Shown here: piece after piece, positions 1 to 64,000 of the stretch | How the letters are laid out: every line of letters begins with the position of its first letter | How positions within the stretch are numbered: the stretch's first letter is position 1 | Source: an uncultured Dehalococcoidales bacterium | GTDB taxonomy: Bacteria > Chloroflexota > Dehalococcoidia > Dehalococcoidales > UBA3254 | Length of the DNA: 64,000 bases | Assembly: GCA_964386535.1 (NCBI GenBank) | Contig: CAYLRY010000001.1 | Coordinates: 3,830 to 67,829 of the forward strand | Reading direction: 5' to 3' | Notes under the pieces: model-generated | The model's database searches: none | Seen by the model: the letters and a program-made list of their open reading frames with translations, nothing else | What the model was told of the DNA's origin: nothing | Program-made: the position numbers and the translations under genes

Positions 1-1
1 A

Positions 2-763
2 TTGGAAAATAAAACTAATAAAGAACCCTATTTAAACGAGGAGCGACAACTGTTACAGAGTATATCAGAGAGCCTGGCTGCCCGAATTGAAGGAGCCCGC
101 CGTTTAGAAAGTATTAAAATAGAACAACAAGCTTTACATAAAACCATAGAAGGGGTAATTTATGCGCTTTCCGCGGTGGTTGCCTCCAGAGACCCTTATA
201 CAGCCGGTCATCAAAGGAGGGTGGCTGAATTAGCAAGGGCCATTGCCGGAGAAATGGCACTCTCAGAATGGCATAAATACGGAATGTATATCATAGGGCT
301 CTTACATGATGTGGGCAAGATAGCCGTGCCCGCGGAAATATTAAGTAAACCGGGTAAGATCAACCATCACGAGTTTGATATAATTAAGAATCATTCACAG
401 GTGGGTTATGAAATCCTGGAAAAGATAGAGTTTCCCTGGCCGGTTTCAAAGGCCATTAAGCAGCATCACGAACGTTTAAACGGATCCGGCTACCCTGAGG
501 GATTATCTGGGTCTGATATTATTCTGGAGGCCCGGATTTTAGGTGTGGCAGATGTGGTTGAAGCTATGTCTTCACACCGGCCGTACCGTCCCGCTCTGGG
601 TCTGGAAAAAGCTTTAAAAGAAATAACTGACCAAAGCGGAACATTATATGACGGAGAAGTGGTGGAAGCTTGTTTACGTTTATTGAAGAATAAAGAGATG
701 GTCTTTGAAAAACTGATGTCAGCGGCTGATCAGGAAACTGCCGGAACCGGTGGATACACTTAA
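2..763 (+). CDS. HD-GYP domain protein (c-di-GMP phosphodiesterase family); probably 5'-truncated by the window edge
   Basis: Translation contains HD..HDVGK and HHERLNGSGYP (the HD-GYP signature). The ORF is open to the window start. Confidence 0.85.
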   Translation: MENKTNKEPYLNEERQLLQSISESLAARIEGARRLESIKIEQQALHKTIEGVIYALSAVVASRDPYTAGHQRRVAELARAIAGEMALSEWHKYGMYIIGLLHDVGKIAVPAEILSKPGKINHHEFDIIKNHSQVGYEILEKIEFPWPVSKAIKQHHERLNGSGYPEGLSGSDIILEARILGVADVVEAMSSHRPYRPALGLEKALKEITDQSGTLYDGEVVEACLRLLKNKEMVFEKLMSAADQETAGTGGYT

Positions 764-913
764 AGGATTTATATAAAATATTGAAATAAAATTATATTAA
801 CTATAAAAAATAATAGATTATATTAAAATAATAATTAAGCATAACAAAATATATTATTTCAAGGTTAGATTTGTTTCCTTTAAATGATTATACAAACAAT
901 TAGGGAGGAAAAA

Positions 914-2251
914 ATGGCTACTGATATGTCCAGGTTGACGCGGGAAGAAAAACGTAAGAGGAGACTGGAACGCTGGCTTTCCCCGCCTGATGTCATATTT
1001 CGTAATACCAAAGCTGAGAAGGATTACAGGGAAAGGGTAACCAGATTAACTAAAGCTCTTTTAGTTCAGGAGCCTGACCGGGTTCCTGTCTCTCTGCCAT
1101 CCGGTAATTTTCCAGCTTATTATTCTGGGGGTAATTTACAGAAAGTGATGTATGATTACCGGGCGCTACGGCAAGCATGGACCAGGTTTTTAGGCGATTT
1201 TTCTGAAGACATGGATACCTACCAGGGACCCAGCCTGGTACATTCAGGGGCGGTACTGGAGATTCTGGATTACAAATTATACAAATGGCCGGGTCACGGG
1301 CTGGGACCGGATGTTAACTCGTATCAGTATGTGGAAGGTGAATATATGCCGCCTGACGAATATGACCAGTTAATTAAAGACCCTGCCGATTTCGCCTTAA
1401 GGGTTTTTATGCCTCGTGTGGTAGGGTCGTTAGGAGCCCTGAATAAACTGCCTCCGCTTTCCTCTCTTTTTGGAATGCCGATAAAGTTTGCGAGTTCTTT
1501 CATAGACCCGGGAGTACGGTCAGCCTTTAAGTCCGTAATAGATGCCGGTAGAGAGATGGAAAGGTGGCAAAAAGCTGTTTCGGCTTTTAGCCGGTATGCC
1601 CTGGCTGCCGGTTTCCCAACTATGCGGGGAGGTATGGCCACAGCCCCTTTTGATACAATTGGGGACTCTCTGAGAGGGACACAGGGGATAATCCTGGATA
1701 TGTATCGGCGACCGCAAAAGTTATTGGAAGCTATTGATGTGATAACAGCACTGACAATTGAACAAACCATAGAAATGGTCAATTCATCCGGAGGTTTCCT
1801 GGCCAGTTTCCCGCTGCATAAAGGGGATGATACCTTTATGTCCGATAAGCAGTTTGAAAAATTTTACTGGCCTTCTCTGAAAAAAGTGGTGGATGCTTTA
1901 ATTGATGAGGGAATTATGGTGATGTTGTTTGCGGAAGGCAAATACCAGCGGCGTCTGGATTATATTCATGATTTTCCCAAGGGGTGGGTGATGTGGCAAT
2001 TCGACCAGACGGACATGGCTGCCGCTAAAAGAATAGTTGGTAAGAACTGCTGTATCGCGGGTAACATTCCTACCTCCATCATGTGCACAGGCACGGCCAA
2101 ACAGGTCAAGGAATATTGCCGGAAGCTTATAGAAGACTGCGCTCCCGGAGGTGGTTATATATTGATGGGGGGCGCCGCAGCCACTGAAGCCAGCCCGGAT
2201 AATATGCGGGCTATTATGGAGGCAGCCAAAGAATACGGGAGATATACTTAG
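914..2251 (+). CDS. Uroporphyrinogen decarboxylase (URO-D)-family protein, paralog 1
   Basis: Full-length similarity to the two other URO-D-like ORFs in the window (N-terminal basic helix, then DRVPV...). The C-terminus has the typical family ending GGGYIL...EYG. The ATG at 914 is preferred over 884 because GGGAGGA lies at 903-909. Confidence 0.75.
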   Translation: MATDMSRLTREEKRKRRLERWLSPPDVIFRNTKAEKDYRERVTRLTKALLVQEPDRVPVSLPSGNFPAYYSGGNLQKVMYDYRALRQAWTRFLGDFSEDMDTYQGPSLVHSGAVLEILDYKLYKWPGHGLGPDVNSYQYVEGEYMPPDEYDQLIKDPADFALRVFMPRVVGSLGALNKLPPLSSLFGMPIKFASSFIDPGVRSAFKSVIDAGREMERWQKAVSAFSRYALAAGFPTMRGGMATAPFDTIGDSLRGTQGIILDMYRRPQKLLEAIDVITALTIEQTIEMVNSSGGFLASFPLHKGDDTFMSDKQFEKFYWPSLKKVVDALIDEGIMVMLFAEGKYQRRLDYIHDFPKGWVMWQFDQTDMAAAKRIVGKNCCIAGNIPTSIMCTGTAKQVKEYCRKLIEDCAPGGGYILMGGAAATEASPDNMRAIMEAAKEYGRYT

Positions 2252-2529
2252 CAAAAAAGCTCTACATGTACCTCAGATGCAGCCAGTTGCACAAATGGCT
2301 TCTGCTTTCTCCGACTGGTCATGAGAACAGGTAATAAACTGTTCAGAAGTTCAGTCAAGATTTCCCCGGAAGGGCGTATCATTATATCCGGGAATGAGTA
2401 AGTCTGGCATTAATTCTCATATTTTTCCATCTACATTGAGCATTTAATATCACCAGGGAAAAAGGAGGCCGGTGGGGATGGTTTATTTTCAAAGGCAGAA
2501 AGGGGTCAAAAACCGGAAGGAGGAGTAAA

Positions 2530-3426
2530 ATGTATGCGGTCGAGGCTAAAAATATCTGTAAAACATATGCCGGAAAGTCGATCGTAAACCGGGTTTCATT
2601 AAGCGTTTCCGGACGGGAAATTCTGGGTTTGATCGGACCTAACGGCGCCGGCAAGACCACCTGTATTCGCATGATTATGGATGTGATCAAGCCGGATTCA
2701 GGAGAGGTAATAGTTTTAGGACAGAAGTTTAATGACAAATTGAAAAACCAGATCGGCTATTTACCTGAAGAGAGAGGATTATACCGGCGGGCCAGAATAA
2801 TAGAGACTATTGTGTATCTGGCTACCCTGAAAGGTCTGGAAGCCGGGCAGGCCAGAATCAGGGCGGAGGAATGGCTATCCCGTATAAATATGTCCGCTCA
2901 TAAAAATAAGAAGATCGATGAACTCAGCCACGGCATGGCGCAACTGATCCAGTTTGTGGTTACCGTGATTCATGACCCTCCGGTTATTATCCTGGATGAA
3001 CCCTTTAACGGTCTGGATCCTGTAAATGTCCAATTGGTTAAGGAAATAATCCTGGAATTGAAAAACCGGGGTAAGGCTATAATGCTGAGCACTCACCGAA
3101 TGAATGAAGTTGAGGCTCTGTGCGATCGTGTTTTTATGATCAACCGGGGTCAAAACGTGCTGTACGGTGAGATCACAGAGATTAAAAAGAAATACCGCGA
3201 CAACTCTGCGCTGGTAGAATTTGAAAAACTGCCTGACAGCCTGAAAGGGTTTGAAACCCGCAGAGTGAATACGAATACTCTCGAAGTAAGGCTCCCTGCC
3301 GGCATGACGCCTCAACATCTTCTGGAACGCCTGGTATCCCTCCATCTGGACATCAGCCGGTTTGAACTCAGCACTCCGTCATTGAATGATATTTTTATAC
3401 AGGTGGCAGGTGGGAAACATGAATAA
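2530..3426 (+). CDS. ABC transporter ATP-binding protein (ABC-2/NatA-like)
   Basis: Walker A GPNGAGKTT, an LSHGM signature-like motif, and Walker B ILDEP. Confidence 0.9.
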   Translation: MYAVEAKNICKTYAGKSIVNRVSLSVSGREILGLIGPNGAGKTTCIRMIMDVIKPDSGEVIVLGQKFNDKLKNQIGYLPEERGLYRRARIIETIVYLATLKGLEAGQARIRAEEWLSRINMSAHKNKKIDELSHGMAQLIQFVVTVIHDPPVIILDEPFNGLDPVNVQLVKEIILELKNRGKAIMLSTHRMNEVEALCDRVFMINRGQNVLYGEITEIKKKYRDNSALVEFEKLPDSLKGFETRRVNTNTLEVRLPAGMTPQHLLERLVSLHLDISRFELSTPSLNDIFIQVAGGKHE

Positions 3427-4636
3427 AACCTTGATTATCCTGACCAGTGAGCTTAAGGGGACCTTAAAACGCAAGGGCTTTATGATCACTACCCTGGCCT
3501 TACCGGTTTTGGGTCTTCTGATAATGCTGATATTTAACGTGGTGACAAATAACATTCAGCCGTCATCTGAAGCTGAAAATATTCGAATAGGCTACGTTGA
3601 CCAGGCAGGCATCTTCAGTCAATATACTCAGCAGGGCGATATTCAGCTTGTTCCTTACACTTCTGCTGAACAGGCCACTGCCGGTTTGCTGGCAAACGAG
3701 ATCAGGGAATATTTCGTAATTCCAAAAGACTATATAGCTTCAGGGCTGGTTTTCAGGTATTCGTTGAATACCTCTCTGGAGCCTCCGGCAAATTTTACAC
3801 GAGCTACCAAGGACTTCTTAATAAGCAATTTGGTCCATGATAAGGTCAGTCCCGACATAATGGCCCGGCTCCAGGCCCCCCTGGCAGTATCCAGCATTGT
3901 GCTGGACCGGAGCGGTCAAATTGATGAAGGCCAGAACGGCTGGGGCGCCTGGGTGATTTCGTACCTTTTCGGGCTGCTTCTGGTGATGTCCATCTTTACC
4001 GTGTCCGGATATCTTCTGCAAGGCCTGAGCGAAGAGAAAGAAAACCGGGTAATGGAGATATTACTTTCATCGGTCTCCACGCGACAATTAATCACAGGCA
4101 AGGTGCTGGGACTGGGCGCCGCGGGTCTTATACAGATGATATTCTGGTTATTCTCGGCCTGGGGACTGCTGTCTCTGGCTTCAAGTAGTATCGGCGGAAT
4201 TTTTAGCTCCATGCAGTTCCCGGTAAGCGTGATTGCATTGAGCCTGGTCTATTTCATACTGGGCTACTTCCTTTTTGCCATTTTGCTGGCTGGTATCGGC
4301 GCCATAGTGCCAACAGTCAGGGACGGCCAGCAGCTTTCCGTGATGGTCACTCTTTTAGGCTCTATCCCCTTCTTTATGATGACTTTTATTATTGAGAATG
4401 GCGATCATCTTCTGAATATAATATTGACCCTTTTCCCGCTTACTGCTCCTCTTACGGTCATGATGCGTATCAATGCAGGGATTCCCGTCTGGGAACTGGC
4501 CACCAGTGTGATATTAATGATATTAAGTATTACAGGCAGCTTGTATATTGTTTCCAGGCTTTTCAGAACGTATTTATTGATGTACGGTAAGACGCCGGGT
4601 TTAAAGGCGCTGGTAAGGAGCCTGCGGCAGTCATGA
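3419..4636 (+). CDS. ABC-2 family transporter permease (NatB-like)
   Basis: N-terminal TM, a large extracytoplasmic loop, then about 5 C-terminal TMs. The ATG at 3419 overlaps the stop of the ATPase gene (ATGAATAA), which suggests coupling. Confidence 0.8.
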   Translation: MNKTLIILTSELKGTLKRKGFMITTLALPVLGLLIMLIFNVVTNNIQPSSEAENIRIGYVDQAGIFSQYTQQGDIQLVPYTSAEQATAGLLANEIREYFVIPKDYIASGLVFRYSLNTSLEPPANFTRATKDFLISNLVHDKVSPDIMARLQAPLAVSSIVLDRSGQIDEGQNGWGAWVISYLFGLLLVMSIFTVSGYLLQGLSEEKENRVMEILLSSVSTRQLITGKVLGLGAAGLIQMIFWLFSAWGLLSLASSSIGGIFSSMQFPVSVIALSLVYFILGYFLFAILLAGIGAIVPTVRDGQQLSVMVTLLGSIPFFMMTFIIENGDHLLNIILTLFPLTAPLTVMMRINAGIPVWELATSVILMILSITGSLYIVSRLFRTYLLMYGKTPGLKALVRSLRQS

Positions 4637-4776
4637 TACAGGCCGGATTAATAGAAGGCGGCTGCCAGTTCCGGATTTCTCTTTTTGAAGACCGGTCTTT
4701 ACCAGCAACCTGGACGAGGCAGCCGGTTCAAAAAACCCGGGTACCGGAAAAAGCCAGGGAAAAAGGCTGTTCTGCT

Positions 4777-5811
4777 CTAAGGAACCCGGAATTGTTGAAT
4801 CAGATCTTCGCCGATCTTGAGCGACCATTCTCTATAGACCGGTTCAACCCTGGCCTGGAAAGAAGATATCTCAGCAGATGTCAGTTCCGTAACCGTCATC
4901 CCATAGTCGCGGAGCAGATTGACTTTGGTCTGGGCTACCTCGCGGGAAAATTTAATCTGTTCCTTTGAGGCCTCTACGGCAGATTGCCGGATTATTTCCC
5001 GCGCATTTTGGGGCAAGCCCTCCCAATCATTCTTATTCATGCCCAGGATAATGGCATCATAGGAGTAATTCCAGAGGGTAATATATTTCTGCACATCATA
5101 TAACCTGGAAGATTCTATCACATCGATAGGGTTTTCCTCACCGTCTATTTCCCACTGGCGCAGGGCGCTGACTACCTGGTTGAAATTCAGCATAACCGGG
5201 ATGGCGCCGAGGCTTTCGAAAATCGAGTTATACAGCTTCACTCCGGGAATCCTGATCTTCAAACCACGCAGATCATCGGGCTTATGGACAGCCAAACGGT
5301 TATTGGTTAACTGCCGGAAACCGTTCTCACCGAAAGCGAGCCCGACGATGCCCTGAAACTCAGCCAATTGCAGCAGATGGTTCCCGCCGGGTCCTGCCAG
5401 CCCCGTATCCACCTGGGAATAACCGGTGAAGAGCCACGGCAAAGAAAGTACGGCAAAGGACTGGTCCAGATTGCTGTAAAGTAAATTAGAGTGATAGGTA
5501 AAGTTGATACTGCCTTCTTGCAGCATGGCCAGCTCTTTAACCTGGTCGCCGCCGGCCAGGGTGGCGTCAGGAAAGACTTTTATTTGAATACGTCCGCCGG
5601 TTCGTTGCCTGACCAGATCAGAAAATATCCGGGCTCCTCTGGCCCAGGAAGAATCCTCACTGGTGACCACGCTCATCTTCCAGTTGCGTGCCGGGATTTC
5701 ACCAGCATTTGAAATACCGGTGAAGGAATCTGTATTACAGGAGGTTGATATCAGGGCTAGGGTACCGATAAGAATAATCAGGCAGAATTTTAATTTTTGA
5801 TAGAACATCAA
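4777..5811 (-). CDS. TRAP transporter substrate-binding protein (DctP family), lipoprotein
   Basis: DctP-like sequence over its full length. Lipobox-like LISTSC follows a hydrophobic signal. No dctQ or dctM lies nearby. Confidence 0.75.
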   Translation of the reverse strand: MMFYQKLKFCLIILIGTLALISTSCNTDSFTGISNAGEIPARNWKMSVVTSEDSSWARGARIFSDLVRQRTGGRIQIKVFPDATLAGGDQVKELAMLQEGSINFTYHSNLLYSNLDQSFAVLSLPWLFTGYSQVDTGLAGPGGNHLLQLAEFQGIVGLAFGENGFRQLTNNRLAVHKPDDLRGLKIRIPGVKLYNSIFESLGAIPVMLNFNQVVSALRQWEIDGEENPIDVIESSRLYDVQKYITLWNYSYDAIILGMNKNDWEGLPQNAREIIRQSAVEASKEQIKFSREVAQTKVNLLRDYGMTVTELTSAEISSFQARVEPVYREWSLKIGEDLIQQFRVP

Positions 5812-5841
5812 TCTCCTTAATAAGGTAATATTTTATCCGGA

Positions 5842-6027
5842 TTAGCCTACGATTGACCACACTAAGGCGCCTAGCCAGCCAAAAAAGGTCCATCCGAGGA
5901 ATAAATTCAGGAAAAAGACAGCCAGCTTTCTCCTGTGATTTCGGCATAGAGCAATAATAGTCGGCAGGAAGTAGACTCCCAAACCTGCCGCTACAGTAGC
6001 CAGAATTAGGAAAATTAAAAAAGCCAT
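5842..6027 (-). CDS. Small two-TM membrane protein, superinfection-immunity (Imm_superinfect)-like
   Basis: YFLPTIIA..R.H......F.LNLFLGWTFFGW..ALVW pattern typical of that family. Confidence 0.6.
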   Translation of the reverse strand: MAFLIFLILATVAAGLGVYFLPTIIALCRNHRRKLAVFFLNLFLGWTFFGWLGALVWSIVG

Positions 6028-6055
6028 GATTTTACCTCAATCCAGCAACAAACGA

Positions 6056-6703
6056 TTAAATCCGGCTTCCCAGCAGCAGCCAGAAAATATGCCGGTGGTT
6101 ATCCATGGTGAAATGATTTTCAAAATACTCACGTTCAAAAAGTGCGTTGATGACTAAGAAACTAAAATCCCTTTCAAGTTCATGTCGCGTGCTGAAATGA
6201 TAGGATTTTTTATCCGGCACAGATTCGGGTTCGATTTCATTCTTTGTTTTAAGTTTAGAATACAGGGAATCACCTGTTGAAAGGGTATTAAGGAAGAACC
6301 AGCCTCCGCTTTTTAGACAGCGCTTGACGGTCTCCCTGATTTTTCTACTTTCGTCCGGGGCCAGCAGATAATACAGGTTAGAAATGAAGATCATATCAAA
6401 TTTATCAATAAGGGTAAAGTAATTGTAACACAAAAATTCTATGCGTTTGATAAGTTCTCTGGGGCAGGACTTTCTGGCCTTGGTTACAGCTTCCTCCGAA
6501 GTATCAATGGCCAGAATGTGGCAATCCAGTTGCCGGGCCAGGTAAACCGCATCCTGTCCATAACCACAGCCCAGGTCTAAAATATCAATGTCGCCATGAA
6601 AACGGCTGCTTTGTCTTAAAATCTGAACGGCGAATAAAGCCAGTTCACTTGGCTCATCCTGGCGTACCAGATCTCCTGTAAGTTGTTTTTTATTCCAGAC
6701 CAT
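6056..6703 (-). CDS. Class I SAM-dependent methyltransferase
   Basis: Motif I ILDLGCGYGQD, followed by an acidic loop (ILAIDTSE). Confidence 0.8.
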   Translation of the reverse strand: MVWNKKQLTGDLVRQDEPSELALFAVQILRQSSRFHGDIDILDLGCGYGQDAVYLARQLDCHILAIDTSEEAVTKARKSCPRELIKRIEFLCYNYFTLIDKFDMIFISNLYYLLAPDESRKIRETVKRCLKSGGWFFLNTLSTGDSLYSKLKTKNEIEPESVPDKKSYHFSTRHELERDFSFLVINALFEREYFENHFTMDNHRHIFWLLLGSRI

Positions 6704-6983
6704 TTATAACCCTCTTTTGTTTTAAGAGGCATCCACTACCGTAATCTATATGTGAACCGGATTATTATTATTATAGCCTTTGGTTAACAATAAGAACAGA
6801 TTTAACGTACGCTGAGGTGACGTTTGACGTAGTCAGGAGTCATCCGTATAATTAACTGATATGACATAAAAACACAGGTTTTTATGCACCCACTGCAATC
6901 GACCTTCAACAGAGTTTTTTTCATTACGGTTGAATTCATATGGGTGTGGCGTAGTATTTTTATGAGATTATAGGAGCATTATT

Positions 6984-8141
6984 TTGCAGTACTTTCTTAC
7001 CGATGAACAAAGGATGATAAAAGATCTAGCCAGGAAGATTGCCGAAGAAAGAATTTTACCGGTCCGCGCCAGGTTAGATGAGAGTGAAGAATTTCCCTGG
7101 GATATAATCAAGGAAATGGCAGCTTCGGACCTGTTCCGTGTTTTTGTTCCGGCTGAATATGAAGGTTTAGGCGGGGGGTGCCTGGAACTGGTCCTGGTCA
7201 TGGAAGAGCTGAGCCGGGTCTGCTCCGCTATTGCCATCAGCTTTGCGGCCAGCGCGCTGGGCACCTATACTTTGATAGATTATGGCTCTGAAAATTTAAA
7301 GCGTAAATTCCTTCCAGACATAGCCGCAGGCAGGAAACTGGCAGCGTTTGCGCTGACCGAATCAGGGGCCGGCAGTGATGCCAGCGCTATCCGCACAACG
7401 GCGGAAAAAGTCGAAGGGGGCTACTTAATTAACGGCACCAAACAGTTCATTACTAACGGCGGTGAAGCTGAGATATATACTGTGATAGTACTGACGGATA
7501 AGAACAGAGGGGCACGCGGCGCCAGCGCTATTCTGGTGGAGAAAGGCACCCCCGGATTTACGTTCGGTAAAAAAGAGAAAAAGATGGGTATCCGGGCCTC
7601 AGCCACAAGGGAACTGGTCTTTAAAGACTGCCTGGTGCCTGAAGAGAATATCATCGGTAAGCCGGGGATGGGTTTTATCCAGGCCATGAAGCTGTTCGAC
7701 CGCTCTAGGCCGGGAGTAGGGGCACAGGCCCTGGGTATTGCCCAGGGAGCGCTGGAAGCAGCGGTGGATTATACCCGCCAGAGAATTCAATTCGGTCAGC
7801 CTTTGATTTCATTGCCGGTAGTGGCAAGCATGCTGGCGGAAATGGCTATTAAAGTAGAAGCTTCCCGAGCATTGATCTATTCCGCGGCAAAATTTATTGA
7901 CAGCGGAGCCAGGGATTACACCGAGGTCTCAGCTATGGCCAAGGTATTCGCTTCGGATACAGCCATGCAGGTAACCACTGACGCAGTGCAATTATGCGGA
8001 GGCGCCGGTTTCATGAGGGATTACCCTTTGGAAAAAATGATGCGGGACGCCAAAATCACCCAGATTTACGAAGGCTCGAACCAGGTGTTAAAAAACGCTA
8101 TTGCTCTTGAATTAAGAAAGCGAAAGGGTAAGGCTGAATGA
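6984..8141 (+). CDS. Acyl-CoA dehydrogenase (butyryl-CoA dehydrogenase-like)
   Basis: ACAD family over its full length (..ALTE.GAGSD.., C-terminal YEGSNQV). TTG start with AGGAG 8 nt upstream. Confidence 0.9.
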   Translation: MQYFLTDEQRMIKDLARKIAEERILPVRARLDESEEFPWDIIKEMAASDLFRVFVPAEYEGLGGGCLELVLVMEELSRVCSAIAISFAASALGTYTLIDYGSENLKRKFLPDIAAGRKLAAFALTESGAGSDASAIRTTAEKVEGGYLINGTKQFITNGGEAEIYTVIVLTDKNRGARGASAILVEKGTPGFTFGKKEKKMGIRASATRELVFKDCLVPEENIIGKPGMGFIQAMKLFDRSRPGVGAQALGIAQGALEAAVDYTRQRIQFGQPLISLPVVASMLAEMAIKVEASRALIYSAAKFIDSGARDYTEVSAMAKVFASDTAMQVTTDAVQLCGGAGFMRDYPLEKMMRDAKITQIYEGSNQVLKNAIALELRKRKGKAE

Positions 8142-8923
8142 ATATCATCGTTTGTTTGAAACAGGTACCTGGTACTACTGAGGTTAAAATTAATCCACAG
8201 ACCAATACACTTATAAGGCAGGGCATCAAAAATGTCATCAATCCCTTTGATACATACGCGCTAGAGGAAGGGGTACGCCTGAAAGAGAGGTTTGGAGGAA
8301 AAGTTACTGCAATCAGTATGGGGCCGCCCCAGGCCATGGAGATGTTGCGGGAAGCCATTTCACTGGGAGCAGATGAGGCTGTGTTACTGAGTGACGGGGT
8401 TTTCGCAGGAGCAGATACCTGGGCTACGGCTTTTACGCTTAGCGGAGCGGTTAAAAAACTGGCGCCATACGATATGGTTATTTGCGGCCGCCAGTCCACG
8501 GATGGGGATACAGCACAGGTTGGGCCCGAAATGGCAGAAATGCTGGGGGTCCCTTTTATAGCTTATATTAGCGCCGTCGAGGAAATAGCCGGTGGCCAGA
8601 TCAAGGTTAAACGCATGATTGAAGAAGGTCATGAGACGATAATTTCCCCCATGCCGCTGGTCATAACCGTAACAAAAGAAATCAATGTCCCCAGGCTTCC
8701 CTCTCTGCGGGGCATAATGAAATCAAAAAGCGCCCAAATACCGGTTTGGACCGCCGAAAATATGGGGCTGGATATCAACAGGGTGGGACTGGCCGGCTCT
8801 TTTACCAAGGTGGTCAAGATATTCTCTCCCGTTAGAAGCCATAAGGCAGAGATGCTGACAGGTGATATGGAAAGCCAGGTGACCTGTTTGATTGACAAAC
8901 TGAGAGAGTCAAGATTGATCTGA
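8138..8923 (+). CDS. etfB: Electron transfer flavoprotein beta subunit
   Basis: MNIIVCLKQVP N-terminus and a CGRQSTDGDTAQVGP segment. There is a 4-nt overlap with the acyl-CoA dehydrogenase stop. Confidence 0.9.
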   Translation: MNIIVCLKQVPGTTEVKINPQTNTLIRQGIKNVINPFDTYALEEGVRLKERFGGKVTAISMGPPQAMEMLREAISLGADEAVLLSDGVFAGADTWATAFTLSGAVKKLAPYDMVICGRQSTDGDTAQVGPEMAEMLGVPFIAYISAVEEIAGGQIKVKRMIEEGHETIISPMPLVITVTKEINVPRLPSLRGIMKSKSAQIPVWTAENMGLDINRVGLAGSFTKVVKIFSPVRSHKAEMLTGDMESQVTCLIDKLRESRLI

Positions 8924-8991
8924 ATTTTGTTAAGGTTGAAAATAATCAGGACGTATTATCTGGTAATTGGAAGTTGAGAGCTGAATAAAAG

Positions 8992-9195
8992 GTGCCGGTA
9001 ATAATTGATAAGGCAAAATGCAGCGGGTGTTATGCCTGTGTAATAAATTGTCCCCAGGCCCTTTTTACAGTGATAGATGGTAAAGCCAGCGCAAATAATG
9101 AGGAGTGTATAAGCTGCGGGGTATGCATACAGTTCTGTGAGAATAAAGCCATCAAGTTTCTGCGAGTGGATAACCTGGGTGGTGGGGGGTATTAG
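8992..9195 (+). CDS. Small 2x[4Fe-4S] ferredoxin
   Basis: Two CxxCxxCxxxCP-type motifs (CSGCYACVINCP, CISCGVCIQFCE). GTG start with a weak RBS. Confidence 0.7.
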   Translation: MPVIIDKAKCSGCYACVINCPQALFTVIDGKASANNEECISCGVCIQFCENKAIKFLRVDNLGGGGY

Positions 9196-9398
9196 AAGAA
9201 CCAGAAAAGCTGCGCGCATTAACGGAATTAAATCCGCGCCTGACCCTGATAAAGGCGATTATTGCGGCTATTGATTAGATTTATGTATCTTTAATACTAT
9301 TTTGCAAGAATGAGGAAGCTTCCAGCCTGGGACCGGGTAGAGGCGGCTGGTAATCGAATGTCAAAATTTAATAGTTACACTGATAAAGTGAGGTTACT

Positions 9399-10583
9399 TT
9401 GGGAATTAAAATAGACCAAGAAAAGTGTATTGTTTGTGGAAATTGTCTCCCGGCCTGTCCTTTCGGCGTGATGGAGCTTAAGAATGATAAGGTGGTGATC
9501 AAAGACGGCTGTAATCTCTGCGGCGCCTGCAAGGAAGTTTGCCCGGTAGAGGCGATTATAATAGATAAGCCCGTCATGACAGCGCCGACCAGCGAGGGAC
9601 ACCAGGGAGTCTGGGTTTTCGCTGAGCAGCGGGACGGCAAAATAAAGTCAGTTTCTTTTGAATTGCTGGCCAAAGGCAGAGAGCTGGCTGAAACGCTTAA
9701 AACTGAGGTTTGCGCTGTCTGCCTGGGGAATAATATTGAGAATGTGGAGCAGCTTATAGCTTATGGAGCTGACAAGGTCTATCTGGTAGAAAGCCCGGAA
9801 CTGGCCAGTAATACAGAGGACCTTTTCACCCGGCAGCTAATAGACCTGGTGAGAGAATATAAACCGGAGATAGTGCTGGCCGGAGCCACAGCCCTGGGGC
9901 GCTCTTTTATTCCGCGGGTAGCCTCTGTTCTGGAGACCGGGTTAACGGCAGATTGTACCGGGCTGGACATAGATATGGAACAAAAACTATTACGGCAGAC
10001 CCGCCCGACTTTCGGCGGCAATATTATGGCCACCATATTGTGTCCGTCTAAGCGGCCTCAAATGGCTACGGTACGTCCGCGGACCTTTAAAAAGGGCTCT
10101 CCGGATGCCAGCCGTCAGGGAAAGATAATCAGGCTGGACTTTAAAAAAGAAGGCATTACTTCCCGTACAAAACTGCTGGGTTTTGTTGAGGATTTAACTG
10201 AAAAAATCAAGCTGGATGAAGCCGATATCATCGTATCAGGGGGAAGAGGACTGGGCAAGCCGGAAAACTTCAAGCTGATTGCTGAACTGGCGCAATGTCT
10301 GGGGGCTGCTCTGGGTTCTTCACGTCCGCCGGTAGATGAAGGCTGGATCCCTTACTCCCATCAGGTAGGCCAGACCGGAAAAACAGTCTGTCCAAAGCTG
10401 TATATTGCCTGCGGTATTTCCGGATCGGTACAACACATGGCCGGCATGGGGACTTCGGATACCATTGTGGCCATCAACACAGACCCCAATGCTCCTATTT
10501 TTCAAATTGCCACCTACGGCATTGTGGGGGACTTGTTTAAAGTGGTGCCCATGATGATAGAGAAATTGAAAAAAGACCAGTAA
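9399..10583 (+). CDS. etfA: Electron transfer flavoprotein alpha subunit with an N-terminal 2x[4Fe-4S] ferredoxin domain
   Basis: N-terminal CIVCGNCLPACP and CNLCGACKEVCP motifs, followed by a full EtfA (..SGGRGLG.., ..YIACGISGSVQHMAGM..). TTG start with GTGAGG 5 nt upstream. Confidence 0.85.
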   Translation: MGIKIDQEKCIVCGNCLPACPFGVMELKNDKVVIKDGCNLCGACKEVCPVEAIIIDKPVMTAPTSEGHQGVWVFAEQRDGKIKSVSFELLAKGRELAETLKTEVCAVCLGNNIENVEQLIAYGADKVYLVESPELASNTEDLFTRQLIDLVREYKPEIVLAGATALGRSFIPRVASVLETGLTADCTGLDIDMEQKLLRQTRPTFGGNIMATILCPSKRPQMATVRPRTFKKGSPDASRQGKIIRLDFKKEGITSRTKLLGFVEDLTEKIKLDEADIIVSGGRGLGKPENFKLIAELAQCLGAALGSSRPPVDEGWIPYSHQVGQTGKTVCPKLYIACGISGSVQHMAGMGTSDTIVAINTDPNAPIFQIATYGIVGDLFKVVPMMIEKLKKDQ

Positions 10584-10682
10584 CCATAAAATATAAATCA
10601 ATAATTAAAGGTGCTATTACTGCTATCCGGTGGTACCTAATAACGCTACAGCATGCAACTTCAGTACCTTATTGCAATTGAG

Positions 10683-11288
10683 TTATCTCTTAAAAAAACT
10701 ATTGAAGAATCCTTTTTTAGGGAGGAAGCCCTGTTTAAATTGCTCAACAGCTCGCGTATCATCTAACCTGAGCTGATAGGGAATCCATTCTCCTTTTTCA
10801 TTCAAGGTCGCAGCTGGTATGGTACCGGCAGCCCCTTCATACATTTGCCATAAAATATAATCGCCGTCTTCGTTATAGAAGCCCTCATTATCCGCCTGCA
10901 CAATTCCCGTCAGGGTATCCTTCAAGAGGTTCTGGACCCGGCCCATAACCGGCCAGCCGTTTTTGGTAATATTTTCCGTAAATAACTGAAAACTATAGAT
11001 GGTTTTAACGTTTGAAAGGTAGCGGATAAGCCATTCCCTGGCGCTGGCGGGGTAAGAACCGGCCAGGGCGGATTTCAACCGGGATAAAACCACCTTTGCG
11101 TCAATATTATCAGATAGAGGCTGTCTTTCCAGCACAGCGATCAAGCTGTCTGCCGGCTCAAAGATTTCGATTTTGTCCCATTTGTCCTCATACCCAGCGA
11201 CCAGTTTGATAGTACTGCCCTGCTCTTTAATCTCGTTGAAAGGAACGGTCTTTTCGGCAGGGGTTAGCAACCGGACATAATAACTCAT
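10683..11288 (-). CDS. Hypothetical protein (no family recognised)
   Basis: A clean 201-aa ORF with no competing ORF. I could not recognise any motif. Confidence 0.5.
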   Translation of the reverse strand: MSYYVRLLTPAEKTVPFNEIKEQGSTIKLVAGYEDKWDKIEIFEPADSLIAVLERQPLSDNIDAKVVLSRLKSALAGSYPASAREWLIRYLSNVKTIYSFQLFTENITKNGWPVMGRVQNLLKDTLTGIVQADNEGFYNEDGDYILWQMYEGAAGTIPAATLNEKGEWIPYQLRLDDTRAVEQFKQGFLPKKGFFNSFFKR

Positions 11289-11509
11289 GTTTAAGGAATT
11301 CCTCGTTCTTTATTAGCTGACAGGCATGATTATTATATGTTTCTGCGAAAAAGGAATCAATTGAGAATACTGCGAATCACCAATCCCTTTCCAGTAATCT
11401 TGTTTTCATCCCGGGGTACCGGCGGCAAGTTTAATGGGTAATTCTCACTTGATTTTTATTTGGTTATTCATAACCAGGCCTAACATACAGAAAGAGGGTA
11501 AGATAATAC

Positions 11510-11537
11510 CAGGGGCAGGCTACTTTGCCTGCCCCTG
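11510..11537 (-). terminator. Hairpin downstream of the serpin gene
   Basis: CAGGGGCAGGC-tacttt-GCCTGCCCCTG. The U-tract is poor. Confidence 0.5.
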
Positions 11538-11555
11538 TACGGACACTCAGGATTT

Positions 11556-12830
11556 TTATTCAGCCGGATTCATAACTCTTCCCACAAAGAGAACGGCGCC
11601 GGTCTGGATATCCCGGATGAGGAAGATAAAAGGCCTGTCCATAGTAAAAGCCACGGGTTGAGCAGGTGCGGAGGTCAAACCAACAATCACGGCGGTAGCT
11701 GCGGCAGCCTCGGTACCATCTTCGTCTACAGCTACGAAAGCCTTATGGACGACATCCGTAATCATCAAATCGCGCTTGCCGTTCATACCAGAGAAATCCG
11801 CATCTTCAGTGAAAGCCACCGGCATGCCCATAGCGCCGAGCGTAGGTTTAAGACCGAACTGAGAGTCGAATTTGAATTTGGGCATGGTCAAATTGACTGA
11901 CTGAGATTTCAGGCTCTTTATAACGGCCTGTACCGTTTGTCCGCTGAGTGTTGATTCAAAGGAGGTGAACTGGCCGCTTTTGGGCAGCAATACCACCATG
12001 GAAAGCTCGCGGCCGTCATAGGGGATTTCCACCGCCTGGTAGTTATCACCTGCGGCATATCCGTAATTCTTGTTTTGCTTCATCATGGGTACAGAGACAC
12101 TATTCCCGTTTAATAGATTGAAGGTACCGCTGGCGGTGGCGCTTTTCTCAAAGCGGTTTTGCCAGGCCGCATTAAAATAGATGGCATTGGTCAGCACCAG
12201 CCGCGTAACAGGGCTGATGGAGCCCTGCGGAAGCAGGTCCTTGATCCTTTGCTCAGTCTGATCACTGACCCACTGGTTGATGGTCTGGCGGGAAGGCTCA
12301 GGTGAATTTTTAAAGTCCAGCACCCTGAGCCCGGCGCCGTAGTTTTGCGCCAGCAGATCAAGATAGTCCGAGATAAACTTGTAGTCCTGCTGTCCCCAGA
12401 TAGCGTTGACTATATTAAGCCGGAAGCCCTTTTCGTCTTTACCCTGGGCCGCCTGTCCCCTTTTAGACAGTTCCAGGTCCAGTTTATTAAAGGCCGAATG
12501 TAATTGGGTTTGCGCCAGGATAAAATGCAGGGTCTCCGCCATCTGTTTTTCTGTGGTACCGCGGGCTCCGCCATAGGTCATGGCCAGTGCTTCAGAAATA
12601 CTATAAGGTGAATAAAAAAAGTTTTCGTTCTTATCTTTCAGCGCCTGATAAAGGTTGAAAGCGAAAACGGTATTGCCGTCTACCAGGCTGGTCAAATCGG
12701 TTGGATTAACCACAGGGGCAGTTTCTCTGGGTTTATCTGATTTAAGCTCGCCGGCGGATACCGGCCCGCCGCAGGCTGCCAGGCTACTCATCAGAACGGC
12801 TGCCAGAATGAAAAATAGAAATTTTTTCAT
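11556..12830 (-). CDS. Serpin (serine protease inhibitor), secreted lipoprotein
   Basis: Signal plus lipobox (SLAAC). Hinge DEDGTEAAAAT, a reactive-centre loop, then the FTMDRPFIFLIRD...G.VMNP serpin C-terminal signature. Confidence 0.9.
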   Translation of the reverse strand: MKKFLFFILAAVLMSSLAACGGPVSAGELKSDKPRETAPVVNPTDLTSLVDGNTVFAFNLYQALKDKNENFFYSPYSISEALAMTYGGARGTTEKQMAETLHFILAQTQLHSAFNKLDLELSKRGQAAQGKDEKGFRLNIVNAIWGQQDYKFISDYLDLLAQNYGAGLRVLDFKNSPEPSRQTINQWVSDQTEQRIKDLLPQGSISPVTRLVLTNAIYFNAAWQNRFEKSATASGTFNLLNGNSVSVPMMKQNKNYGYAAGDNYQAVEIPYDGRELSMVVLLPKSGQFTSFESTLSGQTVQAVIKSLKSQSVNLTMPKFKFDSQFGLKPTLGAMGMPVAFTEDADFSGMNGKRDLMITDVVHKAFVAVDEDGTEAAAATAVIVGLTSAPAQPVAFTMDRPFIFLIRDIQTGAVLFVGRVMNPAE

Positions 12831-12915
12831 ATAAAACCTCCGTTATTAATAATATTGAATATACATTTTCATTATATATTCATCTACTAATAACGGTAGA
12901 AAGAGGAAAAAGTTA

Positions 12916-12946
12916 GGCGTCATGCCGGGTCACCCGGCATGACGCC
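12916..12946 (-). terminator. Rho-independent terminator of the SDR gene
   Basis: GGCGTCATGCCGG-gtcac-CCGGCATGACGCC, followed on the minus strand by a T5 run. Confidence 0.75.
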
Positions 12947-12953
12947 GGATATA

Positions 12954-13727
12954 TTATCTATTGCTGAAAGCACAGCCGCCGTCTATGATCAATTCAGTAC
13001 CGGTAATATAGCTGGACTCATCTGAAGCCAGGAAAAGGATGCCGTTAGCCACGTCTTCAGGCTCACCTAGCCTGCCCAGCGGGACCTTGGCAGTCATTTC
13101 TTTAAAAAATTTATCGGCTCCAGCCGGATCTTTAGCAGTGAAACCTTTAAAAAGCGGGGTCATAATGTAACCCGGATGCACTGAATTAAACCGGATCTGA
13201 TTGGGAGCGTAGACGGTGGCATCCGATTTGGTCATCAGGCGAACTCCGCCCTTGGAGGCGTGATAGACCGGGTCTCCGCCTCCTACCAGGCCCAGCAGCG
13301 AAGATATGTTAATCACACTGCCTGGACCTGATTTTAAAATGTAGGGGACGGCGTGCTTAATGCTGAGAAAGGTGCCTTTAAGGTTGATATCGATTACCCG
13401 GTCCCACTCAGCCTCGGTTGTCTCATGAGTCGGTTTGGGGTAACCCGGAATACCGGCGCTGTTGACCAGGACATTTATTTTACCGTATTTTTTGTATACT
13501 GCGGCCATGGTCTGTTCTACTTCTTTTTCAAGGGTAACGTTCATGTGCCAGAAAGCAGCCTCCCCGCCTTCTTTTTTGATCTCATCGATTACCCTGGCCC
13601 CGTTTTTATCGTCGATGTCTACTACGGCGACACTGGCGCCTTCTTTAGCCAGCAACTTGGCAGAGGCTTCTCCGAGCCCGGAAGCTCCACCGGTAACTAC
13701 AGCTACTTTGCCTTTTACTCTATTCAT
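12954..13727 (-). CDS. SDR-family oxidoreductase
   Basis: TGGASGLG cofactor motif, NSAG, and a YxxxK-type catalytic motif (YHASK). Confidence 0.9.
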   Translation of the reverse strand: MNRVKGKVAVVTGGASGLGEASAKLLAKEGASVAVVDIDDKNGARVIDEIKKEGGEAAFWHMNVTLEKEVEQTMAAVYKKYGKINVLVNSAGIPGYPKPTHETTEAEWDRVIDINLKGTFLSIKHAVPYILKSGPGSVINISSLLGLVGGGDPVYHASKGGVRLMTKSDATVYAPNQIRFNSVHPGYIMTPLFKGFTAKDPAGADKFFKEMTAKVPLGRLGEPEDVANGILFLASDESSYITGTELIIDGGCAFSNR

Positions 13728-13798
13728 GAAATCCTCCTTTAACTAAAATCATTGGCTTGATTAATAAACATGATATTAGAGGTGAAAACAGGTATCAA

Positions 13799-14674
13799 TC
13801 AGTGGCGTATATCTTCAATAACCTGGATTTCAAAGAGGTACGGCCACAATTTTCCGGTAACAAAGAGACGGTCAGTCTCAACGTCAAAAGCAATACCGTT
13901 CAGGACATCTACTTTCCCGGCAAACTCCGCAGATAGGAGCCCGGACAAATCAAGCCAGCCGCTAACCTGTCCGTTTGAAGGGTCAATCATGGCAATTTTA
14001 TCAGTATACCAGATGTTGGCAAAAATGCGGTCTTTAATATATTCCAGTTCATTTATCTTAAATACCGGGATCCCGTTATCCAGAACCACTATACTTCCTG
14101 AAGTTTGCAGGGTAAGAGGATCCAGAAAATATAACCGGGATGTACCGTCGCTCATGACCAACCGGTTCCCCCAGGTAGTAATGCCCCAACCCTCTGTAGG
14201 ATAGGTGAATTGACGGAGGATATCAAAACTGTTTTTGTTATAAACAAAGCCGGTGTGGCTTTGATAGGTCAATTGGATCAGGGTTTCTTTATATGCGGTG
14301 ATCCCTTCACCCCAATACTCTTCCGGTAACTGGTAGTTCTGCAAGACCTCTCCGGTTTCCAGCTCAACCCTGCGCAAAGATGAATGCCGGTGTCTTCCCG
14401 TTCCCTCGTAAAGACGGCCTTGATCAAAGGTCAGTCCCTGGGTAAAAGCCTGAGGATCATGCGGAAAGACATTGATAACTCTATAGGTATAATATTGTAC
14501 CGGTTGAGGGGCAGAAATAACAGGAGTAGTGAGAGGCAATGAAGCGGCGGCCGGAGACGAGACGCCGTTCGCTGGTTTTAACGGGGCGGTTGAGCAGGAT
14601 AAAAGGAACAGAGGCAAAACAACCCCGCAGACGATAAAATTTAAAGCTATACGAAGTGGGATTAATTGCATCAT
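13799..14674 (-). CDS. Glutaminyl-peptide cyclotransferase (beta-propeller type), secreted
   Basis: Signal/lipobox LLSCS. FPHD..AFTQGL...LYEGTG core typical of bacterial/plant-type glutamine cyclotransferases. Confidence 0.8.
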   Translation of the reverse strand: MMQLIPLRIALNFIVCGVVLPLFLLSCSTAPLKPANGVSSPAAASLPLTTPVISAPQPVQYYTYRVINVFPHDPQAFTQGLTFDQGRLYEGTGRHRHSSLRRVELETGEVLQNYQLPEEYWGEGITAYKETLIQLTYQSHTGFVYNKNSFDILRQFTYPTEGWGITTWGNRLVMSDGTSRLYFLDPLTLQTSGSIVVLDNGIPVFKINELEYIKDRIFANIWYTDKIAMIDPSNGQVSGWLDLSGLLSAEFAGKVDVLNGIAFDVETDRLFVTGKLWPYLFEIQVIEDIRH

Positions 14675-14803
14675 CGGGAATCCGGTCTATTCACAAAAAT
14701 CGGTTCAGTATAAAATCATTATTATACTATACCTGTAGAAGCCATTTCGTAAAGCAAACCGGATGTTAAGGTGAAGATGCGCTCAATGTTTGAGATTATA
14801 TAT

Positions 14804-16729
14804 CTATACTGCCAGCCCCCTTTGCGCCAGATCCTGTGCCACCTCATTTAACTTCAGTTCGTTCAGTTTAGCTTTAGTGGGATACCCGGTCTCAACATCC
14901 CAGCCCCGCAGACGGTAGTATTCGGTTTTCATGTCTTCGAACTTCTGACGGTCGAGTATACTGCCTGTGCGGGAAATTATGGCTCCTCCGGGGCCCGGCA
15001 TAATGGCCTCAGGATTAAAGAAGACCTCACCAGGCTTCATGGGTTCATCATGAAAATAATCCAGAACGGTATCATCCCGGCGGCCCCGCCAGCCCAGCCG
15101 GAGCTGAACAGCCCTTTCCAGGTTACAGATCCTTTCCCCGATTTCAGCCAGGCCGGCTTCATCCGTCTCTTTGCCAGTAATAGCCGAAAAAATCTGGTTT
15201 TCCAGAGTGGGATCACCCACATGTTCGCCCGGAGTGTTGATGGCCATCATGGGCCACATTAGATCACAGAGGATCAGGCTTTCCTTGGCGTATACCCGGT
15301 CCTGGATTTTTTTAGCGGCCAGGGCCTTTCCTTCATAGGTAGAAAAATCTGCAGCTATTTCACCGCCCCAAAATCTTCCGGCGGCTTTCCGGATATCATC
15401 ACTGTTAAAAAAGGCATTGGGCATGTTACGTGCCCAGTTAAGCCAGCTCATGATGGGAATACTGACACCGTGGAGCTGCTGGATGGGACGGCGGGGTTCT
15501 GTGGCATACAGCAGGCCCGTGGTAATGAAAAGACGGGGGTCGTAGTCCTTAGCTTCCCCGGCACGGGTGGCTACAAATTTAGATACCAAATCTTTAGCCC
15601 GGGGGCCAATTTCGGCAGCGGCTTTATCGAGACCCTGTGCCAGGACGGCTCCAAACCCCTGCCGCAAGGCTATCATGCGGGTTAAAATTTCTATAAATTC
15701 GGCGCTGCCGGCCCTGGAAAAAGGCAGTCCGGTCTCCTTTTCTGTGATCAAGCCCTGTTTATAACATTCGATGACCCAGAGCACCAGGGGGGCCATAACC
15801 CCGGTATCCAGGCTGTAGCCGTCTACCAGCCGGATGCCCCTTAACTCAGCGTCATTCCAGCCGCCATGATAATCCCGTGAGGGCTGTTTATAAATACTGG
15901 TAGCCTGACAGAAAGACTTGTATTTCCGGTTGTTTTCACCGGGATACATTTGCCGGGAACAGCCGATACCGCAACCATAGCATTCTTCGGTAACTGTGAG
16001 GCCGGCGATGCCCCAGGGAGAAGGGCGGCCGGAGGGAGAACCACGCAGAGTCTTGATTTGATTTATTATTTCCCCCAGCCTTTCAGGATCAGCAGCAACC
16101 GGCTTTTTACTTCCGGCAGCCACAATAGCCTTCAGGTTTTTGGAGCCCATAACGCCACCCAGACCTCCTGAGGCAGAGGCTATTTCATCAGCGGACACAG
16201 TGGCAAAGACTACCTGGTTTTCACCAGCCGGGCCGGTGGTAAGAATACTGATCTCAGACCCCAGTTCAGCCTTCAGAAGGTCCATGGTATCATAAGTTGA
16301 TTTACCCCACAGTGATGCAGCATCTCTGATATCCACCTGACCATCGTGAATAAAAAGAAAGACCGGCTTATCAGCCTTTCCCTGGACAGCCACGGCATCA
16401 AATCCGGCAGCTTTCAGAGCGTTACCCCATTTACCGCCTCCGTTGCCGTAGGAAAAGGCCTCCGGGTTATTGTTGGGTGATTTTCCGCAGACCTGCCAGC
16501 GGCTGCCGGCCACCCCGATGAAACCGGTGGTAGGACCGGTAACAGCCAGAAAGCAGTTATCCGGTTCCAAAGCTTTCGCTTCAACCGGTACCATATCCCA
16601 GAACAGTTTCGCGGCAAAACCTCTCCCGCCCAGAAAGCGTTCTGTATAGTCTGCCGCAGGCAGGCGCGTGATTTGATTGTCTGACAGGTCTACCTTCAGT
16701 ATTTCTCCGGCATAACCGTATTCAGCCAT
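14804..16729 (-). CDS. Aldehyde:ferredoxin oxidoreductase (tungstopterin AOR family)
   Basis: N-terminal YAG.ILKVDLS... and AOR family similarity throughout the 641 aa. Confidence 0.9.
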   Translation of the reverse strand: MAEYGYAGEILKVDLSDNQITRLPAADYTERFLGGRGFAAKLFWDMVPVEAKALEPDNCFLAVTGPTTGFIGVAGSRWQVCGKSPNNNPEAFSYGNGGGKWGNALKAAGFDAVAVQGKADKPVFLFIHDGQVDIRDAASLWGKSTYDTMDLLKAELGSEISILTTGPAGENQVVFATVSADEIASASGGLGGVMGSKNLKAIVAAGSKKPVAADPERLGEIINQIKTLRGSPSGRPSPWGIAGLTVTEECYGCGIGCSRQMYPGENNRKYKSFCQATSIYKQPSRDYHGGWNDAELRGIRLVDGYSLDTGVMAPLVLWVIECYKQGLITEKETGLPFSRAGSAEFIEILTRMIALRQGFGAVLAQGLDKAAAEIGPRAKDLVSKFVATRAGEAKDYDPRLFITTGLLYATEPRRPIQQLHGVSIPIMSWLNWARNMPNAFFNSDDIRKAAGRFWGGEIAADFSTYEGKALAAKKIQDRVYAKESLILCDLMWPMMAINTPGEHVGDPTLENQIFSAITGKETDEAGLAEIGERICNLERAVQLRLGWRGRRDDTVLDYFHDEPMKPGEVFFNPEAIMPGPGGAIISRTGSILDRQKFEDMKTEYYRLRGWDVETGYPTKAKLNELKLNEVAQDLAQRGLAV

Positions 16730-16840
16730 TTTTCTCCTCCTCGAATTAGTGGTAAGTATTCCTCTCTCAGTGGCGCTATTTTAAGAGGAATTATTGTGAA
16801 ACCATAACCAAAAACCAACGGCATAGGCCTCCGGTTACCT

Positions 16841-17344
16841 TTATTCCACTTTTTTATACATGTTTGAGCTGGAACCACATACCGGACATTTAACCGGTAT
16901 TTCCCGTACTGCCAGATTCCCACAGGAGTGACATACGAAGTAGGTATCAGGAGAAACCGGCGTTCCGTTTTTAATACTTTGCAGGGCTTTTTCAAATTGA
17001 TCGTTGTGGGTTTTTTCCGCTTTATCGGCATGGTCGAAGGAAATTCTGGCGCGTTCATTTCTTTCGATAGTAGCCTGCTCTGTAAAACCCGGATAAACGC
17101 GGGTTATCTCGTAATGTTCGCTGGTGGCGCCTGCCAGCAGATTATCTTTGGTGGAGCCGATTCCGCCCATGACCTGAAAATGGTTCCTGGCATGTACCAG
17201 TTCAGCTTCAGCCACTGCTCTGAATAACCTGGCATATGCAGGTAAGCCTTCGTTTTCAGCTTTGGTAGCAAAAAAAGTATAGCGGACATAGGCCTGACAT
17301 TCATTAGAAAAAGCAGATTGCAGGTTGCCTTCGGTTTTAAACAT
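16841..17344 (-). CDS. Rubrerythrin
   Basis: Diiron four-helix E..H motifs plus a C-terminal rubredoxin-like CxxC...CPVC. Confidence 0.9.
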   Translation of the reverse strand: MFKTEGNLQSAFSNECQAYVRYTFFATKAENEGLPAYARLFRAVAEAELVHARNHFQVMGGIGSTKDNLLAGATSEHYEITRVYPGFTEQATIERNERARISFDHADKAEKTHNDQFEKALQSIKNGTPVSPDTYFVCHSCGNLAVREIPVKCPVCGSSSNMYKKVE

Positions 17345-17453
17345 ACAACATCTCCTGATTTTTAGATTACCGGTAAACGTTTTAAGGGGATATCTGCCAG
17401 TTTCAGTAAGTTATAGGCTATTATACGGCAAATCAATCAAATAAGGAAACCGC

Positions 17454-17482
17454 TTGACAAAAGGGGTTTTATCATTTAGTAT
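17454..17482 (+). promoter_or_regulatory. Sigma-70-like promoter for the ERF gene
   Basis: TTGACA at 17454-17459 and TAGTAT at 17477-17482, with a 17-nt spacer. Confidence 0.55.
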
Positions 17483-17505
17483 ATAAGAACAAATGTTCTT
17501 ATATA
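17480..17505. promoter_or_regulatory. LexA/SOS (Cheo-type) box
   Basis: TATATAAGAAC-AAAT-GTTCTTATATA: perfect 11-nt inverted arms around a GAAC-N4-GTTC core. It overlaps the -10 element. Confidence 0.65.
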
Positions 17506-17541
17506 CTTTACTTGAAATTATCAGTTTAAGAGAGGTAGTCA

Positions 17542-18177
17542 ATGGAACAGAGCATGAATATCAGCGAATTAGCCAAAGCCCTGAATAAAATGCAGGGAGA
17601 ACTGAAAACAGTTTGCCGTGACAAGATTAACCCCTATTTTAATTCAAAATATGCGGACCTTTCCGCTATCTGGGATGCCTGCCGCAAACCCCTGGCGGAT
17701 AACGGTTTAAGTCTTATACAGACTACAGACAGGGTAGGCGAGGATATTGTTTTAGAAACACTGCTTTTACATGAGACCGGTGAGTGGATCAAAGGTAAAC
17801 TGCCGATCAATGCGGTAAGAGACGAGCCTCAGGCTATCGGCTCGGCAATATCGTATGCCCGCCGCTATGCCATGTCTGCCATGCTGGGTATTGTATCTGA
17901 CGAGGATGATGATGCCGAGTCTGGGGCCGTGCATCAGGCGCGCCGGAGTAGCAGCCAATATCAGGGCATGCCACCAGCAGTTGAGAAGAAAGACGGTATT
18001 CCCCATAACGGTAAAATAACCGCCGAGCAGATAAACCTTTTGGATAGTTATAAAAAAGCCGGTTATAATATTGCCGAAAAGGTGAAGAAATACGGCTGGC
18101 AGGCGGAGAAAATAAATGATTTTACTTACGAACAGGCCAGGAGGCTGATCAACGAATTTCAGTTTGGACACAATTAG
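17542..18177 (+). CDS. ERF-family single-strand annealing (recombination) protein
   Basis: L..AL.K.Q.EL......N.....KYADL N-terminus, a GSAISYARRYAM..MLGI..DEDDD core, and an acidic/unstructured C-terminal half. Confidence 0.85.
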   Translation: MEQSMNISELAKALNKMQGELKTVCRDKINPYFNSKYADLSAIWDACRKPLADNGLSLIQTTDRVGEDIVLETLLLHETGEWIKGKLPINAVRDEPQAIGSAISYARRYAMSAMLGIVSDEDDDAESGAVHQARRSSSQYQGMPPAVEKKDGIPHNGKITAEQINLLDSYKKAGYNIAEKVKKYGWQAEKINDFTYEQARRLINEFQFGHN

Positions 18178-18296
18178 AAAAGCCGGTGGCGCGGCACCAT
18201 TTAAAAATACCCGGATACTACCCCTGAGGTTTTCAGGTCTTTTATGATTGTTCAGGGCGTGCCATCCGGACTGATTTAAGAGCTGGTAGTCCCAAA

Positions 18297-19556
18297 TTAA
18301 TCCAGTTTTCTTAAATGGGGCACAAAAATGAAAGTTACAGCCGAGATGAAAGTCAGGATTATAGCAAAGCTGCCAATAACCCATTGAACAGGCAGAGCCT
18401 CCACCATGAGACCCGCTACAAAGGCAAACAGACTGACCACACCCCATTCGAGCATAAGAATACTCATTACCCTTCCCATAAACCTGGGTTCGGTATAACT
18501 CTGCAATAAAGCGCTGCAGACTGTCCCCACTGTCTGACCGAGTCCCGCGAAGATAAAAAACATCATTGAAAGGTTCATGGAGGTTGAAAAAGAAAAGCCA
18601 ATCATTGAAAGGCCGGAAATAAGGCCGGTCACGATCAGCATAATCCCGCGTTTTTTCCCGCTCAGAGAGGCCATGATCAGGGAACCCACCAGCGCTCCGG
18701 CCCCGGAGACGCTGAGCAATAACCCCATTGCAGTGGCGCTGACTTTGAGAATATCATCTATAAAAATAGGCAACAACTGCTGCTGGCCGGGCATAGCCAG
18801 CATAATTACCACCAGGTTAAAAAGCAATACAAATAAAATGGTTCTGTCTTTACGCAGATAGTCCAGACCCTTCCTGATATCCCCCAGAATGTTGGCTCCG
18901 CTTTTTTCTATACGGCTGGTGTGCGGTACAAATAACAAAAAGACGGCCGCGTAAAGATTAAGACTGCCAATGGTCAAATAAACAGCCTGGAAATCAAAGG
19001 CATCGATTAAAAACCCAGCCACCCCAGGGGCTGCCAGACGTAAAACGTTCATTCCCAGCACGTTCAATGCTACGGCATTCATAGCCTGATCGCGGCTGAC
19101 TATTTCAGGGATGATGGACTGGCGCGCGGGTAATAATATACCCATGATGATTCCCTGCAGCAGTGAAGTGCCTATCAGTATCCAGGCTGAACCCGAATTC
19201 TCCCGGCTGATAATGCCAGCCATCAAGGCATAGGCAATGCCGAAAGAAACGGCTGTTGAGAAAAGCAGGCTGTATATCAGAACCCATTTTTTTTGCATTC
19301 TATCTGCAATGGCGCCTCCAAAGAGGGAGAAGATGATCATGGGAACAGCAAAGGTCAGAGCCATAGTGCCCAGCAAGGCGGATGAGCCGGTCACCCGGTA
19401 TATTAATAGAGATCCGGTGACTATCTGCATGTTCATGGAGGCAAATTGCCCCAGCATTCCCAGAAAATACAGGCGGTAGACCGGATGACGCAGAGAGCTG
19501 AAGGTCCGCAGGCCGATGGCGGTTAATAAATTGGGTTTATGAATTTTTTCCTGCAA
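18297..19556 (-). CDS. MFS transporter (paralog 1 of a tandem triplet)
   Basis: 12-TM pattern. Highly similar to the two upstream paralogs (..YRLYFLGMLGQFASMNMQ..GGAIADR..). Confidence 0.9.
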   Translation of the reverse strand: MQEKIHKPNLLTAIGLRTFSSLRHPVYRLYFLGMLGQFASMNMQIVTGSLLIYRVTGSSALLGTMALTFAVPMIIFSLFGGAIADRMQKKWVLIYSLLFSTAVSFGIAYALMAGIISRENSGSAWILIGTSLLQGIIMGILLPARQSIIPEIVSRDQAMNAVALNVLGMNVLRLAAPGVAGFLIDAFDFQAVYLTIGSLNLYAAVFLLFVPHTSRIEKSGANILGDIRKGLDYLRKDRTILFVLLFNLVVIMLAMPGQQQLLPIFIDDILKVSATAMGLLLSVSGAGALVGSLIMASLSGKKRGIMLIVTGLISGLSMIGFSFSTSMNLSMMFFIFAGLGQTVGTVCSALLQSYTEPRFMGRVMSILMLEWGVVSLFAFVAGLMVEALPVQWVIGSFAIILTFISAVTFIFVPHLRKLD

Positions 19557-19702
19557 TTTACTGATGCCTATTGTTAAATCCTTTTATCCGGAATTTCCGA
19601 TTTTTAAATATCGAGTTATCAACAAATCCAAATATAAAACATCATAACACGTCTCAATATCAGGCGATATTCCATTTTAAAGGCGATTTCACTTTTAAGG
19701 GA

Positions 19703-20959
19703 TTAATCCAACTTTCTAAGACGTGGTGAAAAGGCATAACTTAAAAAGGTGACAGCCAGCAGCGCAATCGCAAATCCCCCCACCACCCATTGTACCGGAA
19801 ATACTTCAGCCAGCATGCCGGCCATGAAAGTACATAGACTGACGACGCCCCACTGCATCATAAAGATGCTCATCACACGTCCCATATAGCCTGGCTCGGT
19901 ATAAGACTGAAGCAAAGCACTGGAGATGGTCCCACGTATAGTTGAGCCCAGACCTACGAATATAATAAAGACCAGGGATAGTGACCAGACGGAAGAGAAG
20001 GCGAATGCGATCAGGGACAGGCCGGAAACCAGACCTCCAATCAATAGAACCAGCCCGCGTTTCCTGTTTGGCAGAGCAGCCATAAGCAGCGAACCTACCA
20101 GTGCTCCAGCGCCGGAGACGCTGGAAAGCACCCCCAGACCGGTGGCGCCGACATGTAAGATATCATCTACATAAATGGGCAACAACTGCTGATAAGGCAT
20201 GGATAAAACTACCACCAGCAGTGTAAAGCCCAGAACCAGAAGAATAATACGGTCCTGGCGGATGTAGCGGTAACCCTCTTTGATATCATTCAAAATGTTA
20301 GAACTGCGGGTAATTACAGGAGAGGTATGCCGGATAAAGAGCATAAAAATGATAGCATAAACATTTAACCCGCCCATGGTAAAGAAAACGGCTTTAAAAT
20401 CAAAAGCATCCACCAGGAAGCCGGCCACAGCCGGCGCTGCCAGGCTCAGCACATTCATGCCGAGCATATTTAAGGCCACTGCATTCATCGCCTGGTCACG
20501 GCTGGCTAATTCCGGTATAATGGCCTGCCTGGCCGGCATGGTAATACCAAGGATAGTGCCCTGGAGAACTGAAATCAGGATTAAGATCCACCAGGATCCT
20601 TCATTTTCCTTGCTTATTATCCCAGTATATAAAGCGGTGGCAGTGCTGAAAGAAATCACTGCCGAACAAACCAGGGAGAATACCAGGACACGTTTTTTTT
20701 GAACGCGATCAGCAATAGCTCCGCCGAATAAAGATAATATTAAAGTAGGTATTGCCTGGGCCAGAGACATAGTTCCCAGTAAAGCGGACGATCCGGTCAA
20801 CCGGTAAATCAGCAATGAGTTGGCTATCATCTGCATATTTACAGCAGCAAACTGGCCCAGCATACCGAAAAAATAAAGGCGATAACCCGGGGATTGCAAT
20901 GAACTGACCGTTTTCAAACCAAAAGCATACAGGATGTTTTTATTGTTAGATGATTTCAA
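19703..20959 (-). CDS. MFS transporter (paralog 2)
   Basis: Same architecture and length (418 aa) as its neighbours. Confidence 0.9.
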   Translation of the reverse strand: MKSSNNKNILYAFGLKTVSSLQSPGYRLYFFGMLGQFAAVNMQMIANSLLIYRLTGSSALLGTMSLAQAIPTLILSLFGGAIADRVQKKRVLVFSLVCSAVISFSTATALYTGIISKENEGSWWILILISVLQGTILGITMPARQAIIPELASRDQAMNAVALNMLGMNVLSLAAPAVAGFLVDAFDFKAVFFTMGGLNVYAIIFMLFIRHTSPVITRSSNILNDIKEGYRYIRQDRIILLVLGFTLLVVVLSMPYQQLLPIYVDDILHVGATGLGVLSSVSGAGALVGSLLMAALPNRKRGLVLLIGGLVSGLSLIAFAFSSVWSLSLVFIIFVGLGSTIRGTISSALLQSYTEPGYMGRVMSIFMMQWGVVSLCTFMAGMLAEVFPVQWVVGGFAIALLAVTFLSYAFSPRLRKLD

Positions 20960-20976
20960 TTAATGAATCCTCTTCC

Positions 20977-22236
20977 TTAATCTACCTTCCTGAAACTGGG
21001 GACGAAAATCATGGCCAGGAGGGTCAGGAAGAGAAGCAAAAAAGCCAGACTGCTGACCACCCACTGCACCGGCATGAATTCAGCCATGATGCCGGCAAAA
21101 AAGGTAACCAGGCTGACGATACCCCATTCCATCATTAATATACTCATCACCCTTCCCATATACGGACCTTCCACATAGGTCTGCAATAATGCGCTGCTCA
21201 GGGTATTGCGCATAGTTTGACCGACGCCTAAAAATACCATAAAAAACAGGGAAAGCGTCCAAACAGTTAAGAAGGAAAAGCAGACCAAAGCTATGCCGGA
21301 GACAAGGCTGCTGGTGAGTAATAAAAGCCCTCTTTTCCGGTTAGGCAGGGTAGCCAGCACCAGGGAGCCCACCATTGCGCCGGCCCCGGAAACGCTTAAC
21401 AGCAGTCCCATGCCGGTAGCGCCTACTTTAAGAATATCGTCAACAAAAATAGGCAGCAATTGCTGGTATGGCATTGAAAGGACAACAGCGACCAGAGCCA
21501 GTCCCAAGATAAAAAGAATGGTCTTTTCTTTCAGGACGTATTTAAAACCTTCTTTTATATCACTTATTATATTATTTCCGCGGTTGGAGATATGACTGGT
21601 ATGGGGTACAAATAAAATAAAGAGCGCTGCATACAGGTTAAGTCCACACATGGCAAAATAAATAGATTTGAAATCGAATGCATCAATCAGGAATCCGGCA
21701 ACGCCAGGGGCCAGAAAGCGCAGGACATTCATACCCAGTGTATTTAAGGCTACGGCATTCAAAGCGCCTTCACGGCTGACAATTTCCGGTATAATAGATT
21801 GCCGTGCCGGCATCATCAGTCCCATTATGGTACCCTGCAAGAACGAAGACACCATGAGAATCCACCAGGAACCCTGTTTGTCTTTACTGAGTATTTCCAG
21901 CATCAAAGCCAGGCCTATTCCCAGTGCAACCACGGCTGAGCAAAATAAACCCAGCATCAGCACCCGTTTTTTCTGCATCCTGTCAGCCAGGGCGCCGCCA
22001 AAAAGGGATAAGAGGAGCATGGGACAGGCGTTGGCCAGAGACATGGTACCCAAAAGAGCGGAAGAACCGGTAAGGCGGTATATCAATAATGAGCTGGTTA
22101 CCTGCTGCATATTCATGGAGGCAAATTGCCCCAGCATACCCAGGAAGTAAAGACGGTAGACCGGATTTTGTAAGGAACTGAAGGTCCTGATGCCCAGGCT
22201 GGCGAATATATTTTTATGACCTTCGCTGTTGTTCAA
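20977..22236 (-). CDS. MFS transporter (paralog 3)
   Basis: Same architecture (419 aa). Only 17 nt separate it from paralog 2. Confidence 0.9.
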   Translation of the reverse strand: MNNSEGHKNIFASLGIRTFSSLQNPVYRLYFLGMLGQFASMNMQQVTSSLLIYRLTGSSALLGTMSLANACPMLLLSLFGGALADRMQKKRVLMLGLFCSAVVALGIGLALMLEILSKDKQGSWWILMVSSFLQGTIMGLMMPARQSIIPEIVSREGALNAVALNTLGMNVLRFLAPGVAGFLIDAFDFKSIYFAMCGLNLYAALFILFVPHTSHISNRGNNIISDIKEGFKYVLKEKTILFILGLALVAVVLSMPYQQLLPIFVDDILKVGATGMGLLLSVSGAGAMVGSLVLATLPNRKRGLLLLTSSLVSGIALVCFSFLTVWTLSLFFMVFLGVGQTMRNTLSSALLQTYVEGPYMGRVMSILMMEWGIVSLVTFFAGIMAEFMPVQWVVSSLAFLLLFLTLLAMIFVPSFRKVD

Positions 22237-22408
22237 TAATAGCGTCCTTCCCGCCTTTTTTCTTATCAGTTAAGTTGGGCATGGGTAAACCTGGAAATGA
22301 GATTTGAACTGAAAACCTATAAAGCCGATGGCTCACTCTGAAGCATAACGCCATATCCATATAGTGTATACCTGTTGGCGCTTAAACACAATCATGTATG
22401 ATATAACC

Positions 22409-22451
22409 AAAGTCCGCCGGTCAGAGCCTCTGCTCTGACCGGCGGACTTTT
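22409..22451. terminator. Rho-independent terminator (bidirectional shape)
   Basis: AAAGTCCGCCGGTCAGAGC-ctct-GCTCTGACCGGCGGACTTTT, directly downstream of the minus-strand CDS ending at 22464. Confidence 0.7.
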
Positions 22452-22463
22452 AACGTGTAGAGT

Positions 22464-23108
22464 TTATCCCTCTGACTGTTGCTTTAAGTCCAGAGCCTGG
22501 ATAATAAGGGAAGCGGCAGATGCATAGCTAAAATGCTCTGTATTGATAACCAGGTCATATTTTGTTGGGTCTTCCATTTCGGCCCCGAAATATCTTTTCA
22601 AAAATTCACGGGCCGCGTTATCAAACCTCTGCATTTCCTGCTTGGCTTTTTCTTCAGATAATTTTAAAGTTTCCATTACGCGTTTTAAACGCACTGCACT
22701 GGGCGCTACCATGGAAACATGTATGGTTTGAGGATGTCCCTTAAGAATAAACTGGCTGCCGCGGCCGTAGATGACAGCGGAATAACCCTGTGCCAGTTCT
22801 TTGATAAGAGAAGTTAGTGCATCCAGATAACTGGAATCGTCCAGAGGTATTTGAGAGAAGGGAAGATAGGCCCCCTGGATACCATCTCCAATTGAATAGC
22901 CCCGTGCCAGGGCTTCGGCTATTCTCTCTTGCAGTCTGGCAGGAGGCATTTCCTTTCTGATGATTTCCTGCTCTTCAAGATTGAGCCTGGCCGCAACCTC
23001 ATTGATAATCTCCCGGTCAATGTAGTCAATATGAAGCTGGCCGGCAACCAGCTTGCCTACTTCCGGTGCACCACTGCCTAGCCTGCCTCGAATTGTCACA
23101 ACAGGCAT
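22464..23108 (-). CDS. Cytidylate kinase-like family protein (P-loop NTPase-like)
   Basis: N-terminal VTI.G..GSG..EVG..VA..L...Y.D.EI pattern typical of this family. Confidence 0.7.
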   Translation of the reverse strand: MPVVTIRGRLGSGAPEVGKLVAGQLHIDYIDREIINEVAARLNLEEQEIIRKEMPPARLQERIAEALARGYSIGDGIQGAYLPFSQIPLDDSSYLDALTSLIKELAQGYSAVIYGRGSQFILKGHPQTIHVSMVAPSAVRLKRVMETLKLSEEKAKQEMQRFDNAAREFLKRYFGAEMEDPTKYDLVINTEHFSYASAASLIIQALDLKQQSEG

Positions 23109-23569
23109 TTGCCACCTCCTTACTGTATATTTTACCTCTTAATCAGGGCCTGATAAACAATCATGAATCATTAATTTTAAATTAAGGCTAATATTTTGGT
23201 TACTAATAATAGAGCATATCTTTAAAAAACGCAATACGTTTTGACATTAATAATCTGCCTGGTTTCATGATAACCAATTCTCTGTAATTACACCGAACCT
23301 GTGCCATAAACTTCGCGCCTGCTTAAAATTATGTAGCGGTGGTTTTTGTTCTACAATCTGCCTTGCATTACGTATACGAAACCATTATAATAGGTTCCAA
23401 CTTGTTAGGGATCCGGCTTTGAAGACTGGTTATTAAGCTACGCCTATTATGGTTGAAAATTAACCGGGGCAGGGACCAATAACATTCCGGAAAGGAAAAT
23501 TCTATCAAAGACACATCTACCCGGGAAAAAAAAGCTCGCTCTTTTGCATTAACCACCTTACCGCTCTAC

Positions 23570-24718
23570 GTGTTTGCCCATTTTTCGCATCATCTTTTGA
23601 CAGCCCTGCCCATACCATTACTGGTCTATATCAGGGATGATTTCAAACTGGATGCCACTCAGGCTGCTCTGGTTACCTCGGTTTTTTCCATGACCTACGG
23701 CATCGGTCAATTACCAGCCGGCTGGCTGGCTGATCATTTGGGGAGAAAAATTCTGCTGGCCGTGGGTATTTTAGGGGTGGCTCTGGTCGGTATACTGGTA
23801 GGTATTTCTCCCACCTATGCCCTGCTGCTGGTGTTCCTGGGACTTATGGGACTGGCAGGTGGAGGGTACCATCCTGCTTCTACGCCCATGATTTCAGCCT
23901 CTGTTGAACCCAAAAAACGGGGGCGGATACTGGGTATCCATGGCGTTGGGGGAAGCGCCAGCTATTTTCTGGCGCCTATTATTGCGGCTGCCATCGCGGC
24001 TGCCTGGGGATGGAGGGCCTCATTCATATATCTGGCCATCCCGACTGCCGTGTTCGGCATCATTTTCTTCTGGCTGTTAAGAAGACAAAGCGCCGGTAAC
24101 CGCACTCAATCAGCAAGCGCCAGCCAGGCAACTCATGAGGAAGAGACAATTGCGCAGGGACGCTGGCGGCGGTTAATTGCCTTCATGGCGCTGGTCATCA
24201 TAGGTGGAGGCGTAGCCGGAGCCATGGGGCCTTTCCTGGCTTTGTATTATGTGGATGGATTCGGACTCAGTAAAGCCACTGCCGCCACTCTTCCAGCTAT
24301 TGCTAATTCCGCCGGCCTGTGGGCCAGTATAGTGGGAGGTTACCTGTCTGACAGGGTAGGCAGGACGCCCATAATCGTTGGCACTTTCCTTCTGGGTGGA
24401 GTCATGATTTTTCTCTATGGAGTGGTGCCCTGGGGTCTGGGTTTCTGCGCCCTGTTAGCCTTTTCCGGCATAAATATGTATCTGAGAATGCCGGTCTCAG
24501 AGACCTTTATTATTGGACTGACCACCCCCAAACACCGTTCTACTATTTATGGTATTTACTACTTTGCCAATATGGAAACCGGCGCTATACTGGCGCCTAT
24601 TTTGGGGAGTTATCTGGTAGATACCTACGGGTATGAAAGCGCATTTAAGATAGCCGGCGCCATCGTAATAGGGATCGCTCTGGTATGTGCCGCATTCCTT
24701 TGGCGCAACCGGGACTAA
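23570..24718 (+). CDS. MFS transporter
   Basis: Multi-TM protein with a G.LAD..GRK loop motif. GTG start. The N-terminus looks short by part of TM1, and no canonical upstream start exists in frame. Confidence 0.75.
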   Translation: MFAHFSHHLLTALPIPLLVYIRDDFKLDATQAALVTSVFSMTYGIGQLPAGWLADHLGRKILLAVGILGVALVGILVGISPTYALLLVFLGLMGLAGGGYHPASTPMISASVEPKKRGRILGIHGVGGSASYFLAPIIAAAIAAAWGWRASFIYLAIPTAVFGIIFFWLLRRQSAGNRTQSASASQATHEEETIAQGRWRRLIAFMALVIIGGGVAGAMGPFLALYYVDGFGLSKATAATLPAIANSAGLWASIVGGYLSDRVGRTPIIVGTFLLGGVMIFLYGVVPWGLGFCALLAFSGINMYLRMPVSETFIIGLTTPKHRSTIYGIYYFANMETGAILAPILGSYLVDTYGYESAFKIAGAIVIGIALVCAAFLWRNRD

Positions 24719-25374
24719 TTTACCGGCCGGCTGGGCGGCTGTCTTCCGCTGGCAAAGGCCTTACCTTCCCGGATGGTGATATATTCCATATCCTTAAGTG
24801 CTTCCAGCAGCATTTCTGTAAAAACAGGCGTCAACGGAGGTGAGATGCCTTCCCTCTCAAATTCAGTAAATTTGCTTAAAATGTTACCGGCGGCAATACC
24901 GGGTTCGGCCTCTATTTTCTCCAGGATAGAGATAGCTCTGCGGTAAAAAGGAAGGCAGTATTCGCTATCGCTTAAATCTACGGGTTCTACTGAAAAATGC
25001 GCCAGGGTCCGGTTATCACTGCAGGCAAAATGGGCGCCGCGAGCTTTACTTATGCCTGAGGCCAGGGGCAAGACTCCACCTGTTTTTTTCAGCATGGCTT
25101 CCGAAGGGGTTTTCCTCGGAATGAACCCTTTGCCGCTGGGATCGCGCATATCCAGACCGCGATAGCGGAAAGGGACATTCTCAGAATACTTATGTCCCAG
25201 TAAGTGAACCCCGTACACTACCGGCATCATGGGAAGGATCATGTTGGGGCAAATTCTACCCGTAAAATGCACTCCATCATAGTAGATTTCTTCACCGATT
25301 TTGTATTCAAAATGGCACGGAAACATTTCCTCATCCCCCTCAAACCGCATCAGCTTGCATCTCACTTTATACAT
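24715..25374 (-). CDS. Hypothetical protein
   Basis: A clean 219-aa ORF with no recognised family. Confidence 0.5.
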   Translation of the reverse strand: MYKVRCKLMRFEGDEEMFPCHFEYKIGEEIYYDGVHFTGRICPNMILPMMPVVYGVHLLGHKYSENVPFRYRGLDMRDPSGKGFIPRKTPSEAMLKKTGGVLPLASGISKARGAHFACSDNRTLAHFSVEPVDLSDSEYCLPFYRRAISILEKIEAEPGIAAGNILSKFTEFEREGISPPLTPVFTEMLLEALKDMEYITIREGKAFASGRQPPSRPVN

Positions 25375-25696
25375 CCTGTAATACTCCTTAAAATCTTTAT
25401 CCGTTTATTAAGAAATGAGATTTTACTAATATTCCGGTTTCCCTTAATTATTACCAGCATTTGGGCCCCGGCCCTATGGCAACAGCTACAACCATCATAT
25501 CCTTTATAAACTGGAACTTACCGGATCGCTCTCATGGCGAATATTTTAACATGCCGGATGGTAAACCGCTACGCTTTTGTAATGGAGAATATATATTTAA
25601 CCGGGACATCCTTATTAAAATATTGATTTTACTTATTGATTTAGCTAAAATTAGTCTGTATTACATTGAATTTATTTAAACAAGTGAAGGACGCGG

Positions 25697-28150
25697 ATGA
25701 AGAAACTTATACTAACTGTTTTGACAGTTATATTGATTTTATTAGTGACCGGCTGTCCGGCGGCTGAGCCGGCGGCAACTACAACCTCACCTGGATCAAC
25801 TACCCCTGTTGCTTCAATTACGGTACCGGCGATTACATCTCCCGCACAGACCGGGGGATCGCTGCAACAGCGTCTCGATGTTTTAATACAGAGCCTGGAG
25901 CAACAGCGCCAGGCATTACATGTACCCGGTATGGCGCTGGCGGTTGTCCAGGATGATAAAATTATTCTCTCTCATGGTTTTGGTTTATCTGATATAGAAA
26001 AAATGACTCCGGTCACTCCGCAGACTGTATTCGCCATCGGATCGGCAACTAAAGCTTTTACATCCACCCTGGTAGGAATGATGGTGGATGAAGGAAAGAT
26101 GAAGTGGGACGATCCCATCACAAAGTATCTTCCATATTTTAAATTGAAGATACAGGGCGGCGGCCCGGATGACCAGGTTACCCTGGAAGATGTGATGAGC
26201 CACCGCACCGGTTTTCCACGTATGGGCATCCTTTCCGCCAGCGGCAGGATTCCGATGGAAGAGGTGCTGCGGGATGCTACTGCTGCTGAGGCTTATGCAG
26301 ACTTCCGGGCCAGGTTTTACTACAATAATGAGATCTATATGTCAGCAGGAGCGGCGGCTGCCAGAGCAGCAGGTTCTGATTGGGAAACGCTGGTAAAGAA
26401 ACGCATTTTTAAACCTCTGGGAATGGATGATACCACGGCATCTTATGAGGCAGTTAAGAATGACCCCAGATTGTCATCCGGGTATCTATGGAATGAAGAT
26501 ACCGGTGTATATAAATTGCTTCCCCTGCGTAATGTGGATAATATCGGCCCGGCGGGGGCTATTAATTCCAATGTGCTGGACATGGCAGAATGGCTTCGTT
26601 TGTTATTAGGTAAGGGGCAATACCAGGGCCAAAGATTGATAAGTGAAGAAAATCTCCAGCAAACCTGGAAGCCTTATACTACGATTACAACCGGAATCGA
26701 TTACGGGCTGGGTTGGATGCTGCGCGAATGGCAAGGTCAAACTGTGGTGGAACACGGGGGCAATGTAGACGGTTTTTCCGCAGAGGTGGCACTGCTCCCT
26801 CAATCACATCTGGGTTTTGTTCTTCTCACCAATGCTACCGCCAGTGCACTGCCGGCTCTGTCTCTCAATATAGTCTGGGAGGCTCTATTGGGAGAATGGC
26901 AGGGCAGTGATCCCAGTATGCAGGTAAAAGAATTCGAGCCTTATACAGGTAAATATACAGCCAACTTCGGTACGTTTAAAAATGCTGTCTTTACTGTGCT
27001 GGTACAGAATAACCGCCTGGCAATAGATGTTCCTGGACAAATGGTATATGAGCTGAAAACCCCGGACAAGAATGGCAAATGGTTTTTTACGGTTAGCGAC
27101 CAGATCGCCGTTTCTTTCGACCGCGAAGCGACAGGAAAAGTCACAGGCATGAAAATGTATCAATCAGGAATGGTATTTGAATTACCCAGAGAGGGCTATG
27201 AAATTCAACCTGAAATCCCCTTAAGTGAATTATATAAATACCTGGGTGCATATCAATCAGAGCAACTAAAAATGACGGTAGATGTACGGGTGCAGAACAA
27301 CCGCCTGGCAGTGGATATTCCAGGGCAGATGGTTTATGAGCTTATGCCGCCAGATCCTGAGGGAAAATGGACGTTCAGGGTCACCAGCGCCATCAGTGTG
27401 AGTTTCGGCCAGAATTCTGCCGGGCAGATTGATTCCATGACCATGTATCAGTCCGGCATGAAGTTTTTATTCACCCGCATTGAAGGAACACAGTTACCCA
27501 CAGTTGAAGAAGTCCTAAAGCTACGAAATAGCACAGCTCAATTGTCAGCTCTGAAAGATATAATGCCGTTTCAGGTTGAGGGTACCATTTACATCGCCCA
27601 GTCCGGGGTTACCGGCAGTTTTTCTTTATATGTGGCAGATAAGGGCCGATACCGGATTGATGAAGATTATGGTAAATACGGCTCCGCTTCCACAGTGATC
27701 AATGGCGACCGCGCCTGGGTCAAATCCAGTTTTGCTCCTTTTAACGAACTGTACGGTAAGCTGCTTGAACAGGCTAAACACGGTCATCCCTCTGTATTTT
27801 TGGGAGACTGGCGGGAATATTATAAATCTATTGAAGTGGTCAGGATAGATACCCTGAAAGGGAAAAAAGTCTACGTTATACGGCTGGAACATGCAGTTCT
27901 ACCTGCCATGACCGTTTATATGGATGCGGTGACGGGAGATATACTAAGGTCAGAAACAAAAACGGTGCATGAAGGCGGTATATCTATTGATGTAACCACG
28001 CTCTATGAAGATTTCAGGGAGGTTGAAGGCCTGCGCCTGGCTTTCAAGGAGACCTCCAGCAATGAAGAAAGCGGGCGGGTAATTACGGTTTATCAGAGGG
28101 TTAAAACCGGGATTAGCCTGGATGATGAATTGTTTACACTCACGCCTTAG
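25697..28150 (+). CDS. Serine hydrolase (beta-lactamase/PBP4*-like) lipoprotein with a C-terminal extension
   Basis: Lipobox LVTGC. SxxK active-site motif GSATK. Beta-lactamase-family N-terminal half (~400 aa), two ~84-aa internal repeats, and an unassigned C-terminal domain. Confidence 0.85.
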   Translation: MKKLILTVLTVILILLVTGCPAAEPAATTTSPGSTTPVASITVPAITSPAQTGGSLQQRLDVLIQSLEQQRQALHVPGMALAVVQDDKIILSHGFGLSDIEKMTPVTPQTVFAIGSATKAFTSTLVGMMVDEGKMKWDDPITKYLPYFKLKIQGGGPDDQVTLEDVMSHRTGFPRMGILSASGRIPMEEVLRDATAAEAYADFRARFYYNNEIYMSAGAAAARAAGSDWETLVKKRIFKPLGMDDTTASYEAVKNDPRLSSGYLWNEDTGVYKLLPLRNVDNIGPAGAINSNVLDMAEWLRLLLGKGQYQGQRLISEENLQQTWKPYTTITTGIDYGLGWMLREWQGQTVVEHGGNVDGFSAEVALLPQSHLGFVLLTNATASALPALSLNIVWEALLGEWQGSDPSMQVKEFEPYTGKYTANFGTFKNAVFTVLVQNNRLAIDVPGQMVYELKTPDKNGKWFFTVSDQIAVSFDREATGKVTGMKMYQSGMVFELPREGYEIQPEIPLSELYKYLGAYQSEQLKMTVDVRVQNNRLAVDIPGQMVYELMPPDPEGKWTFRVTSAISVSFGQNSAGQIDSMTMYQSGMKFLFTRIEGTQLPTVEEVLKLRNSTAQLSALKDIMPFQVEGTIYIAQSGVTGSFSLYVADKGRYRIDEDYGKYGSASTVINGDRAWVKSSFAPFNELYGKLLEQAKHGHPSVFLGDWREYYKSIEVVRIDTLKGKKVYVIRLEHAVLPAMTVYMDAVTGDILRSETKTVHEGGISIDVTTLYEDFREVEGLRLAFKETSSNEESGRVITVYQRVKTGISLDDELFTLTP
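26942..27484 (+). repeat. Two intragenic domain repeats (26942-27193 and 27239-27484)
   Basis: V(L/R)VQNNRLA(I/V)D(V/I)PGQMVYEL..PD..GKW.F.V......SF......G.......MYQSGM.F occurs twice. Confidence 0.85.
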
Positions 28151-28202
28151 GTTTCACCTTTTTGATGGATCACTATTCAAATATGAATGGTATAAACCGT
28201 AT

Positions 28203-28240
28203 ATATAGAAGAGAGCGTGGAATACCGCTCTCTTCTATAT
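28203..28240 (+). terminator. Hairpin terminator candidate
   Basis: ATATAGAAGAGAGCG-tggaatac-CGCTCTCTTCTATAT, 53 nt after the stop of the hydrolase gene. Confidence 0.55.
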
Positions 28241-28357
28241 CTGCTTTCTAATTCCTCTTTTGTCTTACTTTTAAGCAAGCGATTTGACAAACAGCGTCTT
28301 TTGGTCTTATTATGAAAATATAAAATATACATATATTTATATATATGGAGATTTGTA

Positions 28358-28723
28358 ATGATTTCCGAAGACGAAATAGAGCTCTTTAAATTAAAAGCTG
28401 AAATAAGCAAAACCTTCTCTGATCCCAAAAGGTTGATGATAATAAATGAACTGCGTCATGGAGAAAAACAGGTGGGTGAACTGGCTCAGGCCCTGGAGAT
28501 CTCCCAGGCGGAAATATCCCGTCAACTGGCCCTTCTGCGCAGCAAGGGCATAGTGACTCCCCGCAGAGAGGGTACCAGCGTATTTTACAGTCTGGCTGAC
28601 CTGAAAATAATCGAAGCCTGTGATCTGGTCCATGAAGTATTAGTCAACCGGCTGGCAAAAAGCCGTGAATTTGCTGAAAAGATGGTAAATATTACTCATT
28701 TCAGGAGTAAGGGAATAAAGTAA
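28358..28723 (+). CDS. ArsR/SmtB-family transcriptional regulator
   Basis: FSDP.RL.I...L..GE..V.EL......SQ..ISRQL..L: a winged-HTH ArsR pattern. Confidence 0.85.
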   Translation: MISEDEIELFKLKAEISKTFSDPKRLMIINELRHGEKQVGELAQALEISQAEISRQLALLRSKGIVTPRREGTSVFYSLADLKIIEACDLVHEVLVNRLAKSREFAEKMVNITHFRSKGIK

Positions 28724-28771
28724 ACAGCCTGTCAGGGGATAATGCAGCCGCCATGGGCCAAGGAGTGGAAG

Positions 28772-31700
28772 ATGAGCGAGATTAATAAGAATCAGAAAGC
28801 GTATCTGGATCAAGTTTTTGGGAGCAGGGTGTCATTCAGGAAGACGGAAAGAATACTTTACGGACATGACATTGCGGCTATTCCCAGCCTGATAAAGCCG
28901 CTGGTGGGTGATACTGTTCCTGGAGCGGTAGTTCAACCTGCTTCAGAGGAGGAACTGGTCAATCTGGTTCGCTGGGCAGCAGACAACAGGGTTCCTCTAG
29001 TTCCCAGGGGAAAATCTACTTCGGGCTACGGAGGAGTGCTGCCGGTGCGAGGGGGTATAGTGGTGGACTTTTACCGGATGAATAAAGTCCTTAAGATTGA
29101 CCCGCAATTATTAACTGTTACTGTGCAGGCCGGGGTAGTCTGGAAGGGACTGGATGACTATCTTGGAAAGCAGGGGTTGACTCTGAAACTGTATCCCTCC
29201 AGCTATCCGGCGGCAACGGCCGGCGGATGGTTAGCCCAGGGAGGAGCCGGTATCGGTTCCTTTGAATCCGGCTGGTTCAGAGATAATGTGATGAGCGCCC
29301 GTGTGGTACTGCCAAACGGCCTGGTCCGCGAGTTTGATAGAGAAGACCTGGACCTGATCAGTGAAGCAGGAGGCATTACGGGATTAATAAGTGAGATTAC
29401 CTTACGCATTCAACCCCGGGAAGATCTGGAAATAGCGGCGATAGGGAACCGGGACGCAGACGGTCTCCAGCAACTACTACAGTTTATTTCTGCGGAAAAA
29501 CTACCCGTCTGGTCAGTGCTTTTTATTAACCCGCGTATGGCGCAGCTAAAGAATAAAGTACCTTTAATGGAACATCAGGGGCGCCCTGTGGAGGAGCGGG
29601 TACTGCTTCCGGAATTATACATTACCGTTATGGCTTTCCGCCGCAAAGACCTCTCAATTATAACTGAGAGACTCCCGTCCATACTGCAAAAATCAGGAGC
29701 AGAGAAGCTGTCTGACCACATTGCCAGGCATGAATGGGAGAACCGTTTTAAGATTATGGCTGTAAAACGACTGGGACCCAGCCTGGTGCCGGCTGAAGTG
29801 GTGATACCCCTGAGCAGTCTGGGCAGGGTGATGAATGAAATTGAAAGCAAAGTTAAGCAACCCCTGGTCAAAGAAGGGATTGTAGTACAAAGGCCAGGTA
29901 GTCAAGAACCGGAAGTGGTCATTCTGGGGCTGATACCCAGTGACCAGCGAAAATTTAAGTATAATTTTGTTTTTGCCCTTTCCGTAACCATCACCAAAAT
30001 AGCCGAAAGGTTCGGCGGCCGGCCATATTCTACGGGCATGTATTATACAGGGAAAGCCCCTTATGTACTGGGCAGAGAAAGATATAACCGGCTCCAGGCA
30101 TTTAAGAAAGAAATAGATCCCCACGGCATACTGAATCCCGGAAAGGTCATAGGCGGCGCCCTTTTAAGCGGGTTTATGAAGATGGCCGAAAAATTGGAAC
30201 CGCTGCTACGGCCTCCGGGCAACCGTGTAACGACTCTGATCGGTGAGAGACCGCGTAAAACCAGACGCCATGTACCGCCTGATGTGGCCTGGTATGCCTA
30301 TAGTTGCTCTCAATGCGGCTATTGTATTGATGAATGCGACCAGTTTTATGGGCGGGGCTGGGAGAGCCAGAGTCCCCGGGGTAAGTGGTACTGGCTGCGG
30401 GAGTACCTGGAAGGACGTGAAGAGTTCGACCAGTTCATGGTAGATACTATGGTAGCCTGTACTACATGCGAATACTGCAACCACCGTTGTTCTGTATCTC
30501 TGCCCATAGAGTCCTCCTGGATGAAACTGCGGGGAGAGTTGATACAGGAAGAAAAGAAGATGACTTTTCCGCCCTTTGAGATCATGGCAGCCGCCCTGCG
30601 TAAGGAAGGAGATATCTGGGCGGGTTACCGGAAAGACCGGACAAGCTGGTTCCCTGCTGATTTGAAAGAAAAACACGGTCCGGAGCATAAGGCCAGGAAC
30701 GTGTATTTTGCCGGCTGTACGGCCAGTTACGTAGAGCAGGATATCGGTATGGCCAGTGTCAGATTACTGGATGAGGCTGGAGTGGACTTTACTTATCTGG
30801 GCGAGAAGGAAAACTGCTGCGGAACACCCATGCTGGTATCCGGCAAGTGGGATGTTTTTGCAGAAACTGTAAAGAAAAATATACAGGCAGTTAAGGAGTG
30901 CGGCGCGGACCTGGTAATAACCTCCTGCCCGGCGTGTGATATGATGTGGCGGCAGGTTTATCCGAAATGGGCGAAAAAACTGGGCATTGAATTTGACATA
31001 AAGACAAGACATTACAGCGAAATTGTGGCGGAGAAAATCGCCTCCGGCGAGTTCAAATTTCCGTCCGGAGGTGAACCACTCTGTACCGTAACCTGGCACG
31101 ACTCCTGTCATATAGGGAGAGCTACAGGGGTTTATGAACCTCCCCGTAAGATGATTGAAGCTATACCGGGCGTAAAACTGGTTGAAATGGAGCATAACCG
31201 GGAGGAGGCCCACTGCTGCGGCAGCGTATTAACCCTGATCAAAGAGCCTTCTGTGGCTGCAGAAATCGGGAAAGTCAGACTGGATGAAGCCGCTGCTTCC
31301 GGGGCCCAAAAGGTCCTGGCCCTGTGTCCCTGTTGTGAGTTCCAGTTGCGCGTCAGCGCTGACAAGAAACAGATTCCTATCGAAGTAGTGGATCTGGCCC
31401 GTTATGCCGCCTCCAGGCTTGGCTATAAATTTCCAGACCCGAATCCTGAAGTTCAACGTCAGTGGGCAGTCTTTGAAGCTATGATCAAATTGATGACGCC
31501 GGAAGGTTTTGCCGGGCTGATGGGCACCATGTGGCCGGAAATGATCAAGAGTATGCCTTTTGGTATGGGAGCTGTAATGAAGGCTATGGGCAAAGTCCCG
31601 GGAGCGCTCAACTTGATGAAGCCTCTATTCCCGGTTTTATTCCCGAAGTTACTGCCCTTAATGATGCCGAAATTGATGCCGGTAATGCTGAAAAAGGTAG

Positions 31701-31870
31701 GGGAAATGGTCCCTATGCCTGAATATATGGCCGAGCAAATGCCTGAGTTGATGCCCAAAGTCATGGATAATCTGATGCCGCATATGATAGGTCCCATGGT
31801 GCCGCTGGTGAGCCAGCCGATGATTGACTACCTGAGAGGAAAAACCAAAACTCCAGAAAAGAAGGTTTAA
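28772..31870 (+). CDS. FAD-binding (GlcD/FAD_binding_4) oxidase fused to a 4Fe-4S and 2x CCG (GlcF/HdrD-like) domain, with a Met/Pro-rich C-terminal tail; Dld-II-like
   Basis: N-terminal FAD-binding PCMH-type region. Central CSQCGYCIDEC and CTTCEYCNHRC. Two cysteine-rich CCG-type regions (..ENCCG.., ..AHCCG.., ..CPCC..). The ATG at 28772 is preferred because AAGGAG lies 6 nt upstream; the ORF is open from 28742. Confidence 0.85.
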   Translation: MSEINKNQKAYLDQVFGSRVSFRKTERILYGHDIAAIPSLIKPLVGDTVPGAVVQPASEEELVNLVRWAADNRVPLVPRGKSTSGYGGVLPVRGGIVVDFYRMNKVLKIDPQLLTVTVQAGVVWKGLDDYLGKQGLTLKLYPSSYPAATAGGWLAQGGAGIGSFESGWFRDNVMSARVVLPNGLVREFDREDLDLISEAGGITGLISEITLRIQPREDLEIAAIGNRDADGLQQLLQFISAEKLPVWSVLFINPRMAQLKNKVPLMEHQGRPVEERVLLPELYITVMAFRRKDLSIITERLPSILQKSGAEKLSDHIARHEWENRFKIMAVKRLGPSLVPAEVVIPLSSLGRVMNEIESKVKQPLVKEGIVVQRPGSQEPEVVILGLIPSDQRKFKYNFVFALSVTITKIAERFGGRPYSTGMYYTGKAPYVLGRERYNRLQAFKKEIDPHGILNPGKVIGGALLSGFMKMAEKLEPLLRPPGNRVTTLIGERPRKTRRHVPPDVAWYAYSCSQCGYCIDECDQFYGRGWESQSPRGKWYWLREYLEGREEFDQFMVDTMVACTTCEYCNHRCSVSLPIESSWMKLRGELIQEEKKMTFPPFEIMAAALRKEGDIWAGYRKDRTSWFPADLKEKHGPEHKARNVYFAGCTASYVEQDIGMASVRLLDEAGVDFTYLGEKENCCGTPMLVSGKWDVFAETVKKNIQAVKECGADLVITSCPACDMMWRQVYPKWAKKLGIEFDIKTRHYSEIVAEKIASGEFKFPSGGEPLCTVTWHDSCHIGRATGVYEPPRKMIEAIPGVKLVEMEHNREEAHCCGSVLTLIKEPSVAAEIGKVRLDEAAASGAQKVLALCPCCEFQLRVSADKKQIPIEVVDLARYAASRLGYKFPDPNPEVQRQWAVFEAMIKLMTPEGFAGLMGTMWPEMIKSMPFGMGAVMKAMGKVPGALNLMKPLFPVLFPKLLPLMMPKLMPVMLKKVGEMVPMPEYMAEQMPELMPKVMDNLMPHMIGPMVPLVSQPMIDYLRGKTKTPEKKV

Positions 31871-31873
31871 TCT

Positions 31874-31930
31874 CCAGCCAGCCAGAAACTGTTTACAGTT
31901 TCTGGCTGGCTGGATCTGACATTTTTTTGC
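31874..31930 (+). terminator. Rho-independent terminator
   Basis: Perfect 18-bp stem CCAGCCAGCCAGAAACTG-ttta-CAGTTTCTGGCTGGCTGG, followed shortly by a T7 run. Confidence 0.8.
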
Positions 31931-32025
31931 TTCAAAATGAAAAACCGGTGTATAATTGGCTGACCAATCAAACTGGTTATTGATATTGTAAAAACCTAAA
32001 CCAGTCCCATTGGTAATGGAGAATA

Positions 32026-33369
32026 ATGGAGCCAACCACTGCGGACAGCAGTACAAATTTGCCTTCAGGTTCTTTCAATTTACATAATTCCAGTTTTTTC
32101 TACGGCTACATTATTGTGGGCGCGGCCTTCCTTGCGATGCTGGTGCTTTTTGGGGCGCAGTACAGCTTCGGCATTTTTTTTAAACCCATGCTGGACGAGT
32201 TCGGCTGGTCCAGGGCCCTCACCTCCGGCATTTATTCCATGAATGTAATTATTCAGGGTTTTTTTACCATTCTGGCCGGCAGGCTTAATGATCGCTTTGG
32301 TCCCAGAATTGTGGTCGGTTTATCGGCAGTTTTGCTATGTACTGGATATATGCTAATGTCGCAGGTCAATGCGGTTTGGCAGATATACCTTTACTATGGT
32401 ATTTTTATAAGCCTGGGATCCTGCATCTGGGTGCCCCTGGTATCCACCTGCGCCAGATGGTTTATCAAGAGAAGAGGGATGATGAGCGGTATCATCTCTT
32501 CAGGCATTGGTTTTGGGATGGTCATTTTCCCTCCGGTGGCTAACCAGCTAATTGCAGGATTTGGCTGGCGTACCTCTTTTATCATTATGGGAATAGCAGC
32601 GGCAGTCATCATGCTGATATCAGCCATGTTATTGCAGAGAGATCCTTCTCAAAGAGGGCTTAAGGCTCTGGGGTCTGATCAGGCAAATATGAAGTGGTCT
32701 GATTCAGCCATGCAGGGTTATACTTTGATGGAAGCAGTAAAGACCCGGCAATTCTGGATTCTATGTCTGACCTTTTTTACCTCCAATTACTGCGTCCAGA
32801 CTGTAGTGGTACACATGGCGCCCCATGCCACAGATATCGGCATCGGGGCAGCGGCGGCCGCTACGATTATTTCGGCTGTTGGGCTGCTGAGCATTTGTTC
32901 CAAGATCGGACTGGGCGCAGCCATCGATAAACTGGGCGGAAGGCCAGTACTGGTGGTCATACCGGTCCTGATTGCCCTTTCTTTTTTCTGGCTCCTGCCA
33001 TCCAACCAGCTTTGGATGTTTTACCTGTTCTCAGTAGTCTTTGCCATTGGTTACGGCGGATCTTCTGCCATTCAATCTCCCATTACAGCCGAATTTTTCG
33101 GACTTAAGTCACATGGCGCTATTTTGGGCATGCTTTTAATAGGCAATTTTGCCGGAGGCGCTGTGGGTCCCGCGGTGGCCGGATATATTTTTGATACCAC
33201 CGAAAGTTACCTTTGGGCGTTTATCATTTGCGCCATCATCAGCCTGGCGGCCTTTTCCGCAATATTGTTTTTAAAACCCACCAGTAAAAAGGAACCGGTG
33301 ATAGATAGGGCAGATCCAGCTAACAAAATCAATAATCCAGCTTTAAATAGAAAAAACTCCAAACACTAA
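32026..33369 (+). CDS. MFS transporter, oxalate/formate antiporter (OFA)-like
   Basis: 12-TM pattern. FGW.R...S..YS and DR.GPR motifs are shared with the other OFA-like ORF at 43188-44468. Confidence 0.85.
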   Translation: MEPTTADSSTNLPSGSFNLHNSSFFYGYIIVGAAFLAMLVLFGAQYSFGIFFKPMLDEFGWSRALTSGIYSMNVIIQGFFTILAGRLNDRFGPRIVVGLSAVLLCTGYMLMSQVNAVWQIYLYYGIFISLGSCIWVPLVSTCARWFIKRRGMMSGIISSGIGFGMVIFPPVANQLIAGFGWRTSFIIMGIAAAVIMLISAMLLQRDPSQRGLKALGSDQANMKWSDSAMQGYTLMEAVKTRQFWILCLTFFTSNYCVQTVVVHMAPHATDIGIGAAAAATIISAVGLLSICSKIGLGAAIDKLGGRPVLVVIPVLIALSFFWLLPSNQLWMFYLFSVVFAIGYGGSSAIQSPITAEFFGLKSHGAILGMLLIGNFAGGAVGPAVAGYIFDTTESYLWAFIICAIISLAAFSAILFLKPTSKKEPVIDRADPANKINNPALNRKNSKH

Positions 33370-33494
33370 TGTTTATCCTGTCTCCTACTGAAGAATAACT
33401 CTGGTTATTGCCTGCATCACCGCCCAGAATATATAATGGTCTACATAATCAAAAGAAAGATTTTGGTTAATTTGGAAGAAAGGAGGGTCAGGCC

Positions 33495-34373
33495 ATGGCT
33501 AAAAAGTATGGCAAATATATCTATAAGAGACTGGTTAAGAAAAGCCCGCATCCGGAGATTACGGCTCCTATAGTCTCTTTAAAACCCAAAAAAGAAGCCG
33601 GCGGAACGGATGTTTCCTTTGAATGGTGTTACATTACGCAGCCGGTTGATTTGGAAAAAAAGCCGGAGGCGGAGGAACTGGAGCGTTTCCTGGTTTTCGC
33701 CGGAGGAGATCCTCTGAACCTGGATGACTTTAAGGCTGAAATAGTGATATCATTGGGAGAAAAGGGAGAAATTTTTAAGTTCAATGAGCCCAGGGTGGTT
33801 TATATCCCCAGCGGGTTAGTGCATTATCCCTTGGCGGTAAAAAAGGTGGAAAGGCCGCTTATGATGTTGAATATCACCTCCACACATAAGTACCCGCTCA
33901 AAGAGACAGCGGATTATGCCAGATATATCACTGCGCCTTCCATCAATGTGCATACAGATGTGATCAGAACCTACCATGACGATAAGTTGACCAAAGAACA
34001 AAAGTGGACCTATAAGGAATTGAAATACTCCGGAAAAGAGGCCTCCGGAGGAGGTTTAACGCTGGGCTGGTTTCCTGTTTTAGAACCGCATATCATGCAT
34101 GAAATCCCGCATTCACACGACCATGACATGCTGGCACTCTTTTTAGGCGGCAATCCCGGCAATGTAGCCGAATTTGATGCAGAGTTAGATATGTGGCTGG
34201 GCGAGGAAGGCGAAAAACACTCCGTTACCTCTACATCAGCCGTCTATCATCCTAAGGGATTGATACACCGCCAGGTAGATTTTCAGAGGGTAGATAAGCC
34301 ATTCCAGGAATTTCATATTTTTATGGCTCCGGAATACTTAAAAGCTAAAAATCCGCCAGCTAAATCCGTATAG
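33495..34373 (+). CDS. Hypothetical bicupin-like protein
   Basis: Two halves each resemble a cupin barrel. The C-terminal half (PHSHDHD..FLGGNP....F.AE.DMWLGEEGEKH...........P.GL.H...F.RVDKP) is paralogous to the ORF at 51071-51586. Confidence 0.6.
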   Translation: MAKKYGKYIYKRLVKKSPHPEITAPIVSLKPKKEAGGTDVSFEWCYITQPVDLEKKPEAEELERFLVFAGGDPLNLDDFKAEIVISLGEKGEIFKFNEPRVVYIPSGLVHYPLAVKKVERPLMMLNITSTHKYPLKETADYARYITAPSINVHTDVIRTYHDDKLTKEQKWTYKELKYSGKEASGGGLTLGWFPVLEPHIMHEIPHSHDHDMLALFLGGNPGNVAEFDAELDMWLGEEGEKHSVTSTSAVYHPKGLIHRQVDFQRVDKPFQEFHIFMAPEYLKAKNPPAKSV

Positions 34374-34458
34374 TTACCAACAAAGGTTTATTCAATAGCT
34401 TTGGTAATTGCGCCCAAAGTGGAGAATTAGCCTGAAAAGGAAAGCGTATTTGAGTGAT

Positions 34459-35313
34459 ATGTTAAGGCATACCTTTATTCATGTACCAGGGATCGGGCCT
34501 GCCACCGAACGGCGGATCTGGTTATCCGGATCAGGTACCTGGGAAGATTTTTTCCGGAAACGTCAGCTCTGCCACCTGCCGGGGTCGATGCAAAACAGGA
34601 TCACGGGCTGTCTGGAGGAATCGGTTGCGGCGGTAAAGGGCGCTGATTATCGCTATTTTGAAGCTTTGTTGCCTGCGGGAGAAATGTGGCGTCTTTATGG
34701 AGAGCTCAGGTCAAACACAGCTTTCGTGGATATTGAGACTACTGGTCTGTATGCCGGCCCAGGCTCGATTACCCTGATAGGCTTATTTAACGGGTGGGAA
34801 ACCAGGGTATTTATCCAGGGTATTAATCTTGAAGAATTCAATGAAGAGATAAAAAAATACCGGCTTATAGTCACTTTCAATGGAAAACGGTTCGACGTTC
34901 CTTTTATCCGTGAGGTGCTGGGTGATTTGCCGGCTGGAATCGTTCATCTGGACCTGATGTATCCTTTGAGACGTCTGGGATACAGGGGAGGGCTCAAGTC
35001 CATTGAGGCGCAACTGGGAATTGGCCGTGAAGGAATCCTCAGGCAGGTGGATGGTTTTATAGCTGTACTTCTCTGGCACGAATATAAAAGGGGTCATAAA
35101 GGAGCGCTGGATACCCTGATTCGCTATAACCTGGAGGATGTAGTCAATCTTCAGTTTCTGGCTGACCATGTTTATAATAAAAGCATTTCCGGACTACCGG
35201 TAACCGTTGAATCTTTACCGGAGCCTGAGAAATGGCAGTTAGATAATATGCCTTATGACGAAGAACTGGTAGAATATTTACTTAGACAGATGCAGGAACG
35301 ATGGTCAGAATGA
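34459..35313 (+). CDS. RNase H-like (YprB/DEDD exonuclease-fold) domain protein
   Basis: AFVDIETTGL motif followed by ..TFNG..FD.PF... The ATG at 34459 is preferred; the ORF is open from a TTG at 34408. Confidence 0.7.
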   Translation: MLRHTFIHVPGIGPATERRIWLSGSGTWEDFFRKRQLCHLPGSMQNRITGCLEESVAAVKGADYRYFEALLPAGEMWRLYGELRSNTAFVDIETTGLYAGPGSITLIGLFNGWETRVFIQGINLEEFNEEIKKYRLIVTFNGKRFDVPFIREVLGDLPAGIVHLDLMYPLRRLGYRGGLKSIEAQLGIGREGILRQVDGFIAVLLWHEYKRGHKGALDTLIRYNLEDVVNLQFLADHVYNKSISGLPVTVESLPEPEKWQLDNMPYDEELVEYLLRQMQERWSE

Positions 35314-35359
35314 GACAGCTTCCGGTTTTTTTACACTATAAAGAGGTTATATAGATGAG

Positions 35360-35734
35360 ATGGCCAGGAAAATCCTGATCCAATCCGGTTCAACAACTCT
35401 GGAAGCAGAGATTGATAATAGCGCAACTGCAGATGCTATCTGGCAGGCTCTACCTATAAAAAGCACGGCGAATACCTGGGGTCAGGAGATTTATTTTGAA
35501 ATCCCGGTAAAGACGAAGTCCGAAAAAGGGAAGGAAATTGTAAACACCGGGGACATAGCCTACTGGCCTCCGGGCAAGGCGTTCTGTATTTTTTTCGGCC
35601 CTACCCCGGTTAGCCGTGGAACTGAGATCAGAGCAGCCAGCGAAGTGAATGTATTCGGAAAAATTACCGGAGACATGAAATTACTCTCCTCAATTAAAGA
35701 TTATGATGAAATCACCGTAAATCGAGTGCAGTAG
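35360..35734 (+). CDS. Cyclophilin-like superfamily protein (non-PPIase type)
   Basis: Pattern ..N.TA..I...LP......WG.E.YF.I.......G....G.IAYWPPG.A..IFFG. Confidence 0.65.
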   Translation: MARKILIQSGSTTLEAEIDNSATADAIWQALPIKSTANTWGQEIYFEIPVKTKSEKGKEIVNTGDIAYWPPGKAFCIFFGPTPVSRGTEIRAASEVNVFGKITGDMKLLSSIKDYDEITVNRVQ

Positions 35735-35755
35735 TTCCATTGCACAAACCACTAC

Positions 35756-35828
35756 CCAACCTTAAAGTATGCTATAATTGGTAGATTCGTTCCCCACTTT
35801 AAGTCGGTTGGTACCCTTTGGTTTTTTT
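35756..35828 (+). terminator. Terminator candidate
   Basis: CCAACCTTAAAGT...ACTTTAAGtcGGTTGG long hairpin, followed by a T7 run at 35822-35828. Confidence 0.45.
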
Positions 35829-35842
35829 CCATTTATAAATGA

Positions 35843-37204
35843 ATGTATAAAGGCGCCAAGGTTAAAAGAGACTGGACACAGGGAAGCCTGGTAAAAAACC
35901 TGCTGGCTATGTCCTGGCCAGTTATGATAAGCACCACCATAAACATGATGGGCCCTACTACCGATATGATATGGGTAGGCAAGCTGGGCTCCAGCTCCAT
36001 TGCCGGGGTGGGAGTCTCCGGGCTGGCTGTGCAGGTAGCCAATGCGCTGGTATTGGGCCTCTTTACCGGAACTTCTGCGCTGGTGGCCCGTTTTATCGGA
36101 GCCAAAGACGAGACCAATGCCAACCGGGTAGCGCAGCAGGCTTTTGTACTTTCCGGCGCATTCTCTCTGCTGGTAGCCATTATCGGTATCTTTATGAGCT
36201 ACCAGATACTTTCATTAATGGGCGTTTCGCCGGAGGTTATCGAGGCGGGCGTCTCCTATATGCGCATCCAGTTTATCGGCATATTTACCATGAGCTCACT
36301 TCAGGTAGCTCAACGTATCATGCAGGCCACAGGTGATACTGTAACTCCGATGAAAATCGGCATAGCCTATAGAATTATCCAGATGGCGCTCTGCCCGGCG
36401 ATGATTTTCGGCTGGTCGTTTTTCCCGCAAATGGGCGTACAGGGCGCCGCGCTAAGCAACGTGATAGCTCAGGGCCTGGGCGGCGGGTTCGCCTGCTGGA
36501 TCTTGTTCAGCGGCCGTCACAGGATCAAGGTGACCATGAAGAACTTCAAGTTTAATACCAATCTGGTTTGGCGGCAGGTGAAAATCGGCATCCCATCCAT
36601 GATCACTCAGGCAGAAAGAAACTTCGCCGGACTGATCATGGTTGGTTTTATGATTCCCTATGGCACTATAGCAGTGGCAGCCCACAGCCTGGCGCAAAGG
36701 GTGGATGGATTTATACAGATCCTGCCCAGCGCTTTCAGTACTCCTTCCGGTGTGCTGGCAGCCCAGAACCTGGGTGCTAAAAGGCCTGACCGGGCTGCCA
36801 GGACGGTATGGATTGCTGCCGGTATGGCTGTAACTGCCGGGGTGGTTTTTTCCATCTTGATATGGCTGTTTGCGGAGCAGGTAGTCCGTATCTTTAATAG
36901 CGAGCCGGAACTGGTGGCCACCACTGCACTTTATATAAGAATACAGGTAAGCGCTTATGCCATCTGGGGGATAGTCTTTACCATGACCGAGTCTTTAAAC
37001 GCCATAGGTGACACAGTGGTTACCATGTTAACCAACCTGATCACTGCCTGGGGAATACAGATGTCCCTGGCATATTTTCTGCCCAATATGGGTGATCTGG
37101 GAGTGCTGGGGGTACGCTGGGCGCTGGCTGGAGCCGTTATAGGGCGCGGCATTTTGCTACCCATTTATTTCAAAATGGGCCGCTGGAAGCGTAAGAAAGT
37201 GTAA
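35843..37204 (+). CDS. MATE-family efflux transporter
   Basis: 12-TM protein of 453 aa. N-terminal ..L..L..P......L..........VG.LG..A.A.VG pattern. Confidence 0.85.
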   Translation: MYKGAKVKRDWTQGSLVKNLLAMSWPVMISTTINMMGPTTDMIWVGKLGSSSIAGVGVSGLAVQVANALVLGLFTGTSALVARFIGAKDETNANRVAQQAFVLSGAFSLLVAIIGIFMSYQILSLMGVSPEVIEAGVSYMRIQFIGIFTMSSLQVAQRIMQATGDTVTPMKIGIAYRIIQMALCPAMIFGWSFFPQMGVQGAALSNVIAQGLGGGFACWILFSGRHRIKVTMKNFKFNTNLVWRQVKIGIPSMITQAERNFAGLIMVGFMIPYGTIAVAAHSLAQRVDGFIQILPSAFSTPSGVLAAQNLGAKRPDRAARTVWIAAGMAVTAGVVFSILIWLFAEQVVRIFNSEPELVATTALYIRIQVSAYAIWGIVFTMTESLNAIGDTVVTMLTNLITAWGIQMSLAYFLPNMGDLGVLGVRWALAGAVIGRGILLPIYFKMGRWKRKKV

Positions 37205-37209
37205 TGGAT

Positions 37210-37890
37210 TTAGAGTTGACTCAGCACATTTATCAGATCATTAGAGAGTGTTACCCAGCCAAAAACGCGTGCGACGTTATAGACGGTGGCATCCTGCAAA
37301 TAGTCCGGTCCCACACAGCCGCAGCCGTCACTGATTAAAATAGGGAAGTATTCGTGGAAAAAGGCATCCCTTATGGTGGATTCCACGCAGATATTGGTAA
37401 ATAATCCGGTGAACACCAGATACTTGAGATTATTGGTTCTTAAAATAATGTCCAGGCCGGTATTGGGGAACCCGCTAAAGCGGTTTTTATTAACCAGGAT
37501 ATCTCCAGATTGAGGCTTAAGCTCGTCGATAATCTCCCAGTTCCAGGTACCTACAATTAAACCATTTTCCCTGGTTTCCGGTTTTTGGCGCATTCTGGAT
37601 ATACCGCTTTCTTTCCAATAATTGGGGGATTCGGGACCACCGGCGTCAGCCAGATCAGGCCGGTAACCCATCCTGAGATAAATAATCTTGATTCCACAGC
37701 TGCGACAGGCCAGGATGACTTTTTTATCCACTTCGATGACCTTATCTACTTTTGGCTTATTCAGGCTGCCCATCAGATCAAACATCCCGCCAATCGAACA
37801 AAAGGCGTTTTGCATATCCACCACTACCAGGGCAGTCCTCTCTAATTCAATTTTAACGGGTTCGGGATTAGCCGGAATGAATATCTGCAT
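37210..37890 (-). CDS. Isochorismatase-family cysteine hydrolase
   Basis: ALVVVDMQN N-terminal strand and G..TNICVEST containing the catalytic Cys. Confidence 0.85.
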   Translation of the reverse strand: MQIFIPANPEPVKIELERTALVVVDMQNAFCSIGGMFDLMGSLNKPKVDKVIEVDKKVILACRSCGIKIIYLRMGYRPDLADAGGPESPNYWKESGISRMRQKPETRENGLIVGTWNWEIIDELKPQSGDILVNKNRFSGFPNTGLDIILRTNNLKYLVFTGLFTNICVESTIRDAFFHEYFPILISDGCGCVGPDYLQDATVYNVARVFGWVTLSNDLINVLSQL

Positions 37891-38200
37891 ATATTTAAAA
37901 CTCCTTTATTATCTGGCTCTATCCACCTGAAAACCTCACGTCAATTATACCGGAAGCGCAGAAACAGAACAAAAAAAAGCCACCAGGCATTCCTGATAAT
38001 TAGTGAAGCGAAAGTTGTTTGAGCGAACCCATAGTCAAGCGTGATACGAACCTGTAATCAGGTACAAAAAGACCATATAGAGAAGTTAGGCTCAGTAACC
38101 GAAATACCTTTAAGAGTCGTTGAAAGTTGCAGGATGATACAGGGAAATGGTACAAATATCTTAAACGGGCATACAGCCGCGAAAGGCAGGATCGTTTAAA

Positions 38201-39124
38201 ATGAAAGTTGTTGTGTGCGGGTCGCTGGCATACGATAGGATCATGAACTTCCCGGGTTATTTTTCTGACCATATTCTACCTGAAAAAATACACGTTCTTA
38301 ATGTAGCTTTCCAGGTGGATGAAATTAAGGAGCGGTTCGGCGGTACCGCTGGAAACATCGCTTATGCGTTGACTCTGATGGGCGAACATCCGGTTATTTC
38401 AGCTACCATTGGCCGTGATTATGCTCTTTATTTCGACTGGCTGGAAAAACAGGGAATTTCCACTGACAGCATTAAAATATTTGAAAACGAGTTGACTGCC
38501 AGCGCATATATCACTACGGATAAAGCGGATAACCAGATCACAGGTTTTCATTCAGGGGCAATGAAATATTCCTCAGGGCTGGATTTTAGCGGTTTTGAAC
38601 CGCAGGATACTCTGGTGATAATATCTCCTGGAAATGTGGAAGACATGTTGAATTACCCGCTTATCTGCCAGGAAAAAGGGATAGGCTACATTTTTGATCC
38701 CGGACAATCGTTGCCTGTGCTGGATGAAAAAAGGCTGGTCAGGGCTATTGACGGATGCCGGATACTTATCAGCAATGATTACGAGATGGAACTGATTATG
38801 AAAAAAACGGGTCTTTCGAAAGAAACCCTGCTTAAGATGGCCGGTTCTATCATAGTAACCAGAGGAGAAGAAGGCTCGGTGCTATATACACGGGAGGGTG
38901 AAACATATATTCCAGCTACCAAACCCAGTCATGTGCTGGACCCTACCGGTGCAGGTGACTCTTACCGGGGAGGCCTGATCAGCGGCCTGGTCCGGGGTTT
39001 TAGCCTGGAGCAGAGTGCCAAACTGGGCAGTGTGTGTTCATCATTCTGTGTGGAGTGTTACGGTACCCAGGGTTACCGCTTCGGTCATCAGGAATTTGAC
39101 GCCAGGCTGGAGGCGTGGCCTTAG
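38201..39124 (+). CDS. PfkB-family carbohydrate/nucleoside kinase
   Basis: GG.AGN motif near the N-terminus and a DPTGAGD C-terminal ATP/anion-hole motif. Confidence 0.85.
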   Translation: MKVVVCGSLAYDRIMNFPGYFSDHILPEKIHVLNVAFQVDEIKERFGGTAGNIAYALTLMGEHPVISATIGRDYALYFDWLEKQGISTDSIKIFENELTASAYITTDKADNQITGFHSGAMKYSSGLDFSGFEPQDTLVIISPGNVEDMLNYPLICQEKGIGYIFDPGQSLPVLDEKRLVRAIDGCRILISNDYEMELIMKKTGLSKETLLKMAGSIIVTRGEEGSVLYTREGETYIPATKPSHVLDPTGAGDSYRGGLISGLVRGFSLEQSAKLGSVCSSFCVECYGTQGYRFGHQEFDARLEAWP

Positions 39125-39141
39125 TCCTGGAGGTATCGCCT

Positions 39142-40068
39142 GTGAATAACATAAGAGAAGTTAGCCAGAACGTATATTCAATTGATGATGAGCTGTATAA
39201 TATTCCTCGATCAGGATCGGTTTATTTCCTGCTTGAGGATAAAAAAACATTGATCGATTCAGGCCCCAGTACCTCGGTACAAGTGGTACTGGAAGGAATC
39301 CGTAACATAGGTTTTGAGCCTGAAGAGATTGATTACCTGATTATCACTCATATTCACCTGGATCACGCCGGCGGGGCCGGAACGCTGTTACAGCAGATGC
39401 CCAGAGCCAGCGTAGTAGTACATCCCAGGGCGGTGAAACATTTATTTTCACCTGACAGGCTGATCAACAGCGTAAGGGAGGTCCAGGGTGAAGAAGCCCT
39501 GGTCAGGAATGGTGAGGTCATGCCGGTAGACGGAAACAGGTTGATCCCGGCCTTTGACGGTGATACCCTGGATCTTGGCGGGGGGCAGATTTTAACCATT
39601 CTGGATGCACCCGGACATGCTCCGCATGAAATATGCATTCTTGAAAGCCGCAACAATGGAATTTTTGTGGGTGACGCGGTAGGCCATCACCTAGACGGCA
39701 CGGACATAATGGTGCCCGTTACCCCACCTCCGGGTTTCGATCTGGAAATGTACTTTTCCACGCTGGAAAGGCTGAATAATCTGGAAGCTTCCCGGATTTA
39801 TTTTGCGCATACAGATACCAGCGAACAGGTACCCGTTATGCTGGAGTTAGCCGCCAGGGAACTAAAAGAGCGTGACCAAATTATCGCCGAGGCGGCTGAA
39901 GAAAAAAAACTGGAAACAGCGGAAAAAAGGGTGATAGCCCATGCCTGTAAGGGACTGGAATGGCTGAAAAGAGAAATGAGACAGGTATACGATTACTGGA
40001 CAGGCGTGGATATTCCTATGTCAGCCGCTGAACATGTCCGGCATTATCGAAAAAAACATAGATTATAA
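39142..40068 (+). CDS. MBL-fold metallo-hydrolase
   Basis: HIHLDHAGG (HxHxDH) motif. The GTG at 39142 is preferred because GGAGG lies 8 nt upstream; the ORF is open from 39115. Confidence 0.8.
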   Translation: MNNIREVSQNVYSIDDELYNIPRSGSVYFLLEDKKTLIDSGPSTSVQVVLEGIRNIGFEPEEIDYLIITHIHLDHAGGAGTLLQQMPRASVVVHPRAVKHLFSPDRLINSVREVQGEEALVRNGEVMPVDGNRLIPAFDGDTLDLGGGQILTILDAPGHAPHEICILESRNNGIFVGDAVGHHLDGTDIMVPVTPPPGFDLEMYFSTLERLNNLEASRIYFAHTDTSEQVPVMLELAARELKERDQIIAEAAEEKKLETAEKRVIAHACKGLEWLKREMRQVYDYWTGVDIPMSAAEHVRHYRKKHRL

Positions 40069-40095
40069 AGGGTCGCCCCGGGGTGACCCTTTATA
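40064..40095. terminator. Bidirectional hairpin between convergent genes
   Basis: TATAAAGGGTCgccccggggtGACCCTTTATA. Confidence 0.6.
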
Positions 40096-40101
40096 ATTAT
40101 T

Positions 40102-41361
40102 TCAGTAGACGCCGTATTCCTGAGTAAAGTCAATCATAGCTTTCAGATTTTCCGGTTTTACCTCGTCAGTGGAACTTCTGGGAGAGAGAATAAAACCACC
40201 ACCTTTACCCACCACATCAATAAGTCTTTTACAGTAGTCTTTGATATCCTGTACACTGCCCACCTGCAAAAGGGTGGAGGGCACATTTCCCTGGATACAG
40301 ACATGGTCTTTTAGGATTTCTTTGGCCTTAAAAATATCCGTAGTATCCAGGCGGGCCAGGATTTTACCTTTAGGAAACTCCAGCAAGTAAGACAGCCGGG
40401 AGGTGAAATTCCCCTCGAAGAAGATACAGGGCGTGGCCCCCCTATCAATAAGTGTTTGTACCAGTTTTTTAAAGGTAGGCCAGTAAAAGGTATCGAAATG
40501 CTTTGGCGAAAGGAAATCATCAGAGCCGCGTGTATTGGTCATGAAAATCCTGATATTGCCCATTTTAGTCGGTTTCGGCATGGGTCTGGCCAGGGTTAAC
40601 TCCAGAATTTTTTCACAAGCCTGGAGCACTTTTTCCGGCCTGCGGTACATATCCGTCATGGTGCCGGTCATACCTCGCATGGAATGTGAGATAATATCGT
40701 AGGGCGGCAGTGCGGAGCCCTGGAAATATTGGGGAAAACCCATTTCCTGCATCATGAGATCAAACTTTTGCATCCTGGCCTGCCATCTGCGGATTTCGCG
40801 GCCGGTCTTTTGTAAAGTACGGATGGCCAGAGAGGCTTCCGGCGATGTCAGAGCTACTGCCAGCGTCTGGGCTCCCATATGTCCGGATAAACCGGAGAGT
40901 TTGGGGAGAGAGGCCAGTCCGGCCAGATTTTTACTCGAACGTGATAAGTGAATACGGAACATATAGTCCGAGGGGTCATTTAGAAAAGCATCATAGTCCT
41001 CTGCCTGCATATAATCCACTTCTATAGACTGATGACCATGATAGGGATTTAATCCGTACCCCGGCCAGCGCAGTTGTTTGGGATCCAGGTATTCCAGGGC
41101 TTTACCAGGCGTGAAGGCCTGATGAAAAATCAGGTCAGCGGGGAAATCAGAGAGGGTTTTTTTATAAGCTGCAAACCAGGCTTTATAGTCATAATAAGCG
41201 GCAGAAAAAGGAATACCGGTATATTTAGCAGGGAAATAACTCATGCCGCAAATGATGGGTACACGGTCAGGAATGCGAAGCTGGATGGCGTCTGTAATGC
41301 GTTTTTCTCTTTCATAGCGTAGTTCTTCAGGTGTTTTCTTCTGCCCGGACGTTTTACTCAT
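40102..41361 (-). CDS. URO-D-family protein, paralog 2 (shorter form, 419 aa)
   Basis: Collinear similarity to 914-2251 and 45833-47203 (..DRVP.., ..LRWPGYGL.., ..DMYRRPEK.., ..FYWP..KK.., ..GGGFIL..EYG.Y). Confidence 0.75.
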   Translation of the reverse strand: MSKTSGQKKTPEELRYEREKRITDAIQLRIPDRVPIICGMSYFPAKYTGIPFSAAYYDYKAWFAAYKKTLSDFPADLIFHQAFTPGKALEYLDPKQLRWPGYGLNPYHGHQSIEVDYMQAEDYDAFLNDPSDYMFRIHLSRSSKNLAGLASLPKLSGLSGHMGAQTLAVALTSPEASLAIRTLQKTGREIRRWQARMQKFDLMMQEMGFPQYFQGSALPPYDIISHSMRGMTGTMTDMYRRPEKVLQACEKILELTLARPMPKPTKMGNIRIFMTNTRGSDDFLSPKHFDTFYWPTFKKLVQTLIDRGATPCIFFEGNFTSRLSYLLEFPKGKILARLDTTDIFKAKEILKDHVCIQGNVPSTLLQVGSVQDIKDYCKRLIDVVGKGGGFILSPRSSTDEVKPENLKAMIDFTQEYGVY

Positions 41362-41684
41362 ACTTTATGCTCCTTTCTACCATTTGGTTTATCCCATTTT
41401 CTCAAATAATCCTGAGTATTTCAAAAAGGGGGCAGCGGGAAATATTATCCCTTTTATAATCAGGCGTCACGGTAGGTGAAGAGAAGGGCCTGAAGTACAA
41501 GCGTAATAAATAGACCTGAAATCTCGTTCAGCAAAACTGCCCTCAGGAGGAGAGGGTTAGTTCAGGACTATATATGGAAAGAAGGTGTAAATTACTCACA
41601 TTTATCCAGTTGTGATATACTTAATGTGGGAAAAGTTAGGTACGAGTTATTCCTGTGCTTTACAACAAGAGAGGTGAATTAAGT

Positions 41685-42179
41685 ATGGAATACGATGAGG
41701 CTGCGAAATTTTTTACAGCAGAAGATGAGGACCAGGACTTGTGGCTGTTATTAACGCATGCCAGATATGCAGTTTTCAGGGCCAGAGAGAAAGAATTACA
41801 AAGATATGGTCTTTCACCGGAACAGGCCAGCCTGTTATTTGTAGTACAGGCCATGGGCAACCAGGCGACGCCGGCAGCTTTATCCCGTTATCTTCTCAGA
41901 CAGCCGCATACTGTCTCCGCACTGGTAGACAGGATGACTAAAAGGGGATTGCTTAAAAAAGTTAAGGATCTGGAACGCAGGAATCTGGTCAGAGTAGTGA
42001 TTACGGAGAAGGGTCAGCAGGCCTATGACCGGTCCACTAAACGAGGGCCCATTCATCGCATCATGAATGCTTTAAGCGAAGATGAAAAGAAGAAATTCCG
42101 GGCTTATCTGGAAAGGGTCTATTCAGTAGCCAGGAAAGAGATCGGCATGGACCGGGACAGCCTGCCGCCGTCAGATTAG
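41685..42179 (+). CDS. MarR-family transcriptional regulator
   Basis: Winged-HTH pattern (..LS..Q...L......ATP..L......QPH.VS.LV.RM...GL......D.R...V..T.KG). The ATG at 41685 follows GAGAGGTGA. Confidence 0.85.
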   Translation: MEYDEAAKFFTAEDEDQDLWLLLTHARYAVFRAREKELQRYGLSPEQASLLFVVQAMGNQATPAALSRYLLRQPHTVSALVDRMTKRGLLKKVKDLERRNLVRVVITEKGQQAYDRSTKRGPIHRIMNALSEDEKKKFRAYLERVYSVARKEIGMDRDSLPPSD

Positions 42180-42187
42180 CCTGAAAC

Positions 42188-42220
42188 AAAAACCTGCCCT
42201 ATTATGGGGCAGGTTTTTTT
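42188..42220. terminator. Rho-independent terminator between convergent genes
   Basis: AAAAACCTGCCC-tattatg-GGGCAGGTTTTTTT. Confidence 0.8.
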
Positions 42221-42230
42221 ATCGCAGGTA

Positions 42231-42431
42231 TTAAGCTTTGGGTGCTGCCTCTGTTTCTGAGCAAAGAGTGCCGCCCTGAGCCCAGCAGTTTTTAGGATTA
42301 TCCTTAAGAATGACGTGTACCGCAGCAGCCGGTATTCCTATCTGGACAAAAGCGTCGGTTATTCCCCTGGCCAGTTTTTTCTTCTGGTCATGAGTGCGTC
42401 CTTCCCACATTTCAACAATAACAACAGGCAT
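42231..42431 (-). CDS. 4-oxalocrotonate tautomerase-family protein
   Basis: The N-terminal MPVV (Pro-1 after Met removal) and the ~66-aa size are typical of the family. Confidence 0.8.
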   Translation of the reverse strand: MPVVIVEMWEGRTHDQKKKLARGITDAFVQIGIPAAAVHVILKDNPKNCWAQGGTLCSETEAAPKA

Positions 42432-42692
42432 ATTAATCCTCCGTTTTAATATTCTGATTTGTACATCATAGCGGTTTTCCTAACCAGTGTGCAAGGAGAA
42501 CGAAGGCACCGGAATCCGCCGTCAATAAGCCTTAAATGAGTATAATGTTCCGGCGCCGTTTTGGTGAAAAAACATTCAGACCCGGCAAGCCTCGCCAGAT
42601 GGTGAATTCAGGGAAAGAAAAACCGGGGCCTTTAGTGGCTTAAGATGTTTTCATGGTAAAATTTCTATAATGATAAGTTATGAGAGGGGAAT

Positions 42693-43184
42693 ATGCCATC
42701 TTTAGATGTAGTAAGTACCGTGGATCTCCAATCATTAGACAACGCCGTTAATAACACCAAACGCGAAATCGCTTCGCGCTTTGATTTCAGGGGCGTGAAA
42801 ACCGAGATCAATCTGGACCGTAAGGAAAAGAATATCCATGTTACCAGCGGAGATGAATGGAAGGTTAAAACCGTTCAAGACATTCTAATCGGTCAATGCG
42901 TCAGGCAGAAAGTGGACCCCAAGAGCCTGGAATTCAGCAAGATAGATACCATTTCTACAACAGTCGCCAGAATGGAGGTACTGATTAAAGAAGGCATTCC
43001 CAAAGAAGCCTGTCAAAAAATGGTCAAGTATATTAAAAGTGTGAAAATTAAGGTACAGCCTGCAATGCTGGATAATAAAGTCAGGGTCACAGGTAAGCAA
43101 ATAGACGATCTCCAGGAGATCATGCGTTTGCTGCGGGAACAGGACTACGGCGTGCCGCTCCAGTTCGTCAATCTAAAAAGTTAA
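42693..43184 (+). CDS. YajQ-family (UPF0234) nucleotide/c-di-GMP-binding protein
   Basis: MPS.DVVS..D.Q..DNAVN....EI..RFDF.G: the conserved YajQ N-terminus. Confidence 0.9.
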   Translation: MPSLDVVSTVDLQSLDNAVNNTKREIASRFDFRGVKTEINLDRKEKNIHVTSGDEWKVKTVQDILIGQCVRQKVDPKSLEFSKIDTISTTVARMEVLIKEGIPKEACQKMVKYIKSVKIKVQPAMLDNKVRVTGKQIDDLQEIMRLLREQDYGVPLQFVNLKS

Positions 43185-43187
43185 AGT

Positions 43188-44468
43188 CTAACTTCGCCGT
43201 TTAAGTTTTGACTTCTTAAGCAGCAGGGCAATAGCCAGTGCCAGAAAGGCGACCAAAGCCATAATGATAAAGGCGATTAAATAACTCTGGGATACATCAA
43301 ATATTTTACCACCCAGCCAGGAACCCAGAGCTCCCCCAGCCCTGGTGGCAGCACTCATAGCCCCAGCCAGAGCCATCACTGCCTGAAGTCCAAAGAAATG
43401 ACCTACCATAATAGGCATCTGAGGTACTTCACCGCCATAAGCAAAGCCGAAGAGAACGGCAAATATATATAACATCCATAATTCCCTGGAAAAGATAAGC
43501 CAGACCAGTGAGATGGCCAGGAGTATACAGGTGATAATAAGAGAGTTGAAACTGCCGATGCGGTCGGCGATGCTACCCATAGCCAGCCTTCCGATGATAC
43601 CGCCAATACCTATCATGGAAACCAGGGTAGCCGCCGTAAGGGCAGCGATGCCCATGTCAGTGGCATAGTTTACCAGGTGAACCATGATTACCTGTACACA
43701 GATATTGACAAAAAAATAAAGGATACAAATAAGCCAGAAGGGCCGGGTCCAGGCCGCCTGCTTCAAACCAAGCCCTCCGGCATGAGTTGTTCCGGCTGAG
43801 CCAGATAGACCGGCTGTGGAAATGACAGATGTATCAGGAGCGCCATAAGGTTTGAGTCCCATTACAGAGGGTTCACGCCTTAATAAGAGGCCGCTGCCGA
43901 TAGTGATAATACCGGCGGCAATACCTGTTATAAAGTAAGCCTGGGACCAGCCAAAACCGGTTATCAGGCGTTCTGCGAAGGGAGGCATGATTAAAGTCCC
44001 CATGCCTATACCGGCAGAGATAATGCCCAGGGCCATACCTCGCTTTTTAAGAAACCAGCGGGTGGTGATTCCGCTTGTAATAGCTATAGTACCGCCGATA
44101 GAGGTACCAAGCAAAACGCCAAAAGTGAGATAAAGCTGCCAGATTTCCCGTACCTGACTTGCCAGACATAAAGCCAGACCTAAAATAACTCCACATACCA
44201 CTGTTACCTTGCACGGCCCGAACCTGTCCGCCAACCAACCCAGAGGTATTGCTGTGAGACCTGCGCAGATCATTAAAACAGAATAAGCCAGAGATGTTGA
44301 AGCACGGCTCCAGCCGAAATCGGCGATAAGGGGTTTAAAAAAAACACCGAAGCTGTACTGTATACCGAATTGAGTCAATTGGATCAGGGTACAGGCAGCG
44401 ACAATAACCCAACCATAAAAAAAAGCCCGGTGAACATCCGGCGCCGGGCGTGTGTTATTTCCGGTCAT
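43188..44468 (-). CDS. MFS transporter, OFA-like
   Basis: 12-TM protein paralogous to 32026-33369. Confidence 0.85.
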   Translation of the reverse strand: MTGNNTRPAPDVHRAFFYGWVIVAACTLIQLTQFGIQYSFGVFFKPLIADFGWSRASTSLAYSVLMICAGLTAIPLGWLADRFGPCKVTVVCGVILGLALCLASQVREIWQLYLTFGVLLGTSIGGTIAITSGITTRWFLKKRGMALGIISAGIGMGTLIMPPFAERLITGFGWSQAYFITGIAAGIITIGSGLLLRREPSVMGLKPYGAPDTSVISTAGLSGSAGTTHAGGLGLKQAAWTRPFWLICILYFFVNICVQVIMVHLVNYATDMGIAALTAATLVSMIGIGGIIGRLAMGSIADRIGSFNSLIITCILLAISLVWLIFSRELWMLYIFAVLFGFAYGGEVPQMPIMVGHFFGLQAVMALAGAMSAATRAGGALGSWLGGKIFDVSQSYLIAFIIMALVAFLALAIALLLKKSKLKRRS

Positions 44469-44756
44469 ATTTCAAGACTATATCAATTACGGATAATTGT
44501 AAACTTGAGTCATTATGTGTATAATCGTAGACGATTAAATAAGGGGGAAAGTTTTGAAGTTCAAAAAATAACATTTTTATATGCAAGGCCGCCCCTTGCA
44601 TGAGGAAAAAAGGATATAAGAAGGCGGCCTTGCTGCAAGCGTCCATTTTCATCCTTCATGATGCTATCTGCAAGCCAGAAGGAGGGATTTTAAACTTAAA
44701 GTTTGGCGTTCTGGACTGGTGGTTAAATATAAAAATTTTTATCAGGAGGTCTGTAT

Positions 44757-45773
44757 ATGTCCAACCCGTATAGTTTGATCGTGGATGCTTATGCTCATAT
44801 TTCACCCCCCAGGTATACCGAATTTGTGCGGGAAAAATACCCGGTGATGTTTAACGCTATTTTGGGTAATTGCACTCCCCTTTATAATATGGAGGAGAGG
44901 TTTAAGATCATGGATTTGTATCCTGAGGTGGTACAGGTCCTCACAATAGGACCTGTGCCACCTATAGAGGATTTTGCCAATCCACAACAAACAGTAGAAC
45001 TGGCCAAAATGGCCAACGATGAGATGGCGGAACTGATTTTAAAATACCGCCAGAGGTTTGTAGCAGCCATCGCCCTGCTGCCCATGAACAATATTGAGGC
45101 AGCTTTAACAGAGGCTGACCGGGCAATCGGCAGCCTTGGATTCAAAGGGATCTATGTCCACAGTAATATCAACGGAAAACCCCTGGACGCCCCTGAATTC
45201 TGGCCGCTCTGGGAGAAGATGGCTAAATATAATCTGCCGGTCTATATACATCCCTGGCGGGGCGATAGTTTCGCGGATTACCCAACTGAAAGTGCATCCA
45301 AATATATGATAGCCAGCATCTTCGGCTGGCCGTACGAGACAACCGCTGCCATGACCCGACTGGTGTTCAGCGGAATCCTGGAAAAATATCCCAATTTGAA
45401 AGTAGTTACCCACCACTGCGGAGGGATGGTGCCCTATTACCAGCAGAGGATCCATCAACATTACGGTCAGCAATCGCTGGGGGCCAGAGGGGGATATATC
45501 CGTGCGCTGAGTAAAGCTCCCCTGGAATACTTTAAAATGTTTTATAACGATACAGCCATTCACGGCAATACTTCAGCCCTGATGTGCGCCTATGAACTCT
45601 GGGGTGCGGAACACATTGTCTTCGGGGCGGATATGCCGCTGGGAGATCATTATTTCGGTTTCCGTAGCTACCGCCAGACCATCAATGCAATACAAAACAT
45701 GAGTATTTCCGATATGGAAAAGAAAAAAATCCTGGCTGAAAATGCCATTAACCTGCTGCGTCTGCCGGTATAA
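44757..45773 (+). CDS. Amidohydrolase_2 (ACMSD/LigW-type non-oxidative decarboxylase family) protein
   Basis: N-terminal D.H.H metal-ligand pattern (VDAYAHI), ..G.....N....L...EF.P.......L.V.IHP.., and a C-terminal ..FG.D.P.. motif. Confidence 0.75.
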   Translation: MSNPYSLIVDAYAHISPPRYTEFVREKYPVMFNAILGNCTPLYNMEERFKIMDLYPEVVQVLTIGPVPPIEDFANPQQTVELAKMANDEMAELILKYRQRFVAAIALLPMNNIEAALTEADRAIGSLGFKGIYVHSNINGKPLDAPEFWPLWEKMAKYNLPVYIHPWRGDSFADYPTESASKYMIASIFGWPYETTAAMTRLVFSGILEKYPNLKVVTHHCGGMVPYYQQRIHQHYGQQSLGARGGYIRALSKAPLEYFKMFYNDTAIHGNTSALMCAYELWGAEHIVFGADMPLGDHYFGFRSYRQTINAIQNMSISDMEKKKILAENAINLLRLPV

Positions 45774-45781
45774 TATTGAAC

Positions 45782-45807
45782 CAACGGGCGGAATTCTCCG
45801 CCCGTTG
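45782..45807. terminator. Hairpin between convergent genes
   Basis: CAACGGGCGGA-attc-TCCGCCCGTTG. The flanking T-runs are weak. Confidence 0.5.
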
Positions 45808-45832
45808 AATTAACAGGCTGCCGTAAAAAGCA

Positions 45833-47203
45833 TTATTTTCTGTAAGTCCCGTACTCTCTGGCAGCTTCCAGCATTGCCTTTACATTTTCCAGCCTGGGTT
45901 TATCCGGTGTACAACCGGCACCCAGGGTGTAGCCGCCGCCTTTGCCGCAGACCTCGATCAGTTTGCGGCAGTATTCCTTAACAGCCTGCGGAGTACCGGT
46001 GGCAATTAGTGAAGAAGGAACATTACCCTGCATACTGCATTTTTCGCCCAGTATCTTTTTCGCCCTGGCCATATCGGACTGGTCAAACCACCAGGTCAGG
46101 GCGCCTTTGGGGAAGACGTTCATAGTTTCCAGGCGGGAGTCGAAACAACCTTCGGCAAACAAACTCACCATCAAACCGTCATCCATTAAAGCCTGCATGA
46201 TCTTTTTCAGGGTAGGCCAGTAAAAGGTCTCAAACTGCTTCTGTGACATCCAACCGTCAGCGCCTTTATGCAGAGGGAAAGTAACAATATGCATATTGGA
46301 GATATTATTATGGTTCAACATGGAGGCAATGGTTATATCCGCAATGACATCCATGGCTCTGAGTAATTTGTCAGGACAGCGGTACATGTCCATCATAATA
46401 CCCTGGGTGCCCCGGAGTGTGTCTCCAATGATATCAAAAGGCGCTTTGCAAAAAGCCCCCATATTGATAGGGAAACCTGAAGCAGGCCCCAGCCTGGCAT
46501 AATCATCAGTGATTTGCTTCCGTCTTTGCAATTCTTTACCGGCATCCAGCATTCTTTGCAGGGTATCCTGGACCTGCGGGTCAGCCAGGGGCATGATATA
46601 GGTGGAGGGCATTTCAATAATATCGGTTAAAGGGGCGAACTGACGGAAGCTCTGACAGGAGCCGAAAACCCGGGGAAGATAAGTTCTAAACCAGAAATCC
46701 GAAGGATCGCGGATAAGGGCGTCATATTCGTCTACCCCCATATACTCCGCTTCGACAAACTGGAATCCGGGAGCATCAATAGAGAGCCCGTGCCCTGGCC
46801 ATACATACAGTTTATAATCCAGGATTTCCAGGGCTTTCCCCGGCGTAGTAACCGGGCTGACAAAGACCTCCAATTCGGCTGAGTAGCGGTCATTAAATTT
46901 CCGGCAGGCCTGGAGAGCTTTATCATAATCATACATGGCGGTATTGACATTGATGCCTCCATAAATGAAAGCTAGATTACCAATAGGCACCTGAACCGGC
47001 ACCCTATCAGGTTCCTTAAGGTTATAGACATCCACGTACCTTTGAGCTCTGGTTTTGTAGGCTTTTTCTGCTTCGGGGCTGATAAAACGGATGTTTTCGG
47101 GATTTACAAATTTGTTAAGCCGGTATTCGCGTCTTTGTTCACGCGTCATCTGCGCCCAGTTGGGCGGTAATCCCGCCCTGTTCCCTGTAACATTTTTCAT
47201 CAC
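45833..47203 (-). CDS. URO-D-family protein, paralog 3 (long form, 456 aa)
   Basis: Closest to paralog 1 over its full length. Confidence 0.75.
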   Translation of the reverse strand: MMKNVTGNRAGLPPNWAQMTREQRREYRLNKFVNPENIRFISPEAEKAYKTRAQRYVDVYNLKEPDRVPVQVPIGNLAFIYGGINVNTAMYDYDKALQACRKFNDRYSAELEVFVSPVTTPGKALEILDYKLYVWPGHGLSIDAPGFQFVEAEYMGVDEYDALIRDPSDFWFRTYLPRVFGSCQSFRQFAPLTDIIEMPSTYIMPLADPQVQDTLQRMLDAGKELQRRKQITDDYARLGPASGFPINMGAFCKAPFDIIGDTLRGTQGIMMDMYRCPDKLLRAMDVIADITIASMLNHNNISNMHIVTFPLHKGADGWMSQKQFETFYWPTLKKIMQALMDDGLMVSLFAEGCFDSRLETMNVFPKGALTWWFDQSDMARAKKILGEKCSMQGNVPSSLIATGTPQAVKEYCRKLIEVCGKGGGYTLGAGCTPDKPRLENVKAMLEAAREYGTYRK

Positions 47204-47477
47204 TTTTCTTCCACTCCTGTCTTTTATTGAATTCGGCTTAAAGGCAATAATATCATCAAATCACCCGGCGGGCAAACAGAATAGCTTTACATCGAAATAA
47301 TATGGGTATATGATACATAGACAAAAAATTAAAAGTAAAAAATCAACGGTCAAGGCTAAAGTTTAAAAGTTAAAAATTCCATTGTTCCACCAAGATAATA
47401 AACTCAAAAACCTGGAACCCGGTCAACCAGAATTTAAATCAAGCGAGATATTTTTATCGTTAGAGGAGAAAAAGCAA

Positions 47478-48005
47478 ATGGAACAAATCATGGATATTAT
47501 GAAGAAGAGGATGAGCATACGGGCTTATAAAGACAAAGCTCTGCCCCAGGAGACCATCGACTCTATTTTAGAAGCTGCTAAACTTGCACCTACCGCACGG
47601 AACATGCAGGAACTTGAATACAAAGTTATTACCAATAAAGACCTGATCAAACAGGCTTCTGAGAGCATTGCTGCGGTGGTAAAAAGAGAGGGCCCACAAA
47701 TGCCGGTCAGAGCCAACTTTTTCTACAATGCGCCTCTCCTGATACTTATCACCGGACCGGCCGATAACCAGTGGATTTTTTCAGATGCCGCACTGGCAGC
47801 GCAAAACATAATGCTGTACGCTACTTCCATTAATCTGGGGACATGCTTCATCGGTATGTCGCGGATGATTGAGAAGGACAAGGAAATGCTGCGGAAACTG
47901 CACATAGGCGATAACCGTAAAATAGCGGCGGCAGTTGTTTGCGGATATCCGGATGAGACACCGGCTGTGAAAGAAAAGAAAATGAACGCTGAGTACTTCA
48001 AATAG
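47478..48005 (+). CDS. Nitroreductase-family protein
   Basis: ..RMSIRAY.......E.I..ILEAA..APTA.N.Q. The ATG at 47478 follows GAGGAGA; the ORF is open from 47382. Confidence 0.8.
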   Translation: MEQIMDIMKKRMSIRAYKDKALPQETIDSILEAAKLAPTARNMQELEYKVITNKDLIKQASESIAAVVKREGPQMPVRANFFYNAPLLILITGPADNQWIFSDAALAAQNIMLYATSINLGTCFIGMSRMIEKDKEMLRKLHIGDNRKIAAAVVCGYPDETPAVKEKKMNAEYFK

Positions 48006-48055
48006 AGATCCGTATAAAAAGCAAACGTAGTAAGTATAATAAAAAGCAGGAAATG

Positions 48056-48120
48056 CTTAATTTAAGCAGGATAGGCTCCGGAGAAAATGTCCGGAGTCTA
48101 TCTTAATTTAAGTATTTTTA
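48056..48120 (+). terminator. Long imperfect hairpin terminator
   Basis: Core CTCCGGA-gaaaatg-TCCGGAG, extended by AGGATAG/CTATCTT and flanking CTTAATTTAAG copies, then TATTTTT. Confidence 0.6.
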
Positions 48121-48351
48121 CTATTCCGGCCCTTCAATATCTCACATAGAGGCCGGATTGTGTCCGGCGGGGAAAGAGAAAATTCCGACACAACTTCCAG
48201 TCAGCATAGGCAAACGGATTTTCCCCTTCACTCATTTTCGCGGTTTACAGGGTCAGAAGTACAAAAAACCCAGGTCTGGCAGGAATCCGTCTGTTATCCT
48301 GTCAACACGCTAAGGCATGAATATTACATAATTGTACTGGACTTAACAGGT

Positions 48352-48708
48352 CTATTTTGGGTTTATTGACGCTGCCTGTTTTTCAGCAATATCACCGGAA
48401 ATGGGAAGCTTAAATTTCAAACCCTGACTGGCTTTCAGCATAAGCACTATCCAGAGAATAAAGGCGGTTATGCCTAGCAGGATGTTAATGATCCAGCCGA
48501 TGAAAGGTATCCAGCCGAATACCAGGCTAATCACTGTGTAAGCGCCGAAGACCACAATAGATTGCACGGCGTGGAAACGCACGAACTTATTGTTAGGCTC
48601 AAGGATGAGAAAGATAATGCCGGTAATCCAGCCCAACAAATAGCAAAGAAGTCCGGCTACATTTTCCTGGAGACCGCTGCTGGTTTTGTTTTCCGGTGGT
48701 TGACTCAT
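48352..48708 (-). CDS. DUF4870-like small membrane protein
   Basis: Three to four TMs with the ..FVRFHA.QS.. motif. Confidence 0.65.
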   Translation of the reverse strand: MSQPPENKTSSGLQENVAGLLCYLLGWITGIIFLILEPNNKFVRFHAVQSIVVFGAYTVISLVFGWIPFIGWIINILLGITAFILWIVLMLKASQGLKFKLPISGDIAEKQAASINPK

Positions 48709-49166
48709 AATTTTCTCCTTTTCAAAATAACTCCAATGATAGTTCTATGAACATTCAGCCCGGGTTATTCTTATTTTGGTCAATTACAGTCAGTATCCGC
48801 AGGACCAAAAAACATAAAAAAATATTATGCGTATAAAGTAATCTATGAGTTTTTATTTGTCAAGGGTGTCAATACACCTTGATTCACTATAAAACAAAGT
48901 AAAATGAGCGTGGATATTTTCAATAAATTGGCGCAGCCTCGATCCGCCATCTAAATTTTTTCCTAGCCTCGACCAATAAATTATGGTAACTATTTTGAGC
49001 CTGAATTGACTTTTGAGTCAAGTGAACTTACATAAGCTTGATTAGCCTTGTTTGATGGCGGATTTGGCGCAGAAACCTTGTGCCTATTTGAAGCTATTTG
49101 ATAGCGGATTAGCGACCTCAGTTGTGGTGTATCCAGGTATCTTCGCCTGTCATGGTTTTTCTCCCT

Positions 49167-50096
49167 TTAAAATAATTTTTCTACATGAGCTACTTCTCCG
49201 GGAGAAAGTTTCCAATCACTGGCCATGACATTGGCAGCCAACTGCTCAGGGCTGGTCGCTCCGGCAATGACAGAACCCAGCCATTTGTGTGAAAGAAGCC
49301 AGGCAATAGCCAGGTCTCCCACACTGTGGCCGCAATCCCTGGCAAAAGCTTCCAGCTTAGCCAGTTTCCCGAAATTGGTCTCGGTCAGGATATCCCGGTA
49401 GATTGCAGGGGGGTTGGCGAGACGTCCGGTAGTTGGTTTGGCGCCGGGACGGTACTTGCCGGTTAAAAAACCAGAAGCCAGGGGCCCCCAGGGAACCACA
49501 CCTATACCATATTTTTGACAGCAGGGGACGATTTCTTTTTCAATACTTCGATCGAGTATATTGTAGCGCATCTGGATAGCAATAAAGGATTCTAAATGTT
49601 CTATCCTGGCCGTATACAGGGCTTCGCAGAGCTGCCAGGCAGCGAAATTGGAACAGGCGATGTAACGTACCTTGCCGGCCCTGATCAGATCATTCATAGA
49701 GCGGAGGGTTTCTTCTATAGGGGTTTCCGTATCTGCATAGTGTATGTAATACAGGTCTATATAATCTGTATCCAGCCGTTTTAATGCCTGGTCTGCGGCT
49801 TTAATAATATAATTACGGGACCCTCCCAGTTCCCTGGGGGTCAGGCTGGCAATATGACCGAATTTGGTTGCCAGTACCACCTGGTCGCGCTTTCCTTTGA
49901 CAGCTTTGCCGATGATCTCCTCTGAGCGGCCGTGGGCGTACATGGCGGCAGTATCTATGAAATTTACACCCAGATCAATGGCGCGATGGATAATGTTAAT
50001 AGCTACCGACTCATCTGTCGTAAGGCCAAAAGTGTTAGTGCCCAGACCTACCTCAGAGATTTTTAAGCCTGAATTTCCCAGCTTGCGATATTCCAT
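49167..50096 (-). CDS. Aldo/keto reductase
   Basis: MEYRKLG.SGL.IS..GLG.., DTA..Y..G.SE, and the rest of the AKR family pattern. Confidence 0.9.
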   Translation of the reverse strand: MEYRKLGNSGLKISEVGLGTNTFGLTTDESVAINIIHRAIDLGVNFIDTAAMYAHGRSEEIIGKAVKGKRDQVVLATKFGHIASLTPRELGGSRNYIIKAADQALKRLDTDYIDLYYIHYADTETPIEETLRSMNDLIRAGKVRYIACSNFAAWQLCEALYTARIEHLESFIAIQMRYNILDRSIEKEIVPCCQKYGIGVVPWGPLASGFLTGKYRPGAKPTTGRLANPPAIYRDILTETNFGKLAKLEAFARDCGHSVGDLAIAWLLSHKWLGSVIAGATSPEQLAANVMASDWKLSPGEVAHVEKLF

Positions 50097-50376
50097 TAAA
50101 GTACCTCCTCAGAAATTGATGTCTCTATAAATAGATTATATGTGATTTTAAGGTGGGGAAAATGTATAACCGGCAATATCAAAACCGGGTTAAGCCTTTT
50201 TATGCATGACAGGCCGTAGGTATTTTTTAATTTAAAGTCATGATTAAAAAAGAATTATAATGGTAAATAGAGGACATATATGATATTCATCTGAGTTTAT
50301 TGAATAGCTAAGGCATTAATATAAATACCGGCATCCTGATTAAGCGAGATATAAAAGAGTCTCAGAGGAGGATGAT

Positions 50377-50856
50377 ATGTCATTTGAAAAACTGAAAGAA
50401 TATCTGGATCACATGGAGGTGAATTATGCTTCCATCAGTCACGCTCTGGCGTATACATCTCAACAAATTGCTCAGATCTCACACATCCGGGGGAAGGACC
50501 TGGCCAAGACAGTTATAGTAAAAATCGATAATAAGATGGCAATGGTAGTCTTGCCAGCTTCCTATAAGGTAGACCTGGGACTGGTAAAGGATGCCACTGG
50601 AGCCAGCTACGTTTCACTGGCTTCTGAGGCTGAATTTCAGGATTTATTTCCTGATTGCGAAGCTGGGGCGATGCCTCCATTCGGAAACCTGTATGGCATG
50701 GAGGTATATGTAGATGAAAAACTGGCTGAAGACCAGGAGATTGTTTTCAATGCCTGTTCCCACCTGGAATTGATTAAATTGGCCTATAAAGACTTCTTCA
50801 GATTGGTAAAGCCTAAGAAAGGCAGATTTGCCAGTGGAAAAGTGCCGGCTTTCTAG
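50377..50856 (+). CDS. YbaK/EbsC-like aminoacyl-tRNA editing-domain protein
   Basis: ..K.......K...VV.P......L..............A...E......G...G..PPFG. Confidence 0.65.
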   Translation: MSFEKLKEYLDHMEVNYASISHALAYTSQQIAQISHIRGKDLAKTVIVKIDNKMAMVVLPASYKVDLGLVKDATGASYVSLASEAEFQDLFPDCEAGAMPPFGNLYGMEVYVDEKLAEDQEIVFNACSHLELIKLAYKDFFRLVKPKKGRFASGKVPAF

Positions 50857-51070
50857 TCTTGCGTAACATGACGGGATTCCGGGGTGACCTCAGACCTGGC
50901 CAGGGTAAAAAATGAGGTTGCATTGACATATCCAAATAGATGAATAATGCAGTAAATTCCGAATAAATCTGCTGTTTTAATTGACTTATTCACCTGACTA
51001 TTGGCTCTCTACTATTGCCGCCAGGCAGCTAAATAGAAGAATAATCTCAATACTTAGAGGAGGAAGATCA

Positions 51071-51586
51071 GTGTCGAAACCAAAATACGGCGTTACGAAA
51101 AGCGGTGATCCTAAAACTAAAACCGGTAAATACATTGTCTACTGTACTGAACCCAGTCCATACCGCCCGACCGATAATCCCAGGGCTTTTTCCATGTACC
51201 TGGATTCCAGATCCGTAGAAGGCGGTTTCTACTGGAATGGAGGGGTAATTCACAAAGCCTATCCGCCGGATAGAATACCGGGTAAGCCTCATTCTCATGA
51301 CTATATTGAATATGTAGTGCTTTACGGATCCAATCCTCTGGATCCCTTTGATTTAGGCGGTGAAGTAGAATTCTGGCTGGGAGATGAAAAACATATCATC
51401 ACTAATTCCTGTGTCATTACCATCCCGGCGGGGCTTTCGCACTGCCCCTTTACTTTCAAACGGGTGGACAGGCCGATCTTTTTCAGCAGTTGTTCACCGG
51501 CGCCGGTTTTATATGAGCATACCAACCGCAGTCCGCAGTGGAGCCATCTGGCAGACCCACAGCAGATAGCTGAAGTGCTGGATTAG
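51071..51586 (+). CDS. Hypothetical cupin-like protein (paralog of the C-terminal half of 33495-34373)
   Basis: PHSHDYIEY..LYGSNP...FDLGGEVEFWLGDEKH.........IPAGL.HCP..FKRVDRP. The GTG at 51071 follows GGAGGAAG; the ORF is open from 50981. Confidence 0.6.
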   Translation: MSKPKYGVTKSGDPKTKTGKYIVYCTEPSPYRPTDNPRAFSMYLDSRSVEGGFYWNGGVIHKAYPPDRIPGKPHSHDYIEYVVLYGSNPLDPFDLGGEVEFWLGDEKHIITNSCVITIPAGLSHCPFTFKRVDRPIFFSSCSPAPVLYEHTNRSPQWSHLADPQQIAEVLD

Positions 51587-51597
51587 GAGAGGAAAAT

Positions 51598-52566
51598 ATG
51601 AAATACCGCAACCTGGGGAAATCCGGTTTAAAGGTCTCTGAGATAGGTCTGGGCAGCCTGGAATTTGGCGGGAAGGTGAATGAACAGGAGTCCATTCTCA
51701 TTATCCATCAAGCCCTGGACCTCGGCATCAATTTCATTGATACGGCTGATGTCTACAGCAACGGACGCTCCGAGGAGTTCATAGGGAAAGCTATAAAGGG
51801 AAAACGCACGAAGGTCGTTATTGCCTCCAAATTCGGCATCGGCACAGGTGACTCTCCTAATGATTATGGAGGTTCAAGGGCTCATATCATGGATGCCATA
51901 GATTGCAGCTTGAAGCGGCTGGACACCGATTATATTGATCTTTATTATATTCACTGGCCGGACGCAACTGCACCCATAGAGGAGACGCTACGAACACTCA
52001 ACTCCCTGGTGCAGGCCGGAAAGGTACGTTATATAGCCTGCTCTAATTTTGCCGCCTGGCAACTGAATGATGCCCTGTGGACTTCCAGAGTCAACAACCT
52101 GGAGTCTTTTACAGGGGTGCAGACCCGTTATAACCTGATTGACCGCAGTATTGAAGCAGAACTGGTACCCTGCTGTGAGAAGTACGGCGTGGGAGTGATA
52201 CCCTGGAGCCCGCTGGCAGAAGGATTCCTGACCGGGAAATATGTTAGGGGAATACCAGCGCCAGCCGGGACCCGGCTGGGCACTCCGCGGAGCGCGCCTG
52301 CTTCTCGCAGGCCCCCGGCAGGGCTGCCGGCCAGGCCGGGCATGTTTGCCTCAATTCTGACGGAAGCCAATTTTGACAGGCTGGAGCAATGGCAAAAATT
52401 TGCGGGCGAACGCGGTCATACGGTGGGAGAACTGGCCATAGCCTGGCTGCTCTCTCATCCCTGGTTGTCTTCGGTCATTGCCGGAGTAACCACTTCAGGA
52501 CAGTTGTCAGCCAATGTTAAGGCAGCCGATTGGACTTTAACAATGGATGATATAAAGGGTTTATAA
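51598..52566 (+). CDS. Aldo/keto reductase
   Basis: Paralog of 49167-50096, with an extra Pro/Arg/Ala-rich loop. Confidence 0.9.
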   Translation: MKYRNLGKSGLKVSEIGLGSLEFGGKVNEQESILIIHQALDLGINFIDTADVYSNGRSEEFIGKAIKGKRTKVVIASKFGIGTGDSPNDYGGSRAHIMDAIDCSLKRLDTDYIDLYYIHWPDATAPIEETLRTLNSLVQAGKVRYIACSNFAAWQLNDALWTSRVNNLESFTGVQTRYNLIDRSIEAELVPCCEKYGVGVIPWSPLAEGFLTGKYVRGIPAPAGTRLGTPRSAPASRRPPAGLPARPGMFASILTEANFDRLEQWQKFAGERGHTVGELAIAWLLSHPWLSSVIAGVTTSGQLSANVKAADWTLTMDDIKGL

Positions 52567-52636
52567 CAAATGGGATATAAATCTGCGCCTTTCCTGGACT
52601 TCAGCAGGCGAAAAATGGATATTTGGAGGAAAAACC

Positions 52637-52999
52637 GTGTCAAGATATTTGTTGTTTGCTTTCAGTGATTGTAAAGATCCTGCCCGGGAAGATGAGTTTA
52701 ATGAATGGTACAGCAATATGCATATTCCGGATATGCTGGAAATTCCCGGCATGATAAGCGCCACCCGCTGGGTGAGCGCCAGTGATAAACCCGATCAGCG
52801 CCGGAAATACCTGGCATTATATGAACTTGAGACTGATGATGTGGATAAGTTTAATGCAGACGTACGGAAAGCCGGACAGGCTACCATTACAAGAGGCAGG
52901 TTTAGCGATCTCCCTGTTTTTGATCCACCGGAAATACCGCGGATTTACCGGCAGATAATGCCGGTTAAAAAACCTGACCAATCCAGTAAGATGAGTTGA
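52637..52999 (+). CDS. Hypothetical protein (possibly EthD/dimeric alpha-beta-barrel-like)
   Basis: The F..WY...H.PD.L..PG...A.R pattern is the only basis for this weak assignment. GTG start. Confidence 0.45.
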   Translation: MSRYLLFAFSDCKDPAREDEFNEWYSNMHIPDMLEIPGMISATRWVSASDKPDQRRKYLALYELETDDVDKFNADVRKAGQATITRGRFSDLPVFDPPEIPRIYRQIMPVKKPDQSSKMS

Positions 53000-53081
53000 A
53001 GGCCGAAAGAGCAATAATCAGAATGTTTGGCTTTATTAGCGGGATAAAATATTAAAAAAAGGCCGGATTAGAATTTTAAAT

Positions 53082-53120
53082 TTAACATTCTTTTAACATT
53101 GCGTTAAATATCTCTTAAAC
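53082..53120 (+). promoter_or_regulatory. Pho-box array A (upstream of pstS)
   Basis: TTAACA (53082), TTAACA (53093), TTAAAT (53104), TTAAAC (53115): four hexamers spaced exactly 11 bp apart. Confidence 0.7.
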
Positions 53121-53318
53121 ACAGTCTGTTATTCTGAATGTAGGCAAAAAGATCCCGGAGTAATGCAGTCTGTGAGAAAAGCAGGGACTGCTAACTTTTG
53201 GTGCCGGAATAGATGATGGAAAAAGAATAAAAGGCCTGATTTTACCTGCATCTGTTTGATATAACGGCTGATGTATTCACAAAACCGTATGGAATGACAT
53301 CCGGAGGGGCTTTAATCA

Positions 53319-54239
53319 GTGACTTTCAGATGTAAAAGGAAGCGGCCCGGCTTCCTGTCATACATGCTGATTATGATATTGCTGCTTTTAAGCGCCTGTG
53401 ATAATGCGCCGATTAAAACGTCTGTATCTGACGGCGCCAGATCATCTACCATCCCCATCCAGACTCAAAACCGGAACACAACTACAGCCACAATCCTGTC
53501 CGGTTCCATATCAGAAGTAGGTTCGACCACGGTTCAGCCTCTAGCTGAAAAACTGGCGGCAGCTTTTATGGCGCTCAATCCCAACGTTAAAGTGGATATC
53601 AAGGGTGGTGGTTCATCAGTAGGCATCAAGGCGGCTAATGACGGTACAGCAGATATCGGGGCTGCTTCCCGTGAGTTGAACAGCGCAGATCCCAGCCTGA
53701 TAAAATTTCTGCTGGCCCATGACGGGATTGCCATAATCGTAAATGCAGGTAATCCGGTAAACGGGCTAACCAAAGCACAGATTACCGAGATTTTTACAGG
53801 TAAAATAACTAACTGGAGCCAGGTGGGCGGACCTGATAAAAATATTCATGTGGCTGCCCGTGAGGAAGGCTCAGGTACGCGAACAGCTTTTCAGGAACTG
53901 GTGATGGGAAAAGATGCTGCCGGAGCAGACATAAATATCGTGAAAAGCGCAATCCTGCAAAACTCCAGCGGAGCCATTATGCAGGTAGTCAAATCTGACG
54001 TCCAGGCCATCAGCTTTGACTCCTTTGGATACCTGAATAGTTCTGTAAAAGCCCTGGCGATAGAGGGTATTGAGGCTACTGATGAAAATGCCAGGAGCGG
54101 CATATATCCGGTGGTCAGACCTCTTTATTTTCTAACTAAGAACCAGCCATCCGGAGCGGTTGAAGCATTTTTCAAATTCTGTGCCGGATCCGAGGCCCAA
54201 CAGATAATAACCAACGAGGGATACATATCTGTACAATAA
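53319..54239 (+). CDS. pstS: Phosphate ABC transporter substrate-binding lipoprotein
   Basis: Basic n-region plus lipobox LLSAC. GSTTV..L, AREEGSGTR and YP..RPLYF are PstS/PBP_like_2 motifs. GTG start with GGAGGGG upstream. Confidence 0.9.
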   Translation: MTFRCKRKRPGFLSYMLIMILLLLSACDNAPIKTSVSDGARSSTIPIQTQNRNTTTATILSGSISEVGSTTVQPLAEKLAAAFMALNPNVKVDIKGGGSSVGIKAANDGTADIGAASRELNSADPSLIKFLLAHDGIAIIVNAGNPVNGLTKAQITEIFTGKITNWSQVGGPDKNIHVAAREEGSGTRTAFQELVMGKDAAGADINIVKSAILQNSSGAIMQVVKSDVQAISFDSFGYLNSSVKALAIEGIEATDENARSGIYPVVRPLYFLTKNQPSGAVEAFFKFCAGSEAQQIITNEGYISVQ

Positions 54240-54255
54240 AAATCAAATAACCGGC

Positions 54256-55170
54256 ATGCCCCGGGAGGCTCTCGGCAATCTCCCTGCCGCCAGGGCTGTC
54301 AACAGGTCCCGCTATTTTTCTGACCGTGCGGCCAAAACCGGAGTGCTCATATGCGCCACATCCTCTTTTCTGGTTTTACTGGCTATTATTATATTTATCC
54401 TGCAACAGGGTTTGCCGGCCTTTTTCCAGGTGGGTCTCTTAGATTTTCTTTTTGGCATTAACTGGAGTCCCTCCAATAGCCAGTTCGGGGTGCTGCCCAT
54501 GATAGTTGGATCACTGGCAGTAACACTGGGCTCTATGATTCTGGCGGTGCCTCTGGGAATCGCCTGCGCCATCCTGCTGGCGGAAGTGGCGCCCGCGGGT
54601 GTAAGACAGGTGTTAAGACCGGCAGTGGAGCTTTTGGTAGGGATTCCTTCCGTGATATACGGGCTGGTGGGCATAGGGGTGATTGTACCGGCAGTACGCC
54701 AGATAGGAGGAACCGGATACAGCATTGCTGCAGCCTGCATAGTGTTGATGGCCATGGTTCTACCCACTATTACCAGCATCAGTGAAGACAGCTTAAGGGC
54801 GGTCCCGCGGAAGTATAAGGAAGGTTCTCTGGCCATGGGAGCCACGCAATGGCAGACTATATGGCATGTTCTGATTCCCGCTGCCCGGTCAGGAATCGGG
54901 GCGGGTATAATTTTAGGAATAGGACGCGCCATAGGAGAAACCATGGCCATGATCATGGTAATAGGTAATGCGGTGATGTTCCCCACCTCTCTGCTGGACC
55001 CGGCACGGACTCTAACAGGTAACATCGCAGTAGAGATACAGTATGCCAGCGGGGTCCATGAAAGCGCCCTGTTTGCTACCGCAGTGGTTTTGCTGGCTTT
55101 TATCATCATCCTGAATTACTTCGCAGTAATTATTTTTAAGAGAGACATCAGTGGCCAGAGTAAATCCTAA
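54256..55170 (+). CDS. pstC: Phosphate ABC transporter permease PstC
   Basis: Six-TM permease with an EAA-like loop (..SEDSLRAVP...KEGS.A.GAT.WQ). Confidence 0.9.
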   Translation: MPREALGNLPAARAVNRSRYFSDRAAKTGVLICATSSFLVLLAIIIFILQQGLPAFFQVGLLDFLFGINWSPSNSQFGVLPMIVGSLAVTLGSMILAVPLGIACAILLAEVAPAGVRQVLRPAVELLVGIPSVIYGLVGIGVIVPAVRQIGGTGYSIAAACIVLMAMVLPTITSISEDSLRAVPRKYKEGSLAMGATQWQTIWHVLIPAARSGIGAGIILGIGRAIGETMAMIMVIGNAVMFPTSLLDPARTLTGNIAVEIQYASGVHESALFATAVVLLAFIIILNYFAVIIFKRDISGQSKS

Positions 55171-56002
55171 AACCAAACAAAAAGCAGCCAATTTGATTAT
55201 CTGGGCTGCCGGCGCTGTTACAGCCCTGATACTGATATTGATTATAGTCTATGTCCTGGTAAGGGGAATACCTTATATTACATGGGATTTCTTAATCACA
55301 GCGCCTAAGGGAGGTCTATCCGGAGAAGGGGGCATTTCCACCGCCATAGTGGCCACTGTTTACCTGATCTGCCTGACTATTGCTATTCTGATCATACCCG
55401 GCATCGGCACAGCTATCTGGCTGACTGAATATGCCAGGGACAACTGGCTGACAAAAGCAATCCGCTATGCCATTAACACGCTGGCAGGGGTTCCCTCCAT
55501 AGTCTTCGGACTCTTTGGTTTTGTTCTTTTTGTGACTGTATTACATTTTAATTTCTCCATTTTATCCGGAGCCCTGACGTTGGTCTGCCTGCTGCTGCCT
55601 ACGTTGATAAGCACTACTGAAGAGGCCATCCGGGCGGTACCTCAGTACCAGAGGGAAGCAGGGCTGGCTTTAGGCGCCACCAAATGGCAAACCATCTCCC
55701 ACGTTATCCTCCCGGCTGCTCTCCCCGGAATTGTAACCGGTATAATTCTCTGTATAGGCAGGGCCATCGGCGAGACAGCCTGTCTGTATGTTACCATGGG
55801 AGGCAGCGCTGCTATGCCTAACACTTTGCTTTCAGGCGGCAGGACGCTGGCACTGCATGTTTATTACCTGGCCACAGATACCAATGCATTTGATAAAGCC
55901 ATGGCTACTGCGGCCATATTGATCATTCTGATCATTATTATTAATACCTTTACCAACTGGCTATCTCAGCGCTTTCACGCCAGGCTGGTAGGAAGGATGT
56001 AA
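55151..56002 (+). CDS. pstA: Phosphate ABC transporter permease PstA
   Basis: ..TEEA.RAVP....[11 protein letters not shown]... There is a 20-nt overlap with pstC. Confidence 0.9.
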
Positions 56003-56003
56003 G

Positions 56004-56759
56004 ATGGATCCCAAGATTGAAACCAGGCAATTAAATCTGTATTACCGGAAAACTCTGGCGCTGAAGAAGATTGACATAAAGATACGTGAACATCAGATAA
56101 CAGCCATTATAGGGCCTTCAGGCTGCGGCAAGTCATCTCTGCTGCGCACCTTTGACCGGATGACGGACCTGACTCCCGGGGCAAGAGTGGAAGGCGAGGC
56201 GCTTTTGGACGGCAGTAATATCTTTGATCCGCTGGTAGACATAGTGGAATTGAGAAAAAGGGTGGGCATGGTCTTTCAGCAGCCTAATCCATTCCCCAAA
56301 TCAATTGCTGAAAATGTGGCTTTCGGACCCAGGATGCTGGGGTTAAATCATAAGAATAACCTGGAAGAGGTAATAGAAAAGAGCCTGCGCGCAGCAGCCC
56401 TCTGGGATGAGGTAAAAGATGATCTGAATAAATCCGGTCTGGCGCTATCCGGAGGACAGCAGCAGCGTTTGTGTATTGCCCGGGTGCTGGCCATAGAGCC
56501 GGAAGTGATTTTGATGGATGAACCCTGTTCGGCCCTGGATCCGATATCGACCCTGAAAATAGAGGAATTGATGGCTGACCTGAAAGAGAAGTATACTATC
56601 GTCATCGTGACGCACAATATGCAGCAGGCAGCGCGGGTTTCAGACTGGTCTGCTTTTATGTTACTGGGTGAAATGGTGGAATATGGTGCCACGCATGAAC
56701 TATTCAGCCGGCCAAAGGATAAGAGGACCGAAGATTATATAACGGGCCGTTTTGGCTAG
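56004..56759 (+). CDS. pstB: Phosphate ABC transporter ATP-binding protein PstB
   Basis: GPSGCGKS Walker [14 protein letters not shown] signature, and [10 protein letters not shown]. Confidence 0.95.
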
Positions 56760-56774
56760 AGGAGGGAAGTCAGG

Positions 56775-57440
56775 ATGCCCAGGAAGCTGTTTGATCAACA
56801 TTTACGGGAGCTTCAAGACCATGTGCTGGAGATGGGGAGCATGGTGGAAATAGCCTTGTACCGATCGATGGACGCCCTGAAAAACAGGGATCTGGATCTG
56901 GCCAGGCGGGTGATAGAGGAAGACCGTGAGATAGACCAGAAGAGGTATGAAATAGAGGAAGAATGTATTGACCTGATAGTAAGCCAGCAACCGCTGGCAG
57001 TGGACCTGAGGATCATCATAGCGGTATTGAATGTCATAGTGGACCTGGAGCGGATAGGGGATCATGCCGAAGGGACAGCCAAGATAGCGATAATGATAGG
57101 GGATGAACCGCCGTTAAAACCGCTGATAGATTTACCGAGGATGGCGGAGCTGACCGGTAGCATGTTAAAAAGGTCACTGCAGGCGTTTATACAACATGAT
57201 GCGGAGACGGCGCGGCATATATGTGCGGAAGATGATGTAATAGACAATTTATATGACCAGGTGTTCCGGGAACTGCTGGTGTTTATGGCAGAGGATCCCA
57301 AGACAATAACGCGGGCGACGCGGTTGATCTGGGTAGCGCACAATCTGGAGCGCAGCGCAGACCGGGTGACGAATATCAGTGAGCGGATTATTTACGTGGT
57401 TACGGGCAGCCGCAGCAGTATGATGGCCTCCAGGTATTAA
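56775..57440 (+). CDS. phoU: Phosphate signalling complex protein PhoU
   Basis: Duplicated PhoU repeats with E.D..ID and ..LERIGDHA / ..LER.ADR..NI motifs. Confidence 0.9.
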   Translation: MPRKLFDQHLRELQDHVLEMGSMVEIALYRSMDALKNRDLDLARRVIEEDREIDQKRYEIEEECIDLIVSQQPLAVDLRIIIAVLNVIVDLERIGDHAEGTAKIAIMIGDEPPLKPLIDLPRMAELTGSMLKRSLQAFIQHDAETARHICAEDDVIDNLYDQVFRELLVFMAEDPKTITRATRLIWVAHNLERSADRVTNISERIIYVVTGSRSSMMASRY

Positions 57441-57493
57441 GGTGAATATCTGCTGAATTATAAATAATCAAGCCTTATTCAGGGCAGGACAGG

Positions 57494-58198
57494 TTATAAA
57501 TCAAGTTTATAGCCGAAACCCCTTACAGTGACAAGATATCGTGGACTGGCTGGATCATTTTCTATTTTTTCCCTTAACCAGCGGATATGCACATCAACGG
57601 TTCGAGTATCGCCTGCAAAATCATAACCCCATACTTTTTCCAGGAGGGTTTCACGGCTAAAAACCTGCCCGTGATTTTTTGCCAGAAAGGTTATCAGATC
57701 AAATTCTTTCCGGCTCAATTCAATAACCTGATTATTGATAGTAACAATATGCCGGTTAAAGTCAACTTCTATAGGGCCATGTTTTAAGGTTTGATCCGTG
57801 TCTCTGTTAGTATTAAAGGCTTTACTGCCAACCATATTTAAACGTCTGAAAGAAGCATGGACCCTGGCCAGCAGTTCCCGCAAACTAAAAGGTTTGGTTA
57901 TGTAATCATCAGCTCCTATTTCCAGTCCGACTATTTTATCGATTTCTTCGGTACGAGCGGTCAGCATAATTATGGGAACAGACATTTCTTTTCTAAGGAT
58001 ACGGCAAACTTCAAGGCCGTTCATATGGGGTAAATTAATATCTAAAAGAATAAGATCCGGCTTTTCGGCCCTGGCACTTTCCAGGGCCTGTACTCCATTC
58101 AGTGCTGCGATAACACTATAACCGTCTTTGGTTAAGTTATATTTTAAAACCCCCTGTAAAGTCTCATCATCTTCCACTACCAGCACTTTACCCGGCAT
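57494..58198 (-). CDS. OmpR/PhoB-family response regulator (PhoP/PhoB-like)
   Basis: Receiver domain (VLVVEDD...DLILLD) plus a winged-helix trans_reg_C domain (..L..KEF.L......N.G.V.SRE.L...VWG........RTVDVHI..LR.K). Confidence 0.9.
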   Translation of the reverse strand: MPGKVLVVEDDETLQGVLKYNLTKDGYSVIAALNGVQALESARAEKPDLILLDINLPHMNGLEVCRILRKEMSVPIIMLTARTEEIDKIVGLEIGADDYITKPFSLRELLARVHASFRRLNMVGSKAFNTNRDTDQTLKHGPIEVDFNRHIVTINNQVIELSRKEFDLITFLAKNHGQVFSRETLLEKVWGYDFAGDTRTVDVHIRWLREKIENDPASPRYLVTVRGFGYKLDL

Positions 58199-58286
58199 TG
58201 ATCCACTCCCTTAGACGTACCCCCGTAATAGCTTTTTGTTAATAGCTGAAGACCAGTCTCCGAACTATTATCATATCACTCTAATA

Positions 58287-58325
58287 TTAACGGGAAATTA
58301 ACCATGCATTAAATCCAGGTTAAAT
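58287..58325 (+). promoter_or_regulatory. Pho-box array B
   Basis: TTAACG (58287), TTAACC (58298), TTAAAT (58309), TTAAAT (58320), spaced exactly 11 bp apart. The array lies ~90-130 nt upstream of the regulator start. Confidence 0.65.
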
Positions 58326-58376
58326 ATAAAAGATTACGGCAACCGCACTGATACCGGCTTCATTAATGACAGGCAA

Positions 58377-58437
58377 TTAACGAACAATTAATTAAGTTTT
58401 AACGAAATATTAACAGCAACATTATCAATCCTTAAAG
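58377..58437 (+). promoter_or_regulatory. Pho-box array C
   Basis: TTAACG (58377), TTAATT (58388), TTAACG (58399), TTAACA (58410), a degenerate ATTATC (58421), and TTAAAG (58432), all in 11-bp phase. The array lies ~100-160 nt upstream of the 58540 ORF. Confidence 0.65.
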
Positions 58438-58539
58438 ACAGGTTGATATGATCAAATCAGGAGAAAAGGAATCTAAAGCTTCCAGGGGAGTAATACATAA
58501 CAGCCGAACATTAAAAAACTGATAGGAGGAGGATTGCAA

Positions 58540-58743
58540 ATGGAAAACAACAGTGATATAGATTACCGGCAACAAGAGGTTAACAATCTGGAGACGGATG
58601 AGAACCAGGCTACTTTAAAAGGGAGGAAAAAGCGGTGGAAATTTCTGCTGGCATGGGTAAATGCTCTAGGTTCTTTAGACTGTGATGAATACACAGATTC
58701 TACCTATTATTATTGGAAGCACAAATATGAATTATACATATAA
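58540..58743 (+). CDS. Small hypothetical protein (67 aa)
   Basis: Strong RBS GGAGGAGG ~8 nt upstream of the ATG. Overlaps the start of the HAD gene by 17 nt. No family recognised. Confidence 0.4.
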   Translation: MENNSDIDYRQQEVNNLETDENQATLKGRKKRWKFLLAWVNALGSLDCDEYTDSTYYYWKHKYELYI

Positions 58744-59503
58744 ATATATCACACAATCGATAGCAAATAAAATCAAGCTGGTTATGACGGACGTGGATGA
58801 TACTATTACCTCAAACGATGGAAGCATCGGTGCTGCCGTGAAAGAGGCCATTAACCTCCTGGTAAAACAAAAAATAACTGTGGGGCTTATTTCCGGACGC
58901 AGCATGAAAAATTTGGAAAACTGTGCTGATAAGCTGGGTATTAACGGTCCTATTATTGCTGAAAACGGGGGCCTGGTAAAGCTTAATCCCCAGTCGAAAA
59001 CACATACTCTGGGCTGCCAGCAAGATGCTGTAAAGGCTCTGGACAAACTAAAATCACGGTTTGGTCCGGATATTCAAAGCGGGGAATGGAACACCGGAAG
59101 GGAGACAGACTTGGTGATATGCTGCGAAAAAGTACCCTTTCGGGAGATACAAAGACATATCGCAGAGGTGGATATTATCCGGACCAGCTATTTCCATGGT
59201 AACCGCTATACTCTGCACCTGGTTAGAAAAGGCATCAGTAAAGGTAATATTTTGAAGATGTTACTCAGCCGCTTGGATCATGGTGAAATAAATACCGGAA
59301 GTACGCTGGTGCTCGGTGACGGGCTGAATGATCTCTCCATGTTCCGTCTTTTTCACCATGGAGTCTCAATACCAAACTCCAATCAACCTGAAAAGCACCG
59401 AAAAATGATAATGGAGGCAGCCAGTTATCACAGCAGCGCCTCCGGCGGTGAAGGTTTTGCAGAAGTAGTTAATCATATCATAGATATGCGTTTGAACGCT
59501 TGA
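58727..59503 (+). CDS. HAD-IIB (Cof-type) phosphatase
   Basis: Motif I MTDVDDTIT (DxDxT), motif II ..SGR, and motif IV GDGLNDLSMF. The start is uncertain (58682-58727). Confidence 0.75.
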   Translation: MNYTYKYITQSIANKIKLVMTDVDDTITSNDGSIGAAVKEAINLLVKQKITVGLISGRSMKNLENCADKLGINGPIIAENGGLVKLNPQSKTHTLGCQQDAVKALDKLKSRFGPDIQSGEWNTGRETDLVICCEKVPFREIQRHIAEVDIIRTSYFHGNRYTLHLVRKGISKGNILKMLLSRLDHGEINTGSTLVLGDGLNDLSMFRLFHHGVSIPNSNQPEKHRKMIMEAASYHSSASGGEGFAEVVNHIIDMRLNA

Positions 59504-59537
59504 AAAGACTGACAACTGAGTTTCCCGAAAAATATAT

Positions 59538-59831
59538 ATGGTAATGAAGATGAAAAGGAGAAGGGAATTGTTTGAGCATAGAGATCCTTCACGAAGACGT
59601 ATCAGAACTTACGAACTTTCAATTGACAGCTTTAATTTTGATGAAGGAGAGGTAGTTTTCCCGGGACAAATAATCGGCCAAGAAGTAAAAACCGGTAGAA
59701 CCATCAAAGCTTTTTGCTTCTGCCAGATAGCTACGGCCTATTTTAACCCGATGAATAAAAGCTATTTGGTTATGATCTACTTGATAGATGGGGGTGAAGA
59801 AAAGAGGAAGAAAGAGCTGGAATTTATTTAG
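59538..59831 (+). CDS. Hypothetical small protein
   Basis: ORF only. Alternative TTG start at 59568 behind AAAGGAGAAGGGA. No family recognised. Confidence 0.35.
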   Translation: MVMKMKRRRELFEHRDPSRRRIRTYELSIDSFNFDEGEVVFPGQIIGQEVKTGRTIKAFCFCQIATAYFNPMNKSYLVMIYLIDGGEEKRKKELEFI

Positions 59832-59849
59832 AAGCTGTGGATTTGAATA

Positions 59850-60104
59850 ATGAGCACCAGAATATTCGAGGATACCCAGGGTAAGATCTGGATTGTTACT
59901 ATGTATGGTTCCAATATTGAAGTCAGTGGATGCAGAAACGTTAAACTGAGTTTATACCAGATCGCCATCAGTTGCGCTCTCAAACTGGGCATCACTCAAA
60001 CTAAAAACGGGTTTCCCATCGAGTCCGTCAAAGAACACAACCGAATCTGGAAAGTAATCTGGGAAAAAGGATATGAATTAACAGAAAATCCTAGAAAATC
60101 ATAG
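59850..60104 (+). CDS. Hypothetical small protein
   Basis: ORF only, with a weak RBS. Confidence 0.3.
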   Translation: MSTRIFEDTQGKIWIVTMYGSNIEVSGCRNVKLSLYQIAISCALKLGITQTKNGFPIESVKEHNRIWKVIWEKGYELTENPRKS

Positions 60105-60520
60105 AGATATTAATAATTATTAATCTTCAGTTAAAAACTTTACCTTCTAATCAGCCAATTTAAAAAACCATATGGTTTCATTTCCCTCCCCCCGAAAAAG
60201 GATACTGCACTCTGCAAGTTTACGGTACGTTTCCATGTAACCAAAATCCACTGTCAAATTGCCGCAAATGGATATGAAGTAACTGTACCAATCAGGTGAA
60301 AATGCGCAGGATCGGTTAGATTTATTTGATGGTAAAACGCAGGGAACTTTTAATATTGACTGTACTGCAAAAAGGTAGTATTTGAACGTTTTGGTCAGAA
60401 ATTTAGCCTCGGAAATTAGCATAAAACACAATTATAAGACCTTTTTGCACTTGAGCCAATATTGTCTTTTCTAGTCAATTCCAGGCTGTAATAATTTTGG
60501 CCTTTTTTGCGAATAAGGCC

Positions 60521-60559
60521 TTAACACCGTTTTAACAATAATTTATGCACAGCTTAAAG
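60521..60559 (+). promoter_or_regulatory. Pho-box array D (upstream of the dockerin-PstS gene)
   Basis: TTAACA (60521), TTAACA (60532), TTATGC (60543), TTAAAG (60554), spaced exactly 11 bp apart. Confidence 0.65.
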
Positions 60560-60883
60560 TCCTCATAATGTGCATATGCTAATATGGGCAATGGTGAAGG
60601 TTGACATCCATAGATCATCTACCCCAACAACTGAAGTATACATAAAGGTGCATAAAAGCAAAGGGAAGTCCTTAACGCTTCCGTCATCGTCCTTCAGACT
60701 TCCCCTGGCTCAGGTCGAACCCAAGCATTATCTAATTTTAACCCTGATACCCGCTGCAGTCAAGAAGCTTGGAGTGCACAATTACCGGAACGGGAGGGCG
60801 AGGAAAAGGAAAATAATCTTTTCAAATATGATTCAAGTCAGCAGAGCCGACATATTTATTGTGTAATAAAAGGAGGAGAATAA

Positions 60884-62083
60884 GTGGGTAAATTGTTATC
60901 CAGAATATTGGCGAAGAAATTCGTACTCACCGGTATTTTAACAGGTTTAATTTCAGCGGTAGTATTAGGTTCGACTCTGGTTTACGCGGGTTATGATACC
61001 CCAACATCCTTTCATTCTGATGCGCAACTAAGAATCTCCGGATCTACGACTTGCTGGCCCATGGTGAGATCCGCTCTGGGTATTGCAGATGCCGGAGGCT
61101 ATGGCACCAGCGGACCCTTCCAGGCTGCGTATGGAGCCTGCAAGGCTGAAGGATATGCCATCGGCTCAGACCAGGGCAAAGGTGATACCAATGGCACTTT
61201 AACCAGCGGAGTCAGCGTAAATGATGTTGGGATGTCTTCTTCTTCCAATTTTTCCGGCTTAACTAACATCGATGCTATACCTTTTGCTCGTGATGCTGTG
61301 TGCATCATCGTCAGTAACAATGTGTACAACGCCGGTTTACAAAGCCTTACCAAAGCGCAGGTAAAAGCTATTTTTGAGGGTTATAACGGAGACGGCACCG
61401 AAAATTCCAGCGGATATCAAACCTGGGATGATGTTCAAAGCGGGCTTCCCTCTGCCGGAATCAAGGTAGTCGCCAGAGAGACCAACTCCGGTACGCGCGG
61501 TTCCCTGATCGAAATGACCGGTATGCAAAAAGATAGTGAAGCTAGTGTTACCAGAGAAATGGCCACTGTGACTCACGGCGGCGTATCCAGACAGACGACT
61601 AGCGCTGCGATGGCTGTCACTGTTGGCCAGGCCGATAATCAGATCGGCTATGTCGGCCTGGACTACACGGCTGCTTTGGTGGGAGCTACCAGGATCAATA
61701 TAAAAGCAGATTCTAGCAGCCCGGCAGTATCCCCGACCGTACAAAATGTGACAACTGAGGTCTATCCGCTATCCCGCAAACTCTTTTTACTGAAAAATAA
61801 GAACGGCTCTCCGAACACGACCAACCGCGATAATTTTATTACTTTCATGCTGAGCAATGCAGGACAGAACATTGTTGAAGCCGAACATGATGTTCGGCTG
61901 CGTCCCCGGGAGGATGTGAGCGGCAACGGTACAATAAACGGTCAGGATGTGGGTTATATTGGTACAAAGTGGATGCAGACCGGCTCCCCCGGCTGGATAC
62001 CTGAGGATGTAGACCAGAATGGTACCGTCAACGGCCTGGATGTCGGTAAGATAGGCCTCTGGTGGATGCTCTCTTACAGCTAA
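60884..62083 (+). CDS. PstS-family (PBP_like_2) phosphate-binding protein with an N-terminal signal/anchor and a C-terminal dockerin-like module
   Basis: SGSTT, ARETNSGTRGS and YPLSRKLFLL align with the motifs of the canonical PstS at 53319. The C-terminus carries two EF-hand-like segments, DVSGNGTINGQDVGYI and DVDQNGTVNGLDVGKI. GTG start behind AAAGGAGGAG. Confidence 0.8.
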   Translation: MGKLLSRILAKKFVLTGILTGLISAVVLGSTLVYAGYDTPTSFHSDAQLRISGSTTCWPMVRSALGIADAGGYGTSGPFQAAYGACKAEGYAIGSDQGKGDTNGTLTSGVSVNDVGMSSSSNFSGLTNIDAIPFARDAVCIIVSNNVYNAGLQSLTKAQVKAIFEGYNGDGTENSSGYQTWDDVQSGLPSAGIKVVARETNSGTRGSLIEMTGMQKDSEASVTREMATVTHGGVSRQTTSAAMAVTVGQADNQIGYVGLDYTAALVGATRINIKADSSSPAVSPTVQNVTTEVYPLSRKLFLLKNKNGSPNTTNRDNFITFMLSNAGQNIVEAEHDVRLRPREDVSGNGTINGQDVGYIGTKWMQTGSPGWIPEDVDQNGTVNGLDVGKIGLWWMLSYS

Positions 62084-62158
62084 AGCAACCCGGGATTAAT
62101 CAGCGATGAAATCGATATGTTCGAAATTGAATTAGGAAAATAAAAAAGGAGGAATACC

Positions 62159-64000
62159 TTGAAATTACTCTGTCTATTATCCGGGCGGAGAAAGGTAATG
62201 GCTATAATACTTAGCCTATCGGTGTTGGTTACCTTGCTGGTGCCAGCCACGTCGGTTTTCGCAGCCAATGCTACCTCGGCGACTTTATCCATCACCGATG
62301 CGATCACAACACATGGAACATCTTTTGATGTCTATATTAAAATCACAACCAACGGCGATACACGGGGGTGGGAAATAAATCAGATCACATTTGATCCTTC
62401 CAAACTTCAATGTAATTCAGTGGTTCTGGGGACTACATACTATGCTGGTGCAAGTTCATTTGGAAGCAAGGCAATAGATAATACGGCCGGTACCATTGTC
62501 CAACTGGACCAAACATTAACCAGCACGGTTCAGGGAGCCATTACTGACGGTATTATAGCAACCATCAATTTTACAGCACTGGGCGATGCTACTTATGATT
62601 CCATTCATATTGTGCCGGATGCTATCAACACCTGGGTTCAAGACTCTAACGCCCAGATCATTACGAACTGCATACTGATCGATGGAACCGTCGCCATCGG
62701 CAGCGTACCTCCGCCGACAACTATCAGCAGCTTCTCACCAAGCAGCGGCGTAATTGGCACGGAAATAACCATTACTGGTACCAGTTTCGTTGGAACTCCC
62801 ACGGTGACGATCGGCGGAATTGCGGCTACTGATGTATCAGTAGTGAGTGTAACTGAAATAACCTGCAAAGTCGGCGCCGGCGCTGACGGCAAGGTAAAAG
62901 TCACCACTACCATCAACTCTGCTTATTCAGCTAATGATTTTGATTATCTGCCCCCCAGCAATATTACTTTTAGTCCTGCTGCCGCACTCAACGGAGCTAC
63001 TGTGCATGTTTACGGTGATAACCTCTCAGGCGCCATCTCAGTTACCCTGGGCGGTACTGCGGCTACAATAGTTAGCAATACCAATACCCAGATTGACGTC
63101 ACGGTTAACGGCGGCAGCTCAGGCCCGGTAACTGTTACCACACCCGGTGGTTCAGCCAGTTCTTCAACCAGCTTCGGCTACCTGGTACCGGCAACTATTA
63201 CTGGAATCAGCCCGGATACAGCCGGACAGGGAGCTTCAGTAGTCATCAGCGGTACCAATTTTGTTTCTCTCACCGGAACGTCAGCAGTCCAATTCGGTAC
63301 CATCGATGCCGCCAGCTACAGCGTTAACAGCAACTTCACCCAGATTACGGCTGTGGTACCTGATCTAGGCCCCTCCGCAGCGACTTTTAATATTACAGTA
63401 ACCACCGCTGCGGGGCCGGTTACACTGGAAAATGCTTTTCATTATGTTCTGGCAAGTATTAACACCGTTAACCCCACCTCAGCTTTCTACGGCGATACAG
63501 TAGTCATCAGCGGGTCCGGTTTCTCCGGAGTAACCGGGGCCAGCGCCGTCAAGTTTGGAGGGATTGATGCTTTAAGCTATACGGTAAATAGCTACTATAC
63601 CCAAATTACGGCTGTGGTGGGCGCAGGAGCTTCCGGCAACGTTGAAGTGGTCACCGGAAGCGGTACACTGACCAAAGAGGGTTTTATTTACAAGCAGATT
63701 TCCGTGGCACCAGCCCAGGTTACCAGCGGTGATACGTTTGATGTCAATCTGAATATAAATGCCAGCGGCAAAGCCATTCGCGTATGGCAAGCGGACGTGG
63801 CATTCGATCCCAACAAACTGGCCTGTGTAGGTATTAGCGAAGGTAGTTTCCTGAAGGCCTATACCAGGACAGCTTCAGTCTTGTTCACGGCGAGCAGCGG
63901 CAGCGGAGCCAAGGCCTTTGCCACGATCAATGATGCAGGCGGCATAGCCTCCGTTACCGTGACAGCCCAGGGTTCCGGTTATACTTCTGCTCCGGATGTA
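62159..64000 (+). CDS. Secreted scaffoldin-like protein: signal peptide, cohesin-like domain, 4x IPT/TIG, second cohesin-like domain (3'-truncated by the window end)
   Basis: My own translation gives 614 uninterrupted codons to the window edge. TTG start 5 nt after AGGAGG. The ORF is absent from the supplied track because it has no stop in the window. Signal ..LLVPATSVFA|ANA. Cohesin-like pattern (..F.V.I......I.....I.FDP.KL....V..G...). Four ~80-aa repeats of ..I....P..G..G..V.I.G..F.....V.FGG..A........T.I...VP. Confidence 0.8.
   Translation, partial: MKLLCLLSGRRKVMAIILSLSVLVTLLVPATSVFAANATSATLSITDAITTHGTSFDVYIKITTNGDTRGWEINQITFDPSKLQCNSVVLGTTYYAGASSFGSKAIDNTAGTIVQLDQTLTSTVQGAITDGIIATINFTALGDATYDSIHIVPDAINTWVQDSNAQIITNCILIDGTVAIGSVPPPTTISSFSPSSGVIGTEITITGTSFVGTPTVTIGGIAATDVSVVSVTEITCKVGAGADGKVKVTTTINSAYSANDFDYLPPSNITFSPAAALNGATVHVYGDNLSGAISVTLGGTAATIVSNTNTQIDVTVNGGSSGPVTVTTPGGSASSSTSFGYLVPATITGISPDTAGQGASVVISGTNFVSLTGTSAVQFGTIDAASYSVNSNFTQITAVVPDLGPSAATFNITVTTAAGPVTLENAFHYVLASINTVNPTSAFYGDTVVISGSGFSGVTGASAVKFGGIDALSYTVNSYYTQITAVVGAGASGNVEVVTGSGTLTKEGFIYKQISVAPAQVTSGDTFDVNLNINASGKAIRVWQADVAFDPNKLACVGISEGSFLKAYTRTASVLFTASSGSGAKAFATINDAGGIASVTVTAQGSGYTSAPDV
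62714..63691 (+). repeat. Four tandem IPT/TIG-like domain repeats inside the scaffoldin-like CDS
   Basis: Repeats start near aa 186, 265, 342 and 431 of my translation. Each ends in F.Y(L/V/K). Confidence 0.75.

Follow-up and report, generated by a model that had tools for sequence, protein, structure and literature searches.

The ERF annealases of phages, with Erf of the Salmonella phage P22 as their prototype, are encoded in tightly packed early operons, typically between a gp157-like gene and SSB, where the gene has neither a promoter nor a Cheo box of its own. Phage-type annealases may also be retained in bacterial DNA, as RecT/RecE are in the cryptic Rac prophage of E. coli and Bet/Exo are in SXT, and there they lie within a prophage or ICE backbone, accompanied by a partner exonuclease and governed by the repressors of the element; Bet/Exo, which are under SetR, respond indirectly to SOS. 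A different arrangement is seen in Deinococcus, where DdrA is induced by damage under the regulator DdrO/IrrE and not under LexA. DdrA is a chromosomally encoded protein of the single-strand annealing superfamily (PMC515370), and it represents a Rad52-like branch that is conserved across the genus.

We know of no annealase listed in the LexA regulons of Cheo-box organisms, and none was found there in the literature that we searched. Phage genes can nonetheless come under host LexA, as do tum of coliphage 186 and the lytic promoter of the Bacillus phage GIL01, and such targets in temperate phages trigger the induction of a functional prophage. The LexA motif of Dehalococcoides ethenogenes was reportedly worked out by Fernandez de Henestrosa et al. 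in 2002. In Cheo-box organisms such as this one and Bacillus subtilis, GAAC-N4-GTTC lies over the promoters of the LexA regulon. In Firmicutes and Actinobacteria the same motif is that of LexA, and in Chloroflexi variations of it have been described according to PMC4951493, which cites Fernandez de Henestrosa 2002; for Chloroflexi this literature concerns one species. In C. difficile, a LexA box has been predicted at a RusA-like gene (PMC4234289).

Here we describe an ERF gene in a 64-kb stretch of DNA, analysed as a whole and called the window below, that resembles each of these systems in part. It shares family and domain layout with the phage annealases, but it is monocistronic and isolated. 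Like RecT/RecE and Bet/Exo it is a phage-type annealase in bacterial DNA, but it carries a candidate LexA box on its own promoter. As with DdrA, an annealing-superfamily protein appears to have been kept as a host gene, although the damage induction of the window gene is only predicted, and the protein belongs to the ERF branch and is confined to one lineage. Finally, it resembles the temperate-phage genes in being phage-derived and, as we propose, directly under the host SOS repressor, but there is no prophage here and it is a recombination protein that would be controlled.

Results

The ERF gene and its surroundings

The product of the ORF listed in Table 1 matches the Pfam family ERF (PF04404) over residues 11–136 with an E value of 6e-24 (85.2 bits, cut-off 25), and PHROGs 2324 and 155 ('Erf-like ssDNA annealing protein') with E values of 1e-42 and 2e-41, respectively. 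All 28 of the 28 columns that are invariant in an alignment of 22 ERF sequences are found in the window protein, including N30, P31, Y37, W44, the GSAxxYARRY block and the DDD acidic run. Its residues 7–128 also correspond to Gp77, a solved ERF relative (PDB 9y6u/9y9c; E 7e-19, a match of sequence only). The layout is that of an N-terminal annealing domain (approximately residues 1–136), followed by an acidic DEDDDAE linker and a C-terminal tail. To judge from these matches the ORF encodes an intact ERF-family annealing protein whose annealing activity is itself predicted, and the family assignment made in an earlier note on this DNA is confirmed by Pfam, by the PHROGs and by the invariant residues alike. 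The gene does not deviate in composition (its GC of 0.469 compares with a window mean of 0.478, its GC3 of 0.509 with one of 0.511), and its codon fit to the host ranks 50 of 54 genes, indicating host-like codon choice.

Table 1. Features of the ERF locus, in window coordinates.
Feature	Position	Strand	Basis and remarks
Likely rubrerythrin -10, TATAAT	near 17422-17427	minus	region read by eye
-35 hexamer, TTGACA (consensus)	17454..17459	+	read from sequence; same in L240-L242
-10 hexamer, TAGTAT, 17-nt spacer	17477..17482	+	same in L240-L242
30-bp perfect palindrome, AGTATATAAGAACA-AA-TGTTCTTATATACT, predicted LexA-type repressor operator	17478..17507	.	inverted-repeat search
Cheo-type core, GAAC-AAAT-GTTC (GAACAAATGTTC)	17487..17498	.	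sole exact copy in 64 kb
Ribosome-binding site, GAGAGG, 6 nt 5' of ATG	17530..17535	+	read directly
ERF-family single-strand annealing protein gene, 211 aa	17542..18177	+	Pfam and PHROG matches
Second hairpin	18184-18199	minus	terminator call
Terminator-like hairpin, CCTGAGGTTTTCAGG, then T-rich tail	18223..18247	+	terminator call; ends one-gene unit

PstB of the window is 83–84% identical to named Dehalococcoidales proteins and the best named matches of AFOR are to Dehalococcoidales/Dehalococcoidia, so by its proteins the host is a Dehalococcoidales bacterium. The ERF gene stands alone among metabolic genes and is divergent from rubrerythrin, in whose operon AFOR lies. The ORFs of at least 90 aa that were scanned with Pfam or PHROGs across the 64 kb are metabolic, transport and ordinary regulator genes, and no integrase, terminase, capsid, tail, lysis or immunity/phage repressor gene was found among them. 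Neither a transposase nor an inverted terminal repeat nor a target duplication was found in the window; a tRNA search of its 64 kb returned nothing; there is no partner exonuclease near ERF; and lexA, recA, uvrA and other SOS genes are absent from the 64 kb. Direct repeats that might resemble att sites in the flanks are short and at chance level, and one of them is inside the rubrerythrin coding sequence. The gene had been described as an orphan, with no phage genes within at least 15 kb on each side, and this is true of the entire window; att-like repeats in the flanks had been named as potential counter-evidence, and the 64 kb contain no convincing direct repeats and no tRNA.

The promoter and its palindrome

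The two hexamers upstream of ERF fit the sigma-70 consensus at 10 of 12 positions. The palindrome begins at the second base of the -10 hexamer and spans the expected transcription start, which is where a bound repressor would block RNA polymerase. Its arms are perfect over 14 nt, or over 13 nt if read in the N4 register, and its DNA hairpin z-score is -5.2. Both elements had been described before: the promoter, TTGACA-17-TAGTAT, is exact at 17454–17482 and is indeed overlapped by the palindrome, whereas the 11-nt perfect inverted repeat is perfect and centred on GAAC-N4-GTTC as stated but has the longer, 14-nt arms. With a promoter, a ribosome-binding site and a terminator of its own, all as predicted from the sequence, ERF is a complete one-gene unit.

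The palindrome, flawless over 30 bp, exceeds typical LexA sites in both length and perfection and could suit another dimeric repressor.

Two other functions for the palindrome were considered and rejected. An RNA hairpin or terminator is at odds with the predicted start, which lies inside the palindrome, and with the absence of a T-run after it on both strands; an Rfam search matched no family. An operator of the divergent rubrerythrin-AFOR operon, of the PerR or Rex type, is at odds with the consensus sequences of these regulators, which do not appear to match the palindrome, and with the position of the site, on the -10 and start of ERF and some 55–85 bp away from the likely rubrerythrin -10, on its upstream side.

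How much of this might be expected by chance depends on which part of the site is considered. The 12-nt core alone is not significant, with one copy against 0.68 expected per window, and copies of the core with one mismatch are at chance level in the window (18 against 18.0 expected). On the other hand, only 2 of 100 simulated windows contained a perfect inverted repeat whose arms reached 14 nt or more. The window's remaining long palindromes are GC-rich hairpins that lie where genes end, neither AT-rich nor on promoters. The search for further GAAC-N4-GTTC sites that had been suggested for the genome was run in the 64-kb window, where it returned one exact copy only, and no second full or half site of the box was found elsewhere in the window.

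The extended box in viral contigs

As a positive control, ORFs flanking the extended box ATAAGAAC-N4-GTTCTTAT in IMG/VR were compared with those flanking a permuted palindrome. The raw counts in IMG/VR show no enrichment (57 for the extended box, 54 for the permuted palindrome), and neither overlap with long ORFs nor the presence of a second nearby box separated the two sets. A test of neighbouring gene families, which replaced the raw counts, did separate them: SOS-type families account for 13 of the 51 ORFs flanking the extended box and for 0 of 55 flanking the permuted control (Fisher p 3e-5). Among the ORFs flanking the extended box are six of Peptidase_M78/ImmA-IrrE, four of YolD and three of Y-family polymerase, and two viral contigs (L158 and L164) have the very 20-mer found at 17483–17502 of the window as a box upstream of YolD-like genes. 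The extended form of the box is used at classical SOS genes elsewhere.

Conservation and distribution

The divergent rubrerythrin/ERF arrangement is present in five metagenome contigs from five samples, which are all that span the site. The ERF proteins of L001 and L002 are identical, and L240–L242 are collinear with the window at 97.7% nucleotide identity. In these last three the -35 and -10 hexamers and the palindrome are unchanged and nine intergenic substitutions fall elsewhere, two of them directly at the right edge of the palindrome (17508–17509); the chance that nine substitutions would miss the 36 constrained bases is ~0.16, the strains being only 2.3% apart. Over codons 1–79, ERF differs from that of L240 by six synonymous changes and one non-synonymous change (pN 0.005, pS 0.118; pN/pS ~0.05, from a small sample), and the gene is under purifying selection while resident. 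At synonymous sites ERF has diverged about six times as much as the neighbouring rubrerythrin gene (0.118 against 0.018, p 0.0125).

Among 185,579 species-representative genomes there is no ERF above 53% identity, and a metagenome scan with ERF found only relatives of at most 54% identity. Scanning the species-representative genomes with the AFOR protein for empty or occupied sites yielded nothing, and those relatives whose AFOR is 69–72% identical have no ERF beside rubrerythrin, synteny being broken there anyway. Three ERF copies at 83–87% identity (P0002–P0004) come from one metagenome, JGI 3300075153; the downstream gene that follows on the same strand differs among the three, and the contigs end 110–190 nt upstream of ERF. 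Relatives at 61–67% identity are in phage modules, and the closest ones beyond the 83–87% clade are found with SSB, with Prim-Pol or in a tailed-phage contig. In phages of Bacillus, Streptococcus and Staphylococcus, ERF sits mid-operon between a gp157-like gene and SSB. No Cheo box was found within 3 kb upstream of ERF in four Firmicutes phages, and at 117 other ERF loci the 160 nt upstream contained neither GAAC-N4-GTTC nor a palindrome of at least 9 nt, a comparison of limited value since the Cheo motif is not used by most of these hosts. These family relationships point clearly to a phage origin of the gene. It is lineage-specific, and since more distant relatives and all species representatives lack it, any host role is recent and dispensable.

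Discussion

On balance it seems to us probable, if not by much, that this phage-derived annealase is specific to its lineage and has been retained as a unit of its own, repressed by LexA. In the model that we propose, a phage ERF gene became separated from its phage recombination/replication module and persists in one Dehalococcoidales lineage, where a near-consensus sigma-70 promoter would drive it. A LexA dimer on the single GAAC-N4-GTTC operator would block RNA polymerase because the operator covers the -10 hexamer and the start. Upon DNA damage, RecA-stimulated self-cleavage of LexA would free the promoter. The ERF protein then made would pair complementary single strands that host nucleases had exposed, either repairing breaks or gaps by single-strand annealing or recombining DNA that enters the cell. 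We infer LexA as the binding protein, damage induction and a benefit to the host. That the phage gene has been recruited into the host LexA regulon as a working DNA-repair gene, for damage-induced single-strand annealing, is a tentative proposal, plausible but somewhat less than probable, and it is because of the motif only that ERF is placed in that regulon.

The model bears on several claims of the earlier note. The annealing function had been called RecA-independent, which could apply to the annealing step only, as induction mediated by LexA would itself need RecA. The identification of a Cheo-type LexA box is supported by an exact core and by the variations reported for Chloroflexi, but the motif of this lineage is only predicted. 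For the proposed domestication, the evidence is divided. The same locus in five contigs, purifying selection, host-like codons and a promoter and terminator of its own all speak for it, but the gene is lineage-specific: representatives hold no copy above 53% identity, relatives do not have it beside rubrerythrin, and the 83–87% copies have other downstream neighbours. Occupancy of the same locus, which had been proposed as a check in related genomes, was thus seen within the species (five contigs) but not in the relatives with 69–72% identical AFOR.

The palindrome might instead be the operator of another repressor: one of the CI/Cro type or a LexA-like S24 protein, from a phage residing at another place in the genome, or else an unrelated regulator of the host. 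ERF would in that case be what is left, next to the promoter, of a prophage early operon that was otherwise deleted. The clear phage origin of ERF would suit this explanation, as would a perfect symmetry of 30 bp where LexA needs 14–16 bp, extended-box counts that are not above the permuted control, and a LexA link that derives from the motif and from nothing in this genome itself. We nevertheless consider it unlikely, as the exact Cheo core lies at the centre of symmetry in a taxon for which variations of that motif are reported, the identical 20-mer precedes YolD genes and the extended box is found at Y-family polymerase, both canonical LexA targets, and the PerR and Rex consensus sequences do not appear to match. 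Moreover, the operators of phage immunity systems are usually found two or three together, and here there is no second full or half site, nor any further prophage remnant in the 64 kb. If LexA does not control ERF, the gene would be an ordinary prophage leftover.

It is also conceivable that ERF is a neutral leftover, or a 'moron' acquired by illegitimate recombination, with no host role, and that the palindrome and the promoter match are without regulatory meaning. Its lineage-specific distribution, its absence from beside rubrerythrin-AFOR in relatives and a core motif that alone is expected by chance are in keeping with this, but a reading frame that is intact with all family-invariant residues, six synonymous changes to one non-synonymous, host-like codon usage, the presence of ERF in all five contigs spanning the site, a unit complete with promoter, ribosome-binding site and terminator, and arms of at least 14 nt in just 2 of 100 simulations together make it quite improbable. 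Alternatively, promoter, box, gene and terminator could form a small cassette that is mobile or often exchanged among Dehalococcoidales genomes or phages. The three copies in JGI 3300075153, each with its own downstream gene, would be explained in this way, and the roughly sixfold higher synonymous divergence of ERF relative to rubrerythrin fits allele exchange. We regard a mobile cassette as very improbable all the same: no transposase, integrase, inverted terminal repeat or target duplication was found, the location is one and the same in all five contigs of the species, and the three variant contigs could simply represent three related species.

If the tentative proposal of a repair gene recruited into the host LexA regulon is correct, the gene would be, as far as we have found, the first annealase under direct LexA control and a LexA-controlled analogue of Deinococcus DdrA. 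Control by LexA would add a single-strand-annealing protein to the functions that can be recruited by the SOS response. The route from phage recombination gene to damage-inducible repair would then be a simple one: cut from its operon, the gene would need a strong promoter and the SOS repressor. It would also offer a starting point for studying the SOS regulon of uncultured Dehalococcoidales, and a host-adapted annealase could serve recombineering in organohalide-respiring Chloroflexota, whose genetic manipulation is difficult.

An ERF gene in a unit of its own

The gene that the earlier note took to encode an ERF-family annealing protein gives a product that scores 85 bits against Pfam ERF (cut-off 25), matches PHROG families named 'Erf-like ssDNA annealing protein' at E 1e-42, retains every residue invariant in an alignment of 22 relatives, and is related to a protein of solved structure, 'Gp77' (PDB 9y6u; E 7e-19). 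By every feature that can be assessed from its sequence, it is an ordinary member of the family. Its promoter, with both hexamers and their 17-nt spacing as originally described, agrees with the sigma-70 consensus at 10 of 12 positions and, with the ribosome-binding site, the gene and a hairpin, makes up a complete one-gene transcription unit, flanked by a divergent rubrerythrin-AFOR operon and by three convergent MFS_3 transporter genes.

Features of the ERF unit and of its surroundings, in window coordinates
Feature	Position	Strand	Remark
-35 hexamer TTGACA	17454-17459	+	read from sequence
-10 hexamer TAGTAT	17477-17482	+	17 nt after -35
Perfect palindrome AGTATATAAGAACA-AA-TGTTCTTATATACT	17478-17507		arms 14 nt; 13 nt if spacer read as N4
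Ribosome-binding site GAGAGG		+	6 nt 5' of ATG at 17542
ERF gene	17542-18177	+	211 aa
Terminator-like hairpin and T-tail	18223-18247		3' of ERF
Three tandem MFS_3 (EntS-like) genes	18297-22236	-	418-419 aa
RNase_H_2-fold protein gene	34408-35313		16 kb from ERF
GC-rich perfect palindromes	12916-12946, 22409-22450, 28203-28240, 31873-31914		arms 15-20 nt
ArsR-type regulator gene	28358-28723		
42-aa ORF	16696-16840		overlaps AFOR start
Serpin gene	11556-12830	-	Pfam E 3e-122
URO-D-like paralogues	884-2251, 40102-41361, 45833-47203		

Essentially all window ORFs of at least 90 aa were scanned with Pfam, and those without a match also with PHROGs. The genes include those for HD-domain and URO-D-like proteins, ABC and TRAP transporters, acyl-CoA dehydrogenase/ETF, a serpin, SDR, glutaminyl-cyclase, AFOR, rubrerythrin, MFS and beta-lactamase-fold proteins, ArsR/MarR regulators and Pst phosphate transport; the scan found no integrase, terminase, capsid, tail, lysis or phage repressor gene, so that the isolation claimed for at least 15 kb on each side holds for the whole 64 kb. 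Att-like flanking repeats, which the earlier note would have counted against domestication, did not appear: no direct repeats around ERF are convincing, and the window has no tRNA. The GC content (0.469), GC3 (0.509) and codon choice (fit rank 50 of 54) of ERF are indistinguishable from those of the window's other 53 genes. On every one of these tests the locus fails as a prophage or integrated element. No partner exonuclease lies near the gene, the nearest nuclease-like gene being that of the RNase_H_2-fold protein.

Outside a tight clade, the closest ERF relatives sit in phage modules: one (67% identity) has SSB immediately behind it, another (64%) is followed by a Prim-Pol gene, and a third (61%) lies on a contig with head-closure, tail-completion, Dam and HNH genes. 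Bacillus phages phi4B1 and Silence, Streptococcus phage 315.4 and Staphylococcus phage EW all carry ERF tightly packed within an operon, usually between a gp157-like gene and SSB, and no Cheo-type box lies within 3 kb upstream of it. Neither a box nor a palindrome of at least 9 nt was found in the 160 nt upstream of 117 other ERF loci, a result of little weight as most of those hosts do not use the motif.

A palindrome over the promoter

The perfect inverted repeat on GAAC-N4-GTTC is present and longer than the 11-nt arms first described. From the second base of the -10 hexamer it extends over the expected transcription start, so that a protein bound there would exclude RNA polymerase. The 12-nt core alone is not in excess over chance in the window (one copy, with 0.68 expected), and its one-mismatch copies are exactly at chance level; arms of at least 14 nt, however, arose in only 2 of 100 simulated windows, and the palindrome taken whole is unusual. 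It is AT-rich and lies on a promoter, whereas the window's four other long palindromes are GC-rich hairpins just past gene ends that look like strong intrinsic-terminator stems, although the one preceding the ArsR-type regulator gene could instead be an operator. A search of Rfam gave no family matches.

The window PstB shares 83-84% identity with proteins named 'Dehalococcoidales bacterium', and every named match is from Dehalococcoidales, Dehalococcoidia or Chloroflexi; those of AFOR are Dehalococcoid-type or Chloroflexi except for one Syntrophorhabdales MAG at 64% identity. GAAC-N4-GTTC had been called the LexA box of Gram-positive bacteria and of Dehalococcoides-type Chloroflexi. The former holds for Firmicutes and Actinobacteria (PMC4951493); for Chloroflexi, the same source, citing Fernandez de Henestrosa et al. 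2002 on Dehalococcoides ethenogenes, reports variations of the motif.

The extended box at SOS genes of viral contigs

IMG/VR was scanned for ATAAGAAC-N4-GTTCTTAT and, as a control, for ATAAGACA-N4-TGTCTTAT, a palindrome of identical composition obtained by permutation. Raw contig counts do not differ (57 for the box and 54 for the control), nor do two simple positional measures separate the sets. The distinct ORFs starting within 150 nt do: the 51 beside the box include Peptidase_M78 (ImmA/IrrE; 6), YolD-like (4) and Y-family DNA polymerase (3) genes, whereas none of the 55 beside the control belongs to these families, HicA, XkdF protease, portal and similar genes being found instead (Fisher p 3e-5; YolD and polymerase alone, p 0.005). 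In Bacillus, the operons of Y-family polymerase and YolD belong to the canonical targets of LexA. The window 20-mer ATAAGAACAAATGTTCTTAT (17483-17502) recurs exactly in two viral contigs, L158 and L164, between a TATAAT-like -10, which it directly follows, and YolD genes.

Three of the viral contigs (L131, L154 and L164; e.g. L164:3440-3492) carry tandem Cheo boxes on either side of the -10 (TTGAAT-box1-TATAAT-box2) ahead of YolD-like or small WYL-like genes, which makes a clean set of double-operator SOS promoters in uncultured phages. The control palindrome, often in two close copies in its 54 contigs (L184-L237), adjoins HicA toxin (9), XkdF-type protease (8) and portal (6) genes and is probably the signature of a single phage family in which this palindrome is conserved.

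Retention, mechanism and alternatives

Five contigs, each from a different sample, repeat the divergent arrangement of rubrerythrin and ERF, spaced by the same 197 nt: the proteins encoded by two Logan contigs are identical, and three JGI contigs are collinear with the window at 97.7% nucleotide identity. Nine intergenic positions differ between strains, none of them in the -35, the -10 or the palindrome, although two directly abut the palindrome's right edge; this conservation of the operator is suggestive but not significant (chance probability about 0.16). Over its first 79 codons ERF shows six synonymous changes and one non-synonymous change between strains (pS 0.118, pN 0.005) and, on this small sample, is under purifying selection. 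Among 185,579 species representatives there is no ERF more than 53% identical, and two relatives with 69-72% identical AFOR keep the rubrerythrin-AFOR pair with a GGDEF/HD or a radical-SAM gene, and no ERF, on its other side. ERF thus occupies the same locus within the species but not in these two relatives, and 'domesticated' is only partly supported.

The reading towards which we lean, by no great measure, is that a phage ERF gene was cut from its operon and has persisted as an independent unit with a strong promoter that LexA keeps closed. The single Cheo-type operator, occupied by a LexA dimer, would silence the gene until damage-activated RecA triggered LexA cleavage; the ERF protein then made would anneal the complementary single strands that host nucleases generate, presumably to the benefit of the host. 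The main competitor, itself unlikely, assigns the palindrome to a different dimeric repressor and takes ERF for the survivor of a prophage. Neither lexA nor recA was found among the ORFs of the 64-kb window. Since SOS promoters elsewhere use this box form, the length and AT-richness of its arms do not speak against LexA.

Less probable again is a neutral remnant. Measured against the JGI contig L240, the synonymous divergence of those first ERF codons (17542-17778) is about six times that of the adjacent rubrerythrin gene (0.018; 16844-17344; Fisher p 0.0125); either allele exchange at ERF or a tighter constraint on the codons of rubrerythrin could account for this. Least probable of all is a mobile cassette, in whose favor are three distinct ERF copies, 83-87% identical to the window protein, each with a different same-strand gene 200-400 nt downstream. 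They come from one metagenome, JGI 3300075153, on short contigs ending 110-190 nt upstream of ERF, and may be orthologues in sister species, AFOR too having an 83% relative, or a sign of a moving cassette. The phage contig with the 61% relative is from this metagenome too.

Relation to known systems

The earlier observation is confirmed, and its interpretation as LexA control and domestication partly supported; motif, position and box usage make ERF a predicted member of the LexA regulon. Phage 186 tum and GIL01 are examples of phage-derived genes under host LexA. The ERF unit would resemble them, as it would the RusA-like gene of C. difficile with its predicted LexA box (PMC4234289). Our limited literature search for Erf or another annealase under an SOS box returned nothing on point. 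Deinococcus DdrA is damage-induced, as is predicted for ERF. It is a chromosomal annealing protein (PMC515370), and such proteins are thus already known. Here the protein and the operator are each familiar, but their combination and the lineage are not. The regulatory claim is motif-based and the gene confined to one uncultured lineage; the mechanism, if true, would widen the SOS paradigm without overturning it.

Other features of the window

The MFS_3 trio, with DNA stretches about 77% identical, appears to result from a local triplication just downstream of ERF. Between rubrerythrin and AFOR lies a 42-aa ORF without family assignment, present in both Logan contigs (L001 4520-4648). The serpin, full-length and secreted, is encoded in a Dehalococcoidales genome. 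The three paralogues with a URO-D-like (methyltransferase-type) C-terminal domain, together with many MFS exporters and oxidoreductases, suggest an island of methyl or aromatic-compound metabolism.

Follow-up and report, generated by a model that had tools for sequence, protein, structure and literature searches.

The spacer between the response regulator gene and ORF67 probably contains two divergent Pho-activated promoters, whose operators would be two arrays of short boxes repeated in exact 11-bp steps. This spacer (58199-58533; 335 bp, 36% G+C) separates the diverging regulator gene on the minus strand from ORF67 on the plus strand; coordinates refer to the window, meaning the whole 64-kb stretch of DNA that we analyzed. 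According to this reading, which is drawn from comparative sequence analysis, array B (four boxes, with room for two regulator dimers) would act on the minus-strand promoter of an orphan PhoB-like regulator, and array C (six boxes) would act on a plus-strand promoter from which ORF67, the HAD phosphatase, ORF87, and, in all likelihood, ORF84 would be transcribed. Each predicted promoter would consist of 11-bp-phased TTAA-core boxes at the place of a -35 element, then 6 nt, and then an extended -10 element (TGATATGAT). Under phosphate limitation, a phosphorylated PhoB-family regulator would bind head-to-tail along one face of the DNA and recruit RNA polymerase, a model with precedent in E. coli PhoB and Synechocystis PhoB/SphR. 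Both transcripts would then be switched on together with pstSCAB-phoU, which follows array A, and with the PstS-like gene that follows array D. The features of the window that enter into the argument are:

53082-53135, plus strand: array A (TTAACA, TTAACA, TTAAAT, TTAAAC) with TGT TATTCT, upstream of pstSCAB-phoU
53319-57440, plus strand: pstS-pstC-pstA-pstB-phoU, adjoining the regulator gene and preceded by array A
57494-58198, minus strand: OmpR/PhoB-family response regulator, 234 aa (Pfam Response_reg and Trans_reg_C)
58278 to 58270, minus strand: predicted extended -10 of the regulator promoter, TGA TATGAT (TGATATGAT), 6 nt past the proximal B box
58285-58325, minus strand: array B, predicted operator of the regulator promoter, four 11-bp-phased TTAA-core boxes
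58377-58437, plus strand: array C, predicted operator of the plus-strand promoter, six 11-bp-phased boxes (from orientation score and conservation of the proximal cores)
58444-58452, plus strand: predicted extended -10 of the plus-strand promoter, TGA TATGAT (TGATATGAT), 6 nt past the proximal C box
58540-58743, plus strand: ORF67, first gene past the C promoter, with a strong ribosome-binding site (AGGAGGAGG)
58727-59503, plus strand: HAD-IIB (Cof-type) phosphatase, 258 aa, DVDDT motif (family match)
59568-59831, plus strand: ORF87, encoding a conserved small protein; in orthologous loci its gene is the one that immediately follows the C-type promoter
59850-60104, plus strand: ORF84 (84 aa), possibly the last gene of the C transcription unit, judged by position
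60521-60585, plus strand: array D with TGC TAATAT, upstream of the PstS-family gene
60884-62083, plus strand: PstS-family gene, 399 aa (TIGR02136 96 bits, below the cut-off)

Array B reads on the plus strand as TTAACG (58287), TTAACC (58298), TTAAAT (58309), and TTAAAT (58320), in exact 11-bp steps. Read toward the regulator gene, the boxes of the same array are TTAACC (58323 to 58318), TTAATG (58312 to 58307), TTAATT (58301 to 58296), and TTAATA (58290 to 58285). Array C comprises TTAACG (58377), TTAATT (58388), TTAACG (58399), TTAACA (58410), the degenerate ATTATC (58421), and TTAAAG (58432), again in exact 11-bp steps. The initial annotation had described B as four hexamers at 58287-58325 and C as six phased positions, one of them degenerate, at 58377-58437, and both descriptions can be read directly from the sequence. 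It had also counted four array loci within 7.5 kb, which agrees with the presence of arrays A and D; the latter reads TTAACA (60521), TTAACA (60532), TTATGC (60543), and TTAAAG (60554), followed by a degenerate ATAATG. The motif then proposed, TTAAC(A/G/C), was too narrow, fitting five of the ten boxes in B and C. The constant element is instead the palindromic TTAA core, found in nine of those ten boxes. A Pho box requires at least two direct-repeat units spaced at 11 bp, and arrays B and C hold four and six such units, respectively.

The phasing of arrays B and C is far beyond chance. TTAA occurs 405 times in the 64-kb window. Chains of at least three at a spacing of 11 bp were confined to arrays A (53082-53120), B, and C, with four units each. 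At the other periods from 6 to 24 bp the window held no chain of four TTAA, and the longest was a single chain of three at a period of 22 bp, which is 2 x 11. Among 300 Markov-1 simulations of the window, the mean number of chains with at least three TTAA at 11 bp was 0.03, and chains of at least four did not arise. For a natural background we used 1.06 Mb of unrelated response-regulator loci (L003-L082) obtained by scanning species-representative genomes with the regulator, where the matches were at most 53% identical and mostly from other phyla. This background contained three chains of at least three units, all of them in Chloroflexota loci.

Two orthologous loci, L083 and L084, allowed the spacer to be compared base by base. 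Their regulators are 76-77% identical to the one in the window, are likewise encoded without a kinase, and stand in the same divergent layout, with the gene opposite the regulator encoding an 86-aa homologue of ORF87. In a three-way alignment of the window with L083 and L084, the B cores were invariant at 16/16 positions and the three proximal C boxes at 12/12 core positions, including the degenerate ATTA; the three distal C boxes were invariant at 3/12 core positions, and the remaining spacer was 28% invariant. Because L083 and L084 are closely related, this footprint amounts to about two lineages. The degenerate box ATTATC (58421-58426) was kept as ATTACC in both orthologues, so this weak unit itself appears to be under selection. 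A patch in the interval between B and C (58326-58376), TACCGG-like and located at approximately 58352-58360, was also conserved in the orthologues, and a weak terminator-like hairpin was seen on the minus strand at 58347 to 58335. An Rfam search of 57400-61000 gave no matches; thus, no known RNA element accounts for the spacer or for the long leader past array D.

We scored the window with a weight matrix for an 11-mer, which was trained solely on seven arrays from other Dehalococcoidia loci, where they precede pstS/LMWPc genes, and was applied to sets of four units in 11-bp steps. Within the 64 kb, array A scored highest (36.0 bits), followed by D (24.3), C (16.1-16.6), and B (15.0 on the minus strand, 14.8 on the plus strand), and the top 12 matches all fell within these four arrays. 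The maximum in shuffled windows was 7.8 +/- 3.3 bits, with 16.5 the highest value in 100 simulations. By this score, arrays B and C fall below A and D, at values close to the highest ones of the null distribution; what sets them apart is chiefly the exact phasing of TTAA, together with conservation. The canonical Dehalococcoidia unit that we derived is (C/T)(C/T)TTAA(A/C)(C/A), with boxes often in the order TTAAC, TTAAC, TTAAA, TTAAA. The base preceding TTAA was A in 6/10 boxes of B and C, whereas in the canonical training boxes it was C or T in 28/32 and A in 0/32.

The distance from the boxes to the -10 element was nearly fixed. Across the window and related loci, TAnnnT started exactly 9 nt past the proximal hexamer in 20/23 arrays and at any other offset in at most three, where in two of the 23 (array D, and the L083 array at 3686) the degenerate proximal box was chosen by us to fit. 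The layout in these 20 arrays was proximal box, 6 nt, usually TGn, and then TAnnnT. Arrays A and D share this geometry, D by way of its degenerate fifth box, which again was our choice. The predicted regulator promoter reads TTAATA ttagag TGA TATGAT on the minus strand (58290 to 58270), and the predicted plus-strand promoter reads TTAAAG acaggt TGA TATGAT (58432-58452). From these positions we infer that the regulator transcript would start near 58263, approximately 65 nt before the ATG at 58198, and that the plus-strand transcript would start near 58459, approximately 80 nt before the ATG at 58540. A consensus scan of 58199-58533 found no sigma-70 -35/-10 pair, as is expected of activator-dependent promoters. 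At both promoters 9 nt separate the hexamer from TATGAT, which matches the position of a Pho box some 10 bp upstream of the -10 element and in place of the -35 element.

Because TTAA is palindromic, the orientation of an array rests on the flanking bases. Array C scored 16.1-16.6 bits on the plus strand versus -8.2 on the minus strand, and the orthologous C arrays in L083 and L084 scored 26.8 and 23.8 bits toward the small ORF versus -0.2 and 3.8 in the other direction. Array B in the window scored almost equally both ways (14.8 bits plus, 15.0 minus). It could thus be argued that B and C are both plus-strand arrays forming one long operator for the plus-strand promoter, with the regulator gene controlled by reverse-oriented boxes or repressed; the plus-strand score of B is as good as its minus-strand score, and its plus-strand order of TTAACG, TTAACC, TTAAAT, TTAAAT is the canonical one of two TTAAC followed by two TTAAA. 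We consider this arrangement unlikely on several grounds. The plus side of B has no -10 element at the canonical distance (the sequence there is TACGGC), whereas a perfect TGATATGAT lies on the minus side. Arrays B and C are 51 bp apart and out of register (90 bp = 8 x 11 + 2). Moreover, the orthologous B arrays in L083 and L084 scored 31.0 and 32.9 bits toward the regulator gene versus 9.4 and 12.1 away from it, and TGtTAAGAT stands at the matching place, the canonical distance, after the array in both loci.

Given the minus-strand TGATATGAT and the scores of the orthologues, array B would serve the promoter of the regulator and array C the promoter of ORF67-HAD-ORF87-ORF84. We conclude from the comparison that the two arrays probably diverge, each facing the gene that it would serve. 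The initial annotation had all of the arrays reading on the plus strand, which is supported for C but not for B. As to the extent of the plus-strand unit, which we predict from the gene arrangement, ORF67 (no family match) overlaps the HAD gene by 17 nt, and we found no convincing terminator upstream of ORF84.

The connection of these arrays to phosphate comes from the genes that they precede. Regulators 61-68% identical to that of the window are each followed by a Cache-HAMP-PAS-HisKA kinase (PhoR-like). We fetched six such regulator-kinase pairs, and five of them (the exception being the pair in L090) adjoin LMWPc-pstSCAB-phoU or PHO4-type transporter genes; in those five loci, TTAA arrays are found just upstream of pst, LMWPc, and neighboring genes. 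In loci from Anaerolineae and Caldilineaceae, arrays precede a PstS-family gene and a gene for a Na/Pi cotransporter. Nine other Chloroflexota loci carried arrays upstream of LMWPc-pstSCAB-phoU, pstS, PstS-family lipoprotein, or Na/Pi cotransporter genes, beside phoB-phoR-like pairs. The motif lies upstream of core phosphate-uptake genes both here (array A) and elsewhere (L085-L092, L009, and L014).

The regulator has a receiver domain and an OmpR-type winged helix (PF00072 and PF00486). Among solved structures it is closest to RegX3, which regulates phosphate responses in mycobacteria (PMC4415409). In an alignment of nine sequences the receiver residues D10, D11, D53, T80, and K102 were invariant, and the recognition helix and wing (GDTRTVDVHIRWLREKIE ... 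RGxGYK) matched those of the kinase-linked relatives, except that I205 was V or M in three. The DNA-reading residues are thus the same as in kinase-linked regulators beside boxed pst operons, save for one conservative helix position. The protein did not reach the PhoB equivalog models (TIGR02154, 230 bits versus a cut-off of 296; NF053854, 208 versus 270). The YycF, MtrA, and RpaB models scored it higher than the PhoB model did, yet below their own cut-offs, and NCBIfam assigned it to no equivalog. With no equivalog cut-off passed, sequence models do not place it in PhoB. Nor is it encoded with a cognate PhoR kinase: a tblastn search with a PhoR-like kinase found no histidine kinase in the 64 kb, and the orthologues in L083 and L084 likewise have none. 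The window also contains no second regulator gene. Its context is that of a Pho regulator, but we do not consider orthology to PhoB proven.

These results leave some room for a different signal, in which another OmpR-family regulator (e.g., WalR-, RpaB-, or MtrA-like) would bind the arrays and the link to phosphate would be incidental. The model scores just described fit such a proposal, as does the lack of a kinase in the window that could hint at the signal. We nevertheless judge it quite improbable, since the arrays precede pstS operons, a Na/Pi cotransporter gene, and PstS-family genes in ten independent loci and adjoin regulator-kinase pairs beside pst operons, and since the TTAA-core, 11-bp architecture is that of the Pho box defined by experiment in cyanobacteria. 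WalR recognizes repeats of TGTWAH, and the HLR1 repeats of RpaB recur every 10 bp; neither fits the arrays.

A Pho-type assignment also bears on which protein would bind. Since the regulator is an orphan and shares its recognition helix with kinase-linked relatives, the arrays could be bound by a PhoB paralogue encoded at another place in the genome. The candidates are thus the orphan next to the arrays, a paralogue that is linked to a kinase and has this recognition helix, or the two together. For the autoregulation first suggested, a Pho-type array, B, stands at the predicted promoter of the regulator; autoregulation in the strict sense is unproven, because no kinase lies in the 64 kb and a paralogue with the same helix could bind in its stead. 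The suggested Pho control of the ORF at 58540, the HAD phosphatase, and possibly the small ORFs downstream fared better. Pho-type matrix matches, the canonical -10 distance, and conservation in the orthologues make phosphate control of these genes and of the regulator reasonable to infer, on comparative grounds.

We also considered whether the boxes repress, with the regulator at B and/or C occluding the promoters. PhoP-family proteins do repress at some promoters, such as B. subtilis tagA/tagD and some Streptomyces operators (reviewed in PMC4415409), and B and C match the matrix less well than A and D. Repression seems very unlikely to us, however, because the boxes lie upstream of the -10 element, end 9 nt before it, and replace the missing -35 element, which is the activation geometry seen at pstS here and in relatives; in addition, genes for a HAD phosphatase and for a Pho regulator are typically among those that are induced. 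Finally, the view that the arrays are a chance periodicity of an AT-rich spacer (36% G+C, TTAA being a common AT-rich word), or reflect intrinsic DNA curvature with no specific protein, is hardly credible given that 20,000 simulations at the spacer's composition yielded zero chains of four or more TTAA, that the cores are invariant in orthologues whose flanks have diverged, and that the distance to the -10 element is fixed.

With the arrays taken as Pho-type activator sites, the boxed orphan regulators differ from their kinase-linked homologues. Five kinase-linked phoB-phoR operons (L085, L087, L089, L091, L092) had no array within 400 bp upstream (best four-unit score -5.1), whereas a full array was present at 3/3 orphan regulator genes (window, 58285-58325, 15 bits; L083, 2109-2147, 31 bits; L084, 1418-1456, 33 bits). 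This contrast suggests that the orphan is itself a predicted Pho target. We tentatively raise the possibility that the orphan is a phosphate-starvation-induced PhoB paralogue, acting as a second-tier Pho element and not as the primary Pho regulator. If so, it would be made only under starvation, and it could either amplify the response, being fed by cross-phosphorylation, or compete for the same boxes; the family of 86-87-aa proteins, with which the orphan is always divergently paired, would then be a new component of the Pho regulon. A regulator-kinase pair was found in the same sample (L090); its tetranucleotide correlation with the window was 0.90-0.93, which was likewise the value for an unrelated genome bin, and correlations within the window were 0.94-0.96. 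The contrast between boxed orphans and unboxed kinase-linked operons offers a small lead on circuit design and no new principle.

Comparison with known systems places the arrays nearest to the Pho box of cyanobacteria. In Synechocystis, the site bound by PhoB consists of 8-bp repeats (CTTAACCT), three or more in tandem and separated by 3-bp linkers; the TTAA core proved essential in gel-shift assays, where its mutation abolished binding (PMC1906773, PMC11126600). The cyanobacterial Pho box (SphR/PhoB) thus has the same 11-bp period, at least three tandem units, a TTAA core, and a location upstream of pst and phosphatase genes. Its unit CTTAACCT is almost the same word as the Dehalococcoidia unit (C/T)(C/T)TTAA(A/C)(C/A) and is the closest unit sequence among the systems compared. 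The Dehalococcoidia arrays differ in usually having four to six units in the order TTAAC, TTAAC, TTAAA, TTAAA and a strict TGnTAnnnT nine nt downstream; they also belong to another phylum (Chloroflexota, class Dehalococcoidia). Arrays B and C in particular depart from the pyrimidine-flanked cyanobacterial core through the A that precedes TTAA in most of their boxes (6/10).

In E. coli, PhoB binds tandem 11-bp direct repeats head-to-tail approximately 10 bp upstream of the -10 element, replacing the -35 element (PMC1906773, PMC4415409). The arrays described here resemble these sites in their 11-bp units, in the replaced -35 element, and in a regulator gene with its own Pho box. The E. coli unit differs, however, being CTGTCAT (PMC4415409) with usually two units per box, in contrast to TTAA(A/C)(C/A) here. 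Furthermore, E. coli phoB is co-transcribed with phoR, whereas in our case the boxed regulator has no kinase gene and the kinase-linked homologues of relatives have no boxes. Streptomyces PhoP operators contain a variable number of 11-nt units of unequal conservation, and both simple and complex operators occur (PMC2275107, PMC4415409). The four-box array B and the six-box array C with its one conserved weak unit are similar in this respect, but the Streptomyces unit is GTTCACC and the genomes are G+C-rich.

The PhoP boxes of B. subtilis are direct repeats of TT(A/T/C)ACA approximately 11 bp apart; an activated promoter has at least four of them, located on the coding strand and just upstream of the -10 element, and phoPR is autoregulated. 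TTAACA-type hexamers at approximately 11 bp recur in our arrays, and the PhoR-like kinases of relatives share the Cache-HAMP-PAS-HisKA layout. The differences are that TTAA is invariant here rather than TT-ACA, that the spacing is rigid, and that phoU is present, a gene absent in B. subtilis (PMC4415409).

We found no description in the literature of a Pho box in Dehalococcoidia or Chloroflexi. Arrays B and C are, on our reading, ordinary Pho regulation in an unstudied lineage; protein searches assigned the organism to Dehalococcoidia, and runs SRR10178537 and SRR10178538 contain the sequence. The arrays contribute a concrete operator model for the largely uncultured Dehalococcoidia, namely four to six units of (C/T)(C/T)TTAA(A/C)(C/A) at an 11-bp period, followed after 6 nt by TGn and TAnnnT, and this model may be used for predicting Pho regulons from metagenome-assembled genomes. 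The products that it singles out in the window are a HAD phosphatase of the cytoplasm, a second protein resembling PstS, and small proteins without an assigned function. It also suggests that the TTAA-core Pho box, experimentally defined in cyanobacteria, is shared by Chloroflexota.

Several further observations concern the genes around the arrays. Array D and its TGCTAATAT lie approximately 300 nt before the PstS-family gene at 60884, and within this stretch (60521-60883) the leader past array D holds only a doubtful 98-aa ORF with a GTG start (60570-60866). The encoded PstS-family protein (60884-62083) has a C-terminal tail with two repeats (DVSGNGTINGQDVGYIG / DVDQNGTVNGLDVGKIG) that resemble dockerin repeats on visual inspection; Pfam gave no dockerin match in this protein. 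A PstS-family gene also lies behind a boxed small ORF in L094, and we rejected it as an orthologue of the 399-aa protein of the window.

The ORF87 family comprises proteins of 86-95 aa, with 8 members in 5.8 billion clusters, no Pfam match, and the invariant segments MFEHRDPS and ATAYFNPMN. Its members in the loci studied here are:

Window, 59568-59831: ORF87
L083, 1650-1910, minus strand: family member
L084, 958-1218, minus strand: family member
L094, 2142-2429: family member
L096, 472-750: family member

The family member stands directly behind a Pho-type array in L083, L084, and L096, and within a boxed gene cluster in L094. In the window it lies behind ORF67 and the HAD gene, two genes that have the look of an insertion into the ORF87 unit. 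A metagenome scan with an alignment of the 87-aa protein returned one locus, L093, which hardly differs from L084. In L083 (265-303) and L094 (943-981), a Pho-type array with a canonical TGnTAnnnT precedes a LOG-like / SLOG cluster-4 gene (PF03641, PF18306), and this gene may be an unexpected member of the Pho regulon. Further multi-box arrays of up to six or seven units were seen in L083 (3681-3743), L084 (537-610), and L094 (748-786), preceding small genes: a 109-aa ORF, an 82-aa ORF, and a DUF5752 gene. Pho-type promoters are densely clustered around the orphan regulator gene and the gene for the 87-aa protein.

What the first reader, a model, noticed from the sequence alone, without database searches (positions are those of the whole stretch)
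62159..64000. A 614-codon ORF missing from the supplied ORF track
The plus-strand frame starting at the TTG at 62159 (AGGAGG at 62148-62153) is open for 1842 nt to the last base of the window. It translates to a coherent modular protein with a signal peptide, a cohesin-like domain (about 62279-62701), four IPT/TIG repeats (62714-63691), and a second cohesin-like domain (63695 to the window end). The track lists only short antisense ORFs here (62080-62307, 62638-62916, 63572-63790), which are almost certainly shadows of this gene. Any analysis based on the track alone would call this region empty.
Basis: seen in the sequence. Interest (0 to 1): 0.75.

Follow-up and report, generated by a model that had tools for sequence, protein, structure and literature searches.

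The report
Truncated cohesin–TIG scaffold gene beside dockerin-tagged PstS-like protein
The open frame is a real gene, cut off by the window's end, for a secreted scaffold protein whose two cohesin "sockets" probably hold the neighbouring dockerin-tagged phosphate-binding-like protein on the cell surface, a use of cellulosome parts that has nothing to do with cellulose.

Summary
The frame from TTG 62159 runs 614 codons to base 64000 with no stop. It is missing from the ORF list only because ORFs that run off the window are not listed. An AlphaFold model of cohesin 1 matches only solved cohesins.

The new result is the context. The gene 75 nt upstream (60884-62083) encodes a divergent PstS-like binding protein that ends in a two-segment dockerin, the only dockerin motif in the window. 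The pairing of a dockerin-tagged PBP with a scaffold recurs in three independent public loci, next to pst transporter genes in L007 and L024. A fourth locus, from a Dehalococcoidales MAG, links cohesin/TIG scaffolds, pst genes and other dockerin proteins. PstS-like-plus-dockerin fusions form a sizeable family (48 of the 60 nearest cluster representatives). A TTAACA-N5-TTAACA repeat occurs three times in 64 kb: before pstS, beside the response regulator, and before this gene pair.

Best reading: a non-cellulosomal cohesin-dockerin display system for a phosphate-binding-like protein, probably phosphate-regulated. Binding, ligand, anchoring and the gene's 3' end are not shown.

The parts
62147..62152 (+). 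Shine-Dalgarno AGGAGG, 6 nt before the start codon
Evidence: Read directly from the sequence.
62159..64000 (+). Coding sequence, 3'-truncated by the window end: 614 codons of a secreted cohesin-TIG4-cohesin scaffold protein
   Evidence: No stop in 614 codons. Pfam TIG 100 bits and Cohesin 50.1 bits. Aligns with the full-length relatives P0050 (732 aa) and P0048 (741 aa) from residue 1.
62159..62263 (+). Signal peptide, aa 1-35 (MKLLCLLSGRRKVMAIILSLSVLVTLLVPATSVFA|AN)
   Evidence: This is the only hydrophobic stretch in the fragment (Kyte-Doolittle above 1.6 for the 19-residue windows starting at aa 10-20, i.e. aa 10-38). It has a basic n-region and a V-F-A cleavage motif, and is conserved in the relatives. 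Assigned by inspection; no signal-peptide predictor was run.
62282..62698 (+). Cohesin module 1 (aa 42-180), complete
   Evidence: Pfam PF00963 covers profile positions 2-139 of 139. The AlphaFold2 model has pLDDT 85.3. In Foldseek against the PDB, the top 50 matches are all cohesins, TM 0.77-0.83 to the C. cellulolyticum type I cohesin.
62714..63694 (+). Four IPT/TIG repeats (about aa 186-264, 265-343, 344-431 and 432-512), read as a stalk or spacer
   Evidence: Pfam PF01833 gives 4 stretches, E 7.3e-29. Repeat boundaries were set by inspection. The window's copy has one more TIG than P0050 and P0048.
63695..64000 (+). Cohesin module 2 (from aa 513), cut by the window end at about profile position 104 of 139
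   Evidence: Pfam PF00963 scores 31.7 bits on this fragment alone. It aligns with cohesin 2 of P0050 and P0048. It is only 35% identical to cohesin 1 over 51 aa.
60884..62083 (+). Upstream partner gene: a secreted, divergent PstS-like binding protein (399 aa) with a C-terminal dockerin
   Evidence: Pfam PBP_like_2 68.5 bits. NCBIfam matches only the PstS family TIGR02136, and below its cut-off. The nearest PDB sequences are all phosphate-binding proteins. It is 100% identical to P0121 on a 166,512-bp NCBI contig.
61913..62080 (+). Dockerin: two calcium-loop-plus-helix segments (DVSGNGTINGQD... and DVDQNGTVNGLD...) joined by the linker TGSPGWIPE
   Evidence: It is the only dockerin-loop motif pair in all six frames of the window. 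Pfam Dockerin_1 scores 22.6 bits against a 22.9 cut-off. It aligns, with an identical linker, to the dockerins of P0124 and P0125; P0125 is annotated PF00404. The structure model is low-confidence.
60521..60560 (+). Pho-box-like direct repeat TTAACAccgttTTAACA, overlapping a promoter-like site (TTAACA-17-TAAAGT), about 345 nt upstream of the binding-protein gene
   Evidence: It is one of only 3 matches in 64 kb, against 0.29 expected. Its function is inferred.
53082..53119 (+). Array of four TTAAM repeats with 11-bp spacing, upstream of the canonical pstS
58287..58415 (+). Arrays of TTAAC repeats with 11-bp spacing, in the intergenic region between the response regulator and the HAD hydrolase gene
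   Evidence: (family D1).
53319..57440 (+). Context: the canonical pstS-pstC-pstA-pstB-phoU operon
   Evidence: Pfam and NCBIfam. PhoU is taken from the gene calls on L002.
57494..58198 (-). Context: an OmpR/PhoB-family response regulator
   Evidence: Pfam Response_reg plus Trans_reg_C. NCBIfam PhoB scores 230 bits, below its 296 cut-off.

Best explanation
Window bases 62159-64000 hold the first 614 codons of a real gene for a secreted, non-catalytic scaffold protein. Its order is signal peptide, cohesin 1, a stalk of four IPT/TIG domains, then cohesin 2. It is co-oriented with the gene 75 nt upstream and probably co-transcribed with it. That upstream gene encodes a divergent PstS-like solute-binding protein ending in a dockerin.

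Proposed mechanism. After Sec export, the dockerin of the binding protein plugs, calcium-dependently, into a cohesin of the scaffold. The binding protein is then displayed on the cell surface at the end of a TIG stalk, instead of being lipid-anchored like the canonical PstS. The pair probably belongs to the phosphate-starvation regulon and serves capture of phosphate or a related oxyanion. A second, membrane-anchored cohesin-TIG protein (P0026) on the same contig, together with membrane-anchor proteins seen in related loci, would tie the assembly to the cell.

Shown: the open frame, the domain identities, the cohesin fold, the dockerin motif, gene adjacency, conserved synteny in independent loci, and enrichment of the repeat motif.

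Inferred: cohesin-dockerin binding between these two proteins, the ligand, Pho regulation, the mode of anchoring, and everything beyond base 64000.
For: - Gene and domains.
- Cohesin fold.
- Dockerin: the only one in the window sits on the immediately upstream gene. No plus-strand terminator-like site lies between the genes.
- Synteny with PstS-like cargo: a dockerin-tagged PBP_like_2 gene lies directly upstream of a scaffold in L007, L008/L009 and L024. The scaffold has Pfam-detected cohesins in L007 and L008/L009; in L024 Pfam finds no cohesin in it. L007 and L024 also carry pstC/pstA genes, and L007 carries pstB.
- Dehalococcoidales MAG locus L026: a 3,317-aa cohesin/TIG protein is followed by a lipoprotein-cohesin, a PstS-like lipoprotein, pstCAB and three dockerin proteins.
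- Other cargo: other loci of the same cohesin family have other dockerin-tagged cargo directly adjacent (L010, L013, L014, L017, L018, L022).
- Fusion family: 48 of the 60 nearest 50%-identity cluster representatives of the binding protein have a C-terminal dockerin loop.
- Ligand: all PDB relatives are phosphate-binding proteins. The GS-TT and SGTR motifs are shared with the window's canonical PstS.
- Regulation: TTAACA-N5-TTAACA occurs 3 times against 0.29 expected, all next to pst or Pho-type genes or this pair.
- Second scaffold: the paralogue P0026 has a transmembrane anchor, is on a contig of the same length as the source (166,512 bp), and is not inside the window.
Against: - The 3' end is not visible, so the gene could be frameshifted or far longer than its 732-741-aa relatives. 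Its full-length product is absent from the protein database although its neighbours are present.
- Pfam Dockerin_1 is just below its threshold (22.6 vs 22.9 bits), and the dockerin model is unusable (pLDDT 46).
- The binding protein is far below the curated PstS cut-off (96 vs 207 bits). It has SSSS where the canonical PstS has ASRE, so the ligand may not be phosphate.
- The Pho-like repeat lies about 345 nt from the start codon, and one shuffle in 100 also gave 3 matches.
- The response regulator is not assignable to PhoB.
- A binding protein held at the tip of a four-TIG stalk is badly placed to dock on a membrane permease.
- Cargo in related loci is varied, so the scaffold family is not phosphate-specific.
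Confidence: 0.6

Rival explanations
1. It is a general cell-surface display or adhesion scaffold. The cohesins bind dockerin proteins encoded elsewhere in the genome, and the PstS-like neighbour is only one of many cargoes or not a cargo at all. On this reading the function is adhesion or surface-layer organisation, not nutrient capture.
For: Related scaffolds pair with quite different cargo: Oxidored_molyb-like, BNR propeller, beta-helix/NosD-like, RCC1 and unknown. The two cohesins of the window protein are only 35% identical over 51 aa, which suggests different partners. TIG, CARDB and PKD domains are typical of adhesins. The ANME literature proposes adhesion roles (PMC5244752).
Against: The dockerin-tagged partner is always the immediately adjacent gene in the same orientation. 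The PstS-like cargo and the pst transporter genes recur together in independent loci. A Pho-box-like repeat precedes the pair.
Confidence: 0.25
2. It is part of a true polysaccharide-degrading cellulosome or amylosome-like complex.
For: Cohesin and dockerin are the signature modules. Structurally, cohesin 1 is closest to clostridial type I cellulosomal cohesins.
Against: The visible 614 aa hold no carbohydrate-binding module. No glycoside hydrolase was seen among the window ORFs scanned or among the dockerin cargo of related loci. The sole dockerin in the window sits on a solute-binding protein.
Confidence: 0.04
3. The gene is a pseudogene, or a fragment of a decaying gene. The long open frame is the intact 5' part of a disrupted gene.
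For: No protein 90% or more identical to it is in the 5.8-billion-protein collection, although the neighbours P0121 and P0026 from the same NCBI contig are. Read assemblies break 450 nt into the gene.
Against: There are 614 stop-free codons with intact, above-threshold domains, a good ribosome-binding site and a signal peptide. The database absence has another likely cause: all 120 listed hits are 1,066 aa or shorter, and the 3,317-aa cohesin/TIG protein of L026 was not returned. This suggests a length limit, in which case the full protein would simply be long. The assembly breaks are expected from the TIG repeats.
Confidence: 0.08

Closest known systems
Cellulosomal scaffoldins of clostridia (CipA/CipC type, type I cohesin-dockerin)
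   Same: It is secreted and non-catalytic, carries more than one cohesin, and has a partner with a duplicated calcium-loop dockerin. The cohesin 1 model superposes on the C. cellulolyticum CipC cohesin at TM 0.77-0.83 and rmsd about 2.5 Å.
   Different: There is no CBM, no glycoside-hydrolase cargo, and TIG spacers replace the usual linkers or X modules. Sequence identity to solved cohesins is only about 19-20%, and phmmer finds no PDB sequence match. The cargo is a solute-binding protein.
Non-cellulosomal cohesin and dockerin modules (Peer et al. 2009, FEMS Microbiol Lett 291:1, as cited in PMC8542988 and PMC5244752; Archaeoglobus fulgidus cohesin, PDB 2xdh)
   Same: Cohesin and dockerin occur in an organism and locus with no cellulolytic context. 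2xdh is among the structural matches. This is the class the locus belongs to.
   Different: For that class, the function outside the cellulosome is stated to be unknown (PMC5244752). Here a specific cargo (PstS-like), a conserved operon layout and a link to pst genes are visible. I could not read Peer et al. itself, so I cannot exclude that it lists such a fusion.
Cellulosome-like complex proposed for Ca. Stygibacter (Cloacimonadota), PMC8542988
   Same: It is a scaffoldin-like protein plus dockerin-tagged secreted proteins, inferred from MAGs.
   Different: There the cargo is hydrolases (GH18, GH57, peptidases) and the scaffold carries CBM2/CBM3 and a type IX secretion C-terminal domain. Here the cargo is a binding protein and the spacers are TIG.
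Canonical PstS of the Pst phosphate ABC importer (lipoprotein or periplasmic)
   Same: The partner protein has the PBP_like_2 fold family, the GS-TT and SGTR motifs, and phosphate-binding proteins as its nearest solved relatives. A canonical pstSCAB-phoU operon lies about 3.4 kb upstream of the partner gene (its phoU ends at 57440).
   Different: It is far below the curated family cut-off. It has insertions, no lipobox, and a dockerin in place of a lipid anchor.
WxL / WxL-interacting-protein surface complexes of lactobacilli and enterococci (resemblance partly recalled from memory)
   Same: In relatives, the scaffold ends in a conserved domain of about 150 aa. The next gene encodes a protein with a C-terminal membrane anchor whose N-domain weakly resembles WxLIP_PGBD.
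   Different: All WxLIP matches are below the gathering score (24.0 bits at best against 27.3), and the C-terminal domain gives no WxL hit even at E = 10. None of this is visible in the window.

Membership tests
Cohesin (Pfam PF00963) | Sequence match at or above the curated gathering score | tested here: met
   50.1 bits against a 24.1 cut-off, 2 stretches, with module 1 covering profile positions 2-139 of 139. Module 2 on its own scores 31.7 bits.
Cohesin (Pfam PF00963) | Flattened beta-sandwich (jelly-roll) cohesin fold | tested here: met
   The AF2 model of aa 33-187 is all-beta with pLDDT 85.3. In Foldseek against the PDB, ranks 1-50 are all cohesins, with best TM 0.77-0.83 and rmsd 2.4-2.6 Å.
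Cohesin (Pfam PF00963) | Calcium-dependent binding of a dockerin | not testable with these tools
   This needs a binding assay or a multimer model. Only adjacency and conserved synteny support it.
IPT/TIG (Pfam PF01833) | Sequence match at or above the gathering score, repeated | tested here: met
   100 bits against a 20.9 cut-off, 4 stretches.
Dockerin type I (Pfam PF00404), on the upstream protein | Sequence match at or above the gathering score | tested here: inconclusive
   22.6 bits against 22.9, E 1.2e-4 on the isolated 58 aa. It aligns at 47-52% identity with the dockerins of P0124 and P0125; P0125 carries a precomputed PF00404.
Dockerin type I (Pfam PF00404), on the upstream protein | Two repeated segments, each a 12-residue calcium loop (D-x-[DNS]-x-[DN]-G-x-[IV]-[DN]-x-x-D) followed by a helix | tested here: met
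   DVSGNGTINGQD at aa 344 and DVDQNGTVNGLD at aa 375, 31 residues apart.
Dockerin type I (Pfam PF00404), on the upstream protein | Dockerin fold | tested here: inconclusive
   The AF2 model has pLDDT 46.3. The predicted loop-helix-loop-helix order is as expected, but the model is too poor to search with.
Cellulosome (scaffoldin in the strict sense) | A carbohydrate-binding module on the scaffold and dockerin-tagged glycoside hydrolases as cargo | tested here: not met
   No CBM in the visible 614 aa. The only dockerin protein in the window is PstS-like. Cargo in related loci are not CAZymes. The unseen C-terminus is untested.
PstS phosphate-binding protein (NCBIfam TIGR02136 / Pfam PBP_like_2), for the upstream protein | A score above the curated family cut-off | tested here: not met
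   TIGR02136 scores 96.3 bits against 206.6, whereas the window's canonical PstS scores 228.5. The broader Pfam PBP_like_2 is met, 68.5 against 27. It is therefore PstS-like, not a certified PstS.
PstS phosphate-binding protein (NCBIfam TIGR02136 / Pfam PBP_like_2), for the upstream protein | Conserved anion-binding motifs | tested here: inconclusive
   GSTT and ARETNSGTR align with the GSTT and AREEGSGTR of the canonical PstS. The GAASRE motif is replaced by GMSSSS. Mapping these to ligand contacts rests on my knowledge of E. coli PstS.
Sec signal peptide (signal peptidase I type) | Basic n-region, hydrophobic h-region, A-x-A-type cleavage site, no lipobox | tested here: met
   K2, R10, R11, K12; a hydrophobic core at aa 10-38; VFA|AN; no Cys at the cleavage site. 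Assessed by inspection; no dedicated predictor was available.
WxL / WxLIP anchoring pair | A WxL C-terminal domain on the displayed protein and a WxLIP_PGBD domain on the membrane-anchored neighbour | tested here: not met
   This was tested only in relatives. WxLIP_PGBD scores 17-24 bits against a 27.3 cut-off, and the conserved C-terminal domain gives no WxL hit. It cannot be tested for the window protein, whose C-terminus and downstream gene lie outside the window.

The most novel reading that the evidence does not exclude
Dehalococcoidia-like bacteria build a phosphate-starvation-induced analogue of the cellulosome for nutrient capture. Dockerin-tagged PstS-like binding proteins are loaded onto cohesin-TIG scaffolds. 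Some of these scaffolds are free-standing with a conserved C-terminal anchoring domain, some are membrane-spanning, and some are lipoprotein-cohesins next to pstCAB. Together they form a layered antenna that concentrates phosphate, or a related oxyanion, at the cell surface and passes it to the Pst transporter. That would give non-cellulosomal cohesin-dockerin modules a defined physiological function and would be a new way of anchoring ABC-transporter binding proteins.
Probability: 0.3. Interest if true: 0.75.

Novelty: new variant of a known kind. Interest (0 to 1): 0.55.

Why it matters
Cohesin and dockerin modules are widespread outside cellulolytic organisms, but what they do there is largely unknown (PMC5244752, citing Peer et al. 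2009).

This locus and its relatives offer a concrete, testable case: a defined cargo, a defined scaffold encoded next to it, a plausible regulatory signal, and genetic linkage to a well-understood transporter. The cargo is a PstS-like binding protein from a fusion family that includes at least 48 of the 60 nearest 50%-identity cluster representatives.

If the interaction is real, it would be a new way of tethering the binding protein of an ABC importer, neither lipid-anchored nor free in a periplasm. It would also be a non-degradative use of the cellulosome assembly principle.

On the practical side, the case shows that ORF lists which drop genes running off a window edge can hide the most informative gene of a locus.

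Tried and rejected
**Extending the contig**
- Exact look-ups of three complete neighbouring proteins found only short read-assembly contigs of 1.4-3.7 kb from SRR10178537 and SRR10178538. L001 ends 450 nt into the gene.
- The species-representative genome scan found only a 35%-identical Poribacteria locus.
- An exact 53-mer from the window's end is absent from the JGI metagenome contigs.
- P0026 and P0121 are recorded on a 166,512-bp NCBI contig, but that contig is not in the gene-position index.

**Protein searches**
- The first whole-fragment search was swamped by TIG repeats; the best hit was 41% identical.
- A search with cohesin 2 alone found nothing.

**Other dead ends**
- The dockerin structure model had pLDDT 46 and was not used for a fold search.
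- phmmer of the scaffold against PDB sequences gave no hit.
- The conserved C-terminal domain of the relatives has no Pfam family, including WxL, even at E = 10.
- Rfam and tRNA scans of the window found nothing.
- The 98-codon ORF 60570-60866, in the long leader before the binding-protein gene, has an implausible translation and no support. I treat it as non-coding.
- The sample accession does not appear in the paper library, and Peer et al. 2009 is not held.
- The organism could not be established. The only hints are the best named hit and the closest named locus, both Dehalococcoidales MAGs.
Full report
**1. The observation**

The plus-strand frame starting at TTG 62159 is open for 614 codons, to the last base of the window. 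The nearest in-frame stop upstream is TAA at 62141, and the TTG is the first possible start after it. It is preceded by AGGAGG at 62147-62152 with a 6-nt spacer.

By my arithmetic, a random frame of this length with no stop has a probability of about 1e-13.

The long ORF is missing from the mechanical ORF list only because that list omits ORFs that run off an end of the source. The gap is a tool artefact and the gene is real.

**2. What the protein is**

- Pfam finds IPT/TIG (100 bits, four stretches) and Cohesin (50.1 bits, two stretches), both far above their gathering scores. The second cohesin fragment alone still scores 31.7 bits.
- The N-terminus has a basic n-region, a single hydrophobic core (aa 10-38) and a VFA|A site with no lipobox. 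No other hydrophobic segment occurs in the 614 residues.
- Two full-length relatives (P0050, 732 aa; P0048, 741 aa) align from residue 1. This supports the TTG start.
- An AlphaFold2 model of cohesin 1 is confident (pLDDT 85.3). Its 50 best matches among solved structures are all cohesins. The best are the C. cellulolyticum type I cohesins (TM 0.77-0.83, rmsd about 2.5 Å, 19-20% identity), and the non-cellulosomal Archaeoglobus cohesin 2xdh is in the list.
- The two cohesins of the protein are only 35% identical over 51 residues.

**3. The neighbour**

The gene ending 75 nt upstream (60884-62083) encodes a 399-aa secreted protein.
- Its body is PBP_like_2 (68.5 bits).
- Its only NCBIfam match is the PstS family, but far below the cut-off (96 vs 207 bits). 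The window's canonical PstS passes.
- Its nearest solved relatives are all phosphate-binding proteins.
- It shares the GSTT and SGTR motifs with the canonical PstS but not the ASR motif.

Its last 56 residues are two dockerin-type calcium-loop-plus-helix segments. This is the only such motif pair in all six frames of the window.
- Pfam Dockerin_1 is marginal (22.6 vs 22.9 bits).
- The segment aligns, including an identical TGSPGWIPEDV linker, with the dockerins of unrelated cargo proteins. One of these carries a Dockerin_1 annotation.
- The structure model of this segment was too poor to use.
- No plus-strand terminator-like site separates the two genes.

**4. Is the pairing conserved?**

Yes.

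*Loci with PstS-like cargo*
- The two relatives that combine TIG and cohesin lie directly downstream of a PBP_like_2 protein with a C-terminal dockerin (L007 and L008).
- L007 continues with a membrane-anchored protein, a membrane-spanning cohesin-TIG protein, a lipoprotein-cohesin, a PstS-like lipoprotein and pstC, pstA and pstB.
- L024 repeats the order: PstS, PBP-dockerin, scaffold, membrane-anchor homologue, then pstC/pstA. Pfam finds no cohesin in that scaffold.

*Loci with other cargo*
- A TIG-free profile of cohesin 2 retrieved 15 metagenome loci.
- Wherever enough flank exists, cohesin genes of this family sit next to one or two dockerin-tagged genes (L010, L013, L014, L017, L018/19, L022).
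- The cargo there differs: molybdopterin-oxidoreductase-like, BNR propeller, beta-helix or unknown. The spacers differ too: CARDB, PKD or Big_3_5.

*Dehalococcoidales MAG (L026)*
- A 3,317-aa cohesin/TIG protein with a membrane anchor precedes a lipoprotein-cohesin, a PstS-like lipoprotein and pstCAB. Three dockerin proteins follow.

*Size of the fusion family*
- An exhaustive HMMER search shows that the PstS-like-plus-dockerin fusion is not a one-off. Of the 60 nearest 50%-identity cluster representatives, 48 carry a C-terminal dockerin loop.

**5. Regulation**

The window holds a canonical pstSCAB-phoU operon (53319-57440) and an OmpR/PhoB-family response regulator (57494-58198, minus strand) a few kilobases upstream.

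The direct repeat TTAACA-N5-TTAACA, allowing one mismatch, occurs three times in 64 kb against 0.29 expected:
- at 53082, before pstS;
- at 58399, beside the response regulator;
- at 60521, before the binding-protein gene, where it overlaps a promoter-like site.

Longer arrays with 11-bp spacing mark the first two sites. The arrangement resembles Gram-positive PhoP boxes (my knowledge). Control by phosphate limitation is an inference from this.

**6. What cannot be seen**

The window ends within cohesin 2. By analogy with P0050 and P0048, the remaining part would be about 40 aa of cohesin plus a conserved C-terminal domain of about 150 aa. That domain is shared by the scaffolds of L007, L008, L013, L017 and L024. 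In each of these, the next gene is a homologue of a membrane-anchored protein whose N-domain weakly resembles a WxL-interacting protein, below threshold.

The protein could equally be much longer, like the 3,317-aa L026 protein.

Its full-length product is missing from the protein collection, although its neighbours P0121 and P0026 from the same 166,512-bp NCBI contig are there. Every listed hit was 1,066 aa or shorter and the 3,317-aa protein was not returned. I therefore suspect a length limit rather than a pseudogene, but this is unproven.

P0026 has the order signal peptide, cohesin, TIG×4, linker, membrane helix, cytoplasmic tail. It is orthologous to L007's 694-aa protein and is not inside the window, so it probably lies further along the contig.

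All attempts to fetch the contig failed.

**7. Mechanism and rivals**

The best-supported reading is a non-cellulosomal cohesin-dockerin display system.
- The exported PstS-like protein docks through its dockerin on a cohesin of the co-transcribed scaffold and is held on a TIG stalk at the cell surface.
- The pair is probably induced by phosphate limitation.

The main rival is that the scaffold is a general display or adhesion platform and phosphate has no special role. The varied cargo of related loci supports that rival. The recurrence of PstS-like cargo with pst genes, and the repeat motif, argue against it.

A true cellulosome is very unlikely: no CBM and no glycoside hydrolases were found. 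A pseudogene cannot be excluded without the 3' end.

An open problem for the uptake model is geometry. A binding protein at the tip of a stalk cannot easily reach the membrane permease. The membrane-proximal lipoprotein-cohesins seen next to pstCAB in L007 and L026 may matter here, but that is speculation.

**8. Novelty**

Non-cellulosomal cohesins and dockerins are known. One review states that their function outside the cellulosome is not known (PMC5244752), and another paper infers hydrolase-bearing complexes in Cloacimonadota (PMC8542988).

Full-text searches found no paper linking dockerins to PstS or to phosphate-binding proteins. The key census (Peer et al. 2009) could not be read.

I rate this a new variant of a known kind. 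As an ORF-calling point the finding is trivial. As biology it is moderately interesting, because it makes the function of such modules testable.

Noticed in passing
window 53082-53119, 58287-58415, 60521-60537: TTAAC(A)-type direct repeats with 11-bp spacing. They occur only upstream of pstS, in the intergenic region between the response regulator and the HAD gene, and upstream of the dockerin-tagged binding-protein gene. They are candidate Pho boxes of this organism.
   Followed up: partly
window 60105-60883: An unusually long (about 780 bp) AT-rich region with no credible gene, before the binding-protein gene. The 98-codon ORF 60570-60866 translates implausibly, and Rfam finds nothing. It may be a long leader or regulatory region.
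   Followed up: partly
window 18297-22236 (minus strand): Three tandem paralogous MFS transporters of 418-419 aa (MFS_1/MFS_3, 'transmembrane secretion effector' type), all with TTG starts.
   Followed up: no
Source contig, outside the window (protein P0026): An 892-aa paralogue: signal peptide, cohesin, TIG×4, Thr/Ser/Pro linker, transmembrane helix, and a cytoplasmic tail ending ...EYEKSKETRK. It is recorded on a contig of the same length (166,512 bp) as the window's proteins and is orthologous to the 694-aa protein of L007.
   Followed up: partly
L026 1-569 and upstream (Dehalococcoidales MAG GCA_016927955.1, contig JAFGLR010000164.1): A 3,317-aa protein with alternating cohesin and TIG modules and a C-terminal membrane anchor, directly upstream of a lipoprotein-cohesin and pstCAB. 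Only its last 189 residues were fetched.
   Followed up: partly
L007 2230-2809, L008 3500-3954, L024 8540-8992, and the C-termini of the L013 and L017 scaffolds: A conserved domain of about 150 aa with no Pfam family (…NV.sNt.WQ…dQ…G.D…F.Q.v.ysDPv…Y.I.vtFtA). It ends the scaffold and is always followed by a gene for a membrane-anchored protein with a sub-threshold WxLIP_PGBD-like N-domain. This may be an anchoring pair.
   Followed up: partly
One search hit list: All 120 listed homologues are 1,066 aa or shorter, although much longer TIG/cohesin proteins exist (for example 3,317 aa in L026 and 1,840 aa in L012). The protein collection may be length-limited, so absence of long proteins from it should not be over-read.
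   Followed up: no
L006 (Ca. Poribacteria MAG OZ220722.1) and L012: Giant proteins (1,406, 1,556 and 1,840 aa) that carry both a cohesin of this family and C-terminal dockerin loops in the same polypeptide. They could act as adaptor-type scaffolds.
   Followed up: no
L026 5764-7977: An RCC1-repeat beta-propeller protein with weak N-domain matches to purple-acid-phosphatase and PhoD, and a C-terminal dockerin, encoded just after pstCAB. It may be another phosphate-related cargo.
   Followed up: no
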